Shown piece by piece: positions 1 through 64,000 of a stretch of DNA of 64,000 nucleotides. Source of the stretch: a virus; IMG/VR virus record IMGVR_UViG_3300031251_000010, positions 1 to 64,000 of that record; one strand, given 5' to 3'. The translations under genes were made by a program, and so were the position numbers. Numbering within the stretch: the first letter of the stretch is position 1; each line of letters starts with the position of its first letter. The notes under the pieces were generated by a model, which saw nothing but the letters and a program-made list of their open reading frames with translations, was not told where the DNA came from and did no database searches.

Positions 1-252
1 GGTTGGCAGGTCTTCCGGATCGTCAATGGTGGAGACCTGGAGCCGCAACGCGAAGGCGTGCTCACCGGCAGGGCCTTGCGGCCCGACGAGCGCCGGGATA
101 ACGAGGGTGGCCTGGTCGCCTGCGATTTCCATCGTCGCTACGTGCCCGTCCGGGGTCTCCCCGTCCCCGATCACGGCATAGATGTGTGTCGTGGTAGTGA
201 GCGACTTGAGGTATTGCATCAGGCCAAGCGGCTGAATCACGGGTGCTGACAT
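1..252 (-). CDS. minor tail protein (partial, runs off window)
   Basis: ATG at 252 overlaps the upstream stop (TGATG); reads MSAPVIQPLG...PALVGPQGPAGE with a collagen-like GPQGPAG; follows other minor tail genes. Confidence 0.65.
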   Translation of the reverse strand, partial: MSAPVIQPLGLMQYLKSLTTTTHIYAVIGDGETPDGHVATMEIAGDQATLVIPALVGPQGPAGEHAFALRLQVSTIDDPEDLPT

Positions 253-815
253 CAGCTCTCCTCGGGTCGGGGTTCGTCGGTGTAGCGGACCTCGGCCTTG
301 GTGTGCCACTGAGACATCACCATTGGGCCTTCGCCGTCGCGGCGAGCCGCTAGGCCGCGCACATCAGGCGGCCGGAGCCGGTCAGCGCTGTAATCGCCTG
401 GCTGTAGGTCACGTTCGGCGTCATCAGGCGCCTTCACATCCACCCAGGTACATGCGTTCGGGTAGACACCCTCCAAGTTCGCAAACCGGCGCTTCTTGAT
501 GAGGGGGTCAGCCGAGCGGCGGAACCCGTACAGGGCCGCCGTCCACGCGATAGCCATTGGCGTGGACTGGGTTACCTCGTCGCGACCGCCTGCCAGGAGG
601 ATGTTCAGGTCATGGGTTCGGCCGTTCTGATCGACCGGGTATTCCATGACCTCTAACAACTCGAGGTACGCGCGTTGGATATCGCGCATCGCGGCGACGT
701 GCCTGGCCTTCTCCATGTCGAGACCGGCTTCCAAGCCGACGCGGATATCGGCGGAGATATCCCAGTCCTCGCACTCCTCGGCCTCCGCGCACACAGATTG
801 GTCGCGGGCCGACAT
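252..815 (-). CDS. minor tail-region protein (DUF2744-like)
   Basis: ORF 252..980, start moved to MSARDQ (815); position in mycobacteriophage tail cluster. Confidence 0.6.
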   Translation of the reverse strand: MSARDQSVCAEAEECEDWDISADIRVGLEAGLDMEKARHVAAMRDIQRAYLELLEVMEYPVDQNGRTHDLNILLAGGRDEVTQSTPMAIAWTAALYGFRRSADPLIKKRRFANLEGVYPNACTWVDVKAPDDAERDLQPGDYSADRLRPPDVRGLAARRDGEGPMVMSQWHTKAEVRYTDEPRPEES

Positions 816-835
816 TTGGAGAGTGTGTTGATCGG

Positions 836-2656
836 TCAAAAGATGGTCCCTTCGCCGAGGAAGTGGGAGAGGGTTGTCCAAACGGCCTGCAATGCACGAA
901 GACCCCGCGCTGCGGGGTCTTCCTTGTCGTTGTCGTCGCCTATCGCGAGAGACACAGTTACCGGGTCTTGACGGGACCACGATCGCTTAATCGCCGTGAT
1001 CTGGTCCGTGAAGATGATTCCGTGCTGCTCGAACCCGGCCCGATCCCCCAGCCCTACATCTACGTCTACGGCATGTGGTCGGCCATTGATCACCTTGACC
1101 GTAAAGCCTTGCCAGGCACGGGTTTTGTACTGGCCAACCCGGAGCGTCACAATTCCAGAGAGCGTGTAGGCGGTGCCACCGCCCTTTTCGAAATGCTCCT
1201 GCCAGGCCATGTCGCCGGTCCACAGAGCGCGGGTCGGATCAGTGAATCGCATCCAGGCGAGCAACGTGTTATCGAGCTGGCCTTGGTAGAGGTTGTCGAG
1301 GCCTTCGGTGCCCTGAGCCTGGCCGTAGAACGCAATGGTCTGTGCGAGTTGGGATAACGCATACCTGATGGCAAAGGTCTGCGCCTGGTTGACAATTGCG
1401 GGCGAGCGCGAGCCAGTCATGATCGTCTTGACCGGACCCTTGTGCTGTCTTCGCTCGGACTCGATGATTCCGCTGAATTGGCCCTCGTACCAGATCGTCT
1501 TCGGCTTCTCCGGTGCGACACCAAAGAGCTTGCGGAACAGTGGGTCAGTCTCGCCGTCCTGGTCCTCATCCAGGTTGATCAACGTCTCCGTGATCATGTC
1601 GTCCAACGTCGCGCCGATAAGGTTGATCACGCCGTCAACGGCGGTCCCTGTCGGGCCGGTCACGCCAGACTTGTCTTCGACAGCAAATATGATGCAGTTG
1701 CGATGGGGGCGGGTCGCTTGGTCAACGAACTCTTCGGCCACGGTGCCCCGAGCGATGTCCACCAGTTCGGTGTGCGGGGAGTCCTCGTCCTCTTCCAGCC
1801 ATGTGTAGGCGCGGAATCCGCAGCCCGCGTCCTTGAGCATGTCGTCCATCGCGGAGTGCCAATCCGTCCACGCGGAGCCGATGACCGAGAGCCGGGACTG
1901 ATCGAGCAGCGGGTTCACGAATGCGACTTGCAGCGGCCACGACAGCGGGTCCAGGCCGGTGATACCTCCGTTGATCCAAGAGAACGGGTTGAAAATGTTC
2001 GTCGGGATCGACAGCAGTGGGAAGAACAGCCGCGCAAGGTTAATGAACATCGAGGCGGAGAGGATGGTGCGGGTGTTTCCGGGAAGTACCCACATCTTGG
2101 GCAACTGGATCTCAGGCGGGAAGATCGGATTCGCCGCGAACAGAAGGTTTTTCGCGTGTTGCCGGTTACTGATGGCCTCCAGTTCAAGGGTGTGGATGCC
2201 GGAGCTGTCACGCTTCGCGTTGATCCCGGTTATCTTCCCGCCCCACCGGGTTCGCCAAGTCGGAGCTGTCGGGTTGGGGTCAACAACCAGGTGGAGATCT
2301 TCATGAATCTTCGTCTGGTGAAGGATGAAGTCGGTCAACCAGTTCTCATACCGGAGAACAACATTGGCCTGGCCGGAGTCTGACCACATCTCCTCCACAG
2401 AGGCCGTTCGCTCGCCCGCGATCTGCGCGACCGGCTTCATGTTCTTGTCGAACAGGCGCAGCATGGGCCGCTGCCGGGCAGATGCCTCGATAACGTCGCG
2501 GCGCCCCTTGACGTACCGGAACTGCGACATCGGGTCACTGGGGTCCGGCTTATCCTTCTCCGCGATGACCCGCTTGAATTGGTCGTTCATCCAGCGCGTG
2601 AATTCCAACGGCGCCGTTACCAGCCCCGTATCGACGCCGCCGAGGAGGCTGCTCAT
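836..2656 (-). CDS. minor tail protein (Gp37-like / baseplate hub)
   Basis: 606 aa, RLFDKNM..IA and RWGGKI motifs typical of the second gene after the tape measure in mycobacteriophages. Confidence 0.85.
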   Translation of the reverse strand: MSSLLGGVDTGLVTAPLEFTRWMNDQFKRVIAEKDKPDPSDPMSQFRYVKGRRDVIEASARQRPMLRLFDKNMKPVAQIAGERTASVEEMWSDSGQANVVLRYENWLTDFILHQTKIHEDLHLVVDPNPTAPTWRTRWGGKITGINAKRDSSGIHTLELEAISNRQHAKNLLFAANPIFPPEIQLPKMWVLPGNTRTILSASMFINLARLFFPLLSIPTNIFNPFSWINGGITGLDPLSWPLQVAFVNPLLDQSRLSVIGSAWTDWHSAMDDMLKDAGCGFRAYTWLEEDEDSPHTELVDIARGTVAEEFVDQATRPHRNCIIFAVEDKSGVTGPTGTAVDGVINLIGATLDDMITETLINLDEDQDGETDPLFRKLFGVAPEKPKTIWYEGQFSGIIESERRQHKGPVKTIMTGSRSPAIVNQAQTFAIRYALSQLAQTIAFYGQAQGTEGLDNLYQGQLDNTLLAWMRFTDPTRALWTGDMAWQEHFEKGGGTAYTLSGIVTLRVGQYKTRAWQGFTVKVINGRPHAVDVDVGLGDRAGFEQHGIIFTDQITAIKRSWSRQDPVTVSLAIGDDNDKEDPAARGLRALQAVWTTLSHFLGEGTIF

Positions 2657-2658
2657 AG

Positions 2659-3672
2659 TTACCTTGACCTCTTATAGCGTTGCGGCAGAAGGACTGTGAT
2701 CTTGGCGTTCGGATCGGAATGCTTGACGCGTATGTGCGCGACCGTTTTTGGCGCTATTGCAGCCATGAACCGCTTGTCGAACCGCTTCCACACGGGCTCA
2801 CCGCTGGCGGCGAGGTCGTGCAGGAAGAAGTCGAGGATCTTAGATTGGCGAGCGATCTTGTAAAAGATGTTGTCTACTGGGTCATTTGATGCGGTGAGGG
2901 TCCGCTGCGTGGGGTCGGTGTCCACGAGTACGTAGCCGTCCTGGGGCGTAATCAGCGGGAGCTCCACCATGCGCCCGGTGTCGCCGTCCTCCACCCATGC
3001 CTTCCCCGGCGGCACGATGAACTGCGTGTAGGACACCAGATCGGCCCGGTTGGCGAGCGCTACCGTGCCCTCTCCGTTGCCGTCGTACTGCGCTGCGTTG
3101 GCCGGGTTGTTCTGCCACGTCGCCCACAACGAGGGCTTGCTGTAGTACGGCTTCTGCGCGAGCCACGTCAGGTTCCAGGTGGCGAAGTTGTTCCCGAACG
3201 CGACCGGGTCGCGCTTCACCGAGCCCGTAACGGTTTTCGCGGGCCGGACCCTGATCCAGCGCCAGCCCGAGAACCGCGTGTAGATCCCCAGCCAGCCGTC
3301 CCGTTCCTCGTCTTGGCCAGCCCACCAGCGGGACTCGGCCATCCGGTACTGGTACTCGTTGAACGGGATACCCTTGCCGCCGATCTTCACGCCGAGGTTG
3401 ATCTCACGCTTCAGGATGTTGACGCGTTCAACCGTGGTACCGAGCTCGTACGCACCCTCACTGAGGAGCAACTCGAACGGCCAGTGGTGCTCGCCCTCGA
3501 TTTCCTCCGCGAGGTGTACGCCCTGCCTGCCAGCGAGCACACCACCGTGAAGGTCGTAGCGGTATCCATCCGGTGTGATGTAAAGGATGCGAGTCTCCAG
3601 CCCCTGCAAGCGAGGTGGCAGCTTCTCCCATACGTCGTAGGCCGCCATCTCCGCCTGCCGGATGAACCTCAC
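2659..3672 (-). CDS. minor tail protein (distal tail-like)
   Basis: 337 aa directly downstream of tape measure, 4-bp overlap. Confidence 0.8.
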   Translation of the reverse strand: MRFIRQAEMAAYDVWEKLPPRLQGLETRILYITPDGYRYDLHGGVLAGRQGVHLAEEIEGEHHWPFELLLSEGAYELGTTVERVNILKREINLGVKIGGKGIPFNEYQYRMAESRWWAGQDEERDGWLGIYTRFSGWRWIRVRPAKTVTGSVKRDPVAFGNNFATWNLTWLAQKPYYSKPSLWATWQNNPANAAQYDGNGEGTVALANRADLVSYTQFIVPPGKAWVEDGDTGRMVELPLITPQDGYVLVDTDPTQRTLTASNDPVDNIFYKIARQSKILDFFLHDLAASGEPVWKRFDKRFMAAIAPKTVAHIRVKHSDPNAKITVLLPQRYKRSR

Positions 3673-6600
3673 GGCTTCGGAAGTCCTGACGCATAGGTGC
3701 GCGAGCGGGCGTTCTGCTCGGTGTGTATCTCGGATTTCAGTGCAGCCGGATCCATTCCAACGTTCCCCGTGATGTTGATCGACTGATCCACGCTCGGCGG
3801 CCCTTGTGTCTGGCTGTTTGGCAAGATGTCGCTGACTTGAGGCAGCGCGGAGGCGAGCGTGTCGCCCACGGACGAGACGCTGCCGCCGTCACCAAAGTTC
3901 ATTCCGCCAAGGCCGCCGTCGTTCCCGCCAAGCGGGCCTCCAGCTAGCCCGGGGAAGTTGCCCTTCTGTGGGCCACCGAAGGCGTTCTTCGCCAGGCCAC
4001 CGAGGTAGTTCGCGCCCCCGGTGAACAGCTTCCAAATACCCCAGTCCATGGGGTTACTGAAGACCTCACCGTCGAAACCGAGGGCATCCATCGCCCCGGA
4101 GAGCATGTCCTTGCCGAAGCTCTGCACATCGGGCCCACCGCCCTTTCCGCCCTTGTTGGCGGTGAACTTGCCGCGTTGAGCTTCGCCGAGGTCATCGCGG
4201 GCGTCACCGGCTTCGCGGCGTGCCTTAGCGGCGTCGTTCTTCGCCTTATCGACCGCGTTCTGTGCCCGCTCTACTTCGAGATCAGTTGCGGCGGCGGTCA
4301 ATTCTTTCTGCTTCGCCTCAGCCTCTTTGACCCGCAGATCGGCGTCCTTCACGCGCTGGTCGGCGTCAGTGACACGTTCCTGCGCTTCGCGCACCTGCTT
4401 GGCGTCGGGCCGGTAGTAGCCCGATTTGCCGTCCTCGTCGTAGCCGGGGGTTGAAGGCATCCGTTGGTAGCCGTATCCGCTTACACCGCCGCCACCGCCA
4501 CCGAGTCGGCTGTACGCGGCGGACGCTGCGCCAGACTTGGACTGGATCTCGGACTTGTATGCCTGCCGGCCACCGGAGTATGCGGACTCGGCCGAAACCG
4601 CGCCGGGCGCCTGCTGGAGCCAGAAGATGTCCTTCCAGATGTCTTTCGATGAGCCTCCACTACTGCGCTTCTCATCTAGGCGGTTAAAGAATTCCCCGAT
4701 GTTCTTGTTGGGGTCGTCACGGCCGCCATATGAGTTGTCCTGCTGGAACACCCCATGCCAGGCACCTCCGCCGCCCGATGCCTTGGGGTTCAGCGCGGAC
4801 TCCTGCATCGCCGTGGACAGGACCGCGACTGCCTCTTCCTGGCTGTAGCCGCGACGGGTGGCTTCGCCGAGGATCGCGGAAGCTACGTCATCCGGGCTGG
4901 AGTTTGGTGTCAGCTGCCCGAGGCCCACGGCCTGTTGCTGTTGCCCGCCGCCGCCGGGCATCTGTCCGTAGTTGCCGATTTCGTGTGCGGCGGCAACGTG
5001 GATGTGGTCGCCGTGCTGCTTCATGGTTGATTCGCCGTAGATCCGGCGGGCGGCTTGGCCTTCGGCGTGTTCGCCGTTGACGTTGTACCAAACCTTTTGT
5101 GGGTCATCGAAAATAATCTGGGTCAGCTGGTCTCTCATCGACCAGATCGCATCGAGGTTTCGACGTGAGGGATCTACGTCGATGGCCATGCCCTTGGGGT
5201 GGAATCCGCCGTCTACCCCGTGATCGGTTTTGGCGCTGGTGAGTATTGCGCCTGGATTGGATTCGCGGAGTGCGCGCAGGATAGACAGGTTTATCGTGCC
5301 GCCGCCCATCCTGTTGATTTCGTCCTGGGAGACGTTGTTGAAGCCGCCTTGGTCGAAAACGCCGAGCATGTGGCCGGTCTTGGCCCAGATGTCAATGGAC
5401 CGCTTGCCGCCCTTGATGGGGATGAAAGCCTCGCCACCAGTGGAAGGTTCGGCCCACTGCACCAAACCAGCTCCGGCGACGGGCGGTTGGAACATCGCCG
5501 TGCGGGGCAGCTTGCCGCCAGCGAACGACGCCACGGAGTCCCACACGTCGTAAATGCCGCCATTGGCGCGGGGCGCGGCGGGCGGCGGCAGCATGAGAGT
5601 GCTCCAGTCGCCCGGCGGTGGCGATGCAGGAGCGGGAGCCGTGATGTTCTTTTTGAAGTTGTCCCAATCCTCCTGCGCCTGCTTGGTATCCACCGTCACC
5701 GGGACTTCGAGCTTCTTGCCGCCTTGCTTCTGCCTCCATGCGTCGAGGGTCTTCTGCCCCTCTTCGGTGTTCGCGTTGACTTCGAACTTGCCGTCAGGCA
5801 GCTCCTTGACTTGAAGGCCGATCTTGGCCAGCTTTTCAGTGACCTCCGGCGCATTCGAGTCGATGTAGACGGTCGTCTTGTCGTCGCCGAGGGCGGCCTT
5901 TGCCTTGCCGAGTTTTTCGGTGAACTTGAGTGCTTGGGCCGTCTGGTTACCGGCTTCATCGAGCTTCTTGTTCAGCTCGTCAGCGCCGCTGTTGGCGGCG
6001 TCCTTCCATTGCTTTGCCTTCTCGAACAGGCTGTCTGGGCCCGACTGCCAAGCGAAAAAGTCCTGTGCGCGTTTGAAGTTCTGTTGCGCTTTGTCGTCGT
6101 TGCCGAGGATTTGATCCCAGACGCCACGCAGCTGCATCCACGTACCGGCCACATCACCTGAGGCGGCGAGTATGTCCCCGACCGCTGTCATCATGTCGGC
6201 GGCGAAGATGATGACGTGCCGCCCGGCGTCTACGGCGCCTTCGGCCATTAGCGAGAAGAACTTCACGAGGTCGGATTGGTGCTCGCTCACCCAATCACCA
6301 AGGCCACCAAGGGCTTCGTTCGTGAAGTCGAATACCTCGCTGGAGAGCGGCTGCAAGGCCCCAGCGGCCTTGTTCTTGAGTATCTGCCACTGCTGCGCGA
6401 AGTCATCGGTGGCGTCCACGTCTTCTTGGATGGTGGTGCCGGTATGCGACAGCGCCTCATCGAGCTTCTTGACATCGAATACGCCGCGCCGGATTGCATC
6501 CACGAACTGCAACCCGCCTCGACCACCAAACAGCTTGTTGCCGAGGTTGATTGCGCCAGCTTCATCGCCCACATCGATGAGCCGCTGGATTTCGTTGGTG

Positions 6601-7850
6601 AGCGCACGCAGCGCGTCGGGGCCGCTCTGACCCTTCTTCGCGAGGGTCCCGAGGCCCTTGGTGAGGGGAGCGATGATCTTCTCCGGCTCCATCCCGGCTT
6701 CCTCGAAGACGCCCATCATGGCGGTCGCCTTGCCGAGGTCCATACCCAGTTGCCGCATGGTGGGTCCGCCCTTTGCGGCCAGCCCAATGAGCTCGTTGAC
6801 GGGTATCTGGGTCGCTTGAGAGGCGTTCTTGAACGAGTTCAGCGCAGCAACTTGATCTTTCGTATCTTTGACGCCAAAACCCTTGAACACCTTGCCTAGC
6901 TGCCGTACGTCGATCGGCTCCTCGGCGATGCGAGACAGATTGGCGATGTTCGTTGTGACCTCGACAAGCCCGTCACCGGTCTGCCCGAGTGCCTTATTGA
7001 CCTGAGCAGTCATCGAACCGATTTCCCCTGTCGCAAGGGGAACTTGGTTGGCGATGTCCATAGTGGCCTGCTTGAGGCCTTCCAACTCGGGGCCGGTCGC
7101 GCCGGTCTTGAGGCGCAGCTTGTCGAACACCTCGTCGTAGGACTCGCCGAGGTCGTACAGCTGCTTCATCGCGGCAACGGCCCCGGCACCGAGCGCGGCG
7201 AGTCCTGCGCCCGCAACGCCGCCTGCAACAGCGCCAAGAGCAGCTGCACCCGACTCCGCGCTCCCAAGTGCCGTGCTGAGTCCGGTTGCACCGCTGCTCA
7301 ATCTGCCAAGCATTGATCCGAGTACCCCGCCGCCCGTGCCGAGACGATCAGCGGCGGTGCCGACCTTCCCCAGCGCGGAGCCGAGAACGTCCGCGGCCTG
7401 CGCGGCACTCTTGGCGCCCTTCTCGCTGTCCTTGACCGAGTTTGAGTGGTCGCGAATTGCCCTGGTCAGGTTGGTGGTCGCCAGCTCGTGGCCCCGCTTG
7501 GCCCGAGCGAGCGTTTCTTCGGCAGCCTTACGTTGGCCGGCAGTGGCGTTGGCCTTACCGCGCACGTCCTCCAGCCGTGCTTCTGCGACTACAACTCGCC
7601 CCGCCGCGTCGGCTTCGGTCTTGCGGGCGACCTGCACCTTCTTGGAGGCCGCCTCCACCTTTTTGAGGCCGGATTCGGCCCGCTTGGCTCCCTCATCGAG
7701 GCCCGATGCGAGTTGCTGCCCCATGACCTTGCCTGAACGGCCGAAACGCTTCTCGGCCTTGTCCGCGATCTTCTCCACACCTTCATCCAGGTGAGAGGCC
7801 TCCGGCCAAAGGCCGACGATGACGCGTGCCAGTTCGATGGTTTCGGTCAC
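3669..7850 (-). CDS. tape measure protein with C-terminal putative cell-wall hydrolase domains
   Basis: 1393 aa, Ala/Gly-rich helical protein after the tail chaperones; WAEPSTGGEAFIP motif; HPKGMAIDV...HGDHIHVA and MQES...GVFQQ motifs. Confidence 0.93.
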   Translation of the reverse strand: MTETIELARVIVGLWPEASHLDEGVEKIADKAEKRFGRSGKVMGQQLASGLDEGAKRAESGLKKVEAASKKVQVARKTEADAAGRVVVAEARLEDVRGKANATAGQRKAAEETLARAKRGHELATTNLTRAIRDHSNSVKDSEKGAKSAAQAADVLGSALGKVGTAADRLGTGGGVLGSMLGRLSSGATGLSTALGSAESGAAALGAVAGGVAGAGLAALGAGAVAAMKQLYDLGESYDEVFDKLRLKTGATGPELEGLKQATMDIANQVPLATGEIGSMTAQVNKALGQTGDGLVEVTTNIANLSRIAEEPIDVRQLGKVFKGFGVKDTKDQVAALNSFKNASQATQIPVNELIGLAAKGGPTMRQLGMDLGKATAMMGVFEEAGMEPEKIIAPLTKGLGTLAKKGQSGPDALRALTNEIQRLIDVGDEAGAINLGNKLFGGRGGLQFVDAIRRGVFDVKKLDEALSHTGTTIQEDVDATDDFAQQWQILKNKAAGALQPLSSEVFDFTNEALGGLGDWVSEHQSDLVKFFSLMAEGAVDAGRHVIIFAADMMTAVGDILAASGDVAGTWMQLRGVWDQILGNDDKAQQNFKRAQDFFAWQSGPDSLFEKAKQWKDAANSGADELNKKLDEAGNQTAQALKFTEKLGKAKAALGDDKTTVYIDSNAPEVTEKLAKIGLQVKELPDGKFEVNANTEEGQKTLDAWRQKQGGKKLEVPVTVDTKQAQEDWDNFKKNITAPAPASPPPGDWSTLMLPPPAAPRANGGIYDVWDSVASFAGGKLPRTAMFQPPVAGAGLVQWAEPSTGGEAFIPIKGGKRSIDIWAKTGHMLGVFDQGGFNNVSQDEINRMGGGTINLSILRALRESNPGAILTSAKTDHGVDGGFHPKGMAIDVDPSRRNLDAIWSMRDQLTQIIFDDPQKVWYNVNGEHAEGQAARRIYGESTMKQHGDHIHVAAAHEIGNYGQMPGGGGQQQQAVGLGQLTPNSSPDDVASAILGEATRRGYSQEEAVAVLSTAMQESALNPKASGGGGAWHGVFQQDNSYGGRDDPNKNIGEFFNRLDEKRSSGGSSKDIWKDIFWLQQAPGAVSAESAYSGGRQAYKSEIQSKSGAASAAYSRLGGGGGGVSGYGYQRMPSTPGYDEDGKSGYYRPDAKQVREAQERVTDADQRVKDADLRVKEAEAKQKELTAAATDLEVERAQNAVDKAKNDAAKARREAGDARDDLGEAQRGKFTANKGGKGGGPDVQSFGKDMLSGAMDALGFDGEVFSNPMDWGIWKLFTGGANYLGGLAKNAFGGPQKGNFPGLAGGPLGGNDGGLGGMNFGDGGSVSSVGDTLASALPQVSDILPNSQTQGPPSVDQSINITGNVGMDPAALKSEIHTEQNARSRTYASGLPKP

Positions 7851-8272
7851 GGGTCTCCTCTCTTTTCTGGGCCAATCACGCGGCCTGGAACGGGGGGTGT
7901 GCGGGCGTAGTTCGCGGCGCGGAGCCGCTCGAACTCCTCCAAGGGCAGCGCGTCGAACGAATCGACTCGCCTGGGGTTTTGCTTCTGGACAGGCGGCTCT
8001 TCGGGCACGCCGGGGCGGGGCACGCGGCGCTGGACTTCAATGAGCCCTTCTCGCTGCTCCATCTGGGTAGCGAGAAGGTGGGCCTCTTTCGTCCAGCCGC
8101 CAACAGCCAAGAACACTGAGCTATTCGTCGGGGGTGCAAGAACTATCGAGGCGAACTCATCCAGCGAAAGGTTGGTCCCGATGTCCTTGGCCCGGAACCC
8201 GAGGGCTAGAAGGTCGCGCTGAACCGCGTGCCAGTGATCACCGAACACACGGGTCAGCGCACCTATTTTTCC
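7847..8272 (-). CDS. tail assembly chaperone, -1 frameshift extension (gpT-like)
   Basis: ORF 7847..8248 is in the -1 frame entered at slippery site GGAAAAA (8266-8272). Confidence 0.8.
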   Translation of the reverse strand, partial: GKIGALTRVFGDHWHAVQRDLLALGFRAKDIGTNLSLDEFASIVLAPPTNSSVFLAVGGWTKEAHLLATQMEQREGLIEVQRRVPRPGVPEEPPVQKQNPRRVDSFDALPLEEFERLRAANYARTPPVPGRVIGPEKRGDP

Positions 8273-8658
8273 GCTGAGAGATTCGCCTCAGCGAACCAGC
8301 CGTCAAGGAAGGTACGGAACTCCTCGGAGGGCAGCTCAACGACGAGGCGCTGGATGGACTTTGGGACTTCGGCGTGGTCCATCCAAATAAACGGCTGGAA
8401 GCGGGCCGCCGCGTTGTACAGCTCCCACCAGAACAGGTTGTCCGGCGGCGCGACAGCTGTGATCTTCGGGAACAGGATCACATCGCCTGCGGCGCTCGTG
8501 AATTCGTACAGCGGTGTGTCGTCCGGATACGGCGAGGCCGGGCGGTGGGGCTTGGGCGGGACACCCCGCGCCGGGGCGGGGGTGTCCTCACCTGTGGCCG
8601 GAGCGGCGGCCTTGCGTGGCGCTGCCTTCTTGGCGGGCGCCTTGCGTGTGGTGCTCAA
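8263..8658 (-). CDS. tail assembly chaperone (gpG-like)
   Basis: 131 aa between major tail and tape measure; ends GCG GAA AAA TAG. Confidence 0.85.
   Translation of the reverse strand: MSTTRKAPAKKAAPRKAAAPATGEDTPAPARGVPPKPHRPASPYPDDTPLYEFTSAAGDVILFPKITAVAPPDNLFWWELYNAAARFQPFIWMDHAEVPKSIQRLVVELPSEEFRTFLDGWFAEANLSAEK
8266..8272 (-). other. programmed -1 ribosomal frameshift site GGAAAAA
   Basis: A -1 shift gives ATA GGT GCG CTG ACC CGT GTG TTC GGT, in frame with the downstream VFGDHW ORF. Confidence 0.8.
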
Positions 8659-9236
8659 ATGGTCACCACGCCGTCGTTCCAGTACTGGTAGCCGTGGTTC
8701 CCGTCACTGTCGGGGAACGGCTTCAGAGTGCACTCATACGACGCCAGCTCTGAGTGAACCCACTTCAGAGGCCCAACCGCAGTGATACGTCCGATCGGGA
8801 TGACCAATCGCATCGAGATCAGGTTGTAGAACCCGTCGATGATCCACGCTCCGGTGTCGAGGAGCTTGGAGTTCAGCTTGGCCGCGATCTCAGCGCCACT
8901 CGTGGTACTGGCCGGGGTGACCGTGACATTGCTCGACCCGTGAACGGCCTTCTGCACGTCAGCGTTCATCACTTGGAGCAGCTTGAACTTCAGCTCCAGG
9001 CCGTACTTCTCCTGGAGCACGGCGACCAGGTCGCCACCCCAGTTGTTCTCTTCCTTGTTGGAGCGGTCTTCGGTGCGTTCAACACCGTCCACCCCAACAT
9101 GTCCGAGGTTCTTGAACGCCACGTCAGGTGCACCAATTGCCGTTGCGGGCAAGGTAGTTCCGACCGCAGCGCGCAGGATGCCGCCGGTGACTCGGGGAGA
9201 CGGGGCGGCCAGCTCCAGCACATTGTTGAGAGCCAT
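8655..9236 (-). CDS. major tail protein
   Basis: 193 aa, GTTLP...FKNLGHVGVDGV...WGGD motifs of actinophage tail tube proteins; synteny. Confidence 0.88.
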   Translation of the reverse strand: MALNNVLELAAPSPRVTGGILRAAVGTTLPATAIGAPDVAFKNLGHVGVDGVERTEDRSNKEENNWGGDLVAVLQEKYGLELKFKLLQVMNADVQKAVHGSSNVTVTPASTTSGAEIAAKLNSKLLDTGAWIIDGFYNLISMRLVIPIGRITAVGPLKWVHSELASYECTLKPFPDSDGNHGYQYWNDGVVTI

Positions 9237-9261
9237 GCGGGCTTTCCTCTCGTGATATGCG

Positions 9262-9287
9262 AAAGGCCGCCCCGGTTGGGACGGCCT
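9262..9287 (-). terminator. hairpin/terminator-like element upstream of major tail gene
   Basis: AGGCCGTCCC-AACC-GGGGCGGCCT followed by TTCG on the minus strand; U-tract short. Confidence 0.4.
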
Positions 9288-9314
9288 CGTTTTCTCCCGC
9301 GCGAGGGCGGTGAG

Positions 9315-9752
9315 TTAGGGGGTGATGGGCGAGCCGAGCGGCTTGCCCGTGACGATCCAGGTCGCTTGGGACCTGTACCGAGCCATGTTCGGTACGTCTG
9401 GATCAGGTATGCGGTGCGAGAGCACGTCAGCTACTGCCCGGCTGATGAACCAGCCGCTCACGGTCTCGCCAGTAGCCGAGCCGAGCAATGCCGTTGCCAA
9501 AATGGATGTTTCAGCTGCGGCATCTTCATCGGCGTTGTAGCTGTGCAGGATGGTGTGCAGCCGGAATTCCAGAGGGTTTATCTGCGCTCCGCCGCCAAAC
9601 TCCGTACGCAGGAAGGGCGCTGGCTTCGTGCGGTTCGGCGGTGTGGGCGGCAGCTTGCTTCCGACTTCGACGGTGATCTCGTCGCGGGCGCCAAGGTAGA
9701 TGTAGGCGACCTTCTCAAGGTCCGGGTGAAGCATCGGTGGGTAGAGGCCCAC
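9315..9752 (-). CDS. tail terminator protein
   Basis: 145 aa preceding major tail; C-terminal PDPDVPNMARYR motif. Confidence 0.7.
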   Translation of the reverse strand: MGLYPPMLHPDLEKVAYIYLGARDEITVEVGSKLPPTPPNRTKPAPFLRTEFGGGAQINPLEFRLHTILHSYNADEDAAAETSILATALLGSATGETVSGWFISRAVADVLSHRIPDPDVPNMARYRSQATWIVTGKPLGSPITP

Positions 9753-9998
9753 TTACTTGCCTCTCATCTGGTTGACGGCCTTCATCAGGGTGGAGTTCTT
9801 GGCGTCGTCTGCGCGCGCTTCCGGCGTTTCAGCTTCCACAAAGGCCCTGGGGCGCTGCGTGCTTGGCCGATTTTGCAAAGTGACCTTGTAGCCGGGCCCA
9901 CACGCCTCGGCAAGCTCTTCCGCCTTCTTCTTGACGTACTCGGCGTGGAGATGCCGGATACGCCGGTATGCGGGCATGTAGTAGATGATCTTCGCCAT
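9753..9998 (-). CDS. head-tail joining region protein (HK97 gp10-like)
   Basis: 81 aa, RPRAFV..AKNSTLMKA; synteny. Confidence 0.55.
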   Translation of the reverse strand: MAKIIYYMPAYRRIRHLHAEYVKKKAEELAEACGPGYKVTLQNRPSTQRPRAFVEAETPEARADDAKNSTLMKAVNQMRGK

Positions 9999-9999
9999 G

Positions 10000-10365
10000 T
10001 CAGCCGACCCGCCTCAGCTGGATCTCGCCGCCAAACAGCTTCGAGTACTTGGCCCACGGCCCGTTTCGCCAGTCGCCGTCAACTCCGGGCCCGACAACCG
10101 CGAACCGGCGGCCAGCGATGTCCACCTCGTCCTGGCTGGAATACTCGTCCGGCTTCCGCACGAGCATCGTCACCTCGGATATGTAACGTGCCACGGTGTC
10201 TGCGGAGATGGGCTCTTGGGAGTACTTCCGGTAGAACGCGATTGCTTTCCGGGTGACGGGCGTTTCTGACACGTCGCCGACCGCGTTGCCGTGGCTATCA
10301 ACTGCGGCCGGTACCGCCGGGATGAAGGCGTAGTACGGGATGTTGTGGGGTTCTGGGAAGATCAT
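10000..10365 (-). CDS. head-to-tail stopper
   Basis: 121 aa, DSHGN start, DEVDIAGRRFAVVG and terminal LRRVG motifs. Confidence 0.7.
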   Translation of the reverse strand: MIFPEPHNIPYYAFIPAVPAAVDSHGNAVGDVSETPVTRKAIAFYRKYSQEPISADTVARYISEVTMLVRKPDEYSSQDEVDIAGRRFAVVGPGVDGDWRNGPWAKYSKLFGGEIQLRRVG

Positions 10366-10919
10366 CCGACGACCTGAATCCGGTATCCGGCTAGGCGGTC
10401 GATTTGATGGCCAGTGAGAGCGAGCCCGATACCGGAGCCGAACTTGATTTGGAACGGCCCGCCCTTAACCTCGGTGGCAGCCGACGAAGGCAACTCGATT
10501 GCCCTGGCAGCCAGCTCGAGGATTACGGCCTTCACATCCATGGGCACTTCCTCGTACCCGTGGGTGAATGTGACCTGCGCGGGCCGGTTGGCTGGGTACC
10601 CGTACACCGGCCAGTAGTGGCGGCGGGGCCATGTAACCGTGTTCCGGTTGATGAACCCCGCCGCGTCCCACTCGTATTCGGTTGTTTCGAGCTCCCGGTC
10701 CTCCACGATGACCTTCTCCACGTCAGTGACGTGGAGTGAGGGGAGCATGATTACGCCCATTTGGCCTACGGCGCAGCGGAGATCGACCACCCGCTCGGAT
10801 GGCGCGATATGCCAGCCGCAGTACTTGCGAACCCCGGCCTCGGCGCAGCGGAGGAAGAACTCCGGGTCGCCGTCGTTGAACTTGGTTAGGTCGGTGAGTT
10901 CGACAAGGTTTCCGGCCAT
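10362..10919 (-). CDS. head-to-tail adaptor
   Basis: 185 aa, VRKYCGWHIAP and VTFTHGYEEVP motifs. Confidence 0.8.
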   Translation of the reverse strand: MAGNLVELTDLTKFNDGDPEFFLRCAEAGVRKYCGWHIAPSERVVDLRCAVGQMGVIMLPSLHVTDVEKVIVEDRELETTEYEWDAAGFINRNTVTWPRRHYWPVYGYPANRPAQVTFTHGYEEVPMDVKAVILELAARAIELPSSAATEVKGGPFQIKFGSGIGLALTGHQIDRLAGYRIQVVG

Positions 10920-11228
10920 CTAGGCGCCCGCATCTCCGGTGTTGTTGCCGGGCTTGGCCGGAGCCGCCGCCTTGGCGGGCGCGGCCTTCTCGGTCTTCGG
11001 TGCGGGCACAGCGGCGGGCGAGGCGGGGACAGTCTTCTCGGGGGCTGCCGGCTCAGTCTTCTTTTCGAGCTCGGGTGTGGGTTCCTTGTCACCCTTGGCG
11101 TCGGCCCAGTCGGCGAGCTTCTCGTCCACCTCTTCGGTGTCCGCGCCGACCGAGACCAGTAGCTCACGGCGCGCCTTCAGCGCGGCGATGGTGTCCTTGG
11201 CGAAGTCGCGTGTTTCGTTCTTGGCCAT
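10920..11228 (-). CDS. hypothetical protein (Ala/Pro/Lys-rich)
   Basis: 102 aa, RBS GAGGAG upstream, follows capsid. Confidence 0.6.
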   Translation of the reverse strand: MAKNETRDFAKDTIAALKARRELLVSVGADTEEVDEKLADWADAKGDKEPTPELEKKTEPAAPEKTVPASPAAVPAPKTEKAAPAKAAAPAKPGNNTGDAGA

Positions 11229-11307
11229 CAGGTTTCTCCTCAGATCGGTTGGCCTGGCGGCCCCGCCCTGCCGGGGATTACTCGACAGGGCGGGGGCCAG
11301 GAGACGG

Positions 11308-12681
11308 TCAGAACGTCGGGGCGGTCAGACCCGAGATCTCGACCACGGACTGCGCGTAACGCTCAGCGGTGAATGCCAGGTAGCCGTAAACCTGGAGGGT
11401 CACCGTGAGGTTCTTGCCGCCGACCTCGTTGAGGACGCGGGTGCGGATACCCGACTCGAACAGCAGCAGGTCGTTCGCCCGAACCACGTACACCAGGTCC
11501 TCGTTGGTACCGGTGCCGTAGGAGGTACCGATGTTCGGATCGGTAACCACGGGGAGGCCCTGGAGCTCGCCGACAACCTGCTGCGACGCGACCGCGTCCA
11601 GGGTGGCGACGTTGTTCAGGCTGCGACCGGCGGGCAAAACCAGCGGGCGCAGATCGCCGTCCAGCTGGCCGGTCAGCCAGCCCCACCGTCGCGGGTGCAT
11701 CACGATATGTGTCGGGGGCAGGTACCGGGAGCTGTGCACCCGCTGAATCCCGTCCGCGATTGCCGCGTAGAACGACTGGAGCGTGAGCGCGGTGATCGCG
11801 ATGGCCTGGATGCCGGGGGTGTTGTGGACACCCTTGACCTGCCCGGCGGCATTACTGCCTGCCAACACCTGGAGATCAACCTTGGTGCCGTAGTCGGCGA
11901 TGAGGTCCTGGAACACGACCTCGTCAAAGTTGATGGGCGACTGGTCGAGCAGCTGGATCGCGACATCCTGCGAACCGGCGGCGGTCCGCACGTCCGCCCG
12001 AATGGAGCTGTCCTGGAGGTCCTGCTCGGCCACGGCGGCGTTGTCGGCCGTCTGTATCCCGACGAGCGTTCCCCGGGTGACCTTGGGGATGTTGATGCTG
12101 TCGGTTCCAGCCGGGAGGGGCTGCTGCTGAACCAGGTTGGCGAAAGCACGCCCGGAGCGGGCGAGTTCGATGTACTGGCTCACCAGGTGAATCGGCGGCA
12201 CGAAGTAGCCACCGTTGCCGTCCACGCGGTCCAGGTCGCGGTACTCCTGACCCTGAACGTCAACGGCGTGGCGCCGCAGCCGCTCGGTTGCCTGTCCGTC
12301 CTGATCCATGTTCAGGGACCGGCGCAGCAGATCCTTGAAGTACGAACGGCCATTGCCCTTTTCGTAGGCCGCAGCCTCCTTGATGGAGTCCACGCGGGAG
12401 ATGGCCTTGCGGACCTTGGTCGCGTTCTCGCTGAGGCGGCCCGAGCGCTCGATCTCCTCGGACAGCTCCTTGATTCGCTCGTCAAAGCCTTCGCACTCGG
12501 TCTGCTTCTTGGCGATCTCCGCGCTCTTGACGCGGAACTCGGTGTCCTCCTCGGTGGAGAGGTCTTCGCGGGCCTCTTCCTTGACGAGGTCGGTGATGGC
12601 CGAACGCTCGGCCATCAGCTTTTCGAGCTCGTCGGCTGCCTTTGCACGCAGCGCGATGAGCCGCTTGAGACGTTCCTCCAT
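11308..12681 (-). CDS. major capsid protein (HK97 fold)
   Basis: start MEERLKR at 12681 with AGGAGG RBS; coiled-coil delta domain, GGYFVPP motif. Confidence 0.92.
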   Translation of the reverse strand: MEERLKRLIALRAKAADELEKLMAERSAITDLVKEEAREDLSTEEDTEFRVKSAEIAKKQTECEGFDERIKELSEEIERSGRLSENATKVRKAISRVDSIKEAAAYEKGNGRSYFKDLLRRSLNMDQDGQATERLRRHAVDVQGQEYRDLDRVDGNGGYFVPPIHLVSQYIELARSGRAFANLVQQQPLPAGTDSINIPKVTRGTLVGIQTADNAAVAEQDLQDSSIRADVRTAAGSQDVAIQLLDQSPINFDEVVFQDLIADYGTKVDLQVLAGSNAAGQVKGVHNTPGIQAIAITALTLQSFYAAIADGIQRVHSSRYLPPTHIVMHPRRWGWLTGQLDGDLRPLVLPAGRSLNNVATLDAVASQQVVGELQGLPVVTDPNIGTSYGTGTNEDLVYVVRANDLLLFESGIRTRVLNEVGGKNLTVTLQVYGYLAFTAERYAQSVVEISGLTAPTF

Positions 12682-12802
12682 GGGAGCGTCCCTCCTTTCG
12701 GATTGTCCCCAAATTGGTTGGGGCGGTTTCGGATATGGGTGGGCGGCCCGAGCTGGGCACCAGCGGCCTCCGAGCGGGTGGCGGCTGTTCAACCCGCGCA
12801 CG

Positions 12803-12831
12803 AAAAAAGGCCCCCCGAGCTGGGAGGCCTT
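12803..12831 (-). terminator. intrinsic terminator between protease and capsid genes
   Basis: AAGGCCTCCC-AGCTC-GGGGGGCCTT followed by TTTT on the minus strand. Confidence 0.6.
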
Positions 12832-12893
12832 GATGTGGTGGTGTGCGGGGTGGAATCTGTGGCAGTGCAGCGTTTTACCGTGGCACTGGGGTA

Positions 12894-13796
12894 CTACTTA
12901 CCGATCTGAGCGAGAGCTTCATCGAGCGTGAAGCTCTTACCGTCATCGCTGGCGTAGCCCTGTCGGGCTAGTGCTTCGCGTAGCGACATGCCCTTCGGGG
13001 CGTCATTGGCTGCCTCGGTACGCAGCGCATTGAATCGCTCATTGACCTCCGCAGCGGCGGAGGCGGCGCTTTGAGCCAGCCTCATGGCTTCAGCTGCCAT
13101 ACGGACGCGCTCGTTTACCGCCCCCACCTTGTCGAGCGCAGCCCGGGCACGGCGCAGGATCTCTTGATCCGAGCGTGCTTCCGCCAGCTCCCGAGGGTCG
13201 CATTCGGCGAGCATCGCCAATGCCTCGTCCACCGACTTCAGTTCCGCTGAGGTGGTGGGGTTCGCACCGAAATTCACCACCGACACGTCCCCCTTGTGGA
13301 GGGATACCTCGGTGATGCACCGGTAGGCGTACTCGTCGTCGGGGAACTCGGGGGTGGACTTCCACTCTTGGTTCTTGACGCGGAACGCGAACGACATCTC
13401 GTCCATGTCCTTGCGCCGCATCTTGGGGGCGAGCCGCTGCACGTCAGGGTCGAGCGGGTCGAGAAGCGAATCCGTCAGCAGGCCGTTGCGGTCCACGCTC
13501 AGCTGGAGAGTGCCGGACTTGGTGCGCGCGAGCGGCATCCCCTCGTGGTTGATGAGCAGGTGCACGTCGGGGTCTTCACGGAGAGTGGCGTTGAAAGCAC
13601 CCCGGTCAAGCTGCTCGATCCAGCCGCCGTTGGCGGGGCCGCCGTACATCTCGTACGGCTCGAACGTGGAGGCATATCCCGTCAGCCGCAGGCTGCCACC
13701 GTTCGACTCGGAACGGAGATCGAACATGGGGATGGAGCGGTGCTCCCATACGTCCTTCCGGTTCTCCCGGTCAGCACGAATTGCCTTGGGGTTCAT
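12894..13796 (-). CDS. capsid maturation (prohead) protease, HK97 family
   Basis: GYASTF, LLINHEGMPLART, MSFAF, DVSVV motifs. Confidence 0.9.
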   Translation of the reverse strand: MNPKAIRADRENRKDVWEHRSIPMFDLRSESNGGSLRLTGYASTFEPYEMYGGPANGGWIEQLDRGAFNATLREDPDVHLLINHEGMPLARTKSGTLQLSVDRNGLLTDSLLDPLDPDVQRLAPKMRRKDMDEMSFAFRVKNQEWKSTPEFPDDEYAYRCITEVSLHKGDVSVVNFGANPTTSAELKSVDEALAMLAECDPRELAEARSDQEILRRARAALDKVGAVNERVRMAAEAMRLAQSAASAAAEVNERFNALRTEAANDAPKGMSLREALARQGYASDDGKSFTLDEALAQIGK

Positions 13797-15085
13797 TGGT
13801 CCTCCTGTCCTGAGTCGCCTTCGTCCTCATCGGGTTCGGCGGTAGGTTCCTTTTCGGGGGTCTGTTCTGGTTCGGGTTGGCCGGCAGGGGCACTGCCTGT
13901 TGTCGGCACAGATCCGAGGGGCGCGTAGTTCATGGGCTGGAGCCGGATATCGCCGTTCTCCACCGGCCCGAGGTCTTCCTTGGCGCGGATCTCATTCACG
14001 TCGTAGAGGCCCATTTCGCGGCCGATCTTGTAGGCCTCGAACCGGGACTTCATGTCGCCGCGTAGCAGGTCGTCCAGGGTGAATCTGACGTACTGCCCCT
14101 TCGGGAGAAGCAGTGAGAGGGCCTGCTCGATGCAGGTCAGCCACGCGCGGAGCGTGAACTTCACGAAGCCGAGGGTCTGCTGCTCGATACCCGTTCCCCA
14201 GCTGGTGGACTTCTCGGTGTCGCCGATCATGTGGGGCGGGATGCGGAACAGCATCGCGATCTCGCCGCGCTGGTAGCGGCGAGTCTCAAGGAACTGGGAT
14301 TCCTCGGGGCTGATTGCGATTGGCTTCCACTTCAACCCGCCGGTAAGGATGGCGGGGCGGCGGCGGCCGGAGTGGGAAGCTATCCACCGCTGCATCACGC
14401 CCTTGGTCTGGTCGGTATCCAACGTCTGGTCGGTTTCCAGAACGGATGATGGGTTCGCGGAGTCTTTGAAGTAGTTCAGGCCGTAACGTTCAGCCGCCAA
14501 GGCAATTCCAACTGCGGCGGCGGCGCGCTGCACCGGGGACAACCCGAGCGCAGCACCGGCCACCGGGTACCGCTTGATATGGACGACATCAGCGGATGGG
14601 ACCTTCGATCCGTCCACTAAGTAGGTCGGCTCCATCCACCCGCTATTGGCAGCAACGTTCACGGTCATAAAGTCCGGGTGCACCGGCATGATCGCCTTGG
14701 GGGTGTCGTCCGGGTTCCGCGCAGTGATGTATCCGAACCCGTTGCCGGTGACGGTGAGCGCTTCCATCGTCATCCAGATCCACTCGAACAGAGTGGTTTC
14801 CGGGTATGGGTTCATAACGAGTTTCGGCTGCGGATCGACGGGTACAGGGATGCCGCCTTCGAGCTGGTAGGCCGTGAGCCCTAGGGAGGCGATGGTGTCG
14901 GCAAGCAGCGTGACGCAGGCGGTGAACGCCGCGACCTGCGTCTCGCGGGCGCCGCGCGGGGTAACGCTGTAGCTGTTGCTCCCCCACGGGTACATCGCGT
15001 CGTCTTCGGCGGGTGTCGGCACGAAAGATGACCCGGTGAGGACTCGCGCCTCGGGAGCAACGAATGGGCGAGACAGGAAGCTCAC
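13793..15085 (-). CDS. portal protein (HK97 family)
   Basis: start GTG 15085; GNGFGYI, QFLETRRY..EIAMLFRIPPHMIG, NEIRAKEDL motifs. Confidence 0.93.
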   Translation of the reverse strand: MSFLSRPFVAPEARVLTGSSFVPTPAEDDAMYPWGSNSYSVTPRGARETQVAAFTACVTLLADTIASLGLTAYQLEGGIPVPVDPQPKLVMNPYPETTLFEWIWMTMEALTVTGNGFGYITARNPDDTPKAIMPVHPDFMTVNVAANSGWMEPTYLVDGSKVPSADVVHIKRYPVAGAALGLSPVQRAAAAVGIALAAERYGLNYFKDSANPSSVLETDQTLDTDQTKGVMQRWIASHSGRRRPAILTGGLKWKPIAISPEESQFLETRRYQRGEIAMLFRIPPHMIGDTEKSTSWGTGIEQQTLGFVKFTLRAWLTCIEQALSLLLPKGQYVRFTLDDLLRGDMKSRFEAYKIGREMGLYDVNEIRAKEDLGPVENGDIRLQPMNYAPLGSVPTTGSAPAGQPEPEQTPEKEPTAEPDEDEGDSGQEDQ

Positions 15086-15252
15086 TGGGCAGCCGCCTTC
15101 GGGTTGCGGCTTGGCGGGTCGATCGCGAGGCCGACGAGAACCAAAGCGAGGCCGCCGATTACGAGGCCAAGCCACGGCGCAAGCACCCAGAACCCGGCTA
15201 CTAGGGCCGCGACTCCAGCCAGCTCGAACCCGGCTGAGATGAGGGGGCGCAT
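15082..15252 (-). CDS. small membrane protein
   Basis: 56 aa hydrophobic ORF coupled between terminase and portal. Confidence 0.6.
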   Translation of the reverse strand: MRPLISAGFELAGVAALVAGFWVLAPWLGLVIGGLALVLVGLAIDPPSRNPKAAAQ

Positions 15253-16850
15253 CAGTAGAGGTCTTCTTTCTGCCACTCCATGATTTCCTCCTCGGAAGGC
15301 CATTCGTGCACATCAGGCACCTTGTCGGGTCCGGCGAGCCGGACGGATTCAGCCCAGGCAGCCGCCGCGCAGGCGACGAGAGGGCTCGCGTCGATCGGGC
15401 TGCCTTGCCGATCGAAAACCCATGCGTCGCCGAGCTTTTTGGCGACAGTGGCGACGGCAGCTGTATCCAGGGCGGGTTGCGAGCGGTGCCGGACTATCCG
15501 TTGAACAACCTGGTCGTAGAAGTCGCCGCAGCCCTTGGTGAGGTCGCCGCCGCCCCACTCGATAACGGGGATACCGGCTTCGATCATGTCCTCAATGAAT
15601 CCGGAAGCCGGGGCGCCGCGCGCCTGCACGGCCACGGTCTGAAACTTGCCAGGGCGTGCCTTGAACCACGGAATGATCCAGTCTGTACCGCGTTCCGCTG
15701 CAACAACTTCCACGTGGAGCAGGTCGTCGGCCCGGCGAGCAGCGATTGCGACGTAGCCGCGTGATCGTTGCCAATTCACATCAACGGCAGCCCACACAGG
15801 CGCCCCCTCAGCTCGCCGCGACAGCTCATCCAAGGTGGCTTGCCAGTCTTCGGCGGGGATGATGCCGGGGGCTAGCGAATCAACCCACTGGCATAGGTGT
15901 TCGGTCTTAAACCCGGCGATATCAGCGCGTTTCGCTTCGAGCTTCCCCGCGACGGACGCTTCGTCGTGCCCGTCAAGCCAGCCCATCGCCGGGTTCGCCA
16001 TCGGCCAGACGGACCGGTCGTACGGGTCGGAGTCGTCCGGCGCGGACCACTCGAACAACCCGAGCTGGGTCTCCTCGGTCTTACCGGCGATGATCGCCTG
16101 CAAGCAGCCGTCCCGGACCGACCGCAGCACAATGGATTTCTTGTCCCCGGCGTTACTGGCGGTAACGGCTTGGCTGTACTTACGGGCGGTGGTGGTGGGG
16201 ACAACCGCGTCCCATGTCTCCCAGTTGGTGTGCTCACGAAGCTCATCGAGCATTGCGAGGTCAATTGAGAAGGAGCGTCCAGCTTTTCGGTTCTGCGCGA
16301 CGGCCCGCCACGACCGTTTCCCTGTCAGGAACATGGCGTGCTTACCGTTGGCGGTGCGGTGGCGGACGAACTCCAGCCGGAGCTTGGAAGATTCCTTCAC
16401 GTCATCCACGACGGCGGCGAGCGTGCCCTCGGCGTACTCCAAGCCCTGCGCCGCGATGACAACCGTCTTGGCGGCCGGGCACCCGGCGCTCGATATTCCC
16501 TTGCTGTCCAGGTACAGCCGCCACAGCCCAAGGCCCTTAAGCCACTGAGTCTTCCCGTTCTGCCGCGCGATCAAAATGACGACAGTGCGGAGCCGGAACC
16601 CTGTACCGTCCGCACCCTTCTCCAAAGCATGTATGTACAGCCACTTTTGGTACGGGAGGAGCGTCCAGCCGAGGAAATTCTCGAGAAAGCCGATGCACTC
16701 GAATCCCCACGAGGTATCCGGGTTCAGACCGCAGCCACAGCCGCATGCATCCGGGCGACTGGCGTCGCAGTGCGCGGCGAGAGGAGGCGTGAACAGCCGG
16801 GGTTTGGTGTACCCCTTAAGCGTTGGAGCGCTTACGACGCCAGTCGTCAA
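15252..16850 (-). CDS. terminase large subunit
   Basis: Walker A ARQNGKT, Walker B LAMLDELRE, SNAG motif, C-terminal IDASPLVA nuclease region. Confidence 0.93.
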   Translation of the reverse strand: MTTGVVSAPTLKGYTKPRLFTPPLAAHCDASRPDACGCGCGLNPDTSWGFECIGFLENFLGWTLLPYQKWLYIHALEKGADGTGFRLRTVVILIARQNGKTQWLKGLGLWRLYLDSKGISSAGCPAAKTVVIAAQGLEYAEGTLAAVVDDVKESSKLRLEFVRHRTANGKHAMFLTGKRSWRAVAQNRKAGRSFSIDLAMLDELREHTNWETWDAVVPTTTARKYSQAVTASNAGDKKSIVLRSVRDGCLQAIIAGKTEETQLGLFEWSAPDDSDPYDRSVWPMANPAMGWLDGHDEASVAGKLEAKRADIAGFKTEHLCQWVDSLAPGIIPAEDWQATLDELSRRAEGAPVWAAVDVNWQRSRGYVAIAARRADDLLHVEVVAAERGTDWIIPWFKARPGKFQTVAVQARGAPASGFIEDMIEAGIPVIEWGGGDLTKGCGDFYDQVVQRIVRHRSQPALDTAAVATVAKKLGDAWVFDRQGSPIDASPLVACAAAAWAESVRLAGPDKVPDVHEWPSEEEIMEWQKEDLY

Positions 16851-17250
16851 TGTCGCTCACCGGGGCCTCGTCGCCGTCGTCGCCCTCGTCGTCCGGGTCG
16901 GGCAGGTTCGGCGGCTCGTTCATCCCTGGCGTCGCGGCGTCATACCCGTAGAGGCGGGTCTGCTGCGCGAGAAGCCTCCGGCAGAACTCGGCGGCTTTCA
17001 CGTCGCCACGGAGCGCGTTCGGGAAATGCGCCCGAAATAGTGCCTCTGAGCGCTCCACGTGCATCGCCAACGCCTGATCTGCCATGTAATCGCGCCGTTT
17101 CGCGGCCTTGGCCATCTCCCGCTGCACGATCCTCTCGGCGGCGGTGTGGGTGATGCCGTGCTGCTCACCGATCTGCCTGTACGGGACGCCAGCGATGAAC
17201 AGCTGTAGCACTTGCGCGTCGCGCTTGGCCCGGCTGACCCGGTCCGTCAC
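16816..17250 (-). CDS. terminase small subunit (HTH)
   Basis: GTG 17250; HTH GVPYRQIGEQHG; overlaps terminase large start. Confidence 0.65.
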   Translation of the reverse strand: MTDRVSRAKRDAQVLQLFIAGVPYRQIGEQHGITHTAAERIVQREMAKAAKRRDYMADQALAMHVERSEALFRAHFPNALRGDVKAAEFCRRLLAQQTRLYGYDAATPGMNEPPNLPDPDDEGDDGDEAPVSDIDDWRRKRSNA

Positions 17251-18104
17251 TTGGCCCTGGCCTTCACGGCGCTGACGCCGGGCGGCGGTGTCGTCAGGGG
17301 GTGCCCGGCGTGCCGCTTCTTCGGGGCGAGTGTGATCTCGATGTAGCCGGTGTCCTTCTTGCGGGTGTTCCTGCGCACCAGTCCCGGCCACTGCTTCTCC
17401 AGCTCTTCGACGCTGAAAGCGACCTTGGCGGGGGTTCTTTGGAACTCACCGGGCGCCTGGCAGCCACCAGGGTCCGTGTAGTAGTTCGCCTGGGCGGCAA
17501 TCCCGTCGTGCCGGACGGTGCCGCCGTCGTACCACCATGCGCGGAGGCTGGTTTCGTGCTCGTCCTTGTACGGGACGGTGAACTCGTGGACGGGATGGCT
17601 GGGCCGGTTGAAGAACCCGATGACGGTGAAGATCAAGAATCGCAGGCCTTCACTGATGCGGCCCGGCGACATGTAGAAGGCGTTGACGACCGGCGACAAC
17701 CCCCACACGTACAGGTCCCGCCCGGCGGTCTCAGTGAACATCCGCCGGAACAACGCATCCACATCAGCCACGGGGCGAAGGGTTTTCGAGTCCACAGCCT
17801 CCACCAGGCCCGTCACATCATCGTCCAAGCAGACAATCGGGGTACCAGCGGCGAACTGGGTGGGGATGTAGGTCCGCTGCGCCGTGATACCGCGCATCGG
17901 TGTGGCATTCAGGCGGATACCGGACCTGCCGGCCAACTCCTGGTACGCCCCCAACTGAGGGTCGTTGTCGTGGAGGAACACCGTGATCCGCGCCGGGTCC
18001 ACTCCGGCCGCGCTCAGCCAGGCGAGCGTCTTCCGCTCCAGCCCTTCGGCACGCTGGTATGAGGGGATCACGATCTGGTACTCGCGCGCCGGGGCGCGCC
18101 TCAC
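17247..18104 (-). CDS. GT-A fold glycosyltransferase (TET-associated type)
   Basis: IVIPSYQR N-terminal strand, CLDDDV DxD motif, KDEHE and GGCQ motifs; coupled to dioxygenase. Confidence 0.72.
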   Translation of the reverse strand: MRRAPAREYQIVIPSYQRAEGLERKTLAWLSAAGVDPARITVFLHDNDPQLGAYQELAGRSGIRLNATPMRGITAQRTYIPTQFAAGTPIVCLDDDVTGLVEAVDSKTLRPVADVDALFRRMFTETAGRDLYVWGLSPVVNAFYMSPGRISEGLRFLIFTVIGFFNRPSHPVHEFTVPYKDEHETSLRAWWYDGGTVRHDGIAAQANYYTDPGGCQAPGEFQRTPAKVAFSVEELEKQWPGLVRRNTRKKDTGYIEITLAPKKRHAGHPLTTPPPGVSAVKARAK

Positions 18105-18940
18105 TTGGGCTGCCTCCGCTCAGCGATGAGCCGGGCCTGGTTCTGTTCCCGAGCGGTTCGGACCTTTTGGGCGTATTCGGTCTCCAATGCGCCCTCCAAG
18201 CAAGATTTCATGCCCTTGAGGGCGTAGTAGACGACGCTCAGTCGGTATCCGTCCGGCCTGCGCAACTGCATCGGGGTAACTCCATGCACCAGCTGATGTC
18301 CCGGGAAGAAGACCGCGGTGCTGTCGCGGCACGGCAACACCACCCCGTACTCCGGGATGTGCAGGTGCCCTCCGGTCATGCCGCGTCGGAACACCGGCAT
18401 CGCGCTCCAGGTTGGGAAGTTGAATCCGTCGCGGTGGTACGGCAGCGTCGAGCTCCGGTTGATGACGCCGGATGTCCAGAGCTCGGATTCGCCCAACTTC
18501 CAACCGGACCCGACCTGGAGCATGGTTGCCCGGTCGCGGGCCTCGATTTTCGCGTCAATTTCGCCGAGCATCCGCGCCAGCTCCCCAGCCCACGCATCCA
18601 GCGCCGCCTCGGCCGCCGGGAACTCCTTCGCGACACCGGAAGCCCTGCACGCGTCCCGGCTGTAACTTGGCCGCCGGGGCTGGAATCCGAAGTTCGCCGA
18701 CAGGTTCTTGGCTCCCGACGCGCGCCGCAGGTCCGTGTACTTCAACGAGAGGCACGCGCGCCGCAGATCCGGGGCTTCCACCGGCAGTACCGCCATCACG
18801 GTCTCGCCGGTATCAGCGTCTGTGGCTATGAACGGCTCGCTGTGGGTCGGCTCGTGCTCCCCAACCCACGTTCCGACGAGGGTTGTGGCTTCCTCCGGGC
18901 TCACCACTCGCCGCAAACTCAGCCGCTCCATCGGTGTCAC
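18101..18940 (-). CDS. TET/JBP-like 2OG-Fe(II) dioxygenase
   Basis: YHRD (HxD), GGHLHIPEY, HGVTP, RLSVVYY (RxS) motifs. Confidence 0.8.
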   Translation of the reverse strand: MTPMERLSLRRVVSPEEATTLVGTWVGEHEPTHSEPFIATDADTGETVMAVLPVEAPDLRRACLSLKYTDLRRASGAKNLSANFGFQPRRPSYSRDACRASGVAKEFPAAEAALDAWAGELARMLGEIDAKIEARDRATMLQVGSGWKLGESELWTSGVINRSSTLPYHRDGFNFPTWSAMPVFRRGMTGGHLHIPEYGVVLPCRDSTAVFFPGHQLVHGVTPMQLRRPDGYRLSVVYYALKGMKSCLEGALETEYAQKVRTAREQNQARLIAERRQPK

Positions 18941-19632
18941 TCCGCGACCGCTGGCGCTGCGTCGAGCCCGGTCTCTTCCTGCTTGAGCAGGTGCACCAGC
19001 ACCGCCGCGTTGCTCTCCAGACCGTGTGCTTCCGCGACCCGCTGCAACGTCTCGACCACCCACAGGTACTCGTCGCCGACATACGTCATCACGACCATCC
19101 GCTGGTCGGACTGGTCGTAGTTGGTCTTCAAGTCCTCGAGAGAAGTTGCGGTGCCCTGATTTCCGGCCAGCTCGTCCTCTGGCGCCGGTTCCAACTCCTC
19201 CAGGGCCGCTGCCAGGTCATCGAGGTCATCCTGCGCGTAACCGGTGCCGTCCAGGGTGTCCAGGGATTCCAGGATCTCCAACAACGCCTTGTTGTCGTAC
19301 CCACCCAGTGCCGGGATCTTGTTGTCAGCAACGACAATCGCCTTGGCCTGCTGCTCATCAACGTCCACCAGCCAGCAGTCGATATCCGCCCAACCGAGTT
19401 CTCGCGCTGCGAGCAGGGTGTGGTTACCGGCCAACACCTCGTTGGGGCGCCCGGTGTGCGTCCCACGGTTCACCACGATGGGCCGGTACTGGCCGTTGGC
19501 GGTGAGGGACGCCGCGATGTCCGGGACCGAACCGCGCCGGGGGTTGCCCTTGAAAGTCTTTAGCTGGGAAACCGCGATACGGGCAGCCGAATTAGCTGCG
19601 GTACCTGCGGTGTTAACTGTGGGCTCGGTCAT
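18937..19632 (-). CDS. ParB-like N-terminal domain protein
   Basis: NPRRG...GQYRPIVV...VLAGNHTLLAARELG...ADNK motifs. Confidence 0.85.
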   Translation of the reverse strand: MTEPTVNTAGTAANSAARIAVSQLKTFKGNPRRGSVPDIAASLTANGQYRPIVVNRGTHTGRPNEVLAGNHTLLAARELGWADIDCWLVDVDEQQAKAIVVADNKIPALGGYDNKALLEILESLDTLDGTGYAQDDLDDLAAALEELEPAPEDELAGNQGTATSLEDLKTNYDQSDQRMVVMTYVGDEYLWVVETLQRVAEAHGLESNAAVLVHLLKQEETGLDAAPAVAE

Positions 19633-19657
19633 GCTCGGAGGCTCCTAGCTGGTAGCT

Positions 19658-19972
19658 GCTGGCTAACTTCTTGGCAACATTTTTCGAGGGGGGGCGGAAC
19701 CCGTGCCGGGCCGAGGGACCTTGGGCTGGGCGGGCAACTTTTCACCCCGCCCCCGGGTACCTGCCCTGGTCGCATGGTCTTGTGGGGCCTGGTGATGAGG
19801 GGTTCATCTCCGGGAAGGGGTCGTTCGGTTGTGTGCTCGTACAGCGATGGTGTTGGGGCGGGTCCGCAGCGGGGTTGGCGCAGCTGGCTAACTTGGCTCG
19901 TTTCCCGAGGTTGGGGAGGGTGTTAGCCAGTGGTGACCGATTGTTAGCTGGGGACGGGGCGTTGTTAGCTGG
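19658..19972. repeat. phased GTTAGC repeats in probable packaging (cos/pac) region
   Basis: TGTTAGC at 19921, 19942 and 19963 (21-bp spacing); inverse GCTGGCTAACTT at 19658 and 19883. Confidence 0.5.
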
Positions 19973-19976
19973 TGGG

Positions 19977-20705
19977 TTACCAGGTTTCGGAGGGTTGGCC
20001 GATGGCGATGTTGGGTTCGGAGTCGCCTCGGCGGATGTTGCAGTTCAGGTGGCTGGGTCGGAAGTTCCGTGGGTCCAGCGCGAGCTCGGGTGCCTCTGAC
20101 ACGGGGATGGCGTGGTCCACGGAGAAGCTGTCCGGGTGGGGTGCCTTGAGGCTGTAGTCGATGGGGCGCTGGTCCAGCCAGCACACGTCGCCGCGCTCCT
20201 GGCACTCCTTACGGAAGGTGGCCTTGAGCTCCTGGTAGTGGCGGCCGCGTGGGCGTCCCTGTGCGTCCAGGCCAGGGACGTGTTCGGCGGGGGTGCTGCC
20301 GGTGGTGGGGTGCTCCTCGTACCAGCGTTTAATAGCGCCCTGTAGCTGCCATGGGCGTTCGGCGCGGGCTCGTTCCATGACGGTGTCTTGGCCGGGGTCG
20401 ATCGTGATGACCTCGGCGCCGTACGAGCGGTACTTCGTGAGCATCGCGGTACTCGGGGTGGAGTGAATGAGGAACACGTCGTGCTCGCCGACGAGCGTCA
20501 GGGCGGTGTCTATGGCTGCCTGACGGGCGGCCTTGGTGACTGCCTTCACGTGGTCGGGGTGGTCGTGGCGGTGGGGGCTGTCGTCCTGTGGGCTGAGGGT
20601 GCAGGCGATGGCGTCGTAGTCGATGGTGATGTCACCGGGCCGCGAGTTGTCCCGCACCCATGTGGACTTGCCCGCTGCCGGCGGACCCACCACCACGAAC
20701 AGCAC
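19977..20705 (-). CDS. P-loop (AAA_33/kinase-like) + HNH endonuclease fusion
   Basis: GPPAAGKST Walker A; C-terminal CWL...SVDHAIP...HLNCN HNH motif; upstream of the terminase region. Confidence 0.8.
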   Translation of the reverse strand: MLFVVVGPPAAGKSTWVRDNSRPGDITIDYDAIACTLSPQDDSPHRHDHPDHVKAVTKAARQAAIDTALTLVGEHDVFLIHSTPSTAMLTKYRSYGAEVITIDPGQDTVMERARAERPWQLQGAIKRWYEEHPTTGSTPAEHVPGLDAQGRPRGRHYQELKATFRKECQERGDVCWLDQRPIDYSLKAPHPDSFSVDHAIPVSEAPELALDPRNFRPSHLNCNIRRGDSEPNIAIGQPSETW

Positions 20706-21078
20706 CTACACGCCCTCGGACATCAGCGGTGTGTCGGTGTGGGCGTGGTCGTTGAAGTTCCCGGTCACCGTGATCTCACCGCAGGTGGCGCAGTGCAGTA
20801 CAGCGCCGTTGGAGCATGGATACCAGATCCACGGGCCGAGGCAGGCGGCCATCAGTGGAACCACCGGAGAAGGCGCAGGAACGGTCTCTTCCACCGTGGC
20901 GCGGTCAGATACCGCACCGTCCAATGGGTATCGGTGATGAGTGCGTGGGCGCGGGCGAGCGGGTCCGGGCAGCTGTGAGGTTCTACGTCAGGTGTAAGTC
21001 CGCCGTACCCATGGACCCCTGAATGTTTCTCGACATGGACGACACCGCCGATGAGCAGGCCTACAAGGCCCTGGTGTG

Positions 21079-21504
21079 TCATGCGTTCGCCGTTGGCTGC
21101 TCGACGGGTGCCGGGTCGCTGTCCACCGCGCACGGGCACGGCGGCGCTGGTTCCCCATCCATCGGTGGCGACATCCACGCCGTGGCCTCTTCCCCGCACT
21201 CATTCGCCTTGTGGGGCGGGTGTGGGCAGTATCCGCACACCGGGTCCGGGTCTACGGCTTCGGGGCGTTCCGCGTACGCGACGAACTCATGCCACGTGTA
21301 TGACTCGATCGGCAGCTCCAAATGGTCCTGCGCTGCCCGGGGAATGGTCTCCGGCGGAACGATGCTCGCCCGGTACTCGACTATGTGGAGGCCTTCAGCG
21401 GCGGCGGTCAGCTCGAACGATTCCCGCGCCAGCCAACGCAACACATCCACGTCGGTGTCCGGCGGCTGAGGGAACAGGGTCCGCAACTGCCGAGCGGCGC
21501 TCAC
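21079..21504 (-). CDS. hypothetical protein
   Basis: coupled ORF with Cys/His cluster CGYCPHPPH. Confidence 0.5.
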   Translation of the reverse strand: MSAARQLRTLFPQPPDTDVDVLRWLARESFELTAAAEGLHIVEYRASIVPPETIPRAAQDHLELPIESYTWHEFVAYAERPEAVDPDPVCGYCPHPPHKANECGEEATAWMSPPMDGEPAPPCPCAVDSDPAPVEQPTANA

Positions 21505-21836
21505 GCTGACGCCACCACGAACGCGTCCGCGTTGCCCCGGTAGCAGCCGCCGGTACGCGCCGACATGAAGTAGGCGGTGCCGCCCCACACGTGGTTCACG
21601 CGCAGATCGCCGACGCTGGTACGGGTGGACTCGATTTCAGGCTGGGCGAGGTGTCCATCCTCGATGAGGGACCGCATCGCGGATAGCGCCTGCTGGGCAA
21701 GGTAGATCACCCGGCGCTGGTGACGGAGCTCGGCGGCGACTAACTCGAGTACGACGTAGCGCGCGGCCATGGGATCTGGTGCGTCGATGGTTATGACGCC
21801 GGTAGGGGCGCAGGTTGGGGCAGTGCGTTGGGGCAT
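21501..21836 (-). CDS. hypothetical protein
   Basis: RBS AGGAG, MPQRT start. Confidence 0.5.
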   Translation of the reverse strand: MPQRTAPTCAPTGVITIDAPDPMAARYVVLELVAAELRHQRRVIYLAQQALSAMRSLIEDGHLAQPEIESTRTSVGDLRVNHVWGGTAYFMSARTGGCYRGNADAFVVASA

Positions 21837-21909
21837 GTCGGGTTCTCCTGTGCTGCTGAGCATGTGCTGGAGGTGCCGTCACTGGGGAGCCAGAGGCGGT
21901 AAGTGACGG

Positions 21910-22410
21910 TCAGGCCGGGTTCGGCGCCGGGTTGTTCTGGAACCACTGCTCGTACTGGGCCTGGGTCTGGAACGGGTGGCGCTGCACCGTGGTCAGATTC
22001 ACCTCGGTACCGGCGGTCACGGGCGCGATGATCGCGAAGTTCCGCCAGGTCCGGTCGCCTCGGTTGAACACCACATTCGAGAAGCTGATGTCGATGTACA
22101 GGTCCGCTGCCCACGAGAGCAGAGGCGTGTTCGCGAACAGCTTCATGCCGAGGGTGCCGTTGGGGTGGCGGAGGCGGCCTTCATCGAGGCGGCCCTCGAA
22201 CGTGTCGAGCGCGAAATCCGTTGGGCGGGGGTCGTAGTTCGCGGCCCGGAACGCCCAGCCCTGCGGCAGCCGGTACCGGAACAGGACTGTCGCGGTGATG
22301 GGGCGGATGTCGGGCTCGTTGTCCGGGTCGGTGTTGCGGTCCGCGACGCCCGCCCACGTGTCGTACATGACCGTGAACGACTGCGGAACCGCGAGACCCG
22401 GACCGGTCAC
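21910..22410 (-). CDS. hypothetical virion-associated-like protein
   Basis: 166 aa, resembles N-terminal modules of mycobacteriophage minor tail proteins (D.D.EPD..I.ATV.F). Confidence 0.5.
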   Translation of the reverse strand: MTGPGLAVPQSFTVMYDTWAGVADRNTDPDNEPDIRPITATVLFRYRLPQGWAFRAANYDPRPTDFALDTFEGRLDEGRLRHPNGTLGMKLFANTPLLSWAADLYIDISFSNVVFNRGDRTWRNFAIIAPVTAGTEVNLTTVQRHPFQTQAQYEQWFQNNPAPNPA

Positions 22411-22724
22411 TTGGTCTGGCTGCCCTTGCCGCTATCGGCGGTGGTGTCGTAGGCGGAGCCGTCGTGGACGGTCTCCAGTACGCCGGGGGCGCCGTCGTTT
22501 TCGCCGGGTTCGTCGCCCTCGGCGTGGAGTGCGCCGTCAACCACTGTACCGGTAGGGAGGAGCGGGCTCGTTTCGGTGGTGAGGACGGTCAGCTCTCTGC
22601 TGGCGGCCTCTCGGGTGGCCGCGATGGACAGCGCGCCGTCCGGCCCCTCCACGAGACTGAAGTTCTCCACGTCCTGCGAGTACTCGATCCGGTCGTTGAA
22701 ACGGATCTCTAACCGTCCTGGCAT
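22407..22724 (-). CDS. hypothetical protein
   Basis: RBS GAAGGAG before MPGRLEIRF. Confidence 0.55.
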   Translation of the reverse strand: MPGRLEIRFNDRIEYSQDVENFSLVEGPDGALSIAATREAASRELTVLTTETSPLLPTGTVVDGALHAEGDEPGENDGAPGVLETVHDGSAYDTTADSGKGSQTK

Positions 22725-23160
22725 GTTGTGCTCCTTCGGTATCCAGGTGTAGTGCTCGGCTGGTAGCTCGACCACACCGCGCAGCCACAGCGGGCTGGCC
22801 GGGTTGGGCATTTGCTGAATCCTTTTGCGCTGCAATGGTTTTAAGGTGCGCCGGGTGGTTGCCTGTCGCCCGTCGTCGTGACGCGTAGCTGCCATGACGT
22901 GTTCCACGCGAGGGCGGATAGCCCGGCCCGGCGCACCAGCTCAATGACTTCCCGCCCCGCGCGACGCGCAGCGCGCCCTCCACCCCATGACGAGGCTTCC
23001 TGGGTGTCCGGCCGACCCTCCGCCCCAGCAAGACGGTATTGACTGGGTCGGCCTGCTATGGCCCGGCGCAACCGCCTGGGGCGGTCTCGGCTACGGGCCG
23101 CGCGCTTACCCGGGCAAGCACATACCGGCTTAACGAGGCGCGCGGGGCGGAAAGGGTCAG

Positions 23161-23197
23161 AAACGAGAAAAGGCCCCCGGAAGACTCTCAGGGGCCT
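23161..23197 (-). terminator. intrinsic terminator upstream of late genes
   Basis: AGGCCCC...GGGGCCT followed by TTTCTCGTTT on the minus strand. Confidence 0.55.
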
Positions 23198-23267
23198 GAA
23201 CTCTGGGCATAGCTCTGCCCGCCACACCTGTATAACACGTTACGTCCGACAACCCATGGAGGCCGCG

Positions 23268-23831
23268 TTACTGCTTGTCGCGCGCCGCCAACGGCTGGCG
23301 GTTGTCGGGTAGCTTTGCCGCATCCCCTTGGAGGTCTTCCAGCTGATTACGCAGCCCATCTCGCGTCTTGTTGCTGCCGGCCATGAACAAATCAGAGATA
23401 CCCGGAATGCGGTACTCCGACTTGAGCCCCCAGAACACGATTACCCCACCCACTAAAAAGAAGAACAAGGCTGGCACCAGGTACAAGATGGCCAGCGCTA
23501 CCTCATCGGTAGCGAAAGTACGAATACTCGCGTAGAGGTACAAGAATCCGGCCAGCGGGCCGAGTACTAGACCATATGCCGCGAGCCGGAAATCGCGCCG
23601 CTTGCGGCTGTCCGATAAGGCACGGCCCTTCAACCGCACGGCGACCCATCGCTCCAGCCACTCCGCATGCTCGGGGAACTTCCCTTGAAGCTTCTCTGCT
23701 AGTTCGAGATCCGATTTCAGTGAGTCCCAACCGCGATGCCGGGACGCGGCGGTCCATACAGCCAGTCCCCATGCGGAAATAAGCGCCAGAACCGGCAGTG
23801 CAGCGTCCACGAGCAAGTTTGAGCTGTCCAT
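23268..23831 (-). CDS. membrane protein
   Basis: 187 aa, three hydrophobic segments. Confidence 0.6.
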   Translation of the reverse strand: MDSSNLLVDAALPVLALISAWGLAVWTAASRHRGWDSLKSDLELAEKLQGKFPEHAEWLERWVAVRLKGRALSDSRKRRDFRLAAYGLVLGPLAGFLYLYASIRTFATDEVALAILYLVPALFFFLVGGVIVFWGLKSEYRIPGISDLFMAGSNKTRDGLRNQLEDLQGDAAKLPDNRQPLAARDKQ

Positions 23832-23841
23832 TTCGGCCCCC

Positions 23842-24384
23842 TTACAGCGTGAAATCGCCTCTGGCGTACTGGACTGCCAGCGCGAACACCATGAACTGCT
23901 GGAGCAGGACGCCTGACTGCTCCTCAGAAAGTAGCGCCGAGATGTCCGGCTGGGTGGCTATATCCCCCGCATATACACGCTCCGCAATCCCCACACCAAT
24001 GTCGGTCGGCCCCATCACGAAGCCACCCGAGTTCTGGTTAGTTCGGTCCAGGAAATCCTTTGCCTCTGGAAAAAAGTTATCCGGGAGGCTGACCTGCGGG
24101 AAGTGTTGGGCGAGCGATTTTGCCGCTGTTTCCGAGGAGAACCGACACAAGTGACCCATGGCTTTTACCTGAACAAAGTGAATCAGGTTTTGTTTATCCG
24201 AGAAATTGGACAGTGAAATGTTGTCCAACGCTTCAGGATTAGTGGCTAGATTCTCGATTTCCTGCTCGATAGCTCCAAATACCTTGTACGGCATGATGAT
24301 GCTGGAGCCGTCACCGAAGTTGATGGACATCGCGTTGGAGTTGTCCTCTGGCTCACTCTCGAATGCATCATGGCGCCTATCCAT
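23842..24384 (-). CDS. hypothetical protein
   Basis: 180 aa ORF, visibly AT-richer than flanks. Confidence 0.55.
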   Translation of the reverse strand: MDRRHDAFESEPEDNSNAMSINFGDGSSIIMPYKVFGAIEQEIENLATNPEALDNISLSNFSDKQNLIHFVQVKAMGHLCRFSSETAAKSLAQHFPQVSLPDNFFPEAKDFLDRTNQNSGGFVMGPTDIGVGIAERVYAGDIATQPDISALLSEEQSGVLLQQFMVFALAVQYARGDFTL

Positions 24385-24667
24385 GACTCGCAGCCCCTTG
24401 CCCTGTTCTGCTTAGGCCAGGATTTGGACCGTCGATGGCCTCGATATTGGCCCAGTCACCGGGGGCGTAAGCGAACCAGCGTGGTGTTCGCGGGCCGGGG
24501 TTAGGAGGCGACAGCGGCCTTTCGATCAGCTGTTCCTTGGTGCCTAACGGGTCGTGGACCAACAGCGTGCCGTCTGTCAGGACGTTCCACTGCGAATCAA
24601 TCCCGTACTGGTCGTATATCGGATTGTCAGGGCGGAATACCTTGATCCCGATGTATGCCTCAGCCAT
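24377..24667 (-). CDS. hypothetical protein
   Basis: 96 aa, overlaps next gene. Confidence 0.5.
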   Translation of the reverse strand: MAEAYIGIKVFRPDNPIYDQYGIDSQWNVLTDGTLLVHDPLGTKEQLIERPLSPPNPGPRTPRWFAYAPGDWANIEAIDGPNPGLSRTGQGAASHG

Positions 24668-24724
24668 TGGGCAAACGTACTACGGCGCAGTGACAGCAGG
24701 GCGGTTAGTCGGAACCAAACGGAG

Positions 24725-25123
24725 CTATCTCGGTTTGCACGCCGTTGCGGCATGTATCGCGAGAAGTGCCGCCGCGACCGTTGGGGCGTCCGCGATGGGG
24801 AGTGATCGCGGGATGCCCGCCAAGGCGATGCGGCCCGTCCGGTCAAGGAAGACTTCGCCATCCGCCCAGGGCTGCTCGCTCAATGGGATCCGAACCGCCC
24901 AGCCGCCATACCCGTCAGGGGCGATATTCGGCAGTTCCACCAGCAAGATTCCCTCGGCCGCGAGGAGAGCTGGGAGCACGGACGCTATCCGCCCGGCCAC
25001 CTCCTCCGGCGTGCGGACTTCAACGAAAGCGTCCGGGTCTCGGATGAAGCTCGGGTCATGGGTGCGGCTCAGCATGTTCGGGATACCCGCGATCACCCGC
25101 GCCAATACCGTGCCGACTGCCAT
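24725..25123 (-). CDS. hypothetical protein
   Basis: ORF 24725..25180; start uncertain. Confidence 0.45.
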   Translation of the reverse strand: MAVGTVLARVIAGIPNMLSRTHDPSFIRDPDAFVEVRTPEEVAGRIASVLPALLAAEGILLVELPNIAPDGYGGWAVRIPLSEQPWADGEVFLDRTGRIALAGIPRSLPIADAPTVAAALLAIHAATACKPR

Positions 25124-25728
25124 AGGCCACGTTCTACTCTCCGCCACCGACAGCACCCCACTGAGCGCGGCTAGTCCCACGGGTTGTCGTATCGCCAGTT
25201 GCCCATGATGTCGCCGGGGTGCTCACGAAACCCGCGCCGGGTGATCTGTTGCCACTCCATCGGGAGAGGCATGAGCGGGGGCCGGTCGATCAGCAAGTCC
25301 AGGTAGCGCGGTACCTGCTCGAAGACGGGGGCCGCCTCCGTGCCCGACTGGTGCTCATCCCAGGCCAGCATGTAAGCCGAGGGCCACACATCCACGCGGG
25401 AGGACGCGAGCACCACCGTCAGGTACGCGCCGTGCTCATCGACGGCGAGAACCCCACGCGCCCGCGCCGTCCTCTGGTCACGGATGTTCGGGCCCAACCG
25501 CCACCAGCAGTCCAGTGGTCCGGGCACCCGCCGAGCCGATGCCTCACGCGGCGCGGCCTCGATCCGCGCCGGCAGGCGGTCAGGCATCGCGAACCACGGC
25601 TCGACACCGACCCGTGACGGAGTTCGGGGTGACGCAGTCCTCATTGGACGAATCGTTGGCGTCCATTTCGAGCAGCCTTCGGGCCGTCACGGCGAACGAA
25701 GCGTAGGCATCGGCCAAGGCTTCTGCCC

Positions 25729-26034
25729 TCACCTGCGCTCGTGTTCCCACTCGCGCAGGCGGTTCCACGCCGTCATCACTAGGTGGTTATCCGCGTCGGT
25801 AGGTACGCCGTCGAAGATGTGCAGCGCGGTGTAGCCGGGCGTGAAGTAGGTCAGGCCGTGCTGGCTGGAGACTCCACCGCCGTAAGCGTCGCCCTCGATC
25901 TCCCATTCGATGACCGGACCGCCGTCCGGCGCCACGATAACGATGCGCTCGGTGACCGTCGTGTCCGCGATGCGGTGGGCCAGCTGCACCAGACGCCAAG
26001 CAACCCAGCGGCGGATACCCAACTCCCGGATCAT
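25729..26034 (-). CDS. hypothetical protein
   Basis: coupled ORF, 101 aa. Confidence 0.5.
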   Translation of the reverse strand: MIRELGIRRWVAWRLVQLAHRIADTTVTERIVIVAPDGGPVIEWEIEGDAYGGGVSSQHGLTYFTPGYTALHIFDGVPTDADNHLVMTAWNRLREWEHERR

Positions 26035-26450
26035 GCTTCGCTCGGCGCCTCAGTCGGGCCCAGTCGTGCAACTCGTGATTCCGCATACTTCAAAGCGTCT
26101 TCGCGGGTGCCGAACCGTCGCCCACCCTGACTGGAAGTGTTGCCGAAACATCCGGGACGAGTTTCATACTGGTAGTCGCACTCGACGTACGTATCGTAAA
26201 GATCATCACGCCCAGCGTGATAGCGGTACAGCCCGGATACGACACCGAGTTTCTCGCCGGTTTGCACATCGTAGATATCGTCTCCGACTTGCAGCTTCGA
26301 CGTTTCACGCATTTTCGCGTCTAGCCATTCGCGGCGCGCGTCTATCGCTGCCTGCACCGCCGCATTCAAGGCTTCCAGTTCCGACTCCTCGTCGGTATTC
26401 AACGGCCTCTGGGTTCTCATCGGATTACGTTGCTTTCCAATAGAATCCAT
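26031..26450 (-). CDS. hypothetical protein
   Basis: 139 aa ORF in coupled run. Confidence 0.5.
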   Translation of the reverse strand: MDSIGKQRNPMRTQRPLNTDEESELEALNAAVQAAIDARREWLDAKMRETSKLQVGDDIYDVQTGEKLGVVSGLYRYHAGRDDLYDTYVECDYQYETRPGCFGNTSSQGGRRFGTREDALKYAESRVARLGPTEAPSEA

Positions 26451-26469
26451 CCCGCCAGTTCGTAAGTGC

Positions 26470-26859
26470 TCATGGTTTGATCACCGCGATTATGTGCTTT
26501 CCGGGCATCATGTCGGCCAGCTCGGTCAACGCGTTGATGTGGGTGTGGGCGTCGTCGGGGAGCGGCGTCACGGCCAGCTCCGCGCCATAGGTTCCCTCCA
26601 GACCGGCGAGGTACGCCATGTATGCGTCGGGGTCCGGGAGGTCGGGTACGGCGATGTCGGCGAGCAGCGGATGCTGTTCCAGCAGGGCTGGTTTGCACTC
26701 ACCTGCGGCACGAGGCAACTGATGGGTGAACAGGTTGTCGCCGGTCATGAAGTTGAGGAGTTCGTAGATGTCGCCGATATCGTGCGCGAGCATCCGGTCG
26801 GTGGTGACGGTCAAGATGGCGCCGAGGCCGAACATGCGTGGGGCGGGTGCGGTCATCAC
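26470..26859 (-). CDS. conserved phage protein, paralog of 51285..51662
   Basis: LLNFMTG...HQLPRA...C...LLEQHP motif shared with 51285..51662. Confidence 0.6.
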   Translation of the reverse strand: MMTAPAPRMFGLGAILTVTTDRMLAHDIGDIYELLNFMTGDNLFTHQLPRAAGECKPALLEQHPLLADIAVPDLPDPDAYMAYLAGLEGTYGAELAVTPLPDDAHTHINALTELADMMPGKHIIAVIKP

Positions 26860-27632
26860 TTACTCCAATGTCGTTGGTACATATTGACCAGCCACGCGTT
26901 GATCCGATCCCAGTCCGGCCCATCCGGCAGAGACGGGATCGATGCGTGGTACTCAAGGCTCACGGCCAGAGTGTCAAGCCAGCGCTTCACCTCAGGGAGC
27001 GGGATCTCGCCGCGCCGAACGCCCAGCAGTGCATCGCGATGCGCTTGGAGCATGGGTAGGTGCACCCTTCGCTCAGTGAGGAGTTGGATGCCTTGCATAC
27101 CGAGGCGCAGTGCGTGATACGCGTATTTGGTGTCGAACCCGTACTGCTCGATGAGTTCGGGCCGGTTGGTGTGCCGGTGGTGAGTGCCCTCCAGGCCCTC
27201 CCGCTGAGAGTTCAAGTAACCAAGGAACTTCCGTCCGGCCTGCTTCGTGACGAACAGCTCTGACGCTGCCTGGAGCTCGGCTCCAAGTTGAGTTTTCACG
27301 GTCAGCTCTTCGTCGGGTATCCAAAGCATCAGCAGCACCGAGGGGTTACCGTCTGCGGCCAGCCGCGTCCACTTCCGCAGGCTATAGATGCACAGATCGA
27401 GATCGCCGGGGCCGGAGCGGGCGCCGTCCGGCTGGGTGCGGTAGATGTACTGCTCGAACTTCTCCAAACCGATTACGGCTTCGGGTGGTTCGATGCAGAT
27501 GCCCATTTCGTCGCGGTCGTCGGCGCCGGTCGTGACACCGTGCAGACCGGAGCCGACCTGCCCGCGCAGGATCGTGTTCTCGTCCGCGATAACGCGGTGC
27601 CGCTCCGTCCCGTGGCGCGCTTCGGTACTCAC
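26856..27632 (-). CDS. Pol-beta superfamily nucleotidyltransferase (RlaP-like)
   Basis: GSGLHG-x5-DDRD, GNPS, YGFDTKYAYHALRL motifs. Confidence 0.8.
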   Translation of the reverse strand: MSTEARHGTERHRVIADENTILRGQVGSGLHGVTTGADDRDEMGICIEPPEAVIGLEKFEQYIYRTQPDGARSGPGDLDLCIYSLRKWTRLAADGNPSVLLMLWIPDEELTVKTQLGAELQAASELFVTKQAGRKFLGYLNSQREGLEGTHHRHTNRPELIEQYGFDTKYAYHALRLGMQGIQLLTERRVHLPMLQAHRDALLGVRRGEIPLPEVKRWLDTLAVSLEYHASIPSLPDGPDWDRINAWLVNMYQRHWSK

Positions 27633-27638
27633 GGCTGA

Positions 27639-27902
27639 TCAATGCCTAGCGACCGGGGTTCGGTCGTGTGGGCCACCGGTCTTCTTCTCCAGTAGTTCGA
27701 CTTTCCGTCCGCTCTCTCGATGTTCGAGTTCCGGCGCGTCGAACACATACTCGACCAATTCGCCTTGCCCGTTGAGGCCCTTCAGGTTTACCCGCTCGCA
27801 GCCATGCTGGAAGAAATACACAGCGCTGGCCGTGCCCTCGAAACCCGTTGCGGTGTCGCGATATTTCTGTCCGAGTTCGATCTCGGTATTGAACGTGGTC
27901 AT
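27639..27902 (-). CDS. hypothetical protein
   Basis: IELGQKYRD..TGFEG...GC motif, small conserved phage protein. Confidence 0.6.
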   Translation of the reverse strand: MTTFNTEIELGQKYRDTATGFEGTASAVYFFQHGCERVNLKGLNGQGELVEYVFDAPELEHRESGRKVELLEKKTGGPHDRTPVARH

Positions 27903-28123
27903 GGCCGCATTCCTCCGGTTCGTTTGTCGATGATTTTCTGGATGAGTTGGGGGCTGCATTTCACGGCGGTGGCGAGGGTGGCGTGGGTCCACTTCTCGCG
28001 CTCGGCCGCCCAGAGTTCACGTACGAGCCGGTCGCGCTGGCTCCGGTGCCGACTGGCAGAGTCGCGGTCTTCCCCGGCCAGCCGGTGGTGCTCGCGGGCT
28101 TGCTGTGCCCTCGGGTCCATCAA
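27899..28123 (-). CDS. small HTH DNA-binding protein
   Basis: WTHATLATAVKCSPQLIQKI HTH-like segment. Confidence 0.55.
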   Translation of the reverse strand: MMDPRAQQAREHHRLAGEDRDSASRHRSQRDRLVRELWAAEREKWTHATLATAVKCSPQLIQKIIDKRTGGMRP

Positions 28124-28551
28124 CGCCCCCCGATGCCTACGCGGCGGCGGGATATCTTCTCGATCGCGGTGATGGCTTCCTCGCCTGGGTCTTCGATCTC
28201 GGAGCTGCCGTGCTCCGCTGCGTCACGGCCGGACTCGAACAACGGCACTGGGCTCACGTACTCGAATGCCGCCTGTACGTCCTCGGAAGACAGCGCGCCC
28301 GTGACGGCCCCAATGCGTATCGCGAGTAGTTCCTCGCCGCCGTGGCAGCCGACCCAGCCCGCACACAGCCGGGCCGCCGCGTCGGCGGCGTCGGTCTGGT
28401 GGCACAGGAAGAGGCCGGTCGGCTGCTCCGAGGTTGGGGCGTCGTAGGCGATAAGCTTCTGGTACTCGGTGGCGTGCCACACGCCGCTGGGTACGTCCTC
28501 CCGGTAAGGGCACGACGCGCAGGGGCGCGGAGCAGGGCCACCCACGCTCAC
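28120..28551 (-). CDS. Cys-rich protein (DUF6283-like)
   Basis: PCASCPYR...F.CH...LCAGW motifs. Confidence 0.65.
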   Translation of the reverse strand: MSVGGPAPRPCASCPYREDVPSGVWHATEYQKLIAYDAPTSEQPTGLFLCHQTDAADAAARLCAGWVGCHGGEELLAIRIGAVTGALSSEDVQAAFEYVSPVPLFESGRDAAEHGSSEIEDPGEEAITAIEKISRRRVGIGGR

Positions 28552-28725
28552 CTAAACACCAACCGTGTCGGAGTCGCGATCTGGATGTATGGATTCCGAA
28601 TCCCAGTGGGTTTCAGCGTCTACATGCCCCGAGGTAAATCCTCCACGAAGTTGTCTCGCAACGTATTCCACGTACTCGGCAACAGTGTCGCCGTCGCCGG
28701 GTACGTGGATAGTGATGGTTGCCAT
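28552..28725 (-). CDS. small hypothetical protein (57 aa)
   Basis: manually translated MATITIHVPG...VGV*; fills the gap after the Ro60 gene. Confidence 0.45.
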   Translation of the reverse strand: MATITIHVPGDGDTVAEYVEYVARQLRGGFTSGHVDAETHWDSESIHPDRDSDTVGV

Positions 28726-28727
28726 GG

Positions 28728-30428
28728 CTACAGGTCGCCGCGCGCGAAGTCCGAGATGAGCTGCGGTACAGCGCTATCGAACCCGGACACGTCCAGCTGG
28801 CGCGGGTCCGTGGGATTAGCGATGGTCTGCCGACCGCCGGTCATCGCGACAACCATCAGGCTGGTATCCAGACCGAGCTTGTTCCGGTACTCGGTGAGCG
28901 CCTGGTGCGGATGGATGCTCCCGTACCAGGTTTCGTTGTCGGTGAGGATCACGATGGCGTCGTAGGAACGCTTCTGCGCCTTGGCCCACACCATCGGTAG
29001 CGCGCAGTCCGTGGCGCCCATGGGCAGGTCGCGGGTGTACCGGCACACGTCATCAAGGCGGCGACGCGGCGAGATGTCCAGCTCTGTAATACCGGGTGCG
29101 TTGAAGCTGCCACGAGAGCCTGCGGTGAATCCGATGATGTCGTGGCTGGGCTCCACGTTGGCGATCACCAGTGCGAGCGCGGCGGCGGCCTCGCGGCACG
29201 TGAGGGGCATCCCCGAGATGGCCGCGCACATGGAGCCGGAGATGTCCAGCGCCAGCAGGGTCCGCTTACCCGAGGGCTCGACGGCGCCGTAGGCGTTGTA
29301 GAACGCCGCATCCAGCGCGTCAACGATGCGCCGGTTCGGCGTCCAGGCGGACTCACCGCGCGCCGAGTGCCCGGAGGCGTAGGTGCGCTGCGCGACAAGG
29401 ACGTTGACCGGGTGGACGCGGCCCTTCCGTAGCCGCTCGGTGTCCTGGAGCTGCGCGGTGACCCGGCTGGCGAGCTGACCGTTCAGCACGCCGAGGCGGG
29501 TCAGGCGGGGCAGCTGTCGCATGAGGGCGGTCTGCGGTAGGCCGTGCTCGATCAGCGCTTCCCAGATCGCGGGCTCGGTGAGAGCCTTGTCGGGGAAAGC
29601 TTCCCACGGCAGGCCGTTGCCCCGGCGGATGATCGCCAGCCACTCCTTGGCGGTGGTGGCGCGCTGCGCGGCCTCGTAGTCCGCGATGATGGCGAGCGGG
29701 TGCCCGTCAGCAAGTTCCACATTGGGCAGCTTCGGTAGCGTGGGGTTGCGCTCTCCGGCCTTGAGCTGCTCCGGGGTGAGGAGCGGCTGCTTCCAGTTGT
29801 AGTCGTTCAGGCCCTTGCCGACAGCCCAGTTGAACGCCATGCGGCGGGCCGGGTCGGCGGTGCGGGGGCCACTGAGCCGGAGCATGTCGCGGTGGGTCCA
29901 GCCGTCGCGCTGCCGGTACTTGACCAGCTGGTAGGCGAGCCGGTCCACCGGCTTGTCCAGGTACCAGCTGGAGACGGCGCGCTTCATCGCCGGTCCCCAA
30001 CCCCGGAACTGCTCCATGTACTTGGTGAACAGGTACAGGTGGGTGGCGGTGCGCGCGACTCGGGGCAGCGCAGCTGCGGCGGCACGGCGGCCATCCACGT
30101 TCTCGGCGGCCGACGCAATCGCGAGCGCGAACAGGGCCGGGTTCTGCTTGGGGGCGCGTCCAGCCTCGGAGACCTCAACGATCTTCTGCACGAGGGTCAC
30201 GGGATCGGTTGCGGCGAGCCGGATCACGACATCGGCAGCGTCGCGGGTCAGATCCTCGGCGGAGGTGTAGTAGGTGCCGCCGGTAGTACCGAGCGTCAGG
30301 AACCGGTGCAGCCGGGTCCAGTCGTCGGCCTGGAAGGTGTAGCCCCCGGCGGCGTTCTTGACCTGGCGCGGGTCCGCCTTCTGGGACTGGGGGGTGCGCC
30401 GCGTGCTGATCGAGGATAGAACGTCCAC
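28728..30428 (-). CDS. rsr: Ro60 / TROVE-vWA RNA-binding protein (Rsr ortholog)
   Basis: NAAGGYTF, RFLTLGT.GGTYY, KYRQRDGWTHRD, ALMRQL, RVHPV TROVE motifs; vWA MIDAS DISGSM, TDCALPM, TDNET, SGFD. Confidence 0.95.
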   Translation of the reverse strand: MDVLSSISTRRTPQSQKADPRQVKNAAGGYTFQADDWTRLHRFLTLGTTGGTYYTSAEDLTRDAADVVIRLAATDPVTLVQKIVEVSEAGRAPKQNPALFALAIASAAENVDGRRAAAAALPRVARTATHLYLFTKYMEQFRGWGPAMKRAVSSWYLDKPVDRLAYQLVKYRQRDGWTHRDMLRLSGPRTADPARRMAFNWAVGKGLNDYNWKQPLLTPEQLKAGERNPTLPKLPNVELADGHPLAIIADYEAAQRATTAKEWLAIIRRGNGLPWEAFPDKALTEPAIWEALIEHGLPQTALMRQLPRLTRLGVLNGQLASRVTAQLQDTERLRKGRVHPVNVLVAQRTYASGHSARGESAWTPNRRIVDALDAAFYNAYGAVEPSGKRTLLALDISGSMCAAISGMPLTCREAAAALALVIANVEPSHDIIGFTAGSRGSFNAPGITELDISPRRRLDDVCRYTRDLPMGATDCALPMVWAKAQKRSYDAIVILTDNETWYGSIHPHQALTEYRNKLGLDTSLMVVAMTGGRQTIANPTDPRQLDVSGFDSAVPQLISDFARGDL

Positions 30429-30453
30429 CGTGTGCTCCTTGCTGGGTTAGGTA

Positions 30454-30528
30454 GCGCGGGCGTGTGAGTGACCGCCGGGGTTCATCCAGTTGCGAGGTTG
30501 GGGTAACCGACCGTCGTCCTGCTCGCGC
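30454..30528 (-). ncRNA. Y RNA-like unit 5 (short, no tRNA-like domain)
   Basis: conserved 5' GAGCAGGACG..GGTCGGTTA and 3' CCGG...CACACGCCC; terminal stem GCGCGAGC/GCCCGCGC. Confidence 0.6.
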
Positions 30529-30543
30529 CAAGGGGGTTCGGGT

Positions 30544-30664
30544 GATGTGGGCGTGTACGTGCTGACCGGGATTTCGCTTTACACCCGCACCGAGGCACGG
30601 GCGACAGGGGTCGAACCTGCATTAACCAATTGAGTGATAACCGACCGAGCGTCCTGCTCACATC
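30544..30664 (-). ncRNA. Y RNA (YrlA-like) unit 4
   Basis: same conserved ends; T-arm GCAGG-TTCGACC-CCTGT, closed acceptor-like stem, degenerate D-arm. Confidence 0.75.
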
Positions 30665-30699
30665 GAAAAGCTATGGAGTTATTGATGATTCGCGTAGGT

Positions 30700-30841
30700 G
30701 GTGTGGGCGTGTGATTGCTGACCGGGTTTTTAGGTGCTCTACCAAGCTGAGCTATACGGACGCACTACGCGCCCGCAGCTGGATTTGAACCAGCGACCAC
30801 CCGCTCCAGATGCGATAACCGACCTGCGTCCTGCTCACACC
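30700..30841 (-). ncRNA. Y RNA (YrlA-like) unit 3
   Basis: T-arm GCTGG-TTCAAAT-CCAGC, closed acceptor stem, then D-arm TAGCTCAGCTTGGTAGAGC. Confidence 0.85.
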
Positions 30842-30863
30842 GACTACTACGAAGCCTTGGGGG

Positions 30864-30999
30864 TGATGCGGGCGTGTGTGTGCTGACCGGGGTTAAGCGC
30901 TCTACCGACTGAGCTACAGCTGCCGAAACGGCTGACGGGACTCGAACCCGCGACCTCTCCATTAGCAAGTGGTAACCGACCTGCGTCCTGCTCGCATCA
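30864..30999 (-). ncRNA. Y RNA (YrlA-like) unit 2
   Basis: T-arm GCGGG-TTCGAGT-CCCGT, closed acceptor stem, then D-arm TAGCTCAGTCGGTAGAGC. Confidence 0.85.
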
Positions 31000-31022
31000 T
31001 CAAATGTGAAGTTGTATCCGGG

Positions 31023-31194
31023 GGATGGCGTGGGCGTGTGAGGTGCCTGCCGGCGTTGATCTTGGATCAATGCATTCGGCCGCTCTGCCACGTCCACCTG
31101 GTGAGCCCGAAGCTCTTACCCGGAGGACGGCGGGATTCGAACCCGCGATCTGATGATTTTCAGATAACCGACTCGCGTCCTGCTCACGCCATCC
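31023..31194 (-). ncRNA. Y RNA (YrlA-like) unit 1
   Basis: T-arm GCGGG-TTCGAAT-CCCGC, extended acceptor stem with TTCG-containing loop, Ser/Leu-type D-arm TGGCAGAGCGGCCGAATGCA; ends GGATGGCGTG/CACGCCATCC pair. Confidence 0.85.
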
Positions 31195-31217
31195 ATGTTT
31201 TGTTGACTACGCAAAGA

Positions 31218-31248
31218 ACTATACCTCAGTAATGCCTGTTCAGGGCAT
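31218..31248 (-). promoter_or_regulatory. putative promoter of the Y RNA-Ro60 operon
   Basis: -10-like TATAGT (31218-31223, minus strand) about 25 bp upstream of unit 1; imperfect palindrome ATGCCTGTTCAGGGCAT just upstream. Confidence 0.45.
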
Positions 31249-31367
31249 ATTTTTTGAGTAAATAGCTATTCGCTAGCCTGCGTCTCCTGCACCAGGGGAA
31301 GTATGCCGTCGCGCCCCTCCAGCTGGCTACCGATTATCGGCCAGTCGAAGGTCATGCGCCCTTGGGA

Positions 31368-31916
31368 TTACCGAACAAGCTCCGTGCAGATCGTAAACAT
31401 GCGGATGGGGTGTTGGTATCCGACGGGGCACATGTCAGCGGTCCTGGCGCCGAGGACCACCCTGGTCGGCCGGAAGCGACTCACAGCTGTGGCGTCGTCG
31501 CATGCCACGGCCCGTGTGGCGTCATCGGTGATGCTCAGGCAGTTTGAGCTGGTCCAGTTCAGGTCCAGGCATGCGGTCCATTCACCTGCGGCAGTGTTTC
31601 GGTAGTAGCGCCGGTCCACGTCGCGGACACAGTCTTTCGGCTCGATGACACGTTGCACGATCCGGTGGGTAGCGTCTGGAGCGTCGCACTTCGTCAGTTT
31701 CATCGCAGCATCGTGGCGCGGGCCGGTGATCTTGACGCATGCGCCCACCGGGGCGTCGTCCGCTCCTGCGGCTGTCGTGGTGGCAGGGGTGGGGAACTGT
31801 CCGGGGATCTGCGCGAAGTTGGAGTCGGCTTTCAGTGCTTCGGTGGGGGTCTCGCATCCCGATAGCGATAGCGCTAACACCGCAACACCGACCGCGAGGG
31901 CGCTTGCTCGCCTCAC
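31368..31916 (-). CDS. LppU-like lipoprotein
   Basis: lipobox LSGC; Cys-rich PVGACV...WTACLDLNW. Confidence 0.7.
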   Translation of the reverse strand: MRRASALAVGVAVLALSLSGCETPTEALKADSNFAQIPGQFPTPATTTAAGADDAPVGACVKITGPRHDAAMKLTKCDAPDATHRIVQRVIEPKDCVRDVDRRYYRNTAAGEWTACLDLNWTSSNCLSITDDATRAVACDDATAVSRFRPTRVVLGARTADMCPVGYQHPIRMFTICTELVR

Positions 31917-32422
31917 TTGGCGTCGGCCCTGAACGTCTCCACACTCATGACTTTCCATTGCCCATTGAGTCGATACATGCTGTACCGGACCCGCGCTCCG
32001 GTGTAATAGTACATATTCTCCGGTTTTGCGTTTTTCTGGTCCTCGAATTCGGTGTAGACGAACGCATCGTAGACGAGATCGCCGCGCGCAAGAATGCCGA
32101 AATCGGCAATATGCATTGGCCCGTGGTCCAGTATCTCCGACGCCATCTCGCGGACATACCCCGTTTTATAGAACGGGTTGAGGTGTTCTTCGGCTATGCC
32201 AGTCGATAGCGATTCAAGGCGTTTGAGGTCACCAGAATTCAATGCATCGACATATTGCTCGATCACCTGGCGTACTTCTGCATCGTATTTATCCGATGTG
32301 GTGCTGGGGTGCTGCATGCACAGAACATAGGTCAGCAGCGAGGCGATGGCAATCGTGGCTACCCAGGCCACTCCGACCACCGCCGCGCGCCGACTAAATC
32401 TCTCGCGAAGGTAAGTAATCAT
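31913..32422 (-). CDS. membrane-anchored protein, candidate immunity protein
   Basis: N-terminal TM, NTF2-like pattern (YVDALNSGD...NGQWKV); coupled to upstream secreted protein. Confidence 0.5.
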   Translation of the reverse strand: MITYLRERFSRRAAVVGVAWVATIAIASLLTYVLCMQHPSTTSDKYDAEVRQVIEQYVDALNSGDLKRLESLSTGIAEEHLNPFYKTGYVREMASEILDHGPMHIADFGILARGDLVYDAFVYTEFEDQKNAKPENMYYYTGARVRYSMYRLNGQWKVMSVETFRADAK

Positions 32423-33885
32423 GCGGTAGGCCCCTTTTCAAGGCACTGGAGGGTGCTTGAATAGGACGGGACCGCCCAAATTCCCTCAACGAACTCTGTT
32501 ACCTGGAATCCTTCTTTGAACCGGCGAAAATAGTTCGACTGACCGCCGATGGATTGGTTGAGAGCGATATCCATGGGAAGCACTTGGCGGTCATCGACTG
32601 CTGTTCCACCCCATGTTAGATCCGGCATGTGGCCCGGCGCTTTGCCTTTAAAGGCATCTTCACCAAAGATTGCTATCGCCCTCTTGATATCGTCTTTTCG
32701 GCGGGTGTCCATGCCAGCGGTCGTACGTTTGACTACTATGCCGCCCTTTTCCTCATTCTTCTCAATCAGTTTATTTCCGCCGTTTATATAGTCCTTCATG
32801 CCGTCTATCTGGAATTGTGATGGGTTCTTGACATCCTTGGGGTAGCAGATCGGAACCCTGCCCTTGCAACCCGGCTCCCCGGTCTTGCACTCCTCGGAAA
32901 AGTTATCCATCCAAGGATCGATGTAGTCATTGCACACCTGCTTGGCAGCCGGGTTAGGTATCAGCTTGCACAGCGGATTCTGCGGCTTACGATCCGGTGG
33001 GCAGTCTGTACATTCAAGCGGCTCAATCGGCAAGCGGCCGGGAGAACGCTCACCGCCCGGTCCTAGTGTTCCGCCGCCGCCCTTGGGCTTGGGCAGCACC
33101 TCGTCGGCCGCGTCCCCAACCTGCTGAACGACGTCAGCGACCTGCCCGGCAGTCTCGGTCAGCTGGTCCATCTGCTGCGACATCGCCTGGCAGCGCTGCT
33201 GCCGCTGCTGGTCACCCTGGTCCTGCTGGTCCTGCTGGTCCTGCTGGTCTTGCTGCTCGGGCTGGTTCTGCTGCTGACTTTGTTGCGGCGACTGCTGCTG
33301 CCCCTGCTGTGGCGACTGCTGACCCTGCTGAGGTGAACTCTGCTGCGGCGCTTGATAATCAGGGTTCGGCTTACCCGGCCCCTGCGTGTACCCCGGCGCG
33401 GTCGAATAATCGGGAATCTGGGTACCGTGAGCGGGCTGATCCCAGCCCTGTTGGGGCTGTTGTCCGCCTTGCTGACCTCCGGCTTGTTGCCCGGCCTGCG
33501 GCGCGCCGGAATTGTAAATTGAGATCCCCGAATTCTGGTCCAGGGGCGGTAAGTTGTTGCCGCCCTGGTAATCCGGCATCGACGGCGGTTGCGCGGGCGG
33601 TTGGAACTGCGAGCCCCCGCCGTCGGTCATGCCGCCCGTAGGCCCAGGCGGGCCAGTCGGCTCCGCTCCCACCGTCGCCAACGTGGAGAACCCGCTGCCC
33701 GGCGCCGTGTGCAGAGTCGCGACCTCGACCGTGCCCGCCCCCACTGCCAGGACTGCGACCGCAACTAGTGCCGCACGCACCCGCTTCCTTGCGCGTTGAA
33801 CCTGTGGCTTGTTTGGCGGGTGTTGCAGTACTCGACACCAGTGTGATTTGCACTGGTTGCCTGGGGAGGGGTTGCCAGAGGCCAT
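32419..33885 (-). CDS. secreted protein with Gln/Pro-rich linker and putative HNH-like C-terminal toxin domain
   Basis: hydrophobic N-terminal segment, Q-rich linker, C-terminal GHMPDLTWGG...LNQSIGGQ. Confidence 0.55.
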   Translation of the reverse strand: MASGNPSPGNQCKSHWCRVLQHPPNKPQVQRARKRVRAALVAVAVLAVGAGTVEVATLHTAPGSGFSTLATVGAEPTGPPGPTGGMTDGGGSQFQPPAQPPSMPDYQGGNNLPPLDQNSGISIYNSGAPQAGQQAGGQQGGQQPQQGWDQPAHGTQIPDYSTAPGYTQGPGKPNPDYQAPQQSSPQQGQQSPQQGQQQSPQQSQQQNQPEQQDQQDQQDQQDQGDQQRQQRCQAMSQQMDQLTETAGQVADVVQQVGDAADEVLPKPKGGGGTLGPGGERSPGRLPIEPLECTDCPPDRKPQNPLCKLIPNPAAKQVCNDYIDPWMDNFSEECKTGEPGCKGRVPICYPKDVKNPSQFQIDGMKDYINGGNKLIEKNEEKGGIVVKRTTAGMDTRRKDDIKRAIAIFGEDAFKGKAPGHMPDLTWGGTAVDDRQVLPMDIALNQSIGGQSNYFRRFKEGFQVTEFVEGIWAVPSYSSTLQCLEKGPTA

Positions 33886-34121
33886 GGGGAAGACATTAGA
33901 GCACGGTGATCTGCGGTAAAAGCTGTTCTAGAAAACAAATCAAGATCTTTGCGGCTGAGCAGTCGGCGACCTGCGGAAAGGTAGCTTTGTGTGTCAGCTC
34001 CCGGACAAGCGGTGCGTTCAATGACTGCTCGCGAGCTGCGGTGCTTATACCGTCGCAACCATCGAACGTCCCAATTGGCTGGTGATAAGCTACGGCAAAC
34101 AGGCGGCGAGGGGGGTTGCGG

Positions 34122-34448
34122 GTGACTGAGCAGCTGGAAGTTGATCTTGATGCTCTGGGGAAGTTATCCCCTGAGTTGCAAGGCTTGGCAACGAAGTTGA
34201 CCACGGCCGCCAATAGCCACTCCGGCGTGGAGTCGGGCGGTTCGCCCGCGACGACTGCCATCCGCGCCTTGGTGGAGAAGTCGATACCCGGCGTACAGCG
34301 CACGTTGGCGGCGCGGCTGAATACCGTGGCCGATTTGTCCCAGCAAGCCAAGACGCAGTTCGGCGACACCGAGGCACACATACAGCAGACCATCAGATCC
34401 GCGGCGGGGCTGGCGCTCACACGCGATGTCCCGATCGGGGATCACTGA
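34122..34448 (+). CDS. WXG100-like / type VII secretion target
   Basis: ~108 aa helical protein, LEVDLDAL start and FGDTE end; TGATG-coupled to a large gene. Confidence 0.6.
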   Translation: MTEQLEVDLDALGKLSPELQGLATKLTTAANSHSGVESGGSPATTAIRALVEKSIPGVQRTLAARLNTVADLSQQAKTQFGDTEAHIQQTIRSAAGLALTRDVPIGDH

Positions 34449-36703
34449 TGTCCGCCCGCTCGTACAAGCTCCTGCTGTCCACGCCCACGAAGGCGAACAT
34501 CGAACTGATGCGCCAGACCATGGTGGCCGCCGTAGAGATCCAGCAGACCGGGGCCGACTACAAGAACGCAGTAGAGCGCCCGGACGGCCACCCGTGGGAA
34601 GGCGCGACGGCGGACGCCGCCCGCGAGACTGCCGGCAGCGACGAGAAGGTGTTCTTCGGGACCGGGCAATCGATCCTCAACGACGCCCCGAAGGTGATCG
34701 ACACCCTTTCCCAGGCGTTGGAGCACCAGAACGCCACCATCGCTCTGCATGACGATGCGATCAGCAACCACTACAAGGTGGCCGATGATCTGACCGTCGA
34801 GTGGGAGGTGCCGAAGGGGGCGTCCGAGGAGAACATCGCCAAGGGCAAGCAGTACGCCGCGAACCTGCAAAAGATGCTGCAAGCCAAGTACGACGCGTGG
34901 GCGGCAGCCGATCTACAGGCGGCCAACGAGGTCAAGGCCATGGACCTCGATACCCTGCTGGCGCCCGTGGGTGGGTTGGACGCCGCGCGCGGAAACGAGG
35001 ATGGTTCCGCGCTGCAAGGCGGCTACATCGACCCCGAGCTGATCAAGCGGGTACGGGCCGCCGGGTTCCTGTCGCCCGAGCAGGTGGCCGCGCTGGCTGA
35101 CGGCAAGACGGTGACCATTCCGTCCAACCAGATGCAGTACCTGTATCAGCTGTCCCGCTCGCTGGACGGTAAGACACCGGGCGAGGTCAACGCGTTCCTC
35201 AATGGAATCAAGAGCCCTGAGGACCGTACGGCGGTCAAGGACGCGCTGGCGATGGTGTCCAACCGGAACATCCGCTCCGGGGTGGACAACAAAGCCGGGG
35301 TCACCGAGGCCACACGCGCCAACTTCATCCCGGCGGCGGGCTCGGTGTCGAATCTGCCCGATGGGCTTCGCGAAGCCCTGACGCGACCCGACCGGGTGGG
35401 TACCTCGTTCGACAACGCGGCACGGGGGTACGGCGGACCGCAGACCGAACTACGTGGCGTCGGTGATCTCCAAGATGTCGCCAAGATCTTCAACGGCGTC
35501 ACGCCGGGATACCTCAACGGATCGGACGCCACGCAGGCGATGCTCGGCGCCGCGTCCGACTACTCAAACGCCGAGATCCACACCTGGGACAAGGACTGGA
35601 AAAACCTCAGCGGCAGTATCACCTCCGATGCCCATGGCGACTTCAAATCCGCCGTAGCCGACATCTTCCAGGGCGCCAGCAGCGACCACGTGGACATCGC
35701 CGACATGGCCAAGAAAGCCGCCGACCTGCCCAGCTCTACCGACTCACTTCTGAGCGCGATCAACGACAACCGCTGGAACGGGCAGGACGCCAAACTCGCC
35801 GACGTATTCAACTGGGCCGCAGACGATCCCGGCAACCCGCTCGCCCAGCAGGTCGCCAACGCCGAGGGTCATTTCCTCGGAAACCCGGACAACCAGGAGA
35901 CGCTGCGGGGCATGCCTGGACCGCACATGAACTTAGGTGAGGGCGATTCATTCGCCGAGGCGAACCCCCATCTGGCCCAGAGCGCGGCCCGGCTCGACGC
36001 CCCGCACATCGCCGAGCTCAATGGGGCACAGAACCCCAACGCGCCCGAGATCAAGGCGTTCGACTTGCCCGATCAGGGCAAGAATCTGATGGCTAACCTC
36101 GACCGCAATGAGGACGCAGCTCGGATCATCAACGGCGGTGCGTACCACGGGTACATGGAGAACCTCGCCGACGCAGCGCAAATGCCCACGGACACCCCGC
36201 AAGAGCGTGCCACCCAGGATCACGCCTTCCAGGTGGGCGGCCAGATACAGCATGGAATGCTCGACGGCGCGGCCGACGCTGGCACAGAGCCGCCGGAGAA
36301 ATCGATCAAGAAGCTCGGCGAATGGTTCAGCGGTCAGGCGGGAGTAGACAAGCCCCTCGGGCTGCTGGAAGGTGTCGACAAGGCTGTGCACGGAGATGCC
36401 AACCCCGCCGACGCGGCGCGTTCGATGGTCTCCACTGGTGATTACGGATTCAGCACGACCGACAGCTACAAGGCGATACTCGATGGCCTCATTCAAGCGA
36501 ACCCGGACATTGCCAGCAGCGAGGGAGTGAAGGACTACATCACCGGCGGCCACCTCGATCCGTTCAAGATCGCTGCGGACCCCAACGCCGAGACCGCCCT
36601 GAAAGCTGCCCTGGATAGCAATAACTTCAACACCGACCACTGGGCAATCCAGGAGTCGTTGGGAAACAACGGGGTTCATCAACGATGGCAACCACACGGG
36701 TAG
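34448..36703 (+). CDS. putative ESX-secreted polymorphic toxin
   Basis: 751 aa with N-terminal WEG(ATADAA) WXG motif and YKVADDLTV; between WXG100-like gene and lipoprotein. Confidence 0.65.
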   Translation: MSARSYKLLLSTPTKANIELMRQTMVAAVEIQQTGADYKNAVERPDGHPWEGATADAARETAGSDEKVFFGTGQSILNDAPKVIDTLSQALEHQNATIALHDDAISNHYKVADDLTVEWEVPKGASEENIAKGKQYAANLQKMLQAKYDAWAAADLQAANEVKAMDLDTLLAPVGGLDAARGNEDGSALQGGYIDPELIKRVRAAGFLSPEQVAALADGKTVTIPSNQMQYLYQLSRSLDGKTPGEVNAFLNGIKSPEDRTAVKDALAMVSNRNIRSGVDNKAGVTEATRANFIPAAGSVSNLPDGLREALTRPDRVGTSFDNAARGYGGPQTELRGVGDLQDVAKIFNGVTPGYLNGSDATQAMLGAASDYSNAEIHTWDKDWKNLSGSITSDAHGDFKSAVADIFQGASSDHVDIADMAKKAADLPSSTDSLLSAINDNRWNGQDAKLADVFNWAADDPGNPLAQQVANAEGHFLGNPDNQETLRGMPGPHMNLGEGDSFAEANPHLAQSAARLDAPHIAELNGAQNPNAPEIKAFDLPDQGKNLMANLDRNEDAARIINGGAYHGYMENLADAAQMPTDTPQERATQDHAFQVGGQIQHGMLDGAADAGTEPPEKSIKKLGEWFSGQAGVDKPLGLLEGVDKAVHGDANPADAARSMVSTGDYGFSTTDSYKAILDGLIQANPDIASSEGVKDYITGGHLDPFKIAADPNAETALKAALDSNNFNTDHWAIQESLGNNGVHQRWQPHG

Positions 36704-37098
36704 CGGGTGCGCTCGCAGCGGTCCTGGCCACGGCGGTGACCGGGTGTCACGGGCCATCCCAGCCAGCACCAACCACCACCTCGACGTGGCGCCTCACGCG
36801 TGACGCTGGCTCTGAATGCACACCGGATCAATGGGGAGCAACCGATCCCTCGGGTCTGAAACTTGAGTGCTGGCAGCGGAACCCAGACAAGATCGAACTT
36901 GGCCGCTGGTGGGCCGTGCACGTCACGGACGGACCCGACGCCATGGGGTCGCCTTGCCCCCGCGACGGTATCCCCGGTATCACCAACGTTCCAGTACCGG
37001 ATGGGTCTAAGCCTGGGAGTGGATTCCGCCTTCTGATGTGCCAGAACGGCAAGTGGAAGAACACCCCCGAGGGCTGGCCCGAGGGCACCTCGGCCTAG
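36685..37098 (+). CDS. lipoprotein, candidate immunity protein
   Basis: lipobox VTGC; overlaps the toxin 3' end. Confidence 0.55.
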   Translation: MATTRVAGALAAVLATAVTGCHGPSQPAPTTTSTWRLTRDAGSECTPDQWGATDPSGLKLECWQRNPDKIELGRWWAVHVTDGPDAMGSPCPRDGIPGITNVPVPDGSKPGSGFRLLMCQNGKWKNTPEGWPEGTSA

Positions 37099-37616
37099 TC
37101 GAATAACGCGAGCTGCCCGATAGGTTCTTCTTCCAGCTGGAACGCGCGCCGTAGTAGCACCTTCTCCAGGTCCGATATGCGCCAGTGCTCGGCGCGGGCA
37201 GCCTCGTCTTCGGCGTCGGTGGGGTGGTAGCGCTTACAGGGCTCCGAGTGCTCAGTGCGTGCCTCGTGCTTCCACGGGCAGTGACACCAGCCGTACTGGA
37301 GAAGGTTGAGGGCGCGGCTGTCTTTCCGCCATTGCTCCATCTCGGCACGGAGATCCGCCGGCAGTGCGAGGCCGTACGCGGTGATCCGGGTGACCTTGAT
37401 CAAGAGGACGGGGGTTCCGAACGCTGGGCAGTGGATCTTGCCGCCGTTGGTGCTGAACCCGCCCTGGAGCCATTCGGGGCCGCCTTCAACGTCACGCAGC
37501 GTGCCGCCCCACTGGCTCTGGGCTAGGTAGTCTGCGCCCGCCTTGCTGAGGAGAGCGTCGAGGATCATCCAGCCGCCCATCGCGAACAGGAGCCAACGCT
37601 CGTCCTCGCTCAGCAC
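37095..37616 (-). CDS. hypothetical protein
   Basis: last gene of the early leftward operon. Confidence 0.5.
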   Translation of the reverse strand: MLSEDERWLLFAMGGWMILDALLSKAGADYLAQSQWGGTLRDVEGGPEWLQGGFSTNGGKIHCPAFGTPVLLIKVTRITAYGLALPADLRAEMEQWRKDSRALNLLQYGWCHCPWKHEARTEHSEPCKRYHPTDAEDEAARAEHWRISDLEKVLLRRAFQLEEEPIGQLALFD

Positions 37617-37981
37617 GGCGGGTCGTTCTCACGGTGGTATCGGGCCCAGGCCAGTTGCCGCCGGGACTCCAGGTGATGTTTCTCGGCGGCGCGGCGCGCG
37701 GCGCGTAGGTCATGGCCTCGGTATAGCTCCGAGGGGACGATGATGGCACCTGGTTCGGACGGGTGGTCGTATTCTGCGATCCAGTGTCGCTCAACAACAT
37801 TCCGTGGCTCCCAAGTGCCGCTGAACAGCTTGCTCATCATATGAAGTGTGTACTCCCTGATGCGCAGCCGGAGGCGGTACCTCCCCTCGCTGGCATCGCG
37901 GTGGGGCGCGAACCAGCAGACCCCCTTGTCCCAACGGTCATATTGGCCGCGTTGCCAATCCAGGCTTCCGTCGATCATCAC
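37610..37981 (-). CDS. hypothetical protein
   Basis: coupled ORF. Confidence 0.5.
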   Translation of the reverse strand: MMIDGSLDWQRGQYDRWDKGVCWFAPHRDASEGRYRLRLRIREYTLHMMSKLFSGTWEPRNVVERHWIAEYDHPSEPGAIIVPSELYRGHDLRAARRAAEKHHLESRRQLAWARYHRENDPPC

Positions 37982-38739
37982 CGCGCCCTCACGGGCTGCA
38001 TACCGGGGATGGCCATTCGGATGAGCCTGTGTGGACTCCCGTCAAATCCGTTGAGCGCGAACGTAAGCATCTGCCACCCGTCCCACCGGGCCATCTGGAG
38101 CCAGCCTTTCGCCGGTACAAGCTCCAGGGGCACGCGCTGCACATAGGGGCCGACATGGAGTAGGGCTTCCACGGGGACAACGATCTGCCGTTCGTGCACC
38201 GATCCTGCTCTCCGCTCGGTGATCCGGACGAAAACGAGTTCTCTCCACTGGTCGTACCTGCTGGATGTCTCCACTTCGATGATGGGGGTTACCAGCTCAG
38301 GTTCAGGCATTCCTTCGGCCACGCTCCAGCGGACTATTGGCACTGCTGCCATTAGTGCCAGTCGATCCACCGGGCGCTCGATCAGAGCCACGATTTCCTC
38401 TTGAGTAGGGTCCGTGGGGGCCACGCTAACGTCGGGGACCGCGTCAACTTGGAACATCGTGGGCGATGCTGTCTGAAATATCGGCCAACCCGTCCTACGG
38501 TCAGCATCGAAACCATCACCCACGGGGGTGTTCCGGTACGCCACCTTCTGCTCCCCCGTTCCGTACGGGCCGGGGCAGCCGCCCAATGCGAGGCCATGCC
38601 ATTCGCGACCGCACACCGCGCACTTGTCCTGGTTGACGTTGTGGTCGTAGCCGCTTCGCTGGCTGTAGCCGGACAGCTGTTCATCGACCAGCTCGCCGAT
38701 CGCATCGATGACGTTCTGCTCTGGGTTGCGGGTGTTCAT
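37978..38739 (-). CDS. hypothetical protein
   Basis: start MNTRNP with GGAG RBS; CAVCGREWHG motif. Confidence 0.55.
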   Translation of the reverse strand: MNTRNPEQNVIDAIGELVDEQLSGYSQRSGYDHNVNQDKCAVCGREWHGLALGGCPGPYGTGEQKVAYRNTPVGDGFDADRRTGWPIFQTASPTMFQVDAVPDVSVAPTDPTQEEIVALIERPVDRLALMAAVPIVRWSVAEGMPEPELVTPIIEVETSSRYDQWRELVFVRITERRAGSVHERQIVVPVEALLHVGPYVQRVPLELVPAKGWLQMARWDGWQMLTFALNGFDGSPHRLIRMAIPGMQPVRAR

Positions 38740-39158
38740 CGGGTTCTCCTTGCGCGGCGGCGCTTCTTGTATTCGAGTACGTCTCCCCACCGGAAACGGG
38801 GGCCGTCTGGGGTGTCTATGGCCCGGACACCATCGAGCCCTTGCTTGGCGCGGCTGTTCCACATGCGTACGGCAGCCGGTGAAACGTAGGCGTGTGCGGC
38901 GACCTCGGCCGTCGTGAGTAGGTCATCCTCGCCGGGCGGTGCGAGCTGCGGCACCACCCACAGCTGGTTGCCTTGCTGGTCGTCCTGCCAGTAGCAGTCC
39001 AGATTGGCGACCACCCCAAGGACGGGGTGGGTGGCCGGTACGTACTCAGCTAGGCACTCGGTGAGCTGTTCAGCGAGGCGCCGGTACGACAGCGCAACGC
39101 GGCGCGTCCGCTCCACAGGGGAATCACCCCGGTACCGGTGGACGTTCGGGTTAGTCAA
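38736..39158 (-). CDS. HTH DNA-binding protein (MerR/excisionase-like C-terminus)
   Basis: LLTTAEVAA....SPAAVRMW...PRFRWGDV. Confidence 0.6.
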   Translation of the reverse strand: MTNPNVHRYRGDSPVERTRRVALSYRRLAEQLTECLAEYVPATHPVLGVVANLDCYWQDDQQGNQLWVVPQLAPPGEDDLLTTAEVAAHAYVSPAAVRMWNSRAKQGLDGVRAIDTPDGPRFRWGDVLEYKKRRRARRTR

Positions 39159-39332
39159 CGGATTTCGCCGCCTTCTGGCCGAGTGCCGCTACTACAGGCA
39201 GTACCTCGCCGTCGATGTCGTAAGCCATCCCGAACGTGAGTTCCAATACACCTTCAATCATTCTGGCGCCCTTGAGTTTTGATTTGACGAAGTGACCCGT
39301 CTTCGGGTCCTGGAAGCTGAGACCCTCGATGC

Positions 39333-40334
39333 TCACTTCTTAGGGCCTTTCACTGTCTGGCGTTCCTTCGGGGTTTGGTGCGGGACGAGGCCGTTATTGA
39401 GGACACCCTGAATGCTTTCCGCGACAACGCGGCCCGCGCCGGGCAGATCAATGGCCGGGTCGCTGTCCGCCTTCTTGACTAGGTTGGAGATCTCATCGAG
39501 TCTTGAATAGGCTTCTGCTAGCAGGAATTTCAGCAAGTCAGTCTCCTCTTGTTCCTTGATCAGGTCGATTACTAGCCCTTGGAGCCACTGGTACTCGCGC
39601 TCAGGCCAGCGAGCGCCACATGTGGTGCAGTCGTATTCGGCGGTCCCGTCCCAGCGGCCAACGGTGTAGGCACCGCACTGCTCGCCCTTGTGGTTGACCG
39701 CCGGGCAGGGCATAGGGTCCGAATGCCGGAGCGCGGCGCGGCCGAGTTCCTGGTAGACGAGCCGGGACGCGTGCACGATCTGCGCCGCGATACCGACACC
39801 GTCGAACGATTGAAATTCTCTTGGCTGTCCGTTGCGGGGGTGCCAGCCTTCATCCCCGTCTGGTATCCGCCCCCACACGAGCATGTCCTGCTCCGGCTGG
39901 GCCAGCAGCACATCGAGATTCGGCTCCAGAATGTTCACGGCGTGTTCGACGGTCGCCTTGTCGTGGGCGGGGAATCCCATCCGTCCGTGCCGCTGCCGGC
40001 CATTGATGTTCAGCGCGGTCTCTACCATCTCGGCGGCGCGGTCGGCGAGGTCAACGATGTGGGCCTGGAGGGCTTCGCGGTGTTCGTTGATGACGAGGGC
40101 GTGCTCGTGGGTGCCGGATACCTTGGCGCCCCCGGCGATGAATCGCTCGCCCATGCCGTGGTGGAGCCGTTCCCAGTCGGCAGGCATACCTTTCACCGCG
40201 TAGCGGAGTTTCGTGAGGCATCCATCGCAGACCACGCCGTCAACGATTTGCGCGCCGACATGCTCGTCTTCGAGTAGTTCGCGGCGGGTGCAGCGGGCCT
40301 CGAAAGCGCAGCGGTGCGGGTCGCGTTGTGTCAC
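39333..40334 (-). CDS. zinc-ribbon protein, possible late transcription regulator
   Basis: CDGC, PCP...CG, CTTCG motifs. Confidence 0.5.
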   Translation of the reverse strand: MTQRDPHRCAFEARCTRRELLEDEHVGAQIVDGVVCDGCLTKLRYAVKGMPADWERLHHGMGERFIAGGAKVSGTHEHALVINEHREALQAHIVDLADRAAEMVETALNINGRQRHGRMGFPAHDKATVEHAVNILEPNLDVLLAQPEQDMLVWGRIPDGDEGWHPRNGQPREFQSFDGVGIAAQIVHASRLVYQELGRAALRHSDPMPCPAVNHKGEQCGAYTVGRWDGTAEYDCTTCGARWPEREYQWLQGLVIDLIKEQEETDLLKFLLAEAYSRLDEISNLVKKADSDPAIDLPGAGRVVAESIQGVLNNGLVPHQTPKERQTVKGPKK

Positions 40335-40711
40335 TCGGGTTCTCCGTTCGCGAGTTCGAGTAGGACATCGGCATGGCAGGGTTGATCGAGCGCGCAGTAG
40401 CAGCACAGGTCGTGTCCGCGTAGCAGCGGCACCAAGTCCTCTACGCGCTTAATGGAGCCGAGGAGCCAGCGGCGGTAAAGCCGCACCGCGTAGTCGGCTG
40501 CCCATTCGCGTGTCCCGGTGCCCTGGAAGAACGTTCCGGGACCCTCGACTGTCCAGACGCGTTCGCGGCGGCGGCTGAGTAGGCCGGGCTCCGTTCCGGC
40601 GGGTACGACCTTGAACGGGTTCCCCCATCGGCCGGGCCGAGTAACGCAGATCGCGCCTTCCGGTTTGCGCCAGCCCTTTACGCGTTGCCGCTGGATACGT
40701 TGTGGGCTCAT
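40331..40711 (-). CDS. DUF4326 family protein
   Basis: RIQRQR.KGWRKP...RPGRWGNPF...LRGHDLCCYC...CHADVL. Confidence 0.8.
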   Translation of the reverse strand: MSPQRIQRQRVKGWRKPEGAICVTRPGRWGNPFKVVPAGTEPGLLSRRRERVWTVEGPGTFFQGTGTREWAADYAVRLYRRWLLGSIKRVEDLVPLLRGHDLCCYCALDQPCHADVLLELANGEPE

Positions 40712-40928
40712 TTGTTCACCCCGAGGTAGTCGGCAAGCACCTTGTGCACGAGTGCGAGCGCGCCATCGCGGTGATAGTGATCGACGTGCCCGGATGCCGG
40801 TTCCGCGCGGTCGCTACTGGTCACGCTGTACTCGTAGCCTCGGGTGTCCGTGTAATCGCTCCACTCAACGCACTTGATTTCCACATGACCGACCAGCAGG
40901 CCGTTCACTGTGAGATCGACTGAAAGGC

Positions 40929-41369
40929 TCACGCGGCCTCCTGTTCCCATGAGTTGGCGCAGGTGATGCAGGTGCGGAGGACATACCGGCGCACCGGGTA
41001 GCCGCCCCAGCCCCAGTCGGTGTCGCAGAACCCCTCGAGCTCGGGCACCTCGATGTGGTGCACGGTCTCGGTCGCGCAGGCCGGGCAGGTATCAAAGGAG
41101 TTGAACACCATAGGTATTCGGTGGGGGCTGGTCTTGCGGGTAAACCAGCCGGTGTCGCCCTGGCGGGCGTTCGGCGGCCACACAGCAACATCCACCCAGG
41201 CGGGCCTGCCCGTGGCGATGCCCGGGAGTTCTATCCGGTCTCCGGGGTGGAGGGTGTCTGGCAGGTTGAGGGTCGGTAGTTCACCCTTCTGGTATATGAG
41301 ATTGAACGAGAGGGGCCATCGTTTCCCGTTGCGTTCCAGCCAGACTGGCTCCGGGGTGTGGGCGGTCAT
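40929..41369 (-). CDS. hypothetical zinc-binding protein
   Basis: CPAC...H...RTCITC. Confidence 0.5.
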   Translation of the reverse strand: MTAHTPEPVWLERNGKRWPLSFNLIYQKGELPTLNLPDTLHPGDRIELPGIATGRPAWVDVAVWPPNARQGDTGWFTRKTSPHRIPMVFNSFDTCPACATETVHHIEVPELEGFCDTDWGWGGYPVRRYVLRTCITCANSWEQEAA

Positions 41370-42163
41370 TTCTCGCCCCATTGCTGTTTGCAGTTGGTGC
41401 ATTCGCGGCCGATGGTGGCTCCTTCGGGTAGGTCTGTGGTGTGGAGGTAGTGGGCGTCTACCCATCCGCAGCGGGGGCAGCTGTTGGTTGCTTTGAACTC
41501 ACGCACCGGGATTGGGCTGGTGTAGCTGAGTAGGAACTCGGGTGGTTCTGGTTGGTCCGAGCTGGCCCCGGCGCCTTCGATGAGGAATCGCGAACCGTCC
41601 CAGAGGTATCCGCACCGCTCGTTCTCGTCGTAGAACAAGGTGTTCTTGTCTGCCACGGTCAGCCAGGTCGGCAACTCGCCCACGTGCTGGACGGCTGGTC
41701 CCATCTTCAAAGTGGCTGCAATGCTTTGGGCCCGGTACAAGCCAGCGAGAACGGCTGCCAGGCCGGGTTGGTCGTCAGGGCGTGCGGCGCCCTCCTGCTG
41801 CGCCGCGAGCTGCCTTTCCCAAGGCGTTTGGGGACGAATCACGGGGCCAGCTTGAATCGGTGGCGTGCATATTGGCGGCGCCCCCCATGCCTGGCCGTCC
41901 CGCGTGATGTCTGCCCGGCGGGGAGAGACGGAGGCCTTCCCACGGCCCACCGTGACATCGCCGTCGATGGTGTGCGCCGCGAGGGAGCCGTTCGTGGCCG
42001 TGATGGTGATGTTGGTGCCGGATATCAGTGTCGAGTTGTCGCCCGCCACCTGAACCCGATTCGTCCCGGCAGAGTCACGGCGCAGTTTCCACACGCGGAA
42101 CCACACGAGGTCGAGCACGAGTGCGCTCAACGCGATGATCATCGCCATGTTGGCGACGGTCAC
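41366..42163 (-). CDS. hypothetical membrane-anchored protein
   Basis: N-terminal TM, C-terminal CPRC...RECTNC. Confidence 0.5.
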   Translation of the reverse strand: MTVANMAMIIALSALVLDLVWFRVWKLRRDSAGTNRVQVAGDNSTLISGTNITITATNGSLAAHTIDGDVTVGRGKASVSPRRADITRDGQAWGAPPICTPPIQAGPVIRPQTPWERQLAAQQEGAARPDDQPGLAAVLAGLYRAQSIAATLKMGPAVQHVGELPTWLTVADKNTLFYDENERCGYLWDGSRFLIEGAGASSDQPEPPEFLLSYTSPIPVREFKATNSCPRCGWVDAHYLHTTDLPEGATIGRECTNCKQQWGEK

Positions 42164-42379
42164 GTTGTTCGCCTGCTCTCCACTGCCAAGATGTCGTACA
42201 CGCAACCCATGGCGTGGGGCTGGGAGTCGAAGGCGGCCATAGGATTCAGCTGTCCCGGCCGCCATACCCACCACCGTGGGGTTTGAATACCGAGTAACGG
42301 CGGTAGTTCCGGCCATGGTGGTCGCTCACCGGCCAGTGATTTCCGTATCCGCCAGCGCTCTAACTGTTCTGGTGTCCAT

Positions 42380-42793
42380 TCACGCGCCATCGGGGAACAC
42401 CTCCTCGTACCGGCGAACCGAACGCAGGATTTCCCGGTGGCTCCTGATGGGCGCTACGCATGTTTCGCAGCGCAGGGATTCATCTCGGCCGGAGAGGATG
42501 GCGTGGAGGCCGCGCGTGGCTACGTCCAAGCAGATCTTGATGACCAGCTCGGTAGCGCATTCATGGCATAAAAAGCTCACCCAGTTCCCAAACTCGTTGA
42601 CGCCGTCGCCCTTGCATTCATCGGTCGCGTGCGCCTCGATCACGTACACGGCGGCGTTCGGGCACGGCTCGTCGTCGTGTGCGGCGCACTGGCATCCGGT
42701 CCGATGGCCTTGGAATTGCTCGTTCAGATCGGGCAGCTCCGAGGCGATGAGCGCCTGAATCTGGGCTTCCGACAATCGTTCCGCCATCATCAC
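42380..42793 (-). CDS. hypothetical Cys-rich protein
   Basis: coupled ORF. Confidence 0.5.
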   Translation of the reverse strand: MMMAERLSEAQIQALIASELPDLNEQFQGHRTGCQCAAHDDEPCPNAAVYVIEAHATDECKGDGVNEFGNWVSFLCHECATELVIKICLDVATRGLHAILSGRDESLRCETCVAPIRSHREILRSVRRYEEVFPDGA

Positions 42794-43023
42794 TGCGCTC
42801 CCTCGTACGGCGGGTAGGTCGTAGGCATCACGGCCAGCACAGTCACGTACTGGCGTATCCGGTCGGCGATGACCGGGCCGCCGTCCTCGGCGGTCTCCTC
42901 GTAGTCGGCTACACCGGCCAGACTCAGGCGCGCCAGTTCCATCCCGAGGTCAATTCCGTCCTGGAAGGCGGTTTGTATCGCCTCCGGCGTGGCGCTGGCG
43001 GCCTCGGGAGTCGGCTGCGTCAT
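42790..43023 (-). CDS. hypothetical protein
   Basis: coupled ORF. Confidence 0.45.
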   Translation of the reverse strand: MTQPTPEAASATPEAIQTAFQDGIDLGMELARLSLAGVADYEETAEDGGPVIADRIRQYVTVLAVMPTTYPPYEGAQ

Positions 43024-43634
43024 CGGTCGCTCCTGACCGGTTCACCGCATCCGGCGGCCCCGAACTCATCCCACGGAATGAACCGCTCGACTTCGACTTG
43101 GCCGTCGGTGGAGACGACGATCCTGTCCAGGTCGTCATAGGTGTCCGCCGACCACGTGTCAACCAGTCGGCGGCACCAGAAGCCCCACAGCCGTCTTCGG
43201 CGCCCCGTGATGATCAGCGTCCAGCAAGGGATGCGGCCGGTGTTCCACAGACGCACGCGAGGCGCTCGCTGCCCGAGCGTTTCGAGCTCGCCGACTTCCG
43301 CCAGTGTCTTGTCCAGGATGACCCGGTGGCGCCACTTGGCTGGGCGGAACACGACGGACCCGGCGCGGCGTCGGCGCTCCCCGGTGGGCGTCATTTCGGT
43401 GTAGCTGCCCCGCAGAACGACGGAAACGAACCACCATGGGTGATCGTGTAGGGCGCGGTCTTCGTCGTCGCGTAGGAACTTGTGGAGATACACGTTCAGC
43501 CAGCGGTTCCTCGGGATCACGTACCAGCGCAGCAAGTACGGCGGCTCGCCCTCGGCGCCGATGGGCTGGTGGGGTTCCAGCCGGAGCCACTTCCGCAGCC
43601 ATTGGTGGTTGTTCGGTCCAGTGGTGGTGCTCAT
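43020..43634 (-). CDS. cupin-fold protein
   Basis: LHKF..DD.DRALHDHPW..VS..L.G.Y.E...HRV. Confidence 0.65.
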   Translation of the reverse strand: MSTTTGPNNHQWLRKWLRLEPHQPIGAEGEPPYLLRWYVIPRNRWLNVYLHKFLRDDEDRALHDHPWWFVSVVLRGSYTEMTPTGERRRRAGSVVFRPAKWRHRVILDKTLAEVGELETLGQRAPRVRLWNTGRIPCWTLIITGRRRRLWGFWCRRLVDTWSADTYDDLDRIVVSTDGQVEVERFIPWDEFGAAGCGEPVRSDR

Positions 43635-43803
43635 CAGGTCTCCTCGGGTGCTGGTTGGTTGTGTCGTTGCTTCTGGTGGAGTGGCATCACGCCGTCGCGG
43701 CGGATGCGGTAGGGGCGCTGGCAGGTTGGGCAGTTGGCGCGGCCTCTACGCGGTCTGATGAGCGGAACCTTGCCGCTGCCGGCACATACCTTGTCGGTGG
43801 TGT

Positions 43804-44448
43804 TCATCGCTCGTCCCGGAGTCGCCCGTGGGCGCGGAGTACGGCGGCGGCTTCCTCGGCGGCATCCCAGCCTGAGCGGTCTCCGCCGTTGCGGTCGGGG
43901 TGGGCTCCGGCTCGTGCTGCTCGGTAGACCCTGTCGAGCGGCGAATCCATATCGCCAGCGGCAAGTCGGAGTTGGCGTTCAGCCTCATCCGCGGTGACGC
44001 CTGCGGGTGCTTGTTCTCCGGCGGACGGGAGTTGCTTCCATCCGGCGTATTGCTCGCTTCGAGGTGTGATCCCGTAGCGATCGAGACGCCGGAGCGCTTC
44101 CAAGGCGAGCGCGATAGCACGGAGGTTGTCTTGCCAGCTGGTGAACGTGTCGCAGGGGAACGACAGTGGGCCTGTGCGGGACTCGACGTTCAGGATGACG
44201 CCGGGGTGTTCGGGTTTGGCGGTAGCGCGGGGCATCCCGTCGATACGGAAGTCCTGTTCACGCATGGCGATCTGGAGGATGGCGGGTGCGTTCCGCTGGC
44301 CGTTCCCGAGATACCAGAGCTCGCGGTCAAGAAGGCCGAGGGTGTCGCCCCATTGCGCGGAGAAGTTCGAGCGGCGGCGTTCCTGGGTGAGCTGGTGTGG
44401 CCAGGCTGTGATCGGGCGCAGGGTCATGTTGGTGGGGTAACTCGTCAT
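43804..44448 (-). CDS. DnaJ-like protein (C-terminal J-domain remnant)
   Basis: WQDNLRAIALALEALR and C-terminal HPDRNGG. Confidence 0.65.
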   Translation of the reverse strand: MTSYPTNMTLRPITAWPHQLTQERRRSNFSAQWGDTLGLLDRELWYLGNGQRNAPAILQIAMREQDFRIDGMPRATAKPEHPGVILNVESRTGPLSFPCDTFTSWQDNLRAIALALEALRRLDRYGITPRSEQYAGWKQLPSAGEQAPAGVTADEAERQLRLAAGDMDSPLDRVYRAARAGAHPDRNGGDRSGWDAAEEAAAVLRAHGRLRDER

Positions 44449-45383
44449 GCTGACTCCTTGGGTGCTTCGGGGTTGCATTGGCAGCGGCGGAGGCTGTTGT
44501 CGTCGGTGTCGAGCCAGCCGCGCCCGTCGCAGTCGGTGCAGGCGGCGATGCGGGCGCGGCGTTCGGCTTTCTCGCGGGCGGGGCGTTCTGCGTCCCAGGC
44601 TTCGCGGCGTTCACGATGGCGCTGGCATGCGCGGCACGGATCGTCGGTGCCGCCAGGATGCTTTGGGCAGAAATCGGGGGGCGGCGCGGAGCGCTCCCCA
44701 ACCCAGGTACCTACGGAAGGTGAGATAACACCCTGACCCTGACCCTGACCCGACCCTGAGGCGAACCCTTCTCCAAAGGGTTCCCGGAAGGGTTCTATTT
44801 CCCCAGGTGGCGTGAACCCTTCTGGTAACCCTTCACCAAAGCCTTCAGTAAAGGGTTCCGGAAAGGGTTCCGATAGCCCTTGGGTAAGGGTTCCCAAGTG
44901 CGCCAACGCTTCCGCGTGAGCCCTCTTCAAGTTGTCGCGGAGCTTCACCGCTTTCAGGCTTTCGCCTGTGATCGACGGCAGCGGCACCCGCTCCAGCTCG
45001 CCGGTAAGGACGTACGCGAGTTTCGGCGACTCCACGTGCGCCGCCGAGCGGAGTGCCGACAGCATCACGTTGGGCTGCTTGCCAACCTCGTCGCGGCGCA
45101 TAAACGACCGCACCAGGGTCTCCCCGGTGTCTTCGTCAGTGAACACGTACCGGCGGCGCTCCAGCCGCACCAGAGCGTTCTCTACGGCAGACTCCTGGGG
45201 TATGCGCCCGCCCTGACGGAGGGCCTTCCGCCAGCGCCGCATGTTGATCGGCTGCAACCCCGCGTAATTCATGGACGGTTGCGCGATCAGCACACAGAAC
45301 AGGAGTTTGTCGAATACCTCCTGCGAGCAGAAGTCCTCATCGGTCCACATCGAGAACCACATACGCCCGTACTCGCGAGGCAC
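44445..45383 (-). CDS. replication initiator protein
   Basis: N-terminal MWTDEDF wHTH-like region, internal EPF/EGF repeats, C-terminal CPKHP..C.AC and CTDCD zinc motifs. Confidence 0.65.
   Translation of the reverse strand: MPREYGRMWFSMWTDEDFCSQEVFDKLLFCVLIAQPSMNYAGLQPINMRRWRKALRQGGRIPQESAVENALVRLERRRYVFTDEDTGETLVRSFMRRDEVGKQPNVMLSALRSAAHVESPKLAYVLTGELERVPLPSITGESLKAVKLRDNLKRAHAEALAHLGTLTQGLSEPFPEPFTEGFGEGLPEGFTPPGEIEPFREPFGEGFASGSGQGQGQGVISPSVGTWVGERSAPPPDFCPKHPGGTDDPCRACQRHRERREAWDAERPAREKAERRARIAACTDCDGRGWLDTDDNSLRRCQCNPEAPKESA
44764..44892. repeat. iteron-like AACCCTT/AAGGGTT repeats (putative replication origin)
   Basis: ten copies (eight exact) in both orientations, mostly at 12-bp periodicity. 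Confidence 0.6.
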
Positions 45384-45411
45384 TACTGCTCCCCTTCCAT
45401 CTTGTTGTTGT

Positions 45412-46119
45412 TCACCAGCCGAACTCCGTGGGTACGTACACCTGTGTCTGTGAACGGATGAATCCCGAATCCACCGGGGGTTGATCGGATTCCGTGACTC
45501 GGATTAGGAGCCGCCAGCCACGCCACTGGGCGGGCGTCGCGGTATGGACATTCGACCAATCCCACGACATCCACTGCGCCAAAGGGGCATCCACGAAATC
45601 GTCCTCAGTCAGATGCTTGGCAGAATTCACCTTGGCCGTTAGTTCCCGGTATAAACCCGAGTCCTCACCATGGTCCAACCCCACGGTGAATGGGAATGCC
45701 ATGAACTTTGTGGGGCAATCGTTCCCGACATGGATGGTATGGAACCGAGGTCGGTACCCTCCGGCCTCTTGAGCGCACTGAGCCTTCATCGAGGGAGGGC
45801 CAGCATTGAACGGGGTGCCGACCTTTTCCGTCGCTGTGTCGAGACGCGGAACGCCATCGGTATGCCAGCCGGGTATGGCCGGGATGAAACCCGGCAGCAG
45901 TAGTGAGACCTTGGTGTCCACAAACACGTGCTTGTGGTCCCCGACAATCGGGGCCTGCTCCAAGCACCGCTGCACAGCGGGGCCGCCGAACAGCACGGCG
46001 TTCTGGAGGCTCGCGCGCTCCAAGTTCGGTGTGGCCGGCAGGCATCCCCTTTCCTGCGCGTAGAACTCGACTCGCTGGCCCAGGTGCGGAGGTTCTACGT
46101 TGAACGTGTAGGCGGTCAC
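45412..46119 (-). CDS. putative 2OG-Fe(II) oxygenase-fold protein
   Basis: PGWHTDG (HxD) ... VHTATP....WRLLIRV. Confidence 0.55.
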   Translation of the reverse strand: MTAYTFNVEPPHLGQRVEFYAQERGCLPATPNLERASLQNAVLFGGPAVQRCLEQAPIVGDHKHVFVDTKVSLLLPGFIPAIPGWHTDGVPRLDTATEKVGTPFNAGPPSMKAQCAQEAGGYRPRFHTIHVGNDCPTKFMAFPFTVGLDHGEDSGLYRELTAKVNSAKHLTEDDFVDAPLAQWMSWDWSNVHTATPAQWRGWRLLIRVTESDQPPVDSGFIRSQTQVYVPTEFGW

Positions 46120-46538
46120 TGGATCACTTGCCACGGCTTGTCGTCGCGGATCTTCCAGCCGAGGCCGGGTAGCTCCGGGCCACTCTCGACTTCGACCTTC
46201 TTGTCGCTCGGTGGCTGAACGACCAGCCACGTCAACCGTTGCTCAACATCCGAGTAGTACCGGCGGGCTAGACGCCCGTCGTTGTGGGTAGCGACAGTGC
46301 CCTCCGCGTACCCCAGGCGAGTGGAGTTGACCTTCTGAATCAGCGATATAACAAGTGATTTCGCGGCCTTGGCGTCGATTTCCCTCATTTGGCTTGCGGC
46401 ATAACCCGGCTTGAAGTTGACCGCCAGCCATGACTCATTCACCGTTTCGCGCAGCAGCCGAACCACATTGGCTAGCTCCTCCTCGGACACGGTGACGCGG
46501 CTATCGTGCCGCACTGGCATTGGAGGGGTGTCGGTCAT
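46116..46538 (-). CDS. hypothetical protein
   Basis: coupled ORF from MTDTPP. Confidence 0.45.
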   Translation of the reverse strand: MTDTPPMPVRHDSRVTVSEEELANVVRLLRETVNESWLAVNFKPGYAASQMREIDAKAAKSLVISLIQKVNSTRLGYAEGTVATHNDGRLARRYYSDVEQRLTWLVVQPPSDKKVEVESGPELPGLGWKIRDDKPWQVIQ

Positions 46539-47020
46539 AGTGTGCTCTCCGCTCTTTTGATGATCGCCACGCCCGCCGCCCGATACGCGAGCGCCTGTAC
46601 TACGTGCTGTGGCAACGGTTCCGGTGTCTTGTTGATCGAGACTTTGCGCCGTACCTCGATGCGCCCGTGCGGGTGAACCCACCACAGGCCGCATCCGTAG
46701 ACGGGTGGGTGTTCGATGAGTTCGGCAGGGACGACGTACACAAATCGATGGCACACGCGGCGCCAGGGTTGGACCTTCTCCCAGGTCTCCCTCGCAGCAT
46801 CGGCCTTGGAGACCTTGATCTCGATCGCGGTGCGCTCCAAGCTGTCGAACATCAACGCGTCGATCCGGCGCGTGTAGGGCTGGCCGTGCCCATCGGGCAG
46901 CTCAGCCCAAGTTGGATGGTCGTCGTGGATCACTACTTCGGGTACCAGCGCTGCACCACTATGGTGTTTGCGCAGTGCAGTGAGCACATCAGCGGCGTTC
47001 ATCGGTACTGGCACGGTCAC
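46535..47020 (-). CDS. PD-(D/E)XK nuclease-like protein (MmcB-like)
   Basis: EV...RRIDAL...AIEIKVSKAD. Confidence 0.65.
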   Translation of the reverse strand: MTVPVPMNAADVLTALRKHHSGAALVPEVVIHDDHPTWAELPDGHGQPYTRRIDALMFDSLERTAIEIKVSKADAARETWEKVQPWRRVCHRFVYVVPAELIEHPPVYGCGLWWVHPHGRIEVRRKVSINKTPEPLPQHVVQALAYRAAGVAIIKRAESTL

Positions 47021-47658
47021 GAGCCGTCACCCCGATTCAGGAACTCGATGCCTTCGGCGAGGGTGTCGATACCGACCGGCGCCATGTTCCATGCGTCCAC
47101 ACCCACGTGGAGTTGCCGTTGGTGCACGAACGGCAGATAGCTTGCGGTGCTGTGGGTATGCCCGTGGAGAAGCCACGCGCCCTCATCACGGAGCCGGTAT
47201 TGGTTGTAGCGCTCAGCAGTCGTGCGGTCGCACTGATAGGGCAGGTGTGACATGAGTACCGTTCGGCCGCCGATACGACGCCGCGCGAACGGCTGCACCG
47301 ACTGAAACACCTGGAGGTAATCGCGTTGCCACTTGTGGGCGTCGCGGTACATAGGGTGACAGCGGTCATGGTTACCCGGCACCAGATGCTTCTCCCCTGG
47401 CCTCCGGAACAACCAAGCAAGGGCCTTCATCTGTGCGGTATTGGTGCCAGAACTGTTGTCCCCCAAGTCCCATACCTGGTCCTCTGGATGAACGATCGCG
47501 TCCCACTTCTCCGCCAAGGTTCGGTCGTGCCACTCGATGGCCGCGAGCTCCCGATCCACAGGGTTGGCAGGCAGGGCGATACCGGCCCGTTCCGCCCGGA
47601 TCACAGCGACCAGTCCATGCCCGATATGGAGGTCCGCAACAAACCAGACGGTCGTCAT
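47017..47658 (-). CDS. calcineurin-like metallophosphoesterase
   Basis: DLHIGH, LGD, GNHD, SH.P, HGHTH, VGVD motifs. Confidence 0.85.
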   Translation of the reverse strand: MTTVWFVADLHIGHGLVAVIRAERAGIALPANPVDRELAAIEWHDRTLAEKWDAIVHPEDQVWDLGDNSSGTNTAQMKALAWLFRRPGEKHLVPGNHDRCHPMYRDAHKWQRDYLQVFQSVQPFARRRIGGRTVLMSHLPYQCDRTTAERYNQYRLRDEGAWLLHGHTHSTASYLPFVHQRQLHVGVDAWNMAPVGIDTLAEGIEFLNRGDGS

Positions 47659-47981
47659 TGGGCGACCGCCTCGAACGCCCATGCACCATTGGACTTGACG
47701 GCCCGGTAGCGGCCAGGCGGGACCGGTCGTCCATTGAGGTTGGCCAGGTAGGCCGCCAGGGGGCATTGAAAGAGGTCAAAGTCCAGGCGCTCGCATAGCG
47801 GGTGCTGGATTGTGAAATCACTGTGCCCGATCTTGACGATATGCTCGATCTCGCTGTCGCCCAGAATGTCTGATACGGCGGTCGGTTTCGGGCAGTCCCA
47901 AAACGTGCAGGTGACGTAACCGCCTTCGCCAACGGCCAAGGTTTGACCACACCCCATCGGGCAATGCCCATTGACTCTCAT
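47655..47981 (-). CDS. DUF6085-like protein
   Basis: GHCPMGCG.TL...HPL.ERL. Confidence 0.5.
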   Translation of the reverse strand: MRVNGHCPMGCGQTLAVGEGGYVTCTFWDCPKPTAVSDILGDSEIEHIVKIGHSDFTIQHPLCERLDFDLFQCPLAAYLANLNGRPVPPGRYRAVKSNGAWAFEAVAQ

Positions 47982-48895
47982 CGCTCACTCGCTTTCGGGT
48001 ACTGGTTCCACGTGCGCCCGTCCAGCTCGCGTCCAGCCGCCTTCTTGCCGACGCGCATGACGAATGCGTGCGGGTCACTGAGGTTCGCCCAATCCCGGTA
48101 GCGGTGACCGGTGTTCGGGGTCCACTCGCCCCACTGTTTGAACAGGAACGACACACCGGCGGCCATGCACTGATCGCGCAGCGAGCGCGCCCAATCGGGA
48201 TGCATCGGCCTTGCGCCAGGCCCGGATTCACCGCCGACGACCACCCAGTCGAGAGCTGGCACGTCGTACTTGGTGTCGTCATTCTCGACAAACCGGGCGA
48301 TGTCCAGCGGCCCGAGTAGCGGCTCGGCGCTGATCCACCGCACGGCAGCCGGGGTGTCGAGCAGTGCCGGGATGCGGAGGTCGGCGCGCTTCTGGTCCTC
48401 TGCGCTCACGCCCAGCCAGACGTTAGGCAGCGGCCAGCGCTCGGCAGGGTCGGTCCCAAGCGATTCAGATTCGTCAGGACCGTCTTCCACGCTCCAGGCG
48501 TCCCATACCAACTGGAGAAAGTCTCTTGAATTCAAAAGCGCCCGCATCCGGCCGTGACGCTTGGTGAGTATCTGAAATGTGTGTTGTGGTGCGAGTGCCA
48601 TGACGGCGAACACGCGGGCGATGTACTCGTCAGGCACCTTGTCGTGGAACAGGTCTGACATCGAGTTGACGAAGACGCGGCGCGGCTCTTCCCACTTCTT
48701 CGAAAGCGGTAACTCAAGCATGTTGGGGCGCAACTGAACATCGAAACCGTGCTCGAAGTGGTGACCCGGTGTGCCACGGAATCGCTCGGCCAGGGTTTCG
48801 GCGTAGCAGTGGTCACAACCGGGAGACACCTTGTCGCAGCCTGTAACCGGATTCCACGTCGCGTCGGTCCATTCGATGCCGGTCTTGTCACCCAT
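47978..48895 (-). CDS. DUF5131 (phage Gp37/Gp68) family protein
   Basis: IEWTDATWNPVTGC..VSPGC.HCYA, FVNSMSDLFH, GGESG, FKQWG. Confidence 0.9.
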   Translation of the reverse strand: MGDKTGIEWTDATWNPVTGCDKVSPGCDHCYAETLAERFRGTPGHHFEHGFDVQLRPNMLELPLSKKWEEPRRVFVNSMSDLFHDKVPDEYIARVFAVMALAPQHTFQILTKRHGRMRALLNSRDFLQLVWDAWSVEDGPDESESLGTDPAERWPLPNVWLGVSAEDQKRADLRIPALLDTPAAVRWISAEPLLGPLDIARFVENDDTKYDVPALDWVVVGGESGPGARPMHPDWARSLRDQCMAAGVSFLFKQWGEWTPNTGHRYRDWANLSDPHAFVMRVGKKAAGRELDGRTWNQYPKASER

Positions 48896-49241
48896 GGCCG
48901 TTCCCTTTCACGGAGTGCAGCTCGCGCGCCTCGATGGGGTGCCGTTCCTCGAAGGAAGTCCCGTAGCCGCATACGGTGCAGCTGCCTCCGTAACTAACTG
49001 TCACGACGCCGGTTTCGGCACCGTAGATCTCGTAGTCCTCGCGAAACGTCTTCTCCAGCGGCCATTCCCGGATAGCGGCGACGGCTGCCCCGGCTTGTGC
49101 CCGTAGGGCGTCGTACTCGTCTTGCGGGATCGTGCCGTATGCGTGCTCTAACCGCTTCTGTTCCTTGGCTATCCGCTCAGCGATATCGCCGTCGTGTTTG
49201 GTCCGGCAGGCGTAGCAGGTGGTCCAGTTGTCGGCGCTCAC
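48888..49241 (-). CDS. hypothetical protein
   Basis: MSADNW.TC...TFREDYEI...CTVCG. Confidence 0.55.
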   Translation of the reverse strand: MSADNWTTCYACRTKHDGDIAERIAKEQKRLEHAYGTIPQDEYDALRAQAGAAVAAIREWPLEKTFREDYEIYGAETGVVTVSYGGSCTVCGYGTSFEERHPIEARELHSVKGNGHG

Positions 49242-49702
49242 CGGGCTGCCGCCTCAGCCACAGAGCTGAGCAGCTTCGCGACCGCGCGGGTCAGGTTGCT
49301 GCCACCTATGCCGTAGCCGCGCTCCAGGCGCCCGGCGGCTGCCGCGTACATTGAGGCATCGGTATCGTGTGGCCCCTTGTGTGCAACCCGTGGGACCTGA
49401 ACGACCACATGCCCTTCCTCGGCCAACATCTCCCGAATGCAGGCGATCACGCTTCCGGCATCGCCGCCCAATTCCAGTTCCTCAGCGGCGGTGCCGTTCA
49501 ACACGTCCCAAATCCCCTGAGATGGCGGAACGTTCGTAGTATCCGGCTCCGTCTCGAACTCGCGGCCCTCGTTCCGGTGCCCGAGCGGGCAGTGGAATGG
49601 GTGCCCGCTAAGCCACAACGGCACACCGAAGTAGGTGTCGCAGTGGTCGCAGATCACCGCTTCCAGAACGAGCTTTACTCTCAGATTCGGCATCTTGATC
49701 AC
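49238..49702 (-). CDS. hypothetical protein
   Basis: CDHC...FHCPLGH. Confidence 0.5.
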   Translation of the reverse strand: MIKMPNLRVKLVLEAVICDHCDTYFGVPLWLSGHPFHCPLGHRNEGREFETEPDTTNVPPSQGIWDVLNGTAAEELELGGDAGSVIACIREMLAEEGHVVVQVPRVAHKGPHDTDASMYAAAAGRLERGYGIGGSNLTRAVAKLLSSVAEAAAR

Positions 49703-50973
49703 CGTTCCTTGCTGTCCGGGTTGAAGACATTGAGATTTCTTGTCTCACCTTCGATTCCGAGGAGTCGTTCGCGGACCTCGCGGCGTACTTCTTCCATAGC
49801 GGCCGGATCTGCTTTGATCGCGCGAACGAGGGCGTTGGAAACGCGGTCGGCCTCGGCGTCGTCGCCCTGGCTGTAGTTGAGGGCACAACTGGCGGCGCCC
49901 GTCATGAAGCCGTCGAGATATATGTCGATGAGGACGCTCGAATCGAGCGGCTGCACGATCACTTTCGTCTTGTCGGTCATGCGCATTCTCCTGCGTGCTG
50001 GCACCAGCATTTGGGGCATACGTCCCGTATGTCGGTGGGGGTTACTGGATTTGGGCACCTGGTGTGTACGAGCGCGTCTTCCTCGTAGCGGACTTCATCT
50101 CCGCGATGGATCGCGTCATCGCCGTAGTCGCACCATCCGCCGAACTCGGCGCGGAACGGACGACTGCTACTCATCGCTGGAGTCCGATGTTGTCTCCGGC
50201 GTCACCGAGCCCTAGGACGTACTGGAGGCCGGGGTTGTCGTACAGGTCGAATGTCATGGTCATGCTGCTCAGCAGGCGGACGTTGTGCCCGCGCCGAGCG
50301 CGGTGGCGGGCCGCGAACTGTTCGGCTTGCTTTGCACCGTCCCGGCCACCGGGGAATTCCCACGCGGCCTTCACTTCATGGCCGTATTCCTCGTCCTTTG
50401 TGGTGGGGCAGTCCTGGCACTCGGCGACCCATTTCCGCTCTTCACCTTTAGGATTCACGTCTGCGTCCCGTACTCGGTGATGTGCCCGGCGGCGACCTGG
50501 GCCAACGCTTCGATGAGATCCACCGTCTCGCCTAGATGTTCGTAGGTCGTTCCCCACTGCATCCAGCCGAGGGGCGCGATCTGAAACTTGCGGGTCACGC
50601 CATCGGTGGTGGTGATCTGGCCGCGTATCAGCTGGACCTTCACGGGTACATCCCCAACACCCGGTACGTGCGCGTCACGTGACGGGAGACGCCATCCCAG
50701 TGGAGGTGGCCCATGGCGCACGCCTGGCACACCCAGAGGGTGTCTGGTGCGGTGAGCTGGTCCATCATGCGTGGGCACAGCTCGCACGACACCTTGATGA
50801 CGGAGCCCACGGCAGGCGGCTTCTGGGTGCCGTTCCCCTCTGCTACCGGCGCGGGTGCGGGCGTGATGGTGGAGCGGAGGCCGGTGATCCAATCGAGAAG
50901 CTGTTGCCCCTCAGAGCTCTCGATAGTGTCAGCAGCACGGCGAACGGCTTTCGCCGCGTACCGGGCTCCGACC

Positions 50974-51285
50974 TCAAGAATTTCGGCGAGATTGCTTGCC
51001 ATGCTTGGTATCTCCTAGTAGTCGGCGCTGTCGGCGGTTCAGCCCGAACGGGGATGGTTGCTCCTCGCGCTTCCGCTTCGTGGGCTGCCGGCGGGGGATC
51101 GGGCGGAACGTGACCTTCGTGTTGTCGGTGGCCGGGTCGTAGACCGCTGACACCGGGGCGTAGTAGGCGCCGTGCAGGTCGGGGCCGAACGGGTGGGTGT
51201 CGGCCATGATGTGGGCGGCGATGTCACCTCGATAGTTGGCGGTGCTCCGGGCGGCGCCGGGGAACAGGTCTGCGAACTCAGGCAT
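50974..51285 (-). CDS. hypothetical protein
   Basis: start MPEFAD; NRRQRR motif. Confidence 0.45.
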   Translation of the reverse strand: MPEFADLFPGAARSTANYRGDIAAHIMADTHPFGPDLHGAYYAPVSAVYDPATDNTKVTFRPIPRRQPTKRKREEQPSPFGLNRRQRRLLGDTKHGKQSRRNS

Positions 51286-51662
51286 CAGGACGCCACCTTC
51301 CGGCGGCGCCATAGGCCCTGGACTTCTTCGACGGAGCTGCGATGGCGGTAGGCGTCGCCGGGGCAAGCCTCCACCAGCACTTCCTTGCCCCATTGCTTCT
51401 CACACCGTGTGCCCCAGCGCCGCACCTTCTCCACATCGGTGGACTCCGGGACCAGCGCTTCCAACCAGCCGTGTTGGTCTAGGAGGAACTCCTGGCAGAA
51501 GTCCCTAGCCCTCGGCACCTGGTTGATGGTGATCGTTCCGCCGGTCATAAACCCGAGGAGCGCCTGCACTTCGCGGACGTTGCAGAGCGCGCCTTCGGGG
51601 AGCCCGGCGGCGACGGTCAGGACAGCGGCGAGCGGGAACCGTTCCTTGTGTGGGCGGCTCAT
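51285..51662 (-). CDS. conserved phage protein, paralog of 26470..26859
   Basis: LLGFMTG...NQVPRA...C...LLDQH motif. Confidence 0.55.
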   Translation of the reverse strand: MSRPHKERFPLAAVLTVAAGLPEGALCNVREVQALLGFMTGGTITINQVPRARDFCQEFLLDQHGWLEALVPESTDVEKVRRWGTRCEKQWGKEVLVEACPGDAYRHRSSVEEVQGLWRRRKVAS

Positions 51663-51873
51663 TCAGTCCTCCAGGTGGGGTCACCGATGAACGGGGCTTT
51701 GGCCTCGACAGACGGCCCAGCGATGTAGGCGGATTCGGACAGCAGCTCGAACAGGGCAAGCGATGAGTTCAGTTGCGCCTCCGCGATGAGCGGGGCTGAC
51801 TGTGCGCCGCGGAGGCCCTGCGCCTCTTCGTAGAGACGCAGGGCTTCCTCGTGGCGTTCGGCAGCAGACACGA

Positions 51874-52725
51874 CTACCGGCTGGACTCAGTGGTGAACGG
51901 CTGAACCGGCTCCGGCGCAGGGCCGTACGCAATCGGCAAGCTGTCGGTGACCTTCGCGACCTCCGCGTCGAACGCCGCGTCGACAACTTCCTGTGCCCGG
52001 TCCAGCTTGTATCCGAACGCAACGCCTTGCGGCCCCAGCCGGTACATGAAGTTCGCCAACAGTTCGTAACGCTCTCCTCGCTCGTAGATCGGGAGTCTCA
52101 GCGTGAGTACCTGCGGGATCTCGACTGTCCCGGCCGTGCCGCCGCCCGCCTCCGAGGTCTCTTCGACGTACTCGAACTGGACCTCGCCATTGGCGATATC
52201 CCGAGCCGATTTGAACGAGAGGGACCGCTTGGCTTGGAACTTCCGCACGATCTCCACCAAGTCGGCCGCCGGAGGGTTGTAGATCTCGGAGAGGCCATCC
52301 TGGAGGTGTTCGGCGAATATGGCCTGGGGCAGGAAATCGCCGTCCAGGCGGGCCCAGTGCTCCCATTCTCGAGAGTGCTTCAAGTGCAGAGCGATCCGGT
52401 GATCACCCCAGCCCTCGTAGTTGAGGATCGCGGTTACCCGGTTATTGGCGCGGTCGGCGAAACCGAGAGCGTCGAGGTGCTGGACCTTAGCCAGGAGCAG
52501 GTTCAGGCTGTCGGCATCCAGGACCGCCGTTGTACCGCGTTGGCGGCGCGGGTTCGGTAGGTACTTCTCCAGCGAATGAAACTGCTGGCTCTCGTCATTT
52601 CGGACCGTGTACGTGAAAACATCTGCTGTATCGGGTGATACAGCGTCTACGCGCTCTGCGGCAAGCCGCGCTAGGTCGGCTGTGGCATCGATCTCGGTAC
52701 GGGAATTGTGGTCGTTGAATGGCAT
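51874..52725 (-). CDS. DUF2303 family protein
   Basis: WGDHR, Q..FAEHL.D, FKSA.....GEVQF.Y.E, IP...L..PIY.G motifs. Confidence 0.75.
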   Translation of the reverse strand: MPFNDHNSRTEIDATADLARLAAERVDAVSPDTADVFTYTVRNDESQQFHSLEKYLPNPRRQRGTTAVLDADSLNLLLAKVQHLDALGFADRANNRVTAILNYEGWGDHRIALHLKHSREWEHWARLDGDFLPQAIFAEHLQDGLSEIYNPPAADLVEIVRKFQAKRSLSFKSARDIANGEVQFEYVEETSEAGGGTAGTVEIPQVLTLRLPIYERGERYELLANFMYRLGPQGVAFGYKLDRAQEVVDAAFDAEVAKVTDSLPIAYGPAPEPVQPFTTESSR

Positions 52726-53100
52726 CTAGTTGGCTTCCTTTCTGGTTTTGTCCTCGGTTGGCACCGGGGTGGGTACGGCTTGGATGGAGTTGAAATCGAG
52801 CTGATTCGGGTCGGACCTCGTGGGGTTGCCGTCTTTATCCACGAACCACAGGGAACGCGTCCGGTCAGGCTTCGGGAGCTTGGGCGTCACGTCGTCGTCA
52901 ATGATGAGCATTGGAGTCTTCTTCTCCTGCGACACAACTAAAGTCAGCGTGAGCGAGCCCTTCTTACCCGTGGCCTTGACCGCCGCTAGAAGATCGTGGA
53001 GCCCCTTGGACAGCTCGTCGTGAACGCGGCCCTTATTGAGTTCCTGGAGGAACGCCGCGAACGGACGGACAACCGCCTCGTCCTCGTCAGGCTCAGCCAT
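52726..53100 (-). CDS. DUF2303-associated protein
   Basis: V..TGKKGSLTL and FVDKDGN.TR.DP.Q motifs. Confidence 0.65.
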   Translation of the reverse strand: MAEPDEDEAVVRPFAAFLQELNKGRVHDELSKGLHDLLAAVKATGKKGSLTLTLVVSQEKKTPMLIIDDDVTPKLPKPDRTRSLWFVDKDGNPTRSDPNQLDFNSIQAVPTPVPTEDKTRKEAN

Positions 53101-53440
53101 GGGTCGCCACCCCATTCGGCGTGAGCGGCTGCTCCGAGTCCTTCTGGGGCGGAACCCATCCGGCATTCATGAAGCGGACCATGGCCTCCCTGAACTCAGG
53201 CGTGTTCTCACCGAATGCTGCACTGATTTGCGCCTTGGCTGCGACGTTGGAAAGCAAGTAGGCGGCCCGCTTGGGCACCTTCCCCTCCTCTCCCAGGGCC
53301 TCGATCTTGCTCGCCGCGCTTTCAGCCACCTTGAGGACGGTGGTGATCATCAGCTCGGTTGCGACATCGAACTTGGCTTCACCAATTGGTGTTTCAGCCT
53401 CGGGCGGTGGCCCCGGAGGGAACTCTCTTCCGAACAACAT
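53093..53440 (-). CDS. hypothetical protein
   Basis: 115 aa coupled ORF. Confidence 0.45.
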   Translation of the reverse strand: MLFGREFPPGPPPEAETPIGEAKFDVATELMITTVLKVAESAASKIEALGEEGKVPKRAAYLLSNVAAKAQISAAFGENTPEFREAMVRFMNAGWVPPQKDSEQPLTPNGVATHG

Positions 53441-53444
53441 TCGG

Positions 53445-54539
53445 CTACTTCTCCTTCTCGGTGTTGGTCAGGACGGCGATGACTTCGGCGACCTGGTCGT
53501 CGGACAGCGAGTCGATGTCCGTGACTTCTTGAGATACGCACTGGGACAGGAACTCCAGAGCTTCCTTCATGCCCTGCTTGGTGCGGAGCTGGTACTTCTC
53601 GGCCGTGAGCAGGTCACGGACGTTCTGGATGGCGGCGCGGTCGGCTTTGCCGCTGCCGGGCGGCGGGGTGTTGTCACCGCCGTCCGGCGCGGTGGCCTCC
53701 TGTGCCTCCGTTGCTACTGGCGCTGGCTCGGGTTCTAGTGCCGGGACGGGCTCTACGGTGGTGTCCGGCTGGCTGGGTTCCGGCCCCTGTTCCGTCGTCT
53801 CGACTGCCTGCCGGCGTTCCTCGATTGCGGCTTGCAGCCCAGCGAGGCCCTTCTGTTGCGCAGGCGGGCGGACGACCCGCTGTACCGACACTGTCTCCGA
53901 GAGCTGTAGTTCCTCGACGGAATGGCTCATGCCGAGGAGTACGTCCTGGAACAGGATTCGGCAGACTTCGGCTTGCGCTTTGGCGCGTAGCATCTCGGTC
54001 GGCTGCTTCTGGTACTTCTCGTTGCTTGTGAACCCTGCTGTCTTGGCGCGTTCGATAGTCCACTCGGATGAGGCGGGCTTGCCGTCGCGCCGCCCCGCCC
54101 ATACGACGCGCTCGGGCGACGCAGCGACCTCCCAGACCCCATCGCCGTCAGGGCCACCGGTTCCGTTGTTGTCGATCCAGCGCCGGACCTGCGCCACCAT
54201 GGTCTTGCTGTAGACACCCGGCGATCCGTGGACCGTGAACACGTTCTGCGCGGCCTGCATCGCGGACATACCGAGCTCGGCGCCATACATGATGGCGGCG
54301 GCTAAATCCTGCGCTGCTCTGTCCCCAAGAGGTTCCCGCTGCCCCTTCGGAATGTGTGTCTGCTGGAAGTGCAGCGGCACCATCGACGTTTTCGACAGGG
54401 ACTTCGCCATGTTGTAGGCGGTCTGGAGCGCGCGGGCTTCTGCCTCCATCCGCTTGATCGCGGGAGTGGTCGGCTCATCCATGAACACTTCTGGCAGTGG
54501 TGGAACATCCACCTGGACGATGTCGGTGGTTTCGGACAT
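53445..54539 (-). CDS. RecT-like ssDNA annealing protein
   Basis: G.ELG..AMQA, WTIERAK.AG, Y.K.P.EML.AKA motifs; next to exonuclease. Confidence 0.7.
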   Translation of the reverse strand: MSETTDIVQVDVPPLPEVFMDEPTTPAIKRMEAEARALQTAYNMAKSLSKTSMVPLHFQQTHIPKGQREPLGDRAAQDLAAAIMYGAELGMSAMQAAQNVFTVHGSPGVYSKTMVAQVRRWIDNNGTGGPDGDGVWEVAASPERVVWAGRRDGKPASSEWTIERAKTAGFTSNEKYQKQPTEMLRAKAQAEVCRILFQDVLLGMSHSVEELQLSETVSVQRVVRPPAQQKGLAGLQAAIEERRQAVETTEQGPEPSQPDTTVEPVPALEPEPAPVATEAQEATAPDGGDNTPPPGSGKADRAAIQNVRDLLTAEKYQLRTKQGMKEALEFLSQCVSQEVTDIDSLSDDQVAEVIAVLTNTEKEK

Positions 54540-54562
54540 TGCTGGTTCTCCTTCTGGTTGTT

Positions 54563-55456
54563 TCACTGGACCGCGTACAGGGACACCGATCCGCCCCTGC
54601 CTGGTTGTCTGCGGGCGATACGGACGCCGCCCGCTGTCGCGTACTGGGCATCGCCCATAAGGTCGAGAATCTTTGTCTTGGCGCCGCGTTCGCGGTTCGC
54701 GGCCTCTTTCGATTCCGACACTGCGGCAAGGAACTCGGAGCCGTCCTCGGCGGTGACGTTCACGGTGATCCCGCGCGCGATATCGGGATGCTGCTCGCGA
54801 ACGAACTCGTAAGTAGCCACCGAGTTATCGAGAGAAGGCGGATCACTCGCTTCGAGCGAGTCCCAGAACTCCTTGCACGCCTTGATGATCGCGGCCGCAG
54901 CCGCCATGTTGTACGGGATTACGTACGTGTGGTGCTGAAACCGCGGACCCATCACCACAAGGTGTGCGGGCTCTTTCGTCAGCCCCGAGAACACCTGCTG
55001 GGTAAGAACTTGAGTGAAGTAGTCCGGCGGCGCTTCATCGGTGAAGTCGTCGCCCCACTCCTCCAACGAGCGGGCGATCTTGAACTCCACATCGCGGCGA
55101 GTCCGGCCCCGACGCCCGCGCCGGTCCAACGTGACCAGATAAGGGAATCCGAACTTGTCCGGGTCACCGACGTACTGGACCTCGCCGGGCGAAAGCTGCC
55201 AGCCGGGGTTGTCGTACCGCCAGAGCTCGGCGAGCGCGAGCTCGAACGCATGCCCAACCCGGAAGATGTCCTTCTCCGGCTCCGGTGCCGCGAGGCCCTT
55301 CATCCGGTGCCACAGGCAATACGGCGAATCCCAACGCGAGAGGCCCATGATTGCCGCCACCTTGGAGGGGCTGATGAGCTCCGAGTGCTCCGGTGTGCCC
55401 GGAGCGATGAACCCCGGTTCGCCGGGCCGGTAGATCCCCGGCTTGATATCAGTCAT
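54563..55456 (-). CDS. RecE/YqaJ-like exonuclease
   Basis: S.VAAIMGLS.W.SP..LW, TLD, VEFK, Y..QV..Q motifs. Confidence 0.8.
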   Translation of the reverse strand: MTDIKPGIYRPGEPGFIAPGTPEHSELISPSKVAAIMGLSRWDSPYCLWHRMKGLAAPEPEKDIFRVGHAFELALAELWRYDNPGWQLSPGEVQYVGDPDKFGFPYLVTLDRRGRRGRTRRDVEFKIARSLEEWGDDFTDEAPPDYFTQVLTQQVFSGLTKEPAHLVVMGPRFQHHTYVIPYNMAAAAAIIKACKEFWDSLEASDPPSLDNSVATYEFVREQHPDIARGITVNVTAEDGSEFLAAVSESKEAANRERGAKTKILDLMGDAQYATAGGVRIARRQPGRGGSVSLYAVQ

Positions 55457-55821
55457 CGCATGTTCTTCCCTGCTGGTAGGTAGTTGTCGTGAAGCCAGAG
55501 GTCCGGCTGCCGGTTCGGCCGGTTCCGCACCGGCACCGCCGAGGGCGAGATCTGTGGGTGGCCGGGGATGGCGAGACCGACCGATTGCGCCCATTCCGGG
55601 TTGACCGTGACGGCCCGGTGGTCGGCCCCGCAGAGGTCGATGATGTTGGCGGGGTGCCACTTCCCGCCTTGCGAGCGGTTGATCCGGTGGTGCTTCTCGG
55701 CGGCCTTCTCCTTGCCGCACCACTCGCACCACCCCATCGAGCGGCCACTGACGTGCACGCGGGTAAGCGGTTCATCCCAGTTGGTGATGAACTCCTCGTC
55801 CCAGATCGACGGCGCGGTCAT
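55453..55821 (-). CDS. HNH endonuclease
   Basis: CEWC...HHR..RSQGG...N...LC..DH. Confidence 0.75.
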   Translation of the reverse strand: MTAPSIWDEEFITNWDEPLTRVHVSGRSMGWCEWCGKEKAAEKHHRINRSQGGKWHPANIIDLCGADHRAVTVNPEWAQSVGLAIPGHPQISPSAVPVRNRPNRQPDLWLHDNYLPAGKNMR

Positions 55822-56226
55822 TGGACCGGTCCGACGATTGACGACTTGGCCGGCAGGACATCGACGTGCAGAACGTCACCGGGGCTGAGTGGAGTGGCGC
55901 ACTGCCACTCGTCGTAGCCATCATCGTCTTTCCCGACGTAGACAAGTTCGCAAACGATCTTCCGCCCATCGGCTTTGGTGATGGAGACGCCTTGCGGACG
56001 CTCAGGCTGCTCGCTCATTCGTCGTCCGGTTCGAGCGGTGTGTGGGCGGGCTTGGCTGTAAAGCTCCGCGCGAATTTCCGACCGGCTGCGGCTGCCGCTG
56101 CCTTCGTTGGGTATGGGCCGTAGTTGAAGTGCTCATTACCCTTGGGACTGGTCCACTTCCACGCAAACCCGTCGTTGTCCTTCCGGGGGAACGCCTCGAC
56201 GGTGCCGGGTACCGGCTTGGTCTTGC

Positions 56227-57024
56227 TCACGCCGCGCCTTCTTCTTTGTTCGCGGACTTGATCCGTTCGAGCTGGCGCTTAACGGATTCCGGCTTCTGTT
56301 CGAGGCGTTCTGCGATCTCATTGACATCGCGGATACCCATGTCGTGCAGCTCCTCCAACCGCTCTTTGAACGGGCTGTGGTTGCTGCCCTCTATGGGTTT
56401 GGCCGCCGGGTCATCGATGGTGTCCTCGTCCCATTGGAGAGGTAGTGGCCAGCCCTTCTTGATGGCAAGGCGCCGTGCGATAGGGCTTGGCCCCTCAGTT
56501 ATTTCGATTTTTTCGAACAGCTCTGATATCGCTAGGGCCTTCCCGGCAGTGATCTTCTTCGCCTTCCCCGCGTACAAACCGCCCAGGGCCGTTCGGTCAG
56601 CGATGCCGAGCAGCTGGGTGACCTGCGGTCCCCCGTAGCCGATCCGGGCTAGAGCGCGGAGTCGCCGGATGGTTCCGGTGGAGTCGATGAACGCGTTCGG
56701 GTTGGCTAGCTGGTGCGGCGCGGCGGCCGGGATAGCGAGTATCAGGTCGTGAGTGCGGCTGGAGCACCAATGCCGCCCCGGTTCCATCAGTTTGTAAAGG
56801 GTGGCGCGCTCCAACCCGGTGAGTGCCTGGATTTGGCGGAGCCCGATACCGGCGCCGCGTAGTTCACGGAGCCGCTGCTGCGGGGCATCGACGGGGCGCC
56901 GATCGTTGTCGAAGCGACCGTACGCACGCTGCCGTAACGTCCACTGTTTCAGGTGGTTCGCGCAGCGGCCACGCCCGACAGCGAGCTTCGGGCAACCCTC
57001 ATGGATGCACTGGCGGCGGCTCAT
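56227..57024 (-). CDS. HTH DNA-binding protein with N-terminal Cys/His motif
   Basis: C...GC.......G.C..H, GIGLRQI, GT.RRLRAL...G, P..WD.D.IDDP. Confidence 0.6.
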   Translation of the reverse strand: MSRRQCIHEGCPKLAVGRGRCANHLKQWTLRQRAYGRFDNDRRPVDAPQQRLRELRGAGIGLRQIQALTGLERATLYKLMEPGRHWCSSRTHDLILAIPAAAPHQLANPNAFIDSTGTIRRLRALARIGYGGPQVTQLLGIADRTALGGLYAGKAKKITAGKALAISELFEKIEITEGPSPIARRLAIKKGWPLPLQWDEDTIDDPAAKPIEGSNHSPFKERLEELHDMGIRDVNEIAERLEQKPESVKRQLERIKSANKEEGAA

Positions 57025-57383
57025 TGAACCTCCGGGTACAGCAGGGTCAGGTTCTCGAACGGGTTTGTGGCGTTGCCGCGTGCGAACCGGCGGCGGCGCT
57101 TCTGGGCGTAGTTCAGCCGGTTCTCGAGGGCGACGGCTGCCGTATTACCGCTCCTGGCGCGGCGCGCGTGCCGGTTCTTCTTGCGGCGCCGCTCCACTTC
57201 CTCGACGGGGACCGAACCCGCGTACACGTTTGAGCCTTGGAGGGCGAGGAGAACGGCCTTCTCGAACTTGCCGGGCTCCAACGGCTTTGGTGTGGGCTCC
57301 AGCTGGTAGACGCCGGTTTCCGGCTTCTTGCCAGCCTCGGTGCGAGCGTTCTGGTCGCGGAGCAGCTTGTACATATCAGGCAT
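57021..57383 (-). CDS. hypothetical basic protein
   Basis: VYAGSV...RRR.KN..AR..R. Confidence 0.5.
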   Translation of the reverse strand: MPDMYKLLRDQNARTEAGKKPETGVYQLEPTPKPLEPGKFEKAVLLALQGSNVYAGSVPVEEVERRRKKNRHARRARSGNTAAVALENRLNYAQKRRRRFARGNATNPFENLTLLYPEVQ

Positions 57384-57954
57384 TTGGTTGTGCCTCTCTC
57401 AGATTGGTGGCGAGCTTGAGGGCGCGGCGGAAGCATTCAGCGGTTGCGCGTGCGTCACCGAGCGCTGTGTGTTCGGCGCTGTTGGTGACGCCGAGGAGTT
57501 CGCAGCAAGCGGCGAGTCCGGGTATCTTGGCCGGGTCTAGCGCGAATACGCCTGCGGTGTAAGCGGATAAGTCAGAGACCCGATACCGCCACGGCTCCCT
57601 ACGCGAAGTGGCGGTATCGGCGCCCCTGACGTTTTCGTATCCGGCGATGAGCATGTCAGCGTCGAATCGCGCATTCGCACCGCCGAGAGTGTTTCCTTCC
57701 AGTACCCCAAAGAGGTCGTGGTAGCAGTTCAGGGTCGGGGTTTTGGCGAGCTTGTCCCGGTAGAGGGCTCGCTCGTAGTACCGGTGGATCCGCAACGCTT
57801 CTGGGTCTGCGTTGCCTAGAGCCTCCGACGTAACAAATGGGACGAAGTAGATCTCGCGGCCCGTCTTGAGGTTGACTGCCGCCACTTCCACCGGAACGTG
57901 CCGGGTTCGGTCCAGGCCGGTGGTTTCTACATCCACTACCCACAGTTCAGTCAT
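57376..57954 (-). CDS. DnaQ-like 3'-5' exonuclease (DEDDh)
   Basis: VVDVETTGL, N.RFD, HTALGDA motifs. Confidence 0.88.
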   Translation of the reverse strand: MTELWVVDVETTGLDRTRHVPVEVAAVNLKTGREIYFVPFVTSEALGNADPEALRIHRYYERALYRDKLAKTPTLNCYHDLFGVLEGNTLGGANARFDADMLIAGYENVRGADTATSRREPWRYRVSDLSAYTAGVFALDPAKIPGLAACCELLGVTNSAEHTALGDARATAECFRRALKLATNLREAQPNA

Positions 57955-58250
57955 GCGGTCCTCCAGCGGGCGGATTTCACGTACAGGTCGAAAAGCGGCT
58001 GTTGCCAGGGGCAGTAGGCAGAGATGGACAGCTGCACGACTCGTCCCGCATCGTGGTAGGTGAATCCGCGCTGGTGGAGGGCATCGCCGATTCGGTTGAT
58101 GCCCTTGAAGGTTGGATCACCCTTGATTGCAATGCAGAGGGCTCCGCCCACGTTGTTCGCAGCGTCGTTCACTGGGTCGGCGGTCGCAGGGGAAGCCGAT
58201 GCCACGGCTACTACGAAAGCAACGGCAGTGGAGGCTAGTAGGCGGATCAT
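57951..58250 (-). CDS. secreted DUF732-like protein
   Basis: signal peptide ending ATADP; C...AYCP. Confidence 0.6.
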   Translation of the reverse strand: MIRLLASTAVAFVVAVASASPATADPVNDAANNVGGALCIAIKGDPTFKGINRIGDALHQRGFTYHDAGRVVQLSISAYCPWQQPLFDLYVKSARWRTA

Positions 58251-58412
58251 GCTGCGGTGCTCCAGATCTCGGCGGGTGTGCCGAGCTTGGCGGACAATTC
58301 GTCCCAGATCGGGTTGAGGCTTGGCGGTGCCTGTTCGGGTGCCGGTTGGACCCCGAACAGGACACGCCGCAACCATTGGCTTTTCATTGCCTTCTCCTTG
58401 TGCTGGTTTGTG

Positions 58413-58769
58413 TTACGCGAGTGCGAGCTGCTGGGAACCGCCCAGCCGGTAGTGCATTTCGCCGATACCGGCAACGGTGAGGTGGATGATGTGCGGGCGT
58501 TCCTTGGTGACCCCGGTCGGTGTTTCGTATTCGCCGCCGGGACGGAGTGCGAGGTAGCCGAGGGTCACGCTCTCTGGGTAGGCGTGCCAGCGTTGGTCAC
58601 GACCACGGGTTATCCAGTCCTCGTTGGCCATTGCCTCGAACAGCTGGTCCCGCCCGATGTTGATCGCAGGGTCCACGGACAGGAGACGTGCAGCCTCGGT
58701 CACCGTGTGATCCCCGCTGAGTTCCGCGAGATGCGCTGGCAGCTCAGGGCGTTGAAGGATGCGCGCCAT
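58413..58769 (-). CDS. antirepressor (KilA-C/ANT-like)
   Basis: TV.EAA..L, IGRDQLF, W.AY, T..G pattern. Confidence 0.65.
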   Translation of the reverse strand: MARILQRPELPAHLAELSGDHTVTEAARLLSVDPAINIGRDQLFEAMANEDWITRGRDQRWHAYPESVTLGYLALRPGGEYETPTGVTKERPHIIHLTVAGIGEMHYRLGGSQQLALA

Positions 58770-58893
58770 GGTGATCACCGGCTGGCGAGGACGTTCGTTG
58801 TCAGGACGGCGCCGAGGAATGCCCCGAACGTGAGCACCCAGAAGACGGGCACCACAGTCTCGCGGAGCCAGGGCACGACGATCTCGCGGAACA

Positions 58894-59754
58894 TCAGGCG
58901 AGTGCTTCCTGCGTGGCGCGGGAAACCGTGGGGAAGTTGGTTCCGTTCCAGCCGCCCTTGGGCTGCTGGAGCTTCGCGATGTTGTGCCCGGCGAGCCAGT
59001 GGTTGAACGCCACGATGAAGTAGCCAATCGCCTCGCGGTCAGACATCTTGAAGCCCTCGCCGCGCACCCGGTCTAAACGGTTACGCAGGGCCAAGATCGG
59101 AGAGCCAATCTCCAGCCCGGCGCCGTCGAGCACACGCTGGAAGAACAGGCTGGTTGTCTCAACGCCGTGCCAGTACGCGATACCCGCGAACACGGCACGC
59201 ACCAGGCCGGGCCGCGCCTTCACCCGATTGAACGCGCCGCCCCGGCGGATCAGCTCGAACACCTCGGGGTGCTCCGTGGCCCACTGCACTACGTCCGAGG
59301 TCGTGATGGCGCCGGAGGCCTTGTCGGTGTAAAGCCATCCGCGCTGCCACACCATGAACGTCTTGATCGCCGATGCGTCTGAGTTCGTGGAGTTGATACC
59401 GGCGAGGTTCAGCTGGTCCGACGCGCTCCGCCTGAGGCCCTGGTCCATGGTGCTTTGCGATTCCGCCGGCAGGCCCCGAACCACAAGCATCTCCACGGGC
59501 ACGCCGCATAGGGAGACCGCGTGGAGGCGGTGCTGCCCGTCGAGGAGTGAACCGTCAAGGGAGAACTTGATTGCCTCGCCGTTGAACTGCCAGCGACCCG
59601 CCTCCATGTCGGCGGCGAGCTGCATGATCTTCTTCTCGCTGAGGGGCCGGTTGTGGACGTTGAACTTGAGGTATTCGTCGGCGAGCTTGCCGTCGATCCG
59701 CTCGACATCGGATGTGACCATTTGGTTCCTCCGAAGTGGGATAGCATTCGACAC
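58894..59754 (-). CDS. ParB/DGQHR-like domain protein
   Basis: NRPL...DM..G.W..NGEAIKF...LLDGQHRL. Confidence 0.7.
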   Translation of the reverse strand: MSNAIPLRRNQMVTSDVERIDGKLADEYLKFNVHNRPLSEKKIMQLAADMEAGRWQFNGEAIKFSLDGSLLDGQHRLHAVSLCGVPVEMLVVRGLPAESQSTMDQGLRRSASDQLNLAGINSTNSDASAIKTFMVWQRGWLYTDKASGAITTSDVVQWATEHPEVFELIRRGGAFNRVKARPGLVRAVFAGIAYWHGVETTSLFFQRVLDGAGLEIGSPILALRNRLDRVRGEGFKMSDREAIGYFIVAFNHWLAGHNIAKLQQPKGGWNGTNFPTVSRATQEALA

Positions 59755-59775
59755 TGAGGTGCTCCTTCTGCTGGT

Positions 59776-60657
59776 TTACGAGGGCAACTTCTCGATGACG
59801 CGTTGCAGCGCGTCTCGCGCGCGGATCAGATCGCTTGCGTAGATGGCGATTTGGTCCGCGTTCTTGTCGAAGCGGTCATCGGCCGCTATCGCCTCTACCC
59901 GCTTCACCGCCTTCGTCATGGCCGTGGTGGCATCGGCGAAGGAGTCTGTGATCGGCTTCCGGCGCGGGGTGGGCTCGGGAACCGGTGCGGGGGCGGCGGG
60001 TTCAGGAAGGGCGCAGCCTTCGTGCTCATCGCGCCAGTCCTGGTAGGCCAATCGGTCTTCGTACGTCGCACCCGCGTAAAGCGTCATGGTGGAGCCGCAC
60101 GGGCATTTCGCAAAGCTCTCCACGGTCTCGGTGGTGGCGGCAGCGGGGGGAGCGCTCACCCCCGAGACCGTGGGAGCGCCCGTTGCCACCTGCGCGGGAG
60201 AAGGCGCAGCGTCGGCGGCCACCGGGGGCTCATGTGGGAGGTCTGGGACAACGGTCAGCGGTGGTCGTACCGGCTGCGTCGGCTGGTAGATCTTGCCGTT
60301 GGTGCCGGTGATCGGCCCTACTGATTCATTTGACTCAGTAGGCGGTGCGGGGAGTTCGCGTTGCACTGTGCTCTGGCTGACCCCGGTTGCCGCCGCGATA
60401 GCGCGTGTGGAGAGCCCAGAATCGCGGAGAGACACCACTACCTGAGTGCGTGTCTCGCGCGGCAGCTTGAACCAGGTGGAGGCGAACTCGCGCTCGCAGT
60501 AGACATCCCAACTTGGGTATCCGAGGACAGCCCAGGCCCGCTGGGTGTACGCCTTCGAGATCAGATCCCAGACCCGATCGACGGAGGTGCGGATGCTCTC
60601 GGTGAGGGCGCGGGCGTCACTCGGGGACATCGCGGTCACGGAGACGGCGGACATCAT
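59776..60657 (-). CDS. HTH DNA-binding protein
   Basis: LGY.SW..YC..EF, GLSTRAIAAATGVSQSTVQR. Confidence 0.65.
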   Translation of the reverse strand: MMSAVSVTAMSPSDARALTESIRTSVDRVWDLISKAYTQRAWAVLGYPSWDVYCEREFASTWFKLPRETRTQVVVSLRDSGLSTRAIAAATGVSQSTVQRELPAPPTESNESVGPITGTNGKIYQPTQPVRPPLTVVPDLPHEPPVAADAAPSPAQVATGAPTVSGVSAPPAAATTETVESFAKCPCGSTMTLYAGATYEDRLAYQDWRDEHEGCALPEPAAPAPVPEPTPRRKPITDSFADATTAMTKAVKRVEAIAADDRFDKNADQIAIYASDLIRARDALQRVIEKLPS

Positions 60658-60908
60658 GCGGCCTTGGAGGCGGAGTCGGGGAGGAGAGAGGTGAGGGAGA
60701 TACCCAGAAAGCGGGCGATGCCGTCGAGGTCGGCGAGAGTGAAGCTCAATTCCCCTTTGAGGCGGCGGCTCACGTACTGCCGGGTGCGCTTGAGGGGAAC
60801 GGATGCGTCGGTGGCGGTGAGGCTGCGTCGGGCGAGCTCAGCTCGGATAGTGGAGCCAATCATCTCGTCCAACGTCGGATCGTTACTCACAGCGTAACGA
60901 TAACTCAC
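60654..60908 (-). CDS. Cro-like HTH regulator
   Basis: IRAELARR...VSRRLKGE.SFT..DL..IA..LG; divergent from the repressor. Confidence 0.75.
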   Translation of the reverse strand: MSYRYAVSNDPTLDEMIGSTIRAELARRSLTATDASVPLKRTRQYVSRRLKGELSFTLADLDGIARFLGISLTSLLPDSASKAA

Positions 60909-61024
60909 GGCAGGTAACGACGCTACCGTTTGGAGATACGGCGCGCCGGTTTAAGTGAGGTGTGCGTTACTTTTCCGGCCGTTTAGTTAGCTTTAACTTT
61001 CACCACGACCGCTAGACGGTTATC

Positions 61025-61444
61025 ATGAGCGCTATGAGTACGTTGTATTCGGTCCCAAACGAGACTTTGTCCCAGACGGTGGCCCGCCGAATCCGGGGGC
61101 TGCTCGGGGAGAAGCGCATCTCTCAAGCGGCCTTCGCCAGGCTGCTTGGAACCAACGTCGCCAGCATGTCTCGGCGACTTTCAGGCGATCACCCTATTGA
61201 TCTCGCCGAGGTTGAAAAGTACGCAGCCGCCCTAGGGGTTTCCCCAGAGCGGCTGTTGACTGGTCGGCCTGATGGGAATGACCCCGGTGGCCCAGGTGTG
61301 CGCCCGAAGGGATTCGAACCCCTAACCTTCTGGTTAGGGGTTCCCAAGTCGCCTGCCTCTTCCGAGGGAGCGATCACGGATCTCGGCGAGTATCGCAGGG
61401 CGCGTCGCAACACACCAACGCCGCAAGAACCCGCAGTAGCGTGA
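61025..61444 (+). CDS. immunity repressor (XRE HTH) containing attP
   Basis: ISQAAFARLLG....SMSRRLSG; divergent from Cro; C-terminus ...PAVA. Confidence 0.8.
   Translation: MSAMSTLYSVPNETLSQTVARRIRGLLGEKRISQAAFARLLGTNVASMSRRLSGDHPIDLAEVEKYAAALGVSPERLLTGRPDGNDPGGPGVRPKGFEPLTFWLGVPKSPASSEGAITDLGEYRRARRNTPTPQEPAVA
61298..61343. other. attP core (3' half of a tRNA, probably Arg) with 12-bp inverted repeat
   Basis: reverse complement CAGAAGGTTAGGGGTTCGAATCCCTTCGGGCGCAC is a tRNA variable loop/T-arm/acceptor 3' strand; GAACCCCTAACC-TTCT-GGTTAGGGGTTC. Confidence 0.8.
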
Positions 61445-61446
61445 GC

Positions 61447-62136
61447 CTACGACGCATCAGCCGTGTCCGACTGGACGCGCCGCCGGGCGCCGACCACACC
61501 GGCCAACGACAGCGCCGTGAAGCTGACGAGCTGGATCGTCCACACGATCGGGTAGGTGGCCTCCAGCGTCCACCGGAGCGTGTACATATCGACCCGATCC
61601 AGGACCATGAGCAGCGGGTAGAGCGCGCCAACGACGCCGTAAATTCCGAACAGCCAGAACAGAACCCGGTTCTCCTGCCCTTTCTTCGCGCCGACGACGG
61701 CGGCGATATGTGTAGGCAGCAGCCCGACCGCGAGCAGCCACGAGAACACATAGCTAGGCGGCCCAGGGATGGTCTCCATCACGAGGCTGGGTGTGGTCGA
61801 GAGATTGGTGATCAGATACACGGCGCACATACCGATGATCGATGCCCACGTAATCACCAGTGCCCAAAGGGTGTTCAGGTCTGCGATGCGGCAGGTCGTG
61901 CGCGCGAAGATGTACGAGGACGCCACCATGAGCACGTAGGTGATCACCTGGGAGAGGTTGGCCCAACCGGTCAGGTCCATGAGTGGCGGGTCGAGGGTGG
62001 TGACGAGAGCGCTCACGAGCTGCGAAACGCTTGTCACCCAGAGCCCGATGGTGAGCGGCCACGGTGCCCGTTTGACCGTCCGATAGAGGGCCGCGAGGGC
62101 AAGCACCACTGCGCACGCCGTGCCGAGCGGGTCCAT
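61447..62136 (-). CDS. multi-pass membrane protein
   Basis: 229 aa, ~7 hydrophobic segments. Confidence 0.7.
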   Translation of the reverse strand: MDPLGTACAVVLALAALYRTVKRAPWPLTIGLWVTSVSQLVSALVTTLDPPLMDLTGWANLSQVITYVLMVASSYIFARTTCRIADLNTLWALVITWASIIGMCAVYLITNLSTTPSLVMETIPGPPSYVFSWLLAVGLLPTHIAAVVGAKKGQENRVLFWLFGIYGVVGALYPLLMVLDRVDMYTLRWTLEATYPIVWTIQLVSFTALSLAGVVGARRRVQSDTADAS

Positions 62137-62432
62137 CAGAAACCTCTCTCGAAGATCTCGGCGGCAGATGGCCGCCTCTTGGGCCGGTCGGGAGTATCGC
62201 GAATAGCTTCCGCAATCACCTCAAGCAGGTCGGTGTCCAGGGCATTCGCGATCATGTCTGCGTCATCGAGGCCAATCGGCTGTGCGCCGGTGCGGCGCGT
62301 CCCCAGTAGTCGCGACACCTTGTCGTCGGTGTAGCCGGTGCGTTTAGCGATGGTGTGCTGGTCGATTTGCTTTTTGGCAGCGATGGCTCGAAGGACAGCA
62401 CTCACCGCACGGGACAGGGGATGTAGTCGCAC
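62136..62432 (-). CDS. XRE-type HTH regulator
   Basis: IDQHTIAKRTGY....VSRLL; TGATG-coupled to the membrane gene. Confidence 0.65.
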   Translation of the reverse strand: MRLHPLSRAVSAVLRAIAAKKQIDQHTIAKRTGYTDDKVSRLLGTRRTGAQPIGLDDADMIANALDTDLLEVIAEAIRDTPDRPKRRPSAAEIFERGF

Positions 62433-62624
62433 AAGTAACAGAATAGACGCGAATTTCCAGATTTTCTGGCGGTTTCTAATAACGGCAGCTATCGTCCGTT
62501 TTCTAGTTACGTCGGGGAGGCGGCACTACAAAGCAAGGGGCGGAGCACGCATGGTGGAAACACTTGTCTCAGAGGGGTATTCGCAGCACTATATTGACCT
62601 CCACATCAAGACCGAGGGGCCTCA

Positions 62625-63605
62625 GTGATAACTGGGCGAAGTACCTCAGGACCGGCGCCGCTACCAATACCGGCCGAATGGCAGCCGCTCATCGAGCGTT
62701 ACCGGCTGTTCCTCCAGGCAGCCGGGCGACCGAAGACAACAATCGGGACCCGGATGGCCCATATGAGCCGGATAGCCAGATGCTTAGGAGCCTCACCCGA
62801 GGAGGTGACACACGATTTACTCGAGGTGTGGTTCGCCCACCAGAGGCAGTGGGGGCAAGAAACTCGGCGCGGCTACCGCGCATCGACTACTGGCTTCTTC
62901 GGTTGGGCCCATGCGGCAGGCCACATCCCGATCGACCCTTCCACGAAACTGCCATCGGTGAAGGCGGGGCTACCTACACCGAAGCCCGCCCCCGACCGCA
63001 TCTGGAAGGAAGCTCTCGTCGCGGCCGACGCACGGACCACGGTGATGCTGTACCTGGCTTGCGAGGCAGGGCTCCGACGAGGCGAAGTCGCCCAAGTCCA
63101 CACCGATGACCTCCGCGAGGGATTCTCTGGGTATCAGCTGCTCGTGCACGGCAAGGGCGCCAAGGATCGCCTCATCCCGATCTCGGACGAGATCGCGGCG
63201 ATGATCCTCGCCGGGCCGGGCGGGCACACCCCCGGCCGCGGAGACCGCGGATTCCTGTTCCCCGGCGCGGACGACGGCCACCTCTCTGCACGTTGGGTGG
63301 GGAAGCTTTGCGCGGTAGCGATGCCGGGGGTTTGGACGATGCACAAGCTGCGGCACCGTTTCGCCACCCAGGCCTACCAGCGGACCCGGAACCTCCGCGC
63401 GCTCCAGCAGCTCCTCGGTCACGCGAGTGTCGCCACGACGCAGCTCTATACGGCGGTCGATGACGACGAGATGCGGGAGACGATGCTGGCCGCCGCTAAT
63501 AGCGGCCCGCGCCCTTGGACGCGGTGGGCCAGTTCAGCGGCGGCAGTTGTGGTTGCGGCCAGTGCCGCGACACTAGCCAGCCACGCGGTGTCGCTAGTAC
63601 CTTAA
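62625..63605 (+). CDS. int: tyrosine integrase
   Basis: GLRRGE (R), HGKG.K.R (K), HKLRH (HxxR), LLGH, TQLY (Y); short, no obvious arm-binding domain. Confidence 0.92.
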   Translation: MITGRSTSGPAPLPIPAEWQPLIERYRLFLQAAGRPKTTIGTRMAHMSRIARCLGASPEEVTHDLLEVWFAHQRQWGQETRRGYRASTTGFFGWAHAAGHIPIDPSTKLPSVKAGLPTPKPAPDRIWKEALVAADARTTVMLYLACEAGLRRGEVAQVHTDDLREGFSGYQLLVHGKGAKDRLIPISDEIAAMILAGPGGHTPGRGDRGFLFPGADDGHLSARWVGKLCAVAMPGVWTMHKLRHRFATQAYQRTRNLRALQQLLGHASVATTQLYTAVDDDEMRETMLAAANSGPRPWTRWASSAAAVVVAASAATLASHAVSLVP

Positions 63606-63610
63606 CCGCT

Positions 63611-64000
63611 ATGGACCTGCGCAAACTCGGCTTGTACGGGCTCTCGGCAGTCGCGCTGGCCGCGTGTAGCCAACAGCCCGCTCCTCCTGCCGGCGGCAGC
63701 ACGGTTGTCACGTCGGTGATTGTCTCGGTACCGGCGCGGGAAACCGTCACCGTGACGGCGCAACCCACCTCCGCGACCCCGGAGGAGGGAAACCCCAGCG
63801 ATCAGGCGTTCATGGCGGTGCTCGTCCAGCACGACATCAATGTGGGCAGCCGGGAGCAGTCGATTGCGCTGGGGCACAGGGTCTGTGAGTGGTTCGAGGA
63901 GCGACCGGGCAACGACTTGGCCGCCGCCGTGAAGGGGATCGTCCAGAACTATCCGAAGATCTCTCAGGAGCATGCGGCGCTACTCGCTGGCGCGGCGGGC
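63611..64000 (+). CDS. DUF732-like lipoprotein (partial)
   Basis: MDLRKLG...lipobox LAAC; DQAF...G..VC pattern; runs off window. Confidence 0.6.
   Translation, partial: MDLRKLGLYGLSAVALAACSQQPAPPAGGSTVVTSVIVSVPARETVTVTAQPTSATPEEGNPSDQAFMAVLVQHDINVGSREQSIALGHRVCEWFEERPGNDLAAAVKGIVQNYPKISQEHAALLAGAAG

Follow-up and report, generated by a model that had tools for sequence, protein, structure and literature searches.

Two questions are raised by this locus: whether the small RNA genes in front of a phage Ro60 gene encode Y RNAs, and what a single Ro60 would do with several different ones. In a 76-kb temperate phage of the Mycobacterium type, five different small Y RNA genes stand in a row before the Ro60 gene. 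The locus was analysed within a 64-kb stretch of the phage DNA, referred to here as the window, in which the array occupies positions 30452-31194 of the minus strand, upstream of the Ro60 ORF (Table 1).

The array and its upstream region

All five units lie on the minus strand, 24-770 nt upstream of Ro60, and thus within the 4 kb on the same strand as Ro60/rsr that is typical of YrlA-type RNAs (Chen et al. 2014; RF02553). The spacers between them are 13-35 nt long and contain no terminators. An earlier, sequence-only reading of this DNA had proposed the positions and strand of the units, and both were borne out by motif counts and by matches to R1, a covariance model made from related units. 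GenBank annotates just one of the units, as tRNA-Thr. Coding ORFs across the array were considered and rejected, since relatives differ by insertions and deletions of 1-2 nt, which excludes coding. Two short contigs from a wastewater cDNA run fell on the array (30692-30918 and 31128-31263); this run was flagged as probably DNA, and another run guessed to be RNA had a flat depth like that of DNA. Neither was counted as evidence.

Table 1. Features of the Y RNA-Ro60 locus, numbered along the 64-kb window
Feature	Position	Strand	Description	Support (R1 match ends in brackets)
17-nt dyad/hairpin ATGCC-N7-GGCAT	31232..31248	.	over -35 position; terminator-like on + strand	
TATAGT -10-like hexamer	31218..31223	-	24 nt before unit 1; within GGTATAG	sequence
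Unit 1	31023..31194	-	172 nt; handle and nearly complete permuted class II tRNA-like head	R1 76.4 bits (31027-31190)
Unit 2	30862..31001	-	140 nt; canonical YrlA	R1 146.7 bits (30865-30998); Rfam YrlA full-length match 36.2 bits
Unit 3	30700..30841	-	142 nt; YrlA-type, 9-bp closed acceptor stem	R1 128.8 bits (30700-30841); Rfam YrlA 36.8 bits
Unit 4	30544..30664	-	121 nt; T arm, 9-bp closed acceptor stem, UA kept, no D arm	R1 79.0 bits (30544-30664)
Unit 5	30452..30530	-	79 nt; handle closing short irregular hairpin, YrlB-like	R1 48.9 bits (30453-30529)
AAGGAG ribosome-binding site of Ro60	30435..30440	-	11 nt after unit 5	sequence
Ro60 (Rsr) gene	28728..30428	-	566 aa; TROVE ring and vWA domain	Pfam
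Downstream genes	26470..28725	-	tightly packed, same strand	Pfam and PHROGs

The array was said to be flanked by a TATAGT -10 box and the downstream Ro60 gene, and both were located as described. A conserved leader, CAACAAAAC, follows GGTATAG, and the two elements are invariant in five close relatives and in a MabK prophage (only 77% identical overall). Judged from its sequence, the TATAGT region is the probable promoter of the array. A sigma-70 consensus scan found no promoter because the -35 element is poor. The 17-nt dyad, which is kept in relatives L004-L008 and not in MabK, could serve as an operator or as a terminator for the gene upstream. The search for terminator-like sites gave one hairpin only, on the strand opposite to the array, and none between the array and the Ro60 ORF.

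No terminator separates the array from the adjoining ribosome-binding site of Ro60. This might be expected if the array served chiefly as a structured leader at the 5' end of the Ro60 mRNA, through which Ro60 adjusts its own synthesis, and did not yield free RNAs. However, the M. smegmatis homologues accumulate as separate Ro60-bound RNAs (PMC4201824). Moreover, phages Forza and A3Wally carry units that are kilobases from Ro60 or downstream of it, so the leader position is not required. A leader acting only in cis is therefore considered very improbable.

Structure, family and number of the units

The composite 5' motif AGCAGGACG-N3-4-GTCGGTTA occurs five times in the window, in the array only, against 0.00 occurrences expected from shuffles. 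Each unit is closed by the 3' motif CACACGCCC, present in unit 4 as the variant TACACGCCC. The complementary outer stems that had been claimed were confirmed and extend into GAGC/GCCC with one A.C mismatch. Every unit has an outer stem of 6-10 bp plus GAGC/GCCC, and hence the pairing of 5' and 3' ends that in YrlA makes the stem bearing the Ro60-binding module. The resulting handle, which is the part kept in all units, consists of the terminal stem, an internal loop (AGCAGGACG / CACACG), the helix GGUCGG/CCGGUC and then UUA. The strings nearest to the published Ro60-binding motif GNCGAAN0-1G are GACGCAGG, with one mismatch, and the invariant GUCGGUUA; in M. smegmatis only the 5' strand of this motif is recognisable (Chen et al. 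2014, PMC4201824).

Because the published M. smegmatis YrlA probe sequence had no match among 201 genomes of the genus, phage ET08 served to calibrate R1. The model recovered the published ET08 YrlA at 91.7 bits and gave exactly five matches in the window, the next best having E = 0.82. When three whole mycobacterial genomes were searched, all full-length matches were at the rsr locus and the sole other match was partial.

The claim that the RNA structure is conserved was upheld by covariation in two alignments compared with shuffles. In a MAFFT alignment of 16 units, 96.9% of the cells were paired (86.0% in shuffles) and both sides had changed in 18 of 33 pairs (8.4 in shuffles); when the partners were slid, pairing fell to 34-44%. 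The corresponding figures for 60 distinct units were 96.9% against 83.4% in shuffles, with 22 of 32 pairs changed on both sides. Helix 1 was 97.4% paired, with changes on both sides in seven of nine pairs, and the T, acceptor and D helices were 96-99% paired with compensatory changes. RNAalifold applied to four unit 1 orthologues, which are near-identical, returned an energy-driven fold and no covariation.

An array of genuine tRNA genes was rejected as an explanation, since the order of the arms is permuted and ARAGORN found neither tRNA nor tmRNA in the window. The only match to the Rfam tRNA model straddles two units and, at 28.9 bits, falls short of the cut-off of that model. [quoted passage not shown] Besides the permuted arms and the absence of ARAGORN calls, compensatory changes have preserved the handle and every stem across the 60 distinct units and the linkage to Ro60 is maintained across Actinobacteria, all of which make decay extremely unlikely.

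Assignment to a known family was also examined with Rfam. At gathering thresholds there was no match in the whole window. The YrlA model did match units 2 and 3, but below its 69-bit gathering cut-off, and units 1, 4 and 5 were not reported. The published ET08 YrlA scores 37.4 bits with the same model and other actinobacterial units 36.6-42.2 bits, indicating that the cut-off excludes accepted actinobacterial members. The target of an M. smegmatis YrlA Northern probe (PMC4201824) matches unit 2 of relative L005 at 21 of 23 nt, and unit 4 contains, at its 3' end, an exact 15-nt core of the sequence that the M. smegmatis YrlA 3' probe targets.

The permuted domain of YrlA (T arm, closed acceptor, UA, D arm, no free CCA) is present in units 1-3. 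A tRNA-like insert had been claimed for four units; units 1-3 have all the arms, whereas unit 4 is without the D arm. The absence of an anticodon loop does not strictly hold for unit 1, which has an extra hairpin at the anticodon-arm position, its loop not being conserved in relative L004. Unit 5 has no tRNA-like part. Like YrlB, a short hairpin between YrlA and rsr, it is the last unit before Ro60; it keeps the handle, Ro60 binding is predicted, and counterparts are present in Sparky, BearBQ and MabK. By sequence and predicted fold, the five units are Y RNAs of the YrlA/YrlB kind, four of the YrlA type and one of the short YrlB type. The proposal of YrlA-type Y RNAs beside a phage Ro60 is thus supported by structure, by covariation and by the R1 match to ET08 YrlA.

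Each unit has a head of its own, and close relatives have exchanged heads with one another. In unit 1 the order is a variable-arm-like hairpin, the T arm, an 8-bp acceptor stem capped by an extension hairpin, a 3-bp D arm and the extra hairpin. Its D half matches nt 1-27 of mycobacterial tRNA-Ser(UGA) at 26 of 27 positions, with one inserted base, and its T half matches the same tRNA at 22 of 27; on this sequence match, unit 1 is a rearranged near-copy of part of a serine tRNA. Unit 2 consists of the T arm, a 7-bp acceptor stem closed by a tetraloop, UA and the D arm, and is 87% identical to MabK unit 2, 83% to Sparky unit 1 and 76% to ET08 YrlA. The head of unit 3 is swapped for different tRNA-like modules in relatives L007 and L008, that of L007 being closest to tRNA-Gln. 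Unit 4 is the most conserved unit of the lineage, with 90-91% identity to MabK unit 5 and L122 unit 6. Unit 5 is 81% identical to the last MabK unit and 66% identical to Sparky unit 2.

A survey of 80 actinobacterial rsr loci found two units in 37, three in 19 and four in 14. Two is the commonest count; the statement that such RNAs usually occur as one or two copies is weakened by the 33 of 80 loci with three or four. None of the 80 loci had five. Five to seven units were found only in one phage lineage, consisting of the present phage, five IMG/VR relatives and the MabK prophages of M. abscessus. Three or four units are frequent in rsr loci, and in M. smegmatis a single precursor encoded upstream of rsr is known to yield both YrlA and YrlB (PMC4201824); an array of five is therefore the top end of a continuum. 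The novelty of the array is smaller than had been supposed: no bacterial locus sampled reaches five, but the arrangement is known in mycobacteria and their phages. What is new here is the copy number, the swapping of heads between relatives, the tRNA-Ser(UGA)-like D half and a conserved unit without a D arm. Literature searches for Y RNA arrays or for names such as YrlC returned nothing on prokaryotes.

Neighbouring genes and possible function

The Ro60 ORF matched PF05731 TROVE (E 5.8e-50) and PF25045 vWA_Ro60 (E 4.9e-57), and the MIDAS motif D-x-S-x-S is invariant across six aligned phage Ro60 proteins. The downstream genes are a 57-aa ORF, DUF6283, a 117-aa ORF, an RlaP nucleotidyltransferase (26856-27632) and DUF7736. 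RlaP also comes after Ro60 in relatives L004 and L006-L008, and in five unrelated bacterial loci it immediately precedes Y RNA arrays. It is not an obligatory partner, since the array occurs without RlaP in the MabK relatives. Pfam and PHROGs identified no RNA ligase, kinase or phosphatase among the neighbouring genes. In vitro, RlaP repairs tRNAs that are damaged at the 3' end (bioRxiv 10.64898/2025.12.29.696909), and the adjoining RlaP gene favours a role in RNA repair or quality control over a pure decoy role.

From the sequence family, conserved structure, Ro60 linkage, copy number and head diversity observed here, we infer the transcription, processing, Ro60 binding and function of the array. 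With good confidence, it is proposed to be a polycistronic Y RNA set that is processed, docks on Ro60 through the handle, uses its heads as adaptors and serves RNA (tRNA) quality control or repair. The array is most likely transcribed with Ro60, and probably with RlaP, from the conserved upstream promoter. By analogy with M. smegmatis YrlA/YrlB, host RNases would cut the transcript into separate RNAs; unit 2, whose acceptor stem has 7 bp, is predicted to be processed in the manner of M. smegmatis YrlA. The ring of the phage Ro60 would probably dock on the constant handle of each RNA, and the variable tRNA-like heads may bring different tRNA-recognising factors or substrates to Ro60. RlaP would add nucleotides to damaged RNA 3' ends, the most likely outcome being phage RNA (tRNA) quality control or repair together with Ro60 and the Y RNAs.

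Conservation of the handle in every unit would suit a nuclease tether, in which the Y RNAs link phage Ro60 to host PNPase in a RYPER-like assembly that degrades structured RNAs of host or phage, and the heads only tune or stabilise it. This mechanism is established in D. radiodurans and S. Typhimurium (PMC4201824). Furthermore, the Ro60 of Thermus phage phiLo binds RNA and forms ternary complexes with Yrl1 or Yrl2 and host PNPase in vitro (PMC12135203). The tether leaves unexplained the diversity of the heads, their swaps between relatives, the tRNA-Ser copy and the linkage to RlaP, and we regard it as possible though rather doubtful.

The variation and exchange of the heads could instead reflect a decoy function, the heads being sponges or sensors for host tRNA-targeting toxins or defence enzymes, with a different tRNA type covered by each unit. 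The resemblance of the unit 1 D half to tRNA-Ser(UGA) and of L007 unit 3 to tRNA-Gln would fit, as would the toxin-antitoxin genes that adjoin the array in MabK relatives. However, the anticodon loop, which most known tRNA-targeting nucleases cut, is missing from the units, and the closed acceptor ends are unusable by CCA-end enzymes unless RNase P opens them first. The multi-unit design is also common in bacterial chromosomes, where counter-defence is less obvious. Decoys are on balance unlikely.

A more speculative proposal, to which we give little credence at present, is that the array is a panel of tRNA-species-specific mimics on one Ro60 ring, with unit 1 representing tRNA-Ser and the others other identities. 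The heads would have been captured repeatedly from tRNA genes and exchanged between prophages, and the panel would allow the phage to detect, absorb or repair attacks that toxin-antitoxin or abortive-infection enzymes, for example, make on particular host tRNAs, with RlaP rebuilding the damaged 3' ends. If this were true, Y RNA heads would be a fast-evolving counter-defence repertoire, and tRNA-specific enzymes would be indicated as the long-sought effectors of YrlA.

With five to seven heads per Ro60, among them a copy of the tRNA-Ser acceptor and D arm, nature supplies a set in which the recruitment of tRNA-binding proteins can be compared head by head. Current annotation understates the size of Y RNA sets in Actinobacteria and their phages. 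Moreover, the relatives include prophages of M. abscessus, a host of clinical relevance, so the module may affect the RNA metabolism of its lysogens.

Comparison with known systems

The tRNA-like domain of S. Typhimurium YrlA, known from a crystal structure, is permuted in the order AC stem, variable loop, T arm, closed acceptor, UA and D arm (bioRxiv 10.1101/312249). The phage units have the permuted layout, and the conserved UA before the variable region corresponds to GGUUA here, whereas the sequences are only weakly alike, with 36-37 bits to the Rfam model. In Salmonella the RNAs belong to an rsr-yrlBA-rtcBA operon with an RNA ligase; a ligase was not found beside the phage array. Ro60/TROVE neighbourhoods with the RNA-repair genes RtcB and RlaP have been described (Burroughs and Aravind 2016, as cited in PMC7824862). 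They resemble the present phage in bringing together Ro60, a tRNA-like RNA and the RlaP nucleotidyltransferase, and differ from it in that no ligase, kinase or phosphatase was found near the phage array and the RNA partner is multiplied five-fold.

Among phages, phiLo likewise has more than one Y-like RNA gene (Yrl1 and Yrl2) directly upstream of Ro60 (PMC12135203), but these are two simple stem-bulge RNAs without tRNA-like heads, from an unrelated lineage. ET08 and other cluster C phages have a phage Ro60 with YrlA directly upstream (Chen et al. 2014; RF02553). In ET08, however, there is one strong and one weak R1 unit, and the phage is a 155-kb lytic myovirus with many true tRNAs, compared with a 76-kb temperate type with no tRNA genes here.

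The M. smegmatis YrlA/YrlB pair (PMC4201824) has the same strand and the same position 5' of Ro60, with several RNAs per precursor. The order is also alike, with a short YrlB coming after a YrlA that has the T arm, a closed acceptor stem of 7 bp and the D arm, and the YrlA probe targets match phage units. There are two RNAs in M. smegmatis, in contrast to five here and six or seven in MabK-type prophages, and the phage array adds a head derived from tRNA-Ser, a unit lacking the D arm and variation of the heads among close relatives.

Organization and conserved structure of the array

Every Y RNA unit upstream of Ro60 (numbered in transcription order) begins with a stem strand of variable sequence, then AGCAGGACG-N3-4-GTCGGTTA, and ends with CCGG...CACACGCCC followed by a strand complementary to the 5' stem. 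These constant paired ends are referred to as the handle and the variable tRNA-like part as the head. The AGCAGGACG-N3-4-GTCGGTTA motif occurs five times in the window, always in the array, with none expected by chance. Motif counts and stem complementarity bore out the unit coordinates and stems quoted in the sequence-only reading.

Features of the array and its surroundings in the window
Feature	Position	Strand	Remarks
Unit 1	31023-31194	-	between TATAGT and Ro60 ORF
Unit 2	30862-31001	-	between TATAGT and Ro60 ORF
Unit 3	30700-30841	-	between TATAGT and Ro60 ORF
Unit 4	30544-30664	-	between TATAGT and Ro60 ORF
Unit 5	30452-30530	-	79-nt hairpin, between TATAGT and Ro60 ORF
Ro60	28728-30428	-	TROVE domain and Ro60-type vWA domain
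Dyad	31232-31248		17 nt, ATGCC-N7-GGCAT, A-run on one side
488-aa protein	32419-33885	-	two genes upstream of array
Weak match	61246-61354	-	inside repressor gene, E 0.82

The window represents 64 kb of a complete virus record of 75.8 kb with direct terminal repeats. The closest GenBank entries were the cluster MabK prophages of M. abscessus, prophiGD43A-5 and prophiT37-1, with 77% DNA identity over the array region; the papers on these prophages mention neither Ro60 nor Y RNAs. IMG/VR contains five close relatives, whose Ro60 proteins are 92-96% identical. In contigs of relatives from three runs the similarity ends at window position 31263, which, judging from these alignments, appears to be a mosaic or module boundary just upstream of the array promoter. 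The phage-conserved 488-aa protein lacks a Pfam match; it matches PHROG 30921, a family of unknown function, over its full length.

A MAFFT alignment of 16 units with tRNA-like parts, taken from the window, the two MabK prophages, IMG/VR relatives and phages Sparky and BearBQ, was folded by RNAalifold. The consensus comprised a terminal helix, the helix GGUCGG/CCGGUC, a T arm, a closed acceptor stem and a D arm, and at 18 of the 33 pairs one or more units had both bases changed. The proportion of paired cells was 96.9% as against 86.0% after shuffling, a value attained in 0 of 500 shuffles, and just 34-44% were paired when the partners were slid. Similarly, a model-guided alignment of 60 distinct units gave 96.9% paired (83.4% shuffled), with both sides varying in 22 of 32 pairs. 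Decay of the units is considered to have little likelihood. The possibility that the array encodes protein was excluded, since the array of a relative at 93-95% identity differs from the window by 1-nt and 2-nt insertions or deletions.

The spacers between units are 13-35 nt long and contain no terminator-like sites, and the Ro60 ribosome-binding site begins 11 nt past unit 5. A consensus scan called no promoter upstream of the array because of a poor -35 element. GGTATAG (holding TATAGT; TATAGC in MabK) and the leader CAACAAAAC are the same in every relative, amid divergent flanking sequence. Little credence is given to a role of the array purely as a leader in cis. The 17-nt dyad lies over the -35 position of the putative promoter of the array; the five close relatives keep it, while in MabK a TATACCGCGGTATA dyad sits there instead.

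Family assignment and the tRNA-like heads

A covariance model, R1, was built on the 16 units. R1 found exactly five matches in the window (146.7, 128.8, 79.0, 76.4 and 48.9 bits) and no further match better than E = 0.82; the match at that value represents a fragment of a tRNA and not a Y RNA. For mycobacteriophage ET08, whose YrlA is among those presented by Chen et al. 2014 (PMC4201824), R1 recovered that RNA with a score of 91.7 bits. Every full-length match in three whole mycobacterial genomes was at the rsr (Ro60) locus, the sole other hit being partial. Moreover, the units match the targets of the Northern probes that demonstrated M. smegmatis YrlA (PMC4201824): in one close relative (L005) the unit 2 orthologue agrees at 21 of 23 nt, and window unit 4 contains an exact 15-nt core at its 3' end. 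The Rfam YrlA model scored units 2 and 3 at just 36-37 bits (cut-off 69); since the published ET08 YrlA itself scored 37.4 bits, the low scores are a property of the Rfam seed, not of the units. Taken together, these comparisons indicate that units 1-4 are YrlA-type and that unit 5, which has the same handle, is YrlB-type. The order of parts agrees with that in the YrlA crystal structure (10.1101/312249): AC stem, variable loop, T arm, closed acceptor stem, UA and D arm. The identity and general architecture of the array are regarded as highly probable. In ET08, a small 'hypothetical protein' ORF (gp219, L011:2791-2964) overlaps the YrlA and YrlB-like matches (2690-2835, 2868-2939) and is probably a false gene call.

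The units fall into a conserved core (units 2, 4 and 5) and variable extras. Unit 2 is 87% identical to MabK unit 2, 83% to Sparky and 76% to ET08 YrlA, and units 4 and 5 are 90% and 81% identical to their MabK counterparts. In the orthology comparison no MabK counterparts were found for units 1 and 3, and none here for MabK units 1, 3 and 4. In two close relatives (L007, 2592-2729; L008, 2588-2728) the unit 3 head differs entirely, with other T, acceptor and D modules on an unchanged handle, which points to replacement of the heads by recombination.

The heads were compared with the 46 tRNAs of one Mycolicibacterium genome. Over nt 1-27 of tRNA-Ser(UGA), the D half of unit 1 (acceptor 5' strand and D arm) agrees at 26 of 27 positions and has a single inserted base; the best non-serine tRNA reached about half that score. 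The T half matched the same tRNA at 22 of 27. Two extra hairpins occupy the positions of the long variable arm and the anticodon arm, the loop of the latter not being conserved. Unit 1 thus amounts to a nearly complete class II tRNA in permuted, capped form, linked to the handle. In L007 unit 3 the D half came closest to tRNA-Gln, and the other heads matched several tRNAs about equally. Unit 4 has no D arm but retains the UA, the T arm and a closed acceptor stem of 9 bp; it is nevertheless the best conserved unit. A function of the tRNA-like heads as decoys is thought improbable.

Ro60, RlaP and a proposed role

Downstream of Ro60, the same strand carries a 57-aa ORF, DUF6283, a 117-aa ORF, an RlaP nucleotidyltransferase and DUF7736. 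In four close relatives RlaP also comes after Ro60; it is not present in MabK. Directly upstream of Y RNA arrays at five unrelated bacterial loci lies an RlaP homologue with 44-46% identity to the phage protein. These loci (L042, L057, L089, L080 and L027; Nocardioides and other Actinobacteria) are laid out as RlaP - Y RNAs - Ro60 operons, RlaP sharing the strand of the array and rsr in three of them, and no ligase was seen nearby. At damaged RNA 3' ends, RlaP enzymes attach one or two nucleotides, and they aid the restoration of damaged tRNA (bioRxiv 10.64898/2025.12.29.696909), and an RNA repair platform of Ro60, tRNA-like RNA and RlaP has been discussed (PMC7824862).

For all functional steps, we infer as most likely a mechanism in which the Ro60 message and all five Y RNAs would be on a single transcript. 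Processing would free the Y RNAs, the constant handle would dock them on Ro60, and the heads would serve as exchangeable adaptors towards tRNA-recognising factors; the module, with RlaP, would act in RNA quality control or repair. This adaptor role is proposed tentatively, as the likeliest of the specific roles considered. That the Y RNAs instead tether PNPase seems rather unlikely.

Copy number in Actinobacteria and phages

R1 matches (E <= 0.01) were counted at 80 rsr loci from across Actinobacteria. The 195 matches were distributed as no unit at 2 loci, one at 8, two at 37, three at 19 and four at 14; none of the 80 loci had five or more. With R1, two units each were found in phages Sparky, BearBQ, ET08, Myrna and Beuffert, three in tandem in A3Wally, and about four in Forza, dispersed within its tRNA array. 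Five units were present in the phage studied here and its five IMG/VR relatives, six in both MabK prophages and four IMG/VR contigs, and seven in one contig (L122). The sequence-only reading had taken one or two copies as usual; five is indeed at the top of the range, but is less unusual than assumed, two being the commonest number at the surveyed loci and many having three or four.

Several existing annotations overlap such units. In GenBank MW584167 (prophiGD43A-5), the tRNA-Thr(tgt) at L001:5374-5452 is not a tRNA but corresponds to the 5' portion of Y RNA unit 2, consisting of the handle, a variable hairpin CCA-CUUGUAA-UGG and the T arm; the remaining five units are without annotation. In Gordonia phage Forza, Y RNA-like matches (L131:5385-6221) lie downstream of Ro60 within a tRNA/tmRNA array, and a 47-bit match at 5531-5658, overlapping an annotated tRNA-Gln, may represent a Y RNA with the shape of a tRNA or else a tRNA called in error. 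Two Promicromonospora loci (L026 and L029) have, besides the units upstream of rsr, two R1 matches about 1.5-2 kb away on the opposite strand, which look like a second, divergently oriented Y RNA pair.

No description of prokaryotic or phage Y RNA arrays of this size was found in the literature searched, two key reviews lying outside its coverage. The array is real and well supported; it enlarges and diversifies a known arrangement rather than constituting a new kind of system.

Follow-up and report, generated by a model that had tools for sequence, protein, structure and literature searches.

A temperate mycobacterial phage carries five Y RNA genes in tandem on the minus strand (31194-30454), directly upstream of rsr, the gene for its Ro60 orthologue, and the five units set different tRNA-like modules on one scaffold. 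We read the array as a tandem YrlA/YrlB-type leader of the phage rsr gene, diversified by recombination and proposed to load its RNAs onto Rsr, and we give this reading a probability of about 0.8. YrlA/YrlB Y RNAs are a known kind of RNA; what looks new here is the diversity of payloads and their turnover.

Five units on one scaffold

The window is the whole stretch of DNA analyzed (64 kb). The scaffold pattern GAGCAGGACG-N5-6-CGGTTA occurs in it exactly five times, always on the minus strand (30504-31185; expectation in shuffles = 0), a repeat search of the window recovered the same five copies, and searching the complete phage genome (75.8 kb) gave no additional copy. Five copies of the 3′ motif ACACGCCCRC lie in the window, one per unit (0.83 expected). 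With unit limits set by the terminal stems, the units in transcription order are:

31023..31194, minus strand: unit 1 (U1), 172 nt
30864..30999 (approximate), minus strand: unit 2 (U2), 136 nt
30700..30841, minus strand: unit 3 (U3), 142 nt
30544..30664, minus strand: unit 4 (U4), 121 nt, YrlB-like
30454..30529, minus strand: unit 5 (U5), ~76 nt, scaffold only

An earlier note on this DNA had listed these lengths correctly (75 nt for U5, here 76) as a series shrinking along the array; the order is not strictly decreasing, because U2 is shorter than U3.

The scaffold consists of a terminal stem of 6-10 bp, a conserved internal loop in which 5′ GAGCAGGAC faces 3′ CACACGCC, and a top helix ending in GGUUA. 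The 5′ and 3′ ends of the units pair in a 6-bp terminal stem (GAUGCG/CGCAUC, GGUGUG/CACACC, and others), with compensatory changes between units. In all five units the Ro-site motif is GAGCAGGACG, two positions off GNCGAA; the proposed Ro contact near the 5′ end, GNCGAAN0-1G, is absent in its published form and only the variant GCAGGACG is present. The motif reads GCCGGAC in Sparky and GGCCGAA in cluster C phages and Forza, and from its sequence GCAGGACG looks like a lineage variant of the putative Ro-site motif.

U2 is of the canonical mycobacterial YrlA type, with a V hairpin bearing an anticodon-like loop, a T arm, a closed acceptor (7 bp, UUCG loop), and a class I D arm; chromosomal Mycobacteriaceae YrlAs match it. 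U3, the exchangeable "slot 3" of the comparisons below, belongs to the class I YrlA type and has a closed acceptor hairpin of 9 bp. The class I D arms previously ascribed to both are present:

30916-30898, minus strand: U2 class I D arm
30754-30735, minus strand: U3 class I D arm

U2 and U3 are 70% identical over 74 nt in the repeat search and are ordinary class I YrlA paralogues. Their leanings towards Thr (U2) and Pro (U3) are weak, with margins of 0-10 on the core and a calibrated precision of about 0.7, and appear only in alignments that take in the V hairpin; an origin of U2 from tRNA-Thr and of U3 from tRNA-Pro was downgraded on these core margins.

U4 carries a T arm and a closed acceptor without a D arm, and in U5 a loop of ~25 nt replaces the tRNA-like module, with T arm and D arm both absent, which agrees with the first description of these two units:

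30620-30604, minus strand: U4 T arm
30603-30582, minus strand: U4 closed acceptor hairpin, 9 bp

The minimum-free-energy fold of U4 is the proposed fold, and that of U5 is stem, internal loop, stem, loop. Because U4 is without a D arm and U5 without either arm, they are YrlB-like or minimal Y RNAs and not YrlA. Across relatives U4 is 95-98% conserved and the two units together 95-99%, with orthologues in phages whose Ro is 75% identical. A U4 orthologue is found in prophiT37-1 and GD43A-5, and a minimal unit lies immediately upstream of rsr in these two and in Sparky and QBert. It is plausible that U5 is a "scaffold-only gatekeeper".

Folding and RNA-family scores

Sixteen class I units share a consensus fold of terminal stem, top helix, T arm, 7-bp acceptor, and D stem, in which 96.9% of cells are paired, compared with 35-50% when the partners are slid; helices 1 and 2 are 97-98% paired, and compensatory changes occur at 16 of the 30 pairs, including 7/7 acceptor pairs. 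The order T arm, closed acceptor stem-loop, D arm, with tRNA-invariant nucleotides, is present in U1-U3. The tRNA-like folds lie 0-4.4 kcal/mol from the minimum free energy, and unconstrained single-sequence minimum-free-energy folding gave no cloverleaf-like fold for U1-U3.

Rfam returned no match in the window at gathering thresholds. For YrlA (RF02553), with a gathering score of 69 bits, U2 scored 36.2 bits (E = 5e-6, full-length alignment) and U3 36.8 bits (E = 3.5e-6), and U1, U4, and U5 were unmatched. Chromosomal Mycobacteriaceae YrlAs (38-50 bits) and those of Sparky and QBert (36-37 bits) also score <69, so this threshold excludes the whole mycobacterial branch, and the scores of U2 and U3 are comparable to those of validated-type mycobacterial and phage YrlAs. 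No true tRNA gene was found in the phage by ARAGORN on the window (0 genes) or by the Rfam tRNA search genome-wide (23.8 bits); the best Rfam tRNA score in the window, 28.9 bits, is below the 29-bit cut-off and comes from a reading that requires a 41-nt insertion.

A tRNA-Ser-type D arm in unit 1

U1 is built as scaffold, V hairpin, T arm, extended closed acceptor hairpin, D arm, extra hairpin, and scaffold:

31164-31149, minus strand: U1 V hairpin, TCTGA..TCAGA
31146-31130, minus strand: U1 T arm
31129-31091, minus strand: U1 extended closed acceptor hairpin, 39 nt
31090-31071, minus strand: U1 class II D arm, TGGCAGAGCGGCCGAATGCA
31070-31056, minus strand: U1 extra hairpin after the D arm, TTGATC..GATCAA

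The class II D arm and the extended acceptor hairpin claimed for this unit were both confirmed. The D arm starts at U8 and has the 3-bp D stem and the 11-nt loop of GAGCGGYYNAA type of a tRNA-Ser-type class II body. Its 19-mer has exact matches in 22 unrelated viral contigs, each of them falling on positions 8-26 of a class II tRNA (tRNA-Ser in 21/22, an 88-nt class II "Cys" in 1/22), and it is also exact at positions 8-26 of tRNA-Ser(UGA) in four of five Mycobacteriaceae genomes. The best tRNA match of U1 is Ser(UGA) (score 73 vs. 48 for the runner-up, z = 6.4), and the U1 acceptor strands GGUGGACG/CGUCCUCC-G resemble GGAGACG/CGUCUCC-G of that tRNA. Two extra hairpins had also been described, and both exist; the first, however, a hairpin of 5-6 bp ending 2 nt before the T stem, stands where U2, U3, and the chromosomal YrlAs have their V arm, which leaves the acceptor extension and the hairpin after the D arm as the extra elements.

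With the D arm masked, Ser was no longer the top-scoring tRNA for U1. Nearly all of the tRNA-type signal comes from the D arm, and whole-tRNA capture is unsupported because T arm and acceptor alone do not indicate the same tRNA; intact capture of whole tRNAs was rejected, since the isotype preference vanishes once the D arm is masked. The proposal that the inserts were captured or evolved independently from different tRNAs is partly supported: D arms are of distinct types, but the signal is confined to them, U2 and U3 are paralogues, and the U1 type recurs in distant phages. Class II units are found in 12 of 77 phage Ro loci, and U1 is not a private recent capture because such units recur in seven other, distant phage Ro loci. 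Outside its own phage group, blastn found no homologue of U1 except for the scaffold. Four distinct orthologue sequences of U1 gave no covariation for the tRNA-like fold, and RNAalifold prefers another fold; the argument for the tRNA-like fold is therefore one of homology and of a constrained fold 3.7 kcal/mol above the minimum free energy.

Sequence and genes around the array

The following features flank the array:

31232..31248, no strand assigned: perfect 6-bp hairpin ATGCCCTGAACAGGCAT (minus-strand reading), just upstream of the array
31218..31223, minus strand: TATAGT, a -10-like hexamer, ~24 nt upstream of U1
30435..30440, minus strand: AAGGAG, rsr ribosome-binding site read from sequence, 13 nt after U5
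28728..30428, minus strand: rsr/Ro60 orthologue, 566 aa, with TROVE and Ro60 vWA domains, 25 nt past the array end
26856..27632, minus strand: RlaP-family nucleotidyltransferase (Pfam PF10127, 2.2e-33), in the same gene string downstream of rsr

Relatives retain the block 31260-31195 at 92-97% conservation and diverge further upstream. TATAGT is kept in relatives, and in Sparky, prophiGD43A-5, and QBert, too, palindromes next to a TATAGT-like box stand ahead of the arrays. A sigma-70 consensus scan gave no full -35/-10 promoter upstream of the array, and we therefore go no further than to infer that TATAGT is a candidate promoter of the array and rsr. The hairpin at 31232..31248, on the plus strand a terminator-like match with a run of T behind it, may serve as an insulator or operator. 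Within the array, neither a promoter/terminator scan nor sequence inspection found an internal promoter or terminator, and the array forms the leader of the predicted rsr transcript.

The rsr product matches PF05731 (5.8e-50) and PF25045 (4.9e-57) and is 67% identical to M. smegmatis Rsr; it is the presumed protein partner of all five RNAs. Lying 25 nt from rsr on the same strand, the array is well inside the 4 kb from a Ro60/TROVE gene that is expected of YrlA-type RNAs. RlaP adds one or two nucleotides to damaged RNA 3′ ends (bioRxiv 10.64898/2025.12.29.696909), and its presence in the gene string suggests an RNA-repair or counter-defence context. RtcB is absent from the phage.

Unit number and payloads in related arrays

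Phage and prophage Ro arrays contain 1-7 units, and 4-7 in a clade of M. abscessus prophages, compared with 1-2 in the chromosomal loci examined. Relatives that are otherwise 90-100% identical across the array differ in their payloads. In L005 the slot-3 insert has been replaced (48% identity vs. 86-100% in the flanks) and carries a Gln-type D arm, and in L006 it is chimeric (76% identity, against the same flanks). Acceptor hairpins reach 50-77% identity where the rest of the units is 90-100% identical, which points to patchwise exchange; one hairpin, CAGCC(A/G)CGAAAGTGGTTG, is common to U2 of L003, L005, and L006 and to U3 of prophiT37-1 and GD43A-5. The D-arm types clearly differ among arrays: Ser class II here, Gln type in L005, and Glu type in L286. 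This agrees with the view that tRNA-like inserts of non-homologous sequence sit in a duplicated scaffold, borne out here by exact scaffold copies, distinct D-arm types, and the slot-3 replacement. Descent of all inserts from one YrlA by drift, with unit number and order invariant among phages, had been named as the outcome that would speak against it; unit number varies from 1 to 7, and slot 3 has been replaced.

The suggested polarity, by contrast, is not general. The arrays of prophiT37-1 and GD43A-5 begin with a non-tRNA-like unit, those of cluster C phages are ordered minimal-YrlA-minimal or minimal-Gln type-class I, and gain or loss of units occurs inside the array as well as at its ends. 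We rejected a general size gradient on these differing orders. The Ro proteins P0002-P0007 are 72-77% identical. A search for related loci with the Ro protein alone found none in genome contigs and one extra locus in metagenome contigs, and a loose scaffold pattern gave mostly chance matches in genome contigs.

Proposed mechanism and alternatives

We propose that the array is co-transcribed with rsr and that the precursor would be cut into separate RNAs, as with M. smegmatis YrlA and YrlB, each then loaded onto phage Rsr through the shared stem. None of the sequencing runs that contain the stretch is catalogued as RNA, and four candidate runs yielded assembled contigs of a relative. The modules, namely a circularly permuted tRNA-like module with a Ser-type class II D arm in U1, class I modules in U2 and U3, a T arm with closed acceptor in U4, and a bare loop in U5, would each tether Rsr to, or gate it for, a different tRNA-binding partner or an exonuclease such as PNPase. 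Such gating fits an operon for RNA surveillance, repair, or counter-defence in which RlaP is also encoded. Diversification would proceed by recombination between units and between phages, in which the T core, the D core, and the conserved halves of the scaffold would supply the homology arms; swaps would involve entire inserts, acceptor hairpins, or stretches bearing the D arm, and units would also be gained or lost.

The best-placed alternative, which we nevertheless consider unlikely, is that the units form an isoacceptor-specific panel of decoys or sensors, each module mimicking one tRNA and titrating or sensing a tRNA-specific host factor (a defence tRNase, a TA toxin, or an aminoacyl-tRNA synthetase), with the factor or its product handed to Rsr, PNPase, or RlaP and an arms race driving payload turnover. 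The identifiable, distinct tRNA-type D arms on one scaffold, the speed with which near-identical phages exchange acceptor hairpins and slot-3 inserts, the expansion to as many as seven units in phages and prophages against one or two in chromosomes, the 3′-end RNA repair enzyme RlaP in the same gene string, and a phage without true tRNA genes all agree with such a panel. Recombination without selection, however, can account for the turnover, T arm and acceptor have no isotype specificity, and the units would mimic the substrates of anticodon nucleases poorly, because their anticodon loops are absent or degenerate. Extended to phage Ro60 loci at large, the idea would make them exchangeable panels of type-specific tRNA mimics (Ser, Gln, Glu, class I, T-only, and bare) reshuffled in an arms race, a speculation that we hold to be doubtful. 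Each mimic would then recruit or titrate a different host factor, such as a defence tRNase, toxin, synthetase, or processing enzyme; U1, for example, might be opened by RNase P, receive CCA, and be recognized by SerRS, which ignores the anticodon.

Simple duplication and drift would derive all five units from one YrlA, their differences being decay or neutral change. The scaffolds are clearly paralogous, U2 and U3 are similar over 74 nt, and U4-like and U5-like units resemble progressive reductions. Yet the exact 19-nt tRNA-Ser D arm is implausible by drift from TAGCTCAGTCGGTAGAGC, slot-3 inserts are non-homologous between phages whose flanks are 86-100% identical, and the conservation of U4 and U5 with their orthologues is unlike decay; we regard this improbable explanation as largely refuted. 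It is more improbable still that the tRNA-like elements act in cis, controlling transcription, translation, or mRNA stability of rsr instead of serving as trans-acting Y RNAs. A gap of 13 nt separates the array from the rsr ribosome-binding site, and the failure to find an internal promoter or terminator would suit a leader of this kind; but every unit is closed by its own terminal stem with covariation between units, five copies of the Ro site would be superfluous, and the homologous M. smegmatis leader is processed into Rsr-bound RNAs (PMC4201824). That the array is a decayed phage tRNA cluster read across junctions is hardly credible: tandem tRNAs can imitate the T-then-D order (PMC4201824), and Sparky and Sham have real tRNA genes just upstream of their Y RNAs, but the tRNA searches of the window stayed at zero or below cut-off, every T-D pair lies inside the Ro scaffold, the closed acceptor is kept intact by compensatory changes, and conservation in relatives is strong.

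Comparison with known Y RNAs

[quoted passage not shown] Like the phage array, YrlA and YrlB lie directly upstream of rsr on the same strand, with a scaffold of similar style (…CGGUUA, …CACACGCCC). YrlA shares with U2 a V hairpin (the "V" arm named in Chen et al. 2014, RNA 20:1715; PMC4201824), a T arm, a 7-bp closed acceptor, and a class I D arm, and U2 is closely similar to the published YrlA probe sequences (PMC4201824); YrlB, like U4, has only the T arm. M. smegmatis has two units vs. five in the phage, which adds the class II Ser-type, second class I, and scaffold-only types, reads GCAGGACG in place of GNCGAA at the Ro site, is phage-borne, and exchanges payloads between strains. Salmonella Typhimurium YrlA (RF02553) resembles the phage units in setting a permuted tRNA-like domain (T arm, closed acceptor, D arm) on a Ro-binding stem, but its model is distant in sequence (36-37 bits vs. 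a gathering score of 69), and its RNAs lie 3′ of rsr in the RtcR-controlled rtcBA operon, whereas the phage array is upstream of rsr. Next to Salmonella YrlA, arrays of more than two units and a class II D arm are undescribed in the accessible literature; reviews or the supplements of Chen 2014 may mention them.

YrlA folds as a tRNA-like L in a crystal structure, and this work led to the prediction of a tRNA-binding effector with some sequence specificity in its reading of the T/D elbow (bioRxiv 10.1101/312249). The binding partner of the tRNA-like domain in bacterial Y RNAs has been a question since 2014, and the panels offer a ready-made comparative experiment, with varied D arms, T-arm-only, and bare versions on one Ro scaffold; close relatives that differ at a single slot make the job of the tRNA-like part easier to test. 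If the mimic panels are real, they give the effector function of this domain a concrete, testable form. The arrays also touch on its origin, from one primordial dimeric tRNA (the "dimeric tRNA origin" model of Sim & Wolin 2018, as cited in bioRxiv 10.1101/312249) or by more than one derivation from tRNAs; the presence of Ser-, Gln-, and Glu-type D arms speaks for the latter or for re-templating. Circularly permuted tRNA genes of red algae and an archaeon have the T arm 5′ of the D arm and a loop-closed acceptor, as the phage units do, and the diversity of tRNA types matched by the phage D arms is what one would expect had modules arisen, or been re-templated, from tRNAs more than once. Unlike those genes, the phage units show no sign of processing to functional tRNAs, have the anticodon arm replaced by, or reduced beside, the Ro stem, and carry a clear tRNA-type signal only in the D-arm segment.

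Among phages, a Ro60 gene closely preceded by one to three Y RNAs occurs in mycobacteriophage ET08 and cluster C (Chen 2014) and in Thermus phage phiLo, whose Ro60 binds Yrl1, Yrl2, and host PNPase (PMC12135203). The present array differs in having five units, heterogeneous D-arm types, and signs of cassette exchange, and phiLo Yrl1 and Yrl2 are described as stem-bulge-stem RNAs, not as tRNA-type panels. In deposited phage genomes, units of the kind described here are mis-annotated as tRNA genes.

Anatomy of the Y RNA array

The temperate phage genome is complete (75.8 kb, with direct terminal repeats), the window taking in 64 kb of it. Among deposited genomes it stands closest to two Mycobacterium abscessus prophages, prophiT37-1 and prophiGD43A-5. 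The Ro gene is immediately preceded by five copies of one scaffold:

31194-30454, minus strand: Y RNA array, units 1 to 5 in transcription order
28728-30428, minus strand: rsr, Ro60 orthologue (566 aa, TROVE and vWA)

The scaffold motif GAGCAGGACG-N5-6-CGGTTA occurs five times in the window against 0 expected, and ACACGCCCRC also five times, once per unit, against 0.83 expected; a repeat search agrees, and no further scaffold copy was found in the whole phage genome. Delimited by their terminal stems, the units measure 172, 136, 142, 121, and 76 nt, which bears out the lengths in the earlier note, and each motif quoted there was found in its place. The order is not strictly decreasing, since 136 nt precedes 142 nt. 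ARAGORN found no tRNA gene in the window, and Rfam at gathering thresholds returned no match there; an E-value search gave matches of units 2 and 3 to YrlA, a known bacterial Y RNA, at 36-37 bits (E about 5e-6). The missing gathering score is uninformative here because chromosomal mycobacterial YrlAs likewise fall under it.

We aligned 16 class I units (named for their tRNA D-arm type): those of prophiT37-1 and prophiGD43A-5, unit 1 of phage Sparky, and units 2 and 3 from the phage under study and from its relatives. RNAalifold recovered five helices:

Helices recovered by RNAalifold in the 16 class I units
Terminal stem: 6 bp
Top helix: GGUCGG with CCGGUC
T stem: 5 bp, 7-nt loop
Closed acceptor: 7 bp
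D stem: 4 bp

Across this alignment, 96.9% of cells are paired, against 35-50% with slid partners, the covariation score is 0.415 (slid partners: 0.07-0.11), and 16 of 30 pairs, all seven acceptor pairs among them, show compensatory change. Constraining the fold to the T, D, and top helices costs 0-4.4 kcal/mol relative to the minimum free energy, and in units 4 and 5 the proposed fold is itself the minimum-free-energy fold. On these energies and the pair covariation, each unit is a circularly permuted tRNA-like module, or a reduced version of one, set on a common stem, the same architecture as that published for YrlA and YrlB (PMC4201824; bioRxiv 10.1101/312249).

D arms of different tRNA types

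To calibrate the isotype classifier, 133 cores of phage tRNAs were matched to the host set, giving a top-1 accuracy of 59% and a precision of about 0.87 at margins >=13 and about 0.7 at margins 4-8. Solid assignments were obtained for unit 1 (Ser, margin 20-27) and for unit 3 of another phage Ro locus, L286 (Glu, margin 28), and a fair one for unit 3 of the close relative L005 (Gln, margin 10, both top matches Gln). Units 2 and 3 of the window were weakly assigned to Thr and Pro, mainly through alignments taking in the V hairpin, which precedes the T arm and whose 7-8-nt loops in these units resemble relic anticodon loops. The preference disappeared when the D arm was masked and was reproduced by the D arm by itself. 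Of the earlier proposal that the inserts came from different tRNAs, the robust part is thus that the D-arm segments differ in tRNA type; the data do not demonstrate capture of entire tRNAs, because masking the D arm removes the preference.

Two deposited tRNAs overlap such units: unit 2 of prophiGD43A-5 (L007:1750-1828, MW584167) is called tRNA-Thr(tgt) by ARAGORN and in its GenBank record, and a 62-nt tRNA-Ser(cga) of Streptomyces phage Sham (L262:1592-1653, ON645339) overlaps a Y RNA unit upstream of Ro. Both are probably mis-called, the V hairpin having been taken for an anticodon arm.

The D-arm 19-mer of unit 1, TGGCAGAGCGGCCGAATGC, is exact in 27 IMG/VR contigs, five being close relatives of the phage; in the other 22 it belongs to a class II tRNA, at positions 8-26 (21 tRNA-Ser and one 88-nt "Cys"). 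Of five Mycobacteriaceae genomes, four carry it unchanged in their chromosomal tRNA-Ser(UGA), and the fifth differs by a single mismatch. In permutation-aware alignment to the complete 54-tRNA host set and 146 phage tRNAs, unit 1 scored 73 with Ser(UGA) (next tRNA 48, z 6.4), and its best eight matches overall were all Ser. Its acceptor hairpin is 39 nt long, and an additional 6-bp hairpin lies 3' of the D arm. Scaffold excepted, blastn found no homologues of unit 1 outside the phage group. Unit 1 is nevertheless not unique in kind: 12 of 77 phage Ro loci (five relatives and seven others) have a class II D arm that follows a T arm and lies outside any ARAGORN tRNA, and in two loci (L290 and L293) a hairpin comes after it, as in unit 1.

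Insert exchange and unit number in relatives

Six close relatives (L002-L006 and L268; Ro 92-96% identical) keep the same unit order and number (five), and array identity to the window is 90-100% nearly throughout, except in the acceptor hairpins and the insert of unit 3. The acceptor hairpin is 54-77% identical in unit 1 among these relatives and 50-56% in unit 2 of three of them. At the third position, L005 carries another module, its D arm being Gln-type (48% identical), and L006 keeps the V hairpin with new T, acceptor, and D segments (76%); L286 joins a V hairpin of this third-position type to a D arm of Glu type. Unit 2 of L003, L005, and L006 and unit 3 of prophiT37-1 and prophiGD43A-5 have the acceptor hairpin CAGCC(A/G)CGAAAGTGGTTG in common, and modules resembling the Gln-type one of L005 precede Ro in Streptomyces phages and a Myrnavirus.

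Unit number is 1-2 in ten chromosomal Mycobacteriaceae loci, 2 in Sparky, about 3 in QBert and ScoobyDoobyDoo, and 5 in the window's phage group. Unit gain or loss in related prophages, raised in the earlier note, was confirmed in the M. abscessus prophage clade, which has 4-7 units: a first unit that is not tRNA-like is present in some members and absent from others, as is an internal Pro-like unit. M. abscessus-type prophages from IMG/VR (L274-L282, L304, and L321; Ro all 75% identical to the query) have 4, 5, 6, or 7. Nearest Ro, the YrlB-like and the minimal unit are kept across both prophage clades. A general size polarity finds no support in the arrays of related phages. The pattern fits recombination, for which the conserved scaffold and the T and D cores could provide homology arms; drift does not fit the exchange of inserts and hairpins or the gain and loss of units.

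Real tRNA genes stand on the same strand directly 5' of the Y RNAs and Ro in Sparky (L008, 3201-3759: Ser, Pro, Trp, Tyr) and Sham (119-1239: Pro, Asp, Ser, Val), and may be relevant to whether the modules arose from, or were re-templated on, tRNAs.

Already known are YrlA and YrlB Y RNAs (mycobacteriophages included), their mimicry of tRNA, the variability of their acceptor stems, and the proposal that they originate from tRNA. In the literature examined, of incomplete coverage, we found neither class II (Ser-type), Gln-type, or Glu-type D arms on a Ro scaffold, nor slot-wise payload exchange between near-identical phages, nor arrays of 4-7 units; any of these may have been mentioned before. 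The array makes directly testable by comparison both what the partner of the tRNA-like domain is and whether that domain had one origin or many.

Gene neighborhood and proposed mechanism

Three genes lie downstream of rsr:

28120-28551, minus strand: DUF6283
26856-27632, minus strand: RlaP nucleotidyltransferase, same gene string as rsr
26470-26859, minus strand: DUF7736

RlaP repairs damaged RNA 3' ends. Because RlaP is in the gene string, and the entire phage has neither the RNA ligase RtcB nor a true tRNA gene, the setting is most likely RNA surveillance, repair, or counter-defence.

In M. smegmatis, YrlA and YrlB are cut from a single precursor upstream of rsr and are bound by Rsr (PMC4201824), and the Ro60 of phage phiLo binds host PNPase as well as two Y RNAs (PMC12135203). 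By analogy with these systems, and beside the anatomy, covariation, rsr linkage, D-arm types, and exchange obtained directly, we infer four steps. The array and rsr would share one transcript, which would be processed to five RNAs; the shared stem would load each onto the phage Rsr, and the differing modules would give tRNA-binding proteins or exonucleases different surfaces to contact. The rsr ribosome-binding site is 13 nt 3' of unit 5, and the other end of the array is adjoined by:

31218-31248: TATAGT box (conserved) and hairpin

In four phages that otherwise differ (window 31232-31248; L007 about 1555-1580; L008 about 2960-2985, reverse strand; L009 about 2045-2075), a short perfect palindrome stands next to a TATAGT- or TACAGT-like box ahead of the Y RNA array, an arrangement that may be a common operator or promoter architecture.

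A three-gene string without Pfam matches (31368-33885, minus strand) adjoins the array 5' end, its place being taken in prophiT37-1 and prophiGD43A-5 by a BrnT-like toxin-antitoxin pair; a 751-aa protein with EspA-like TPR repeats (PF23275) is encoded at 34448-36703 (plus strand). A 31-nt stretch at 61298-61328 (minus strand) is the exact 3' end (T arm and acceptor) of Mycobacteriaceae tRNA-Arg(ACG), 1.3 kb from a tyrosine integrase gene (62625-63605, plus strand), and is likely the attP core for integration into tRNA-Arg.
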